A stretch of 12,216 nucleotides of DNA from an uncultured delta proteobacterium (lineage in GTDB: Bacteria > Desulfobacterota > Desulfomonilia > UBA1062), in the NCBI GenBank assembly GCA_963798485.1, contig CAWCTR010000012.1:1-12216 (forward strand), given 5' to 3'. Each line of letters starts with the position of its first letter. The stretch's first letter is position 1. The notes beneath the pieces were generated by a model, which was not told where the DNA came from, did not search any database, and was given only the letters and a program-made list of their open reading frames with translations. This document shows positions 1-12,216 of this stretch, in pieces. Made by a program: the position numbers and the translations under genes.

Positions 1-330
1 TGCCTGCGGTGGATGTGTATACGTGTGCCCCTCATGCACCTGCTTCAATGTCATGGACCGTACGGTTAATCCAGAAACCGGGGAGAGGATACGCGCCTGG
101 GATACCTGTCTTTATGGCGGATTCACCCGCGAGGCGTCCGGGCACAACCCCCGGTCAACTCAGCGCTACGGCTCAAGAGGAGACACGAGCATAAGCTCCT
201 TTATTGTAACAAAACCGACATTCAGGAGGCATTGTGCGGGTGTGTGGGCTGTGGCCGCTGTTCCGATTACTGCCCTGTCCACATCGGCACCCTTGAGGTA
301 ACAAAGGCCATTGTGGAGCACATCTATTGA
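1..330 (+). CDS. 3' part of a 4Fe-4S dicluster protein (AsrA / sulfhydrogenase beta HydB / FlxB-like), with one apparent frameshift at ~163
   Basis: The frame from base 2 reads ACGGCVYVCPSCTCFNV...GERIRAWDTCLYGGFTREASGHNPRSTQ. After a one-base shift at ~163 it continues ALRLKRRHEHKL...GCVGCGRCSDYCPVHIG...IY to TGA at 328-330. The CPxCxCF, R.R.WDxC...F...ASGHNPR and CVGCGRC...CP motifs are typical of this family. The gene is 5'-truncated by the window. Confidence 0.85.
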
Positions 331-347
331 TTGCAAGGAGGTATTCC

Positions 348-756
348 ATGCCCGAGGTGAAGAACAAGAAAATACTCATTATAGATGACGACAATGATTA
401 GGGGGACGCCTTGAAGATCGTACTGGAAAACAATGGATACGCCGTGATACACGCATTGAATATCGCCGATGGGAGGGCTTCGGTTGAGAAAGACCCGCCG
501 GACCTCATTATCCTTGATGTGATGATGGAAAAGCATACGACGGGTTCGACCTGTGCGCCGATCTCAAGAATGATCAGGCCTGCTCCATGATCCCATCATT
601 ATGGTCACGGCCGTTACCGAGAAGACAGGCTTCAAATTCTCTCCTGTTACGGATGGCGAATACCTGAGGGCGAATGATTACATTTCAAAACCGGTTACGG
701 TATCCGTTCTCCTTTCCCGCGTAAACAAGCTCCTGAGCGAGGGAAAGGCCTTCTGA
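348..756 (+). pseudogene. Single-domain response regulator (REC), disrupted as sequenced by an in-frame TAG and two frameshifts
   Basis: An AAGGAGG RBS precedes ATG 348. It reads MPEVKNKKILIIDDDND*(TAG 399-401)GDALKIVLENNGY...PPDLIILDVMMEKHT. After a shift at ~539 it reads DGFDLCADLKND...MI, and after a shift at ~593 IIMVTAV...DYISKPV...LLSEGKAF to TGA 754-756. All receiver motifs (DD, phospho-D, T, KP) are recoverable. Confidence 0.85.
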
Positions 757-810
757 TAAGGCACTCCCCTTCCCTTTTGGTTCTTAAGGAGAAGAATTCC
801 TCTTGATCCG

Positions 811-839
811 TTGATCGGATTCGATCGAAGTGCTATTAT
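811..839 (+). promoter_or_regulatory. Putative sigma70 promoter for the kinase/activator operon
   Basis: TTGATC (811-816), a 17-bp spacer, then TATTAT (834-839) preceded by an extended -10 TG (831-832). Confidence 0.5.
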
Positions 840-864
840 AGTAGCATTCATTAGTAGCATTCAT
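839..864 (+). repeat. 13-bp perfect tandem duplication TAGTAGCATTCAT x2
   Basis: Read directly: 839-851 and 852-864 are identical. Confidence 0.9.
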
Positions 865-901
865 TTTGACAGAGGAGGATGAGTTCTCTTAACGACCTTA
901 G

Positions 902-2869
902 ATGAAACTACAAAGCCGCCTCGTCATAGGTTTTCTGATCGCCACATGCCTCACAGGGGTTGTTGCTTCGGTGGTGGGGATACAGCTGATAAACAAAACA
1001 GCCCTTGACGAGGTGCAGCGCAAGGTACAGCAGGACATCAACACCGCCCAGCTTGTCTACCGCCACAACCTGGAGAGGCTCGAATACCAGCTCCAGTTCA
1101 TCGCGCTTCGTTCCCCCATCCACGAGGCTATCTTGTCCGGCAACCTCGAGCCTCTGGAAGATTTACGAGTACTCATCAGGAGCGGCACCTACCAGTCCCC
1201 GGAGCATATGGCCCTTGACATGCTCACCCTGGTCGACACCAATGGCAAGGTTATCTACCGCGCGGCAAATCCGAACACAAAGGGAGATGTAATACTCTGG
1301 GACTCGGTGGTGAGGGCTTGTCTCAAAGAGAAAAAACCCACGTCTTCCGCCATAATCATGCCTTATGAAGTTATTGTGGCCCAGAACCCCAACCTGGCCG
1401 AACGGATAAAGATACCCATCGTAAAGACGGAAAAGTCAGTGGAGATCAAAGAAAAGGTCCTTTCCCGGGGAATGGTTCTCAGGGCAGCCTACCCCATTGT
1501 GGACAAGAACCATAACCTGCTCGGCGCACTTGTCGGCGGGGTATTGTTGAACTACGATTACAGCATTGTAGATACCATCAAGGAGACCGTGTACCGTGAC
1601 GAGCGGTACAAAGGCCGGGACATGGGGTTTGCCACGATCTTTCTTGGTGGTGTAAGGATCTCCACCAATGTGATGAATAAAAAGAACCAGAGGGCAGTCG
1701 GAACCATCGTGTCCAAAGAAGTCTATGACCAGGTCATAGGCCGGGGTAAGGACTGGATAGGCAGGGCCTTTGTGGTAAATGACTGGTACATAAGCTCCTA
1801 TACCCCCATCTGGGATATCGACAACAATATCATCGGCATGCTCTACACCGGTATTTTGGAGGCGAAATACCGTGATATGCGGATGAAGACCGTGCTCCTC
1901 TTCCTGGGTATCACCTCGCTTGGCATGGTAATGGCCTTCTTTATCTCTTTCCGGCTCGGACAGGGCATTATCCGCAGGATCAGGATCCTAAAGCAGGCAA
2001 CGGATGCCATCTCTTCAGGCAACCTCGATTACCAGCTCCCTCCGGGCCGGTCATCGGGCTTCGATGTGCTCGATGAGGCCTTCAACAACATGGCGCGCTC
2101 GCTCAAAGACAGGGATGACCGGCTCCAGAAGGCCTTCCAGCGCATCACCAGCACCGAACGGCTTGCCTCATTAGGCCAGATGGCGGCCGGTGTGGCCCAT
2201 GAGATCAACAACCCGTTAGGCGGCATCCTCCTCTACAGCAACCTGGTGCTCGAGGAGATGACCCAAGGCAATTCATCCAGAAATAACATGGAAAAGATCA
2301 TCTATCAGACCGAGCGATGCAAGAAGATAGTCCAGAACCTGCTCGATTTTGCCCGCACACCTTCCGGAGATATGGAGTCCCTTTCCATAAACGAGGTTAT
2401 CCTTACCTCGCTCAATCTGGTGAAGGACCAGTCCATATTCCATGGCATTGAGGTGAAGACCGAGCTTGCACCAAACCTCCCTTACGTGATGGGCGACCTG
2501 TCCAGACTGGAAGAGGTCTTCTTGAACCTGTTCATCAATGCAGTAGACGCCATGGAGGGAAAGGGCACCATCAAGGTTTCGAGCAGGATTTCCAGTACGG
2601 GCATGGTGAAGATCTACATAACCGATACGGGAAAGGGCATTGATAAGGCCTACCTGCCCCACATCTTCGAACCCTTCTTCACCACCAAGGAGCCCGGCCA
2701 GGGTACAGGGCTCGGACTGTCGATAACCTATGGCATCATCCAGAAGCATGGCGGTATACTCGATGTGGAGAGTGAACCCGGCAAAGGGACGACATTTGCC
2801 ATTACGCTGCCGCCGTTGAATACCAATGATAAAACCGAGAGCGGACAGGAGGAATGCAGCATTGGCTAA
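902..2869 (+). CDS. Membrane sensor histidine kinase (TM - Cache-type sensor domain - TM - HAMP - HisKA - HATPase_c), NtrB-like
   Basis: 655 aa. It has two TM segments, a Cache-like ATIFLGGVRISTNV...RAVGT...YISSYTPI...IGMLYTG stretch, a HAMP region, the H-box AAGVAHEINNPL, the N-box NLFINAVDAM, and DTGKGI, FEPFFTTK and GTGLGL boxes. Confidence 0.95.
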   Translation: MKLQSRLVIGFLIATCLTGVVASVVGIQLINKTALDEVQRKVQQDINTAQLVYRHNLERLEYQLQFIALRSPIHEAILSGNLEPLEDLRVLIRSGTYQSPEHMALDMLTLVDTNGKVIYRAANPNTKGDVILWDSVVRACLKEKKPTSSAIIMPYEVIVAQNPNLAERIKIPIVKTEKSVEIKEKVLSRGMVLRAAYPIVDKNHNLLGALVGGVLLNYDYSIVDTIKETVYRDERYKGRDMGFATIFLGGVRISTNVMNKKNQRAVGTIVSKEVYDQVIGRGKDWIGRAFVVNDWYISSYTPIWDIDNNIIGMLYTGILEAKYRDMRMKTVLLFLGITSLGMVMAFFISFRLGQGIIRRIRILKQATDAISSGNLDYQLPPGRSSGFDVLDEAFNNMARSLKDRDDRLQKAFQRITSTERLASLGQMAAGVAHEINNPLGGILLYSNLVLEEMTQGNSSRNNMEKIIYQTERCKKIVQNLLDFARTPSGDMESLSINEVILTSLNLVKDQSIFHGIEVKTELAPNLPYVMGDLSRLEEVFLNLFINAVDAMEGKGTIKVSSRISSTGMVKIYITDTGKGIDKAYLPHIFEPFFTTKEPGQGTGLGLSITYGIIQKHGGILDVESEPGKGTTFAITLPPLNTNDKTESGQEECSIG

Positions 2870-4223
2870 AAAGACCAGGCGCACCCTGATCATCGACGAT
2901 GAAGAATCCATACGGGACGGATGCCAGCAGATCCTGGCCAGGATAGGACATGAAGTGGAGAGTACGGGCGATGCTGAACACGGTATCCAATTGGCCCTGC
3001 ATAACCACTTTGATGTCATCCTTCTGGATGTGCGCCTCCCCAAGATAGAGGGGCTCGATGTTTTGAAGATCCTCAAAAAGGATCACCATATAACCTCCAA
3101 GGTAATCATCATTACGGGCTACGGTACCATCCCGCTGGCTGTTGAGGCCATGCGTTTAGGCGCTATGAATTTCCTCACCAAACCCTTCGGCGCTGAAGAT
3201 CTCAGAAATGCAATTCATGAGAGTCTTGATGCCGCGGTGAGTAATGAGAAAGAAGATACCTTGTCCATGCTGATCGGCAGCAGCGATTACATGAAGGAAT
3301 TGAAAGACACAATCAGACGGGTCGCCCAGACCGACAGTACCGTGCTTATAACCGGCGAGAGCGGAACAGGCAAAGAACTGGTTTCACGAACCATCCACAA
3401 CATGAGCAGGCGTTTTGACAAACCGTTCATCCCGGTTGACTGTTCATCCCTGGTGCAGAACCTCATGGAAAGTGAGCTCTTCGGCCATATACGCGGGGCA
3501 TTCAGCGGCGCAACAGACTCCCGCGACGGCCGTTTCCAGATAGCCGACACGGGTACGCTTTTTCTTGATGAGATCTCGAACATCAGCCTCGAAACCCAGG
3601 CCAAGCTGCTGAGGGTTATTCAGGAACAGGAGATCCCCAGGGTGGGCAGTTCCATACCCGAAAAGGTGGACGTGAGGCTGATTACCGCCACGAACAAAGA
3701 CTTAAGATGCGAGGTTGATACAGGACGATTCCGTGAAGACCTCTTCTATCGCATCTCGGTGGTGCCCATACACATCAAGCCCCTGCGGGATCACCGATCG
3801 GACATCATCGAGCTTGCCAAGCATTACCTTGATGTCTTCCGGGAAAGGCACAAATCCGCGGCCGGTTTCTTCTCGATTGATGCGGTAAAGTCATTGAACT
3901 CCTATGCATGGCCGGGGAATATCCGGGAGCTTAAGAATACGATCGAGCGCCTGTGTGTGCTGTGCGATCATGAAGAGGTGAGCCTCTCGGATATCCTCTA
4001 TTATGGGCAGGACACACACGCCAAGGCCCCGGTTATCGATCCGTTCTCCGGCAAGATGCGCCTCGTGGATGTGGAAAAGGAACACATTGAAAAGGCGTTG
4101 AAGCATTATAATTATCACATGAACAACACTGCAAAGTTTCTCGGTATCGATCGCAAGACGTTGCGCACCAAGATAAGGACCTATGGTATTATCACCGATA
4201 TCAAGGATGAAACCGGTGATTAG
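2862..4223 (+). CDS. Sigma54-dependent response regulator (NtrC family: REC - AAA+ - Fis HTH)
   Basis: REC motifs IIDDE, LLDVRLP and TKPF; Walker A GESGTGKE; ESELFGHIRGAFSGA; Walker B LFLDEI; FREDLFYRI; WPGNIREL; HTH AKFLGIDRKTLRTK. The start is probably TTG 2862 behind CAGGAGG (2846-2852), overlapping the kinase stop. The ORF track starts at ATG 2826. Confidence 0.95.
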   Translation: MAKKTRRTLIIDDEESIRDGCQQILARIGHEVESTGDAEHGIQLALHNHFDVILLDVRLPKIEGLDVLKILKKDHHITSKVIIITGYGTIPLAVEAMRLGAMNFLTKPFGAEDLRNAIHESLDAAVSNEKEDTLSMLIGSSDYMKELKDTIRRVAQTDSTVLITGESGTGKELVSRTIHNMSRRFDKPFIPVDCSSLVQNLMESELFGHIRGAFSGATDSRDGRFQIADTGTLFLDEISNISLETQAKLLRVIQEQEIPRVGSSIPEKVDVRLITATNKDLRCEVDTGRFREDLFYRISVVPIHIKPLRDHRSDIIELAKHYLDVFRERHKSAAGFFSIDAVKSLNSYAWPGNIRELKNTIERLCVLCDHEEVSLSDILYYGQDTHAKAPVIDPFSGKMRLVDVEKEHIEKALKHYNYHMNNTAKFLGIDRKTLRTKIRTYGIITDIKDETGD

Positions 4224-4228
4224 GTTCT

Positions 4229-4268
4229 AGGGGACATCTTCCTCACCCTTGGGGAGATTTTACCCAAG
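4229..4268. promoter_or_regulatory. Candidate tandem upstream activator sites for a sigma54 enhancer-binding protein
   Basis: AGGGGACATCTTCCTCA (4229-4245) and TGGGGAGATTTTACCCA (4250-4266) are 12/17 identical, imperfectly palindromic and 21 bp apart. The second lies within CTTGGG-N9-CCCAAG (4248-4268). Confidence 0.55.
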
Positions 4269-4327
4269 ATAACTCCCCTGATTTTCATTCAAAGAATTAA
4301 GTAAAGTAATTTCAATGGGATGAAACA

Positions 4328-4343
4328 TGGCACTTTACTTGCT
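4328..4343 (+). promoter_or_regulatory. Sigma54 (-24/-12) promoter
   Basis: TGGCAC-TTTAC-TTGCT matches the TGGCAC-N5-TTGC consensus. It lies 37 bp upstream of ATG 4381 and directly downstream of a sigma54 activator gene. Confidence 0.85.
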
Positions 4344-4380
4344 TTTCTCATGCCAGAGATCCTTTAAGGAGGTGTAGGCT

Positions 4381-4767
4381 ATGGATGCAAAGAAAAAGGT
4401 GCTTTTGATTGACGATGACAAAGACTTCCTGCTCGCAACCAAACTTATCCTCGAAAACGGCGGCTATGAGGTCTTTCTGGCCGAGGATGGAAAGGCAGGA
4501 GTGGACATGGCGAAATCACTTTACCCTGACATTGCCATCATCGATATGATGATGGAGACCTGGAGTGAGGGTTTCAATGTGGTATCAAGGCTGAGGACCT
4601 CGGATACGGGCAAGAAGATACCCCTTATCATGCTCAGCGCCGTTGACCTGCAGGGTCCTTACCAATCCTTTGAACCGCCTGACGAGCTCCCCACTGTGGA
4701 CCTTGTACTGCACAAACCTATCAAGGCTGATGAACTGTTAAAATTCGTGGGTCAGCTCCTGAGGTAA
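4381..4767 (+). CDS. Single-domain response regulator (REC)
   Basis: 128 aa with an AAGGAGG RBS; motifs LLIDDD, IIDMMME, IMLSAV and HKPI. Confidence 0.93.
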   Translation: MDAKKKVLLIDDDKDFLLATKLILENGGYEVFLAEDGKAGVDMAKSLYPDIAIIDMMMETWSEGFNVVSRLRTSDTGKKIPLIMLSAVDLQGPYQSFEPPDELPTVDLVLHKPIKADELLKFVGQLLR

Positions 4768-4774
4768 TACTTCA

Positions 4775-5887
4775 ATGGATGACAAGGCTGATTTTTCAGC
4801 CAGGATTCTCATCATCGACGACGAGGAGTCTATCCTCGATGGTTGCAGACAGGCCCTGGAAAAATCGGGCTATACGGTAATAACCACATCGAACGGGCCT
4901 GACGGCATAAGGCTCTCGAGGGCTGAAAAGCCCAACCTGGCCTTTGTTGATCTCAAGATGCCGAGCTGTTCCGGCATGGATATCATCGAGCTGCTTTCCA
5001 AAGAAATGCCCGATATCGTGTTGATCGTGATTACCGGGTATGCCTCCATCGTCTCCGCGGTGGAGGCCATGAAAAAGGGCGCCTATGATTATTTGCCTAA
5101 GCCCTTTACCCCTGACCAGATCAGGGCGGTTACCAAGAGGGCGCTCGAACACAGGTTCCTCAAGATCGAGGCTGACCGGCTCAGGGAAGAAAAAGAACGC
5201 ATGGAGAGAAGCTTCATAACCTTTGTCAGCCACGAGATGCGTTCCCCGCTGGTCACCATCATGCAGTATTTTGAGACACTGAAGGTGATTTACGAGAACA
5301 GCCTCGAACAGAATGCAAAGGATATTATCGACCGCTGTGAGAAAAGGCTTCAGGGGCTCCACGACCTTGTGGAGCACTGGCTCGATCTTGCCAGGATCGA
5401 GGACGGCTCTTTTTCCGAGGCCAAGACGCCGATTGTGCTCACTGAAATCCTGGAGAAGGCTATTGAAGAGCTCACCCCCTTGTGCCAGAGGAGAGAGATT
5501 ACCCTTGAGGCAATCATAAATGAGTCCTCGGCCAAGACCATGGGCGACCAGGAGAGCCTGATGAGGGTATTCACCAACGTGATAGGCAATGCAACAAAAT
5601 ATACCCCGCCCGGCGGGAAGATTACCGTAACCATGACTCATGATGATTACTATGTTTATGTGAATATCGCAGATACCGGCTTAGGCATTCCCGCCGACAA
5701 GCTGCCCTTCATCTTTGAACCGTTCTTCAGGGTGAAAGGCAAGGAAGAGCGCCAGAAGGGTTCAGGCCTGGGGCTGACCTTCGTCAAAAAGATTATGGAC
5801 GCCCACAACGGGAATATCGACGTGACATCGCAAGAAGGTGTCGGAACGTCTTTTCTTCTGAAATTTCCCAGGCTTTACGAGCTTTAA
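4775..5887 (+). CDS. Cytoplasmic hybrid kinase REC - HisKA - HATPase_c
   Basis: 370 aa. REC motifs IIDDE, FVDLKMP and PKPF; H-box VSHEMRSPL; NVIGNATKYT; DTGLGI; FEPFFR; GSGLGL. No TM segment is evident. Confidence 0.95.
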   Translation: MDDKADFSARILIIDDEESILDGCRQALEKSGYTVITTSNGPDGIRLSRAEKPNLAFVDLKMPSCSGMDIIELLSKEMPDIVLIVITGYASIVSAVEAMKKGAYDYLPKPFTPDQIRAVTKRALEHRFLKIEADRLREEKERMERSFITFVSHEMRSPLVTIMQYFETLKVIYENSLEQNAKDIIDRCEKRLQGLHDLVEHWLDLARIEDGSFSEAKTPIVLTEILEKAIEELTPLCQRREITLEAIINESSAKTMGDQESLMRVFTNVIGNATKYTPPGGKITVTMTHDDYYVYVNIADTGLGIPADKLPFIFEPFFRVKGKEERQKGSGLGLTFVKKIMDAHNGNIDVTSQEGVGTSFLLKFPRLYEL

Positions 5888-5891
5888 ACGC

Positions 5892-6116
5892 CTATTCGCT
5901 CTTTCCCTTTATGCCTTCCCATGGTCTGGTATTATCCAGCAGGTATTCTTCCAGGTTACCCACCATGCATTCCCCGCACATATGCACCATCTTCATACTG
6001 GAGACCTGCCGGACAATGAAAAGCTTTTGACAATTCTGGCTGCACAGGAAACACTTTTCAGCGATGTCTTTCTCGTGAAACTCGTAACACTGCTCATCCA
6101 TGTATGTACATTTCAT
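5892..6116 (-). CDS. Small Cys-rich, putative metal(Zn)-binding protein
   Basis: 74 aa with an AGGAG RBS upstream on the minus strand. It has 7 Cys including CFLC and CGEC pairs. It fills the gap convergent with the hybrid kinase, leaving 4 bp between the stops. Confidence 0.75.
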   Translation of the reverse strand: MKCTYMDEQCYEFHEKDIAEKCFLCSQNCQKLFIVRQVSSMKMVHMCGECMVGNLEEYLLDNTRPWEGIKGKSE

Positions 6117-6227
6117 AAATGTCTCCTATGTCAATCCTACCATAGAATAACGCAGGCATCAACAATGCGGCCTTGATCATTTTGCTATTTTGTTTTTAGC
6201 CGCCAATGCATTGAGCCTTCCAGCACT

Positions 6228-6318
6228 GCGGGTGGGCGGAGCGCAGCGTAACCCGCCATGATCGTAGGGGCAGAGCTTATCCCCGCCCTGTTGTAGGGGC
6301 AGGTCTTGTGCCTGCCCT
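6228..6318 (+). repeat. Cluster of three REP-like hairpins (two of GTAG type)
   Basis: GCGGGTGGGCGGAGCGCAGCGTAACCCGCC (6228-6257), GTAGGGGCAGAGCTTATCCCCGCCCT (6264-6289), and GTAGGGGCAGGTCTTGTGCCTGCCCT (6293-6318, stem GGGCAGG/CCTGCCC). A GTAG tetranucleotide at the foot of a hairpin is the REP hallmark. Confidence 0.7.
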
Positions 6319-6517
6319 TGTGCTGGATCTCATTACTCCACTCATCACCCGATCCTGCCCAAAACATCCAAACCTTTGACAACTTTCCTCTCTTCCTGCT
6401 ATAAATGCAGTATAAGAACGCACCATGAAATGGAATGACAGCAGATATGAGTGTATTGAGAGGAGGGCCCGGATCATCCACACGCATCCACCCTTATCAG
6501 ACGGAGTCTGCGCGATA

Positions 6518-7525
6518 TCAGCCCATGCGGTCGAGCGGACTTTGCAGCTGCCGGATGTCCCGGGCCATGACATGGGTATAGATCTCGGTGGTCTTGACAT
6601 CAGCATGACCGAGGAGTTCCTGAAGCACCCGGATGTTCACCCCGTTTTCCAGCATATGGGTTGCGAAGCTGTGCCTCAGAGTGTGGCAGCCGACCTTTTT
6701 GTCGATCCTGGCCTCTTCCGCAGCCCGCTTCACCGCCTTCTGCAACCCGGATTCGAGCACATGATGGCGCATCTCCCGGCCCGAACGCGGGTCAATGGAA
6801 CGCTCCCTTGCCGGGAACACCCACTGCCAGACGGTTTCCCGTCCGGCATGTGGATATTTCCTGGCCAGGGCCTCAGGGATATATACCTCCCCAAATCCTT
6901 GTTCAAAATCCTTATGATGAAGAGCTTTCACCGCCTGCACCTGCTTCTGCAGCTCGTCCTTAAGATTTTTAGGCAGGATGGTGGTCCTGTCCTTCCCGCC
7001 CTTACCGCCCCGGATAAAGATGAGGCCTTGGCCGAAATCCACATCCTGAACACGCAGGCGGATACATTCAAGCAGACGCAGGCCGCCGCCATAGAGCAGC
7101 TTTGCCATAAGGGCGTGCTTACCCGTCATGGCGGCCAACAAACGCTTAATCTCTGCCTGAGTGAGGACGGTGGGCGGCCTTTGCTGCCGTTTGCTGCGCG
7201 CCGGTGCGATCTCTCCGGCCAAAGGTTTGTCAAGGACATCCCGATAGAGAAAAACCAGGGCGTTCAGGGCCTGCCGCTGGGTGGAGGCGGACACTTTGCC
7301 TTCGGTTGCGAGATGGGAAAGAAATCGTTCGACATCCTTCGCCCCGAGCATGTTCGGATGGGTCTTGCCGCCGAAATGATGGATATAGCGGAGCATCCAC
7401 TGACAATAGGTCTGCTCGGTGCGGTAAGCATAATGATGATAGCGAAGCACTTCGCGCACCTGATCCATGAGCTTGAGGCTGGGATTCGGACGAAATTTCG
7501 GTTTGTTTTTCGTTTGACTTTCCAT
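6518..7525 (-). CDS. intI: Integron integrase (tyrosine recombinase)
   Basis: 335 aa. N-terminal SAM-like motifs HYAYRTEQTY and VSASTQRQALNALVFLY; catalytic motifs GLRLLE, GKGGKDR, HTLRHSFATH and LGHADVKTTEIYTH; and the IntI-specific insertion VYIPEALARKYP...WQWVFP...RHH. Confidence 0.97.
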   Translation of the reverse strand: MESQTKNKPKFRPNPSLKLMDQVREVLRYHHYAYRTEQTYCQWMLRYIHHFGGKTHPNMLGAKDVERFLSHLATEGKVSASTQRQALNALVFLYRDVLDKPLAGEIAPARSKRQQRPPTVLTQAEIKRLLAAMTGKHALMAKLLYGGGLRLLECIRLRVQDVDFGQGLIFIRGGKGGKDRTTILPKNLKDELQKQVQAVKALHHKDFEQGFGEVYIPEALARKYPHAGRETVWQWVFPARERSIDPRSGREMRHHVLESGLQKAVKRAAEEARIDKKVGCHTLRHSFATHMLENGVNIRVLQELLGHADVKTTEIYTHVMARDIRQLQSPLDRMG

Positions 7526-7760
7526 AACCTATTGCACAATATCTTAATATGTGGAAACTGACCAGAGAAAATGTAATAAGCGTACATAAATCTGGTGTTG
7601 TTTCCATCTTTGGAGATTAATACAAAAATAAGCGGAAATACCGTCCATCTATAGGTGGTAATATGACGGACAAGATTCTGCTTATTGCACTGATAAGCGG
7701 ACCGCTCGCTGACGCTCGCTTGACCTTCGGTCATCCGCTTATCGGTCGCTGTTGAGCTTC

Positions 7761-7818
7761 GCTCTAACACACTTGATAGCTCCGCGCTTCGCGCTCCGCC
7801 TATCAAGCGCGTTAGAGC
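7761..7818. other. Orphan attC-like hairpin with no associated ORF
   Basis: GCTCTAAC-ACAC-TTGATAG...GCGC-TTC-GCGC...CTATCAA-GCGC-GTTAGAGC. The 8-bp AAC/GTT ends are perfectly complementary and the 7-bp inner boxes pair. Length is 58 bp. The extra-base position is non-canonical. Confidence 0.6.
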
Positions 7819-7832
7819 CGTCTGCGATTCTC

Positions 7833-7872
7833 GGCAGGGGGTGGGAATAAAAACCCATTCCCACCCCCTGCC
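7833..7872. repeat. 16-bp perfect inverted repeat (8-nt loop)
   Basis: GGCAGGGGGTGGGAAT (7833-7848) pairs with ATTCCCACCCCCTGCC (7857-7872). There is no flanking U-tract. Confidence 0.9.
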
Positions 7873-7885
7873 TGCGAGTCTCGCG

Positions 7886-7906
7886 GCTCAACAGCGACCG
7901 TTCGAT
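7886..7906 (+). other. Putative attI core / crossover point of the first cassette (G|TTCGAT at 7900/7901)
   Basis: GTTCGAT (7900-7906) is the exact reverse complement of R'' ATCGAAC (8353-8359) of the first attC, as expected for an integrated cassette. It is preceded by GCTCAAC-AGCGACC. Confidence 0.65.
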
Positions 7907-7921
7907 ACCAGGAGGAGCGCT

Positions 7922-8305
7922 ATGAGAGTGATTCTTTTCGCATCTATTTTGATGCCGGCTATTTCTTGCCAGTTGTTCCAATCAGGCTCAAATAGACTTC
8001 CAAGCAAGGCACCTGAAAAAAAATACATAAAGGATGGAATAATTGAAACCTATTACGAAGAACTCACCATGCAAAACGAAAAAGAACTGCAAAAGGAAGC
8101 AGGAAAACGCTATGAGATGCATGGATGGAACTGGAAGGCCTGGGATGGTTGGAAATTTCGTAAGGATGGTAAATTCAAAGAAGGAGATCGCTTATGGTAT
8201 TTTTCTACAGATCCTGATAGTTGGAAGAATCTTGCAGGAAGGCTTGGGTTCTGCGTGAAAAGAGGTGAAGAGATCATTGCAGAGATAATCATTCTGATGA
8301 ATTAA
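7922..8305 (+). CDS. Cassette 1: hypothetical lipoprotein (127 aa)
   Basis: A strong RBS AGGAGGAG (7910-7917) precedes ATG 7922. MRVILFASILMPAIS|C looks like a lipoprotein signal. The C-terminus GDRLWYFST...SWKNLAGRLGF..KRG..I.....MN is Trp/Gly-rich. The longer 7841 start would cross the cassette boundary. Confidence 0.8.
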   Translation: MRVILFASILMPAISCQLFQSGSNRLPSKAPEKKYIKDGIIETYYEELTMQNEKELQKEAGKRYEMHGWNWKAWDGWKFRKDGKFKEGDRLWYFSTDPDSWKNLAGRLGFCVKRGEEIIAEIIILMN

Positions 8306-8352
8306 GATCAGGTTGTGCTACCTGTGAAAGCGACAGCACATATGGATATTGA

Positions 8353-8412
8353 ATCGAACAAGGGGCTGCTACGGACGCCGCTTCGCCATATCGCAGGGCC
8401 CAGTCGTTCTGC
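8353..8412 (+). other. attC of cassette 1 (degenerate)
   Basis: R'' ATCGAAC, spacer AAGGG, L'' GCTGCTAC, then L' GCAGGGC, spacer CCAGTC, R' GTTCTGC. Length is 60 bp and the inner stem pairs poorly. Confidence 0.7.
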
Positions 8413-8427
8413 AATGGTCAACAGGAT

Positions 8428-8994
8428 ATGAATAGTAAGTCAGAAACGTTGGAGTCTTTTCTGATATCAAAAGAACGAGTGTTGATGGATGTGTGCGTAA
8501 GGTCGCAGTTCATCGTGAGCGAGACCGATGTATTGGCTAAACACTATTCACTCATTGATGCCGCGATTCAAGACCATGACGATTTCATTGTTTCTACTGA
8601 ATGGAGGATCAAGAATACGCTAAGGGACCGGTTTGATCTTGTTGTTGTCAAGAAATGGGTAAAACCATATGCTCACCGAAAACAGTGCTTCGCGGACAAT
8701 CTGCCATACTACGCTGCGGAATACAAGGTTGATGATGAACAAGGGCGATACGGAAAGGCGGAGCAAATTGAGGCTTTCAAGAAAGACGTTATAAGACTTG
8801 CCAAGAACTGCCATTACTTGCACAGGGCATTTGCTTTGTATTACTACAGAGGGCCGAAGGCGATCGAAGACAGTCTGCTTGACAGCAATTCATCCAAGTA
8901 CGTGTTTCGTGACACTGATGATACTATCGTCAAGCAGAAACTGCACGTTTACGTCGTCGATAGGCTTGGTGTCCATAGGCTTGATTTTTCATAG
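8428..8994 (+). CDS. Cassette 2: putative PD-(D/E)XK (restriction-endonuclease-fold) nuclease
   Basis: 188 aa with ordered motifs SETD (helix), VSTE, RFDLVVV, AAEYK and KKDVIRL, consistent with an E...D...ExK active site. Confidence 0.7.
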   Translation: MNSKSETLESFLISKERVLMDVCVRSQFIVSETDVLAKHYSLIDAAIQDHDDFIVSTEWRIKNTLRDRFDLVVVKKWVKPYAHRKQCFADNLPYYAAEYKVDDEQGRYGKAEQIEAFKKDVIRLAKNCHYLHRAFALYYYRGPKAIEDSLLDSNSSKYVFRDTDDTIVKQKLHVYVVDRLGVHRLDFS

Positions 8995-9082
8995 GTTACC
9001 CATCTCAATCGGAAGTCAAAGGTCAGAGGGGCAAGCCGTATCTCCGTCTTAGCCAGAGTGCTATTAAGTGAGGCAAAGAGCT

Positions 9083-9139
9083 ACCGAACCAGCAAATCCA
9101 GCGGACGGCTTTCAGCCGCCGCTGATCCGCACGTTATCT
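9083..9139 (+). other. attC of cassette 2 (canonical)
   Basis: ACCGAAC-CAGCA-AATCCAGC-GG-A-CGGCT-TTC-AGCCG-CC-GCTGATC-CGCAC-GTTATCT. It shows R''/L''/L'/R' boxes, 5-bp spacers, and extra C and A bases in the left arm (extrahelical G and T on the bottom strand). Length is 57 bp. Confidence 0.92.
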
Positions 9140-9213
9140 AGAAAAATACTGAATATCAAAATAGCCCGCCATTACCCAAAGTAGGGCAATGTCAGAGGAG
9201 GAATTGTACGTAT

Positions 9214-12108
9214 ATGAAATACTCCGGTCATTATTTATTATTCCGCCTAAAATGCCTTGATTCAAAAGCTAATGACTTCCAGAAGCTCTTTGAGCGTATT
9301 ATGGCGATCCATGACAAAACATTTATGCCTGTAAAGCCGGCAGGTCCTGATGGGGACTGGAAATGTGATGGTTACTCCGCCGCAAGTCAGACCGTTTATC
9401 AATGCTATGCTCCAATTGAGTTGAAGAGTGGCAAAACTACTCGGAAAATTCATGAAGATTTTCAGGGTGCAGTGCAGAAGTGGTCTGAAAAGATGAGACA
9501 GTGGACTTTTGTTTGGAACTCAGATGCTCTTCCTCCTCAAGTGGTCGCTGCACTCGCGGAGCTTTCGGCAAATAACAAAGGACAGATAACCATTGAACAA
9601 CTTGGACCGCAAAAGTTGTGGGATGAGGTGGTTTCGAAATTTACAAAATCCGACTTAGATGAATTGCTTGGGGAGATTCCCACTTCGTCTGATGCCCAAG
9701 GTGCACAGCTCCGGTTGGCTGGAAAAGCATTGAGGCGGGACGATTTGCAGCTAGCCAAAGAACTCTGTCAAGATGTTCTCAACTCGTCAAAAAACGACGG
9801 GGGGCTGCTTCAGGAATATTTTGAAGCATGCAATTACATGGTAGTTCTTGCGCTTGAGGAGAAGAATCAGAAAAGCGCGCGAAAATATCTTTCACTATCT
9901 GCCGATCTTTTAGGTGAAAATATTCGACCTGTGCTCCGCGCTCAGTTTTTTCAATTGGAAGGGGCGCTGCTTCTTCGTGAGCAGCGTGCTGAAGAAGCCG
10001 TAGATGCATTTATGAAAGGCTTGAAAATCAAAGCACCTCCATCACCCGAAAAGGAAAAGGGCGTGCCTGTAGAGGAGCTACAGTGCGGAATTAGAGCCGA
10101 GCTCATTCTATTTTTTGCACAGACTAATCAAACAAAACAGGCCCGCGCGCACGCTGATGCTGCGGAGTCGTACATTCGGGCTCACCCCGAAGCCCAGGAT
10201 GGACACTTGTTGCCCTTCGTGGCAGATGCTCTAATTTCGCTAGCTGCTCGCATGCGCAACCTGAAGCGTGCAAGCAGGGCACTCAAGCTATTGGAAGAAC
10301 ACTGCATGACTCATGAATCAGCAAGTGCTGCGGCAAGAGTATTGCAAAAGCTAACAGGACGAGCGGGGCTTATTGGGGCACTGAATATTGCAAAGGCATG
10401 TTGTGACTTGTCATCTCTCATGGCAAAACGGGCAGAGTTGACAGAAGATTTTTGGGTAGCTCAGTATAATGCTGCTGGTATCTATTTGCAGCTTGGCAAA
10501 ATTGCAGAAGCACAGAAGCGCCTTCAAATGCTTTGGCCTCTGCTGAATTCCGACGAATTCCCCAAGGAAATGAAGGCAGCCATTCTCATGCTGGCATCAG
10601 AGTTAGCAGCTAGGCAGGGGGACCACTTACAAGCAGTGGAACTCCAAAAGCAAGTCGTTTCCTATACCAGCTCTGACCCTTTCAATCTAGCAGCTTCATC
10701 CTTCCATCTTGCCAACAAATTCAAGTCTATAGGAAGTGTCGAGGAAGCCTGTGAATCCTTTGAAACCGCTGCTCAGATCGGAAAAGAGTGCGATGCTCCG
10801 GGGGAGTTCCTCTTCGATGTTATAGCTCCTTGGTGTGAATCCGAAATGCTTCTGGGCCACTGGGAAAAAGCAGAAAGTTTGCTTGAACAACTTGGTACTC
10901 TGCCCCGCCCCGCGCAATTCAAAGATAATGCAATTGAAGGACTTAAACAACAACTTGAAGGAAGCAAAGAAATCCGGCGACGCATTGACGAAATTAGACA
11001 ATTGCAGCCAGAAGAACTTTTACCAACTTTGCTGGAATCAAATGCAGCCGCCTTCAAGCCTCTTCTTGACTGGTGGCAAGAAATTAAGGCTCGAAAATCG
11101 GACAAGTCAAAGGATGGTGCTGGCTTAAACATCCTCTATGATTACTGGGGCTGCGGCGGCGCGGTCGAAGTAATGGCAAATTTACGACGATTTGCTCCAG
11201 ACCACTTTTCTCCATTCATAGAAGTTCGCTCATTAACAGAAATTCGCCGTGCTGTTCGCATGTTCTCTCTCTTCTCCGACACTCTTGTGCTGCTATGGAA
11301 AGGCCCGGTTAACTCAGGCCAAGTTCTTTCTATAGTCCCGTTTGATCATGTGAAAGGTGGTTCGGGGTATCTGTTTGCTTTAGCTGACATCGCATTTGAA
11401 TCACCGTCATCTGGTCCATGGTTTCCGGCAATCGGAATGGGAGCTTTCCTGCCTGAAGAGGTATGCGTATTTTTAGCAACGGAAGCCGCGCCTTTACTAA
11501 AACAAGGACGGCTCGTTTTGCTCCCAGCTCCAGCAGTTGGCTGCTGGCAACCTCATCATGGGCCATGCGAAAATCTACTCGTTGACTTAATGGGGACATC
11601 GCTTTTAATTAACCGAGGTTCTGTAACTTCCGATTTTCCGGTGGCTATAATACCGTATTTCGAGGATGCACCACTTGAAGCCATAGCTGATTTATTGGGT
11701 GAGCATCATGACCAAACAAGACGACTGCGCCTCGCTTTACTGAGAAAAAACCGTGAACTTAGAGCACATGGGACCCCAGAAGGTGCCAGCAGAGAACTGC
11801 GTGATGAGATAACGGAGGCCTTTGTTGAGTGGAAAGATTTGAATAAGAGAATGGCAGCAAGATATCATTGGCGGAATGAGGAGGACATGTTGGCGGCAAA
11901 AACCTTCAGCTTCCAAAATCAATGGTCTTCCTTTTTTACCCTAAGCCGACTCGGTTATCGTTGGACTGTAGGCTCTGTAAACGAGCTCAAGAGTGACACT
12001 GCAAAATTCCATGTAAAAAAAGGTACGCCCTTCGGGAACTGGCTAAAGCCTCCCTACGAAGGAAAGCTGATACCTACGATGCAGTTGACAGATTCCAAAC
12101 AGGGCTGA
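9214..12108 (+). CDS. Cassette 3: 964-aa protein with an N-terminal REase-fold nuclease-like domain, a TPR-like helical region and an uncharacterised C-terminal domain
   Basis: The N-terminus reads FQKLFERIM...GDWKCDGY...VYQCYAP...KIHEDFQGA...WTFVWN. Residues ~165-590 are Ala/Leu-rich TPR-like repeats (e.g. YNAAGIYLQLGKIAEAQKRL, FHLANKFKSIGSVEEACESFETA). Residues ~600-964 look like a mixed alpha/beta domain. GAGGAGG lies upstream at 9195-9201. Confidence 0.8.
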   Translation: MKYSGHYLLFRLKCLDSKANDFQKLFERIMAIHDKTFMPVKPAGPDGDWKCDGYSAASQTVYQCYAPIELKSGKTTRKIHEDFQGAVQKWSEKMRQWTFVWNSDALPPQVVAALAELSANNKGQITIEQLGPQKLWDEVVSKFTKSDLDELLGEIPTSSDAQGAQLRLAGKALRRDDLQLAKELCQDVLNSSKNDGGLLQEYFEACNYMVVLALEEKNQKSARKYLSLSADLLGENIRPVLRAQFFQLEGALLLREQRAEEAVDAFMKGLKIKAPPSPEKEKGVPVEELQCGIRAELILFFAQTNQTKQARAHADAAESYIRAHPEAQDGHLLPFVADALISLAARMRNLKRASRALKLLEEHCMTHESASAAARVLQKLTGRAGLIGALNIAKACCDLSSLMAKRAELTEDFWVAQYNAAGIYLQLGKIAEAQKRLQMLWPLLNSDEFPKEMKAAILMLASELAARQGDHLQAVELQKQVVSYTSSDPFNLAASSFHLANKFKSIGSVEEACESFETAAQIGKECDAPGEFLFDVIAPWCESEMLLGHWEKAESLLEQLGTLPRPAQFKDNAIEGLKQQLEGSKEIRRRIDEIRQLQPEELLPTLLESNAAAFKPLLDWWQEIKARKSDKSKDGAGLNILYDYWGCGGAVEVMANLRRFAPDHFSPFIEVRSLTEIRRAVRMFSLFSDTLVLLWKGPVNSGQVLSIVPFDHVKGGSGYLFALADIAFESPSSGPWFPAIGMGAFLPEEVCVFLATEAAPLLKQGRLVLLPAPAVGCWQPHHGPCENLLVDLMGTSLLINRGSVTSDFPVAIIPYFEDAPLEAIADLLGEHHDQTRRLRLALLRKNRELRAHGTPEGASRELRDEITEAFVEWKDLNKRMAARYHWRNEEDMLAAKTFSFQNQWSSFFTLSRLGYRWTVGSVNELKSDTAKFHVKKGTPFGNWLKPPYEGKLIPTMQLTDSKQG

Positions 12109-12152
12109 ACAAACTGAATAAGAAAATGGGGACAGATTTAAATTTTAAAAAT

Positions 12153-12180
12153 GTCTAACCAACAAATCCACCGGACGGAG
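12153..12180 (+). other. Left half of the attC of cassette 3 (interrupted)
   Basis: GTCTAAC-CAACA-AATCCACC-GGACGG closely parallels the left arm of attC2 (ACCGAAC-CAGCA-AATCCAGC-GGACGG). The complementary right arm and GTT are absent from the remaining 36 bp. Confidence 0.75.
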
Positions 12181-12216
12181 GACTTCCCCAGAAAAAGTGG
12201 ACACTAAAACCTAACT
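12179..12216. mobile_element. Possible terminal inverted repeat of an IS3-family element inserted in the attC loop
   Basis: AGGACTTCCCCAGAAAAAGTGGACAC resembles the ..GAC..CCCC..AAAA.TGGACAC pattern I recall for IS3-family ends, but it lacks the usual 5'-TG. No transposase is visible because the window ends here. Confidence 0.4.

Follow-up and report, generated by a model that had tools for sequence, protein, structure and literature searches.

The stretch of DNA analysed, 12,216 nucleotides long and hereafter called the window, hosts an integron, in which the integrase gene is on one strand and the cassette ORFs are on the other (Table 1). Positions 1-7692 are 99.3% identical to positions 7701-7 of contig C19, and the sequence from 7687 onward is found again behind an attC on contig C11. 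The two strain variants have the platform in common and differ in their cassette arrays. The assembly, 97.5% complete with 6.96% contamination, includes two platform copies. The hairpin of the first cassette is stable on the bottom strand (-20.7 kcal/mol, z -4.06, none of 200 shuffles as good). The attC2 site has R'' ACCGAAC (9083-9089) and R' GTTATCT (9133-9139) at its ends, and its bottom strand forms a hairpin that contains bulges (-15 kcal/mol, z -3.18, one of 200 shuffles as good). Relatives of this site reside on contigs C3, C5, C7 and C11, and all belong to one attC family; the genome has 16 copies of the 16-nt attC core when up to 2 mismatches are allowed, and a reversed control gives 2.

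Table 1. Features of the integron and of the large cassette
Feature	Coordinates	Strand	Remarks
Integron integrase gene, intI	6518..7525	-	NCBIfam TIGR02249, 437.6 bits (cut-off 265), 2.7e-131; Pfam Phage_integrase and Phage_int_SAM_4
attI crossover region, end of conserved platform	7687..7692		identity to contig C19 stops here
attC-like hairpin of short ORF-less first cassette	7761..7818	+	19-nt arms, 89% complementary
attC2, 5' boundary of large cassette	9083..9139	+	crossover between G9133 and T9134
Single-ORF cassette	9134..12216	+	at least 3083 bp
Shine-Dalgarno-like GAGGAGG	9195..9201	+	read from sequence; 12 nt upstream of ATG
964-aa ORF (P0001)	9214..12108	+	open reading frame; eight full-length homologues, 44-79% identity
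N-terminal REase-fold effector domain, ABC-3C type	9214..9708	+	aa 1-165
TPR-like helical repeat region	9709..11013	+	aa 166-600, about 435 aa; sub-threshold Pfam matches here, clear in homologues
Conserved C-terminal domain, family-defining, remotely DUF6236-like	11014..12105	+	aa 601-964, ~360 aa
5' half (R''-L'') of next attC	12153..12178	+	GTCTAAC, then a stretch (12157-12178) that matches attC2 at 20 of 22 bases

The first-pass annotation had described a single-ORF cassette of about 3.0 kb set between attC2 and a half attC. The description stands, and the integrase gene is a true intI. The two cassettes upstream measure about 0.6 and 0.7 kb. The return arm of the next attC is absent up to the contig end at 12216, and the half-site has no fold of its own (z +0.52); the term half attC is thus correct, and a complete site is not demonstrated. 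No second credible gene was found among the cassette ORFs of at least 60 aa, as the six minus-strand ORFs (61-119 aa) and the one plus-strand ORF (97 aa) all lie inside the 964-aa frame. According to a recent study, defence systems are enriched in integron cassettes, and cassettes are size-constrained (10.1101/2024.07.02.601686).

The homologues of P0001 have an identical start, MKYSGH. The sequence motifs singled out in the first-pass annotation are all present in the protein. F22..LF26..IM30, G47DWKCDGY54, Y62QCYAP67, K78I..DF83 and W97.FV.N102 fall on invariant or near-invariant columns of a 58-sequence alignment of the N-terminal domain; SLFSDTLVL, PLLKQGRLVLLP, PYFEDAPLEAIADL and RRLR are in the C-terminal domain. 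The layout of P0001 was not found in Pfam (2025 copy), NCBIfam 20.0, PADLOC 2.0.0 or the literature searched by a few phrases. What Kaur et al. 2020 (PMC7159879) say on TPR proteins includes no such layout, and nothing was retrieved from the literature under the names DUF6236 and PDC-M68. No family of PADLOC-DB v2.0.0 matches P0001 at E<=0.1. FinO, the sole PDB sequence match (E 0.29), was discarded. P0001 probably represents a single-gene defence protein not described so far, the relatives of which swap the effector for others used in anti-phage defence.

In the predicted structure residues 1-165 adopt, with high confidence, a restriction-endonuclease (PD-(D/E)xK) fold, and the model features the alpha-beta-beta-beta-alpha-beta core of these nucleases. 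Foldseek searches of the domain against the PDB returned nothing at E<=0.001, EcoT38I being the best entry (3.9e-3). The nearest known counterparts are the effector (A) proteins of ABC-three-component systems, ~300 aa in length (Lamassu-like, PADLOC candidate PDC-M68A), which share with P0001 the N-terminal ~160 aa and the motifs GDxKxDG, QxYxP and KxxxDF. The effector domains are 35-47% identical; this figure and the fold bear out the early suspicion that the N-terminal motifs mark an effector of the ABC-3C/Lamassu type. The LmuA model PDLC03852 has weak matches in relatives (2e-5, 8.4e-5), and the domain is homologous also to SAVED and NACHT fusions, P0013 being one of the latter. Genes for the domain are found in 123 of 361 candidate metagenome stretches, and the best 80 of the 123, which were retained, are mostly ORFs of ~300 aa. 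Ten relatives were compared with Pfam: six match CTD10 of ABC-3C proteins (four above cut-off), one matches SAVED (5.9e-33), and three match nothing. Two relatives adjoin PDC-M68B/LmuB-like ATPases (1e-148, 1e-197). Plasmid sequences give the same picture. By tblastn, 121 records match P0001 at residues ~8-160 only, and no full-length homologue was found on plasmids. Among the matches listed, 23 of 25 are annotated as 'ABC-three component system protein'; one of the exceptions has no feature under the match, the other is a 'conserved hypothetical protein'. The one plasmid operon read comprises the effector, middle component 6 and the ATPase.

The lysine of the canonical D...(D/E/Q)xK motif, expected on strand 3, is missing. 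Its position is occupied by Tyr65 in 58 of 58 aligned sequences, and by Phe in P0013 and P0025, which are more distantly related. The label of nuclease is therefore valid at the level of the fold, and activity is not assured. Residues D48, K50, D52, Q63, Y65 and K78 are invariant across the 58 sequences; K50 is missing in P0013 and P0133. In a profile alignment with the Mrr-like N-termini found in paralogues (hhalign probability 73%, E 3e-5, 122 columns), GDWKCD52G lies opposite G.D.GRD and YQ63CY65 opposite FQCK; D52 and Q63 correspond to the D and Q of the D...QxK motif of Mrr. P0001 has thus in common with the Mrr/FokI-type PD-(D/E)xK domains the core fold and these two residues, but differs in the replacement of the lysine, and does not match Pfam Mrr_cat at E<=0.1. 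The invariant K50 or K78 may stand in for the canonical lysine. Chemistry is the least certain step of the mechanism proposed below.

The presence of a TPR array downstream of the effector, also part of the first-pass annotation, is borderline in P0001 itself, where TPR_8 (21.5 bits, cut-off 25.7) and ARM_TT21 (21.6 bits, cut-off 27) remain under threshold, but is clear in related proteins. Homologues carry PF13424, PF14559 and PF07719, and TPR_12, TPR_2 and TPR_MalT are found in 11, 8 and 4 of 47 paralogues, respectively. The source names of the homologues, including the longer C-domain proteins P0163-P0166, say no more than 'TPR repeat protein'.

The C-terminal domain defines a rare family. 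An exhaustive HMMER search yielded 192 representatives at E<=1e-3; the number drops to 139 at E<=1e-10, and to 51 at E<=1e-30. Most members are ~1000 aa in length and have the same layout, with varied N-terminal effectors. The N-terminal domain of P0001 is present in 22 of 160 C-domain proteins. Forty-seven long members lacking it carry PNP_UDP_1 (8 proteins), Mrr_cat (5), Trypsin_2 (2), HNH_2 (2), Pkinase, TIR_2 or DUF4365 (1 each). Effector types interleave when proteins are ranked by C-domain score, as the REase-type P0025, the kinase P0026 and P0033, which has a Mrr-like motif, score 216, 215 and 204 bits, respectively. Nine members were compared with PADLOC one by one, and in the three with matches the models (CBASS, PD-T4-6 and a retron-type model) align only within the first ~360 residues; a tally over the 47 members, which gives no positions, includes LmuA, SduA and RT-protease models as well. 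Swapping of the N-terminal effector among homologues, envisaged at the outset, is hence a feature of the family, with PNP, Mrr, trypsin, HNH, TIR and kinase domains at the same position.

Such replacements are relevant to the hypothesis that the REase-fold domain is devoid of catalytic activity and has binding of nucleic acid or protein as its sole role, P0001 being a regulatory or scaffolding TPR protein. The loss of the canonical lysine, the uninformative source names and the mostly housekeeping-like surroundings of the homologues would all agree with this. Yet in ABC-3C/PDC-M68A, SAVED and NACHT fusions, where an active effector is expected, there is no candidate effector other than this Lys-less domain, the six residues listed above do not vary in the 58 sequences, paralogues place bona fide enzymes where P0001 carries it, and the gene is patchy and cassette-borne. 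A dead domain is accordingly regarded as unlikely.

No match to the C-domain was found in Pfam, PADLOC or the PDB. A profile search of the PDB gave coiled-coil noise alone (E >=0.028). The AF2 model, built on a 7-sequence alignment, has a pLDDT of 41.9 and is unusable for fold reading; the ESM Atlas model of the relative P0155 has a pLDDT of 0.40, and the structural matches retrieved with it (TM <=0.31) are meaningless. CHAT-domain clusters, obtained as leads from the ESM Atlas with residues 601-964, were set aside, the best value (0.85) being below the level that excludes chance. The Cys of VGC and the Lys of WKG, among the most conserved residues of the domain, are lost in a subgroup of standalone proteins. 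The idea of a caspase-like domain, suggested by a Cys, was dropped because that Cys is not conserved in the same subgroup. Of 401 genomes of the phylum, 2 yielded the C-domain; the 2 same-genus and 4 same-family genomes searched yielded none, though absences carry little weight, since at most 4 candidates were scored per genome. None of 51 pattern matches in viral contigs is a C-domain relative.

The first-pass annotation had called the C-terminal domain loosely DUF6236-like. A direct relationship did not emerge: PF19749, the Pfam model of DUF6236, matches neither the P0001 domain nor any protein of its own genome, and among 30 family members gives one match (E 0.1). What holds is a remote, partial and transitive link, which passes through the standalone branch of ~400-aa proteins. 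This branch is tied to the long-form C-domain by hhalign (probability 100%, E 1e-40, 350 columns), resembles DUF6236 clusters in its language-model features (0.97, 217/256; 19 of 30 hits), and aligns to DUF6236 over 118 columns (probability 89%, E 2.2e-6). When the whole family is used, the probability is 56%, over 69 helical columns only. DUF6236 proteins, ~285 aa in length and located on plasmids and prophage ends, differ from P0001 in lacking both a TPR region and a fused effector; in the two loci read, their genes adjoin HEPN or HNH genes.

P0001 has no Walker A or B motif by regular expression, and matches no NACHT, NB-ARC or AAA domain of Pfam. Neither an ABC/SMC-like ATPase nor a middle component is encoded in the window; by tblastn, the genome contains no ABC-3C ATPase and no second copy of P0001. 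The early remark that Walker A and SMC/ABC partners are missing stands, and for the ABC-3C ATPase it extends from the window to the genome. The surroundings of the homologues were considered as well. At four full-length homologues the neighbourhoods are mostly housekeeping-like and resemble defence loci only weakly, the 38 ORFs including one SIR2_2 protein, one MmeI-type methylase and one integrase. No homologous neighbour is shared among the 40 ORFs found around the four loci and in the window. Homologues elsewhere do not lie in integrons: the IntI protein of the window has no tblastn match at seven full-length-homologue loci, four of which have flanks of up to 10 kb per side.

These data help to evaluate whether P0001 is one component of a multi-gene system, with a partner (an ATPase or a trigger-binding protein) encoded in the next cassette or at another place in the genome. 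As the contig breaks off within the next attC, a downstream gene would be unseen; the usual partners of the same N-terminal domain are an ABC ATPase and a middle component, and DUF6236 genes have HEPN or HNH neighbours in the two loci read. On the other hand, cassettes are independent units, P0001 is devoid of the CTD10 docking domain, an ABC-3C ATPase is missing from a genome that is nearly complete, and the homologous loci have no neighbour in common with each other or with the window. The need for a separate partner is consequently held to be improbable.

Toxin-antitoxin cassettes are known in large chromosomal integrons. P0001 could in principle be a toxin or addiction-type element that stabilises the array, or a weapon aimed at plasmids, other mobile elements or further non-phage targets; plasmids are also targeted by Lamassu-type systems (PMC10586767). 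No antitoxin-sized ORF, however, lies beside the gene in the cassette or in the homologous loci, and a TPR region of 435 aa joined to a conserved domain of 360 aa exceeds the needs of a simple toxin. The probability of this scenario is low.

The organization of P0001 is best appreciated by comparison with known defence systems. Its relatives in ABC-3C systems carry a C-terminal docking domain of the CTD10 type, and operate with a middle component and an ABC/SMC ATPase; in P0001 all three are lacking, and after the effector come a TPR array and a 360-aa domain of another kind. P0001 resembles Avs proteins in its logic. Avs4 (PDB 8dgf) combines a Mrr-like nuclease, a STAND ATPase and a TPR sensor bound to the phage portal. 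In contrast to Avs/AVAST proteins, P0001 has no STAND/NACHT NTPase module, and has an extra conserved C-terminal domain not found in Avs. The logic of P0001 is also that of DSR2, which is reported to pair a SIR2 effector with a helical-repeat/C-terminal sensor, to be NTPase-less, and to be activated by the phage tail tube protein. Both proteins are ~1000 aa long, carry the effector at the N-terminus, continue with a helical repeat scaffold and a C-terminal region, and lack an NTPase. No sequence relationship between the two was found, and the effector of P0001 has an REase rather than a SIR2 fold.

All considered, it is fairly likely that P0001 serves in a biological-conflict system, most likely against phages, as a cytoplasmic sensor-effector that consists of a single polypeptide and works without an NTPase. 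We infer that the TPR region is the sensor and that phages are the target; for the C-domain a sensor role is one that we purely infer. In the model proposed the TPR and C-terminal parts would keep the effector inactive, and would recognise a cue derived from the invader, probably a phage protein. Recognition would change the conformation or the assembly state of the protein, which would allow the N-terminal domains to act on nucleic acid, presumably in dimeric form, like FokI/Mrr-type domains. The infected cell would be arrested or killed ahead of phage release. A broader view, tentative and rather doubtful at this stage, is that the C-domain and DUF6236 are versions of an unrecognised NTPase-independent module for immune control or sensing, which would act in cis in the effector-TPR fusions, with at least eight effector types, and in trans beside HEPN or HNH proteins, and would define a new class of single-gene receptors of innate immunity, to which P0001 would belong.

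A cassette of at least 3.1 kb implies that integrons are able to carry full-size, and not just 'streamlined', defence genes. The Lys-less REase domain is common to about a hundred proteins of the ABC-3C/PDC-M68, SAVED and NACHT types, and its chemistry bears therefore on several systems at once. Should the family protect against phages, it would add an immune receptor that swaps effectors and dispenses with both STAND and ABC/SMC ATPases, so that a means of controlling activation other than nucleotide hydrolysis would have to be sought, and would provide a first function for a domain lacking a Pfam model and, by extension, for DUF6236.

The 964-aa product of the large cassette, P0001, joins an effector-type N-terminal domain (aa 1-165), a TPR-like middle region (aa ~166-600) and a C-terminal domain (aa 601-964). 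From this architecture, the swapping of N-terminal effectors among homologues, the lack of both an NTPase and a conserved partner, and the location in a mobile cassette, we infer with moderate confidence that P0001 is a single-protein sensor-effector. The notion of a conflict-system effector fusion can be held more firmly than this overall reading, the terms nuclease and anti-phage less firmly.

Features of the integron platform and cassette array
Feature	Position	Strand	Remarks
Two-component and sigma-54 regulators	902-5887		Pfam scan
Integron integrase	6518-7525	-	TIGR02249, 437.6 bits (cut-off 265)
attC-like hairpin, unit without ORF	7761-7818	+	z -4.06
Cassette with small ORF	7841/7923-8305	+	154 or 127 aa, by start choice
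Cassette with 188-aa ORF	8428-8994	+	
attC2	9083-9139	+	bulged hairpin, z -3.18
ORF of P0001, 964 aa	9214-12108	+	sole ORF of its cassette
Partial repeat of the attC2 5' half	12157-12178	+	20/22 bases identical; just before contig end

The array includes four units, all on the plus strand downstream of the platform. The large cassette, delimited by attC2 at the 5' side and by the repeat of half of this site near the contig end, measures at least 3083 bp, which confirms the oversized single-ORF cassette of the first-pass annotation. The attC bounds proposed there hold as well: attC2 folds and its 5' half is repeated at the 3' side, with the sole reservation that this 3' site is seen as a half. 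The attC core occurs 16 times in the genome, versus 2 for the reversed control, and a GAGGAGG motif lies 12 nt 5' of the P0001 start codon. One study documents integron cassettes as size-constrained reservoirs of defence genes (10.1101/2024.07.02.601686); the setting agrees with this, and given the size constraint a 3-kb cassette is unusual. The two small cassette ORFs match no Pfam or PADLOC family, and their NCBIfam rows are far below threshold (E 0.0098 and 0.073). Read from the ATG at 7923, behind AGGAGG, the first has a hydrophobic start ending in Cys, and a lipoprotein-like look.

The window is one entire contig, C12 (12,216 bases). The assembly (4.3 Mb, 32 contigs) has a completeness of 97.5% and a contamination of 6.96%. 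Bases 1-7692 of the window are 99.3% identical to bases 7-7701 of contig C19, whose copy of the platform holds the same two-component genes and intI. Similarity breaks exactly at 7692, presumably the attI crossover. Judging from sequence comparison, two strain variants seem to be assembled together, featuring one platform and different cassette arrays, in agreement with the contamination figure. An ~80-bp element (7687-7767), beginning at this presumed crossover, is repeated twice on contig C11 (655-716 and 1406-1485, 95-96% identity), one copy lying directly behind an attC. In the window it is followed by perfect inverted repeats, terminator-like and nested, in which 7743-7757 pairs with 7886-7900 and 7833-7848 pairs with 7857-7872. 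Contig C5 has another integron-integrase-like gene (12783-13736), with 50% identity to the IntI of the window and three attC-like sites nearby (8.4-8.9 kb). Sites of the same attC family are also found at the start of C11 (0.5-2.6 kb) and on C3 (~27-29 kb), and the cassette array is thus fragmented across contigs.

Scanned directly, P0001 reaches the cut-off of no Pfam family, and matches neither a PADLOC family nor a PDB sequence. Pattern and tblastn scans identified the N-terminal domain in 5 more genome loci and in 123 metagenome stretches (the best 80 were kept), where it is mostly encoded by ORFs of ~300 aa. The surmised kinship to effectors of the ABC-three-component/Lamassu type is borne out by these relatives. 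Of 10 analyzed with Pfam, six match the ABC-three-component family CTD10 (four of these above cut-off); in one the domain is fused to SAVED, and the other three match no Pfam family. The CTD part corresponds to the PADLOC candidate system PDC-M68A, and the genes downstream of such relatives encode PDC-M68B/LmuB-like ATPases. The N-terminal domain of two relatives weakly matches the PADLOC LmuA model. In plasmids, 121 records match P0001 over aa ~8-160 only; 23 of the 25 matches listed are annotated as 'ABC-three component system protein', and in one operon read the effector is followed by middle component 6 and an ATPase. The domain is fused to a NACHT module in the homologue P0013, and to an unrelated, unannotated 430-aa region in P0012. 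The SAVED fusion of this Lys-less REase-type domain, a layout as in CBASS-type effectors, is found at locus L059 (8936-10240), and the domain further occurs at locus L005 (9848-11725), in a 625-aa archaeal MAG protein with no family match.

Residues F37, G44, G47, D48, K50, D52, G53, Q63, Y65, P67 and K78 are invariant in an alignment of 58 N-terminal domains. Local hhalign relates the domain to the Mrr-like N-termini of paralogues (probability 73%, E 3e-5). In this alignment the motif Asp is matched by D52, and Q-C-K by Q63-C-Y65, so that Y65 takes the place of the canonical Lys. K78xxxD82F is kept even in P0013, from which K50 is absent. Either K50 or K78 may stand in for the lost Lys, and the domain is putatively catalytic.

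The C-terminal domain is the most conserved part among eight full-length homologues (44-79% identical overall). With a profile of seven sequences, exhaustive HMMER searching detected 192 representatives at E<=1e-3. Most of these are 950-1150 aa long and carry the domain C-terminally; some are standalone proteins of ~400 aa. The domain was found in 2 of 401 sampled genomes of the phylum, and in none of 6 of the same genus or family, at most 4 candidates being scored per genome. The check for effector swapping proposed in the first-pass annotation was positive, varied N-terminal effectors residing on a constant chassis of TPR and C-terminal domain. The ABC-3C-type N-terminal domain occurs in 22 of the 160 proteins kept with the C-terminal domain. 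Pfam analysis of 47 long members lacking it revealed PNP_UDP_1 (8), Mrr_cat (5), Trypsin_2 (2), HNH_2 (2), Pkinase, TIR_2 and DUF4365 (1 each), plus TPR families; per-protein scans place these effectors at residues ~13-300. PADLOC matches in long members include CBASS PN and endonuclease effectors, PD-T4-6 kinase, LmuA, SduA and retron-type proteins; the 47-member tally carries no positions, and in 9 members scanned singly (3 with matches) these are N-terminal only. In the middle region, P0001 has TPR/ARM matches below threshold only; homologues and paralogues carry TPR_12, TPR_2, TPR_19 and TPR_MalT.

DxWG, WKG, GGxGY and GRLxxxPAPxVGC are conserved C-terminal motifs. The Cys of VGC and the Lys of WKG are missing from the standalone subgroup, and hence neither is proposed as catalytic. 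An AF2 model of the domain, built on too shallow an alignment, has a pLDDT of 41.9. The DUF6236 Pfam model matches neither P0001 nor its own genome, and only one of 30 family members (E 0.1). The link is remote, partial and transitive, and runs through the standalone subgroup. By local hhalign, long-form domains match this subgroup (probability 100%, E 1e-40, 350 columns), which in turn matches 115 DUF6236 proteins (89%, E 2.2e-6, 118 columns); all C-terminal domains together reach 56% over 69 columns. In the ESM Atlas the standalone P0155 (C-terminal domain E 2.6e-10) scores 0.97 against DUF6236 clusters, with 217/256 features in common. The earlier wording, loosely DUF6236-like, is thus fair. 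In the standalone P0142 and P0150-P0162 a Gly-rich hydrophobic stretch, membrane-spanning in look, replaces the long-form C-terminal tail, and a similar stretch is present in the DUF6236 protein of L096. DUF6236 genes directly follow a HEPN gene in a small Acinetobacter plasmid (L100, 2934-4882), and adjoin an HNH gene at a Vibrio phage genome end (L101, 2808-4873). These pairs, known from two loci, may be the two-gene counterpart of the fused layout.

P0001 has no Walker A or B motif, and its genome contains no ABC-3C ATPase, nor a second copy of the N- or C-terminal domain; the claim that no Walker A and no ABC partner are present holds for the protein, and for the ATPase across its own genome. 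No homologue is common across loci among 38 ORFs around four full-length homologues and the two small cassette ORFs of the window. The four neighbourhoods include one SIR2_2, one MmeI-type methylase and one integrase, the rest being housekeeping-like. By tblastn, the IntI of the window has no match in seven full-length-homologue loci, four of which (L001, L002, L010 and L012) reach up to 10 kb per side. The nearest named relatives come from Thermoanaerobaculia and Acidobacteriaceae MAGs.

The chassis has no match in Pfam, NCBIfam, PADLOC, PDB or the literature searched. In the model proposed, an invader cue would be sensed by the TPRs together with the C-terminal part. The N-terminal domains would thereby be released or brought together, and would then attack nucleic acid. 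A similar sensor-effector logic is exhibited by Avs4 (PDB 8dgf, among the structural matches) and by DSR2, itself devoid of an NTPase. The specific chassis, absent from the searched libraries and literature, is made of parts, and follows an overall logic, of known kinds.
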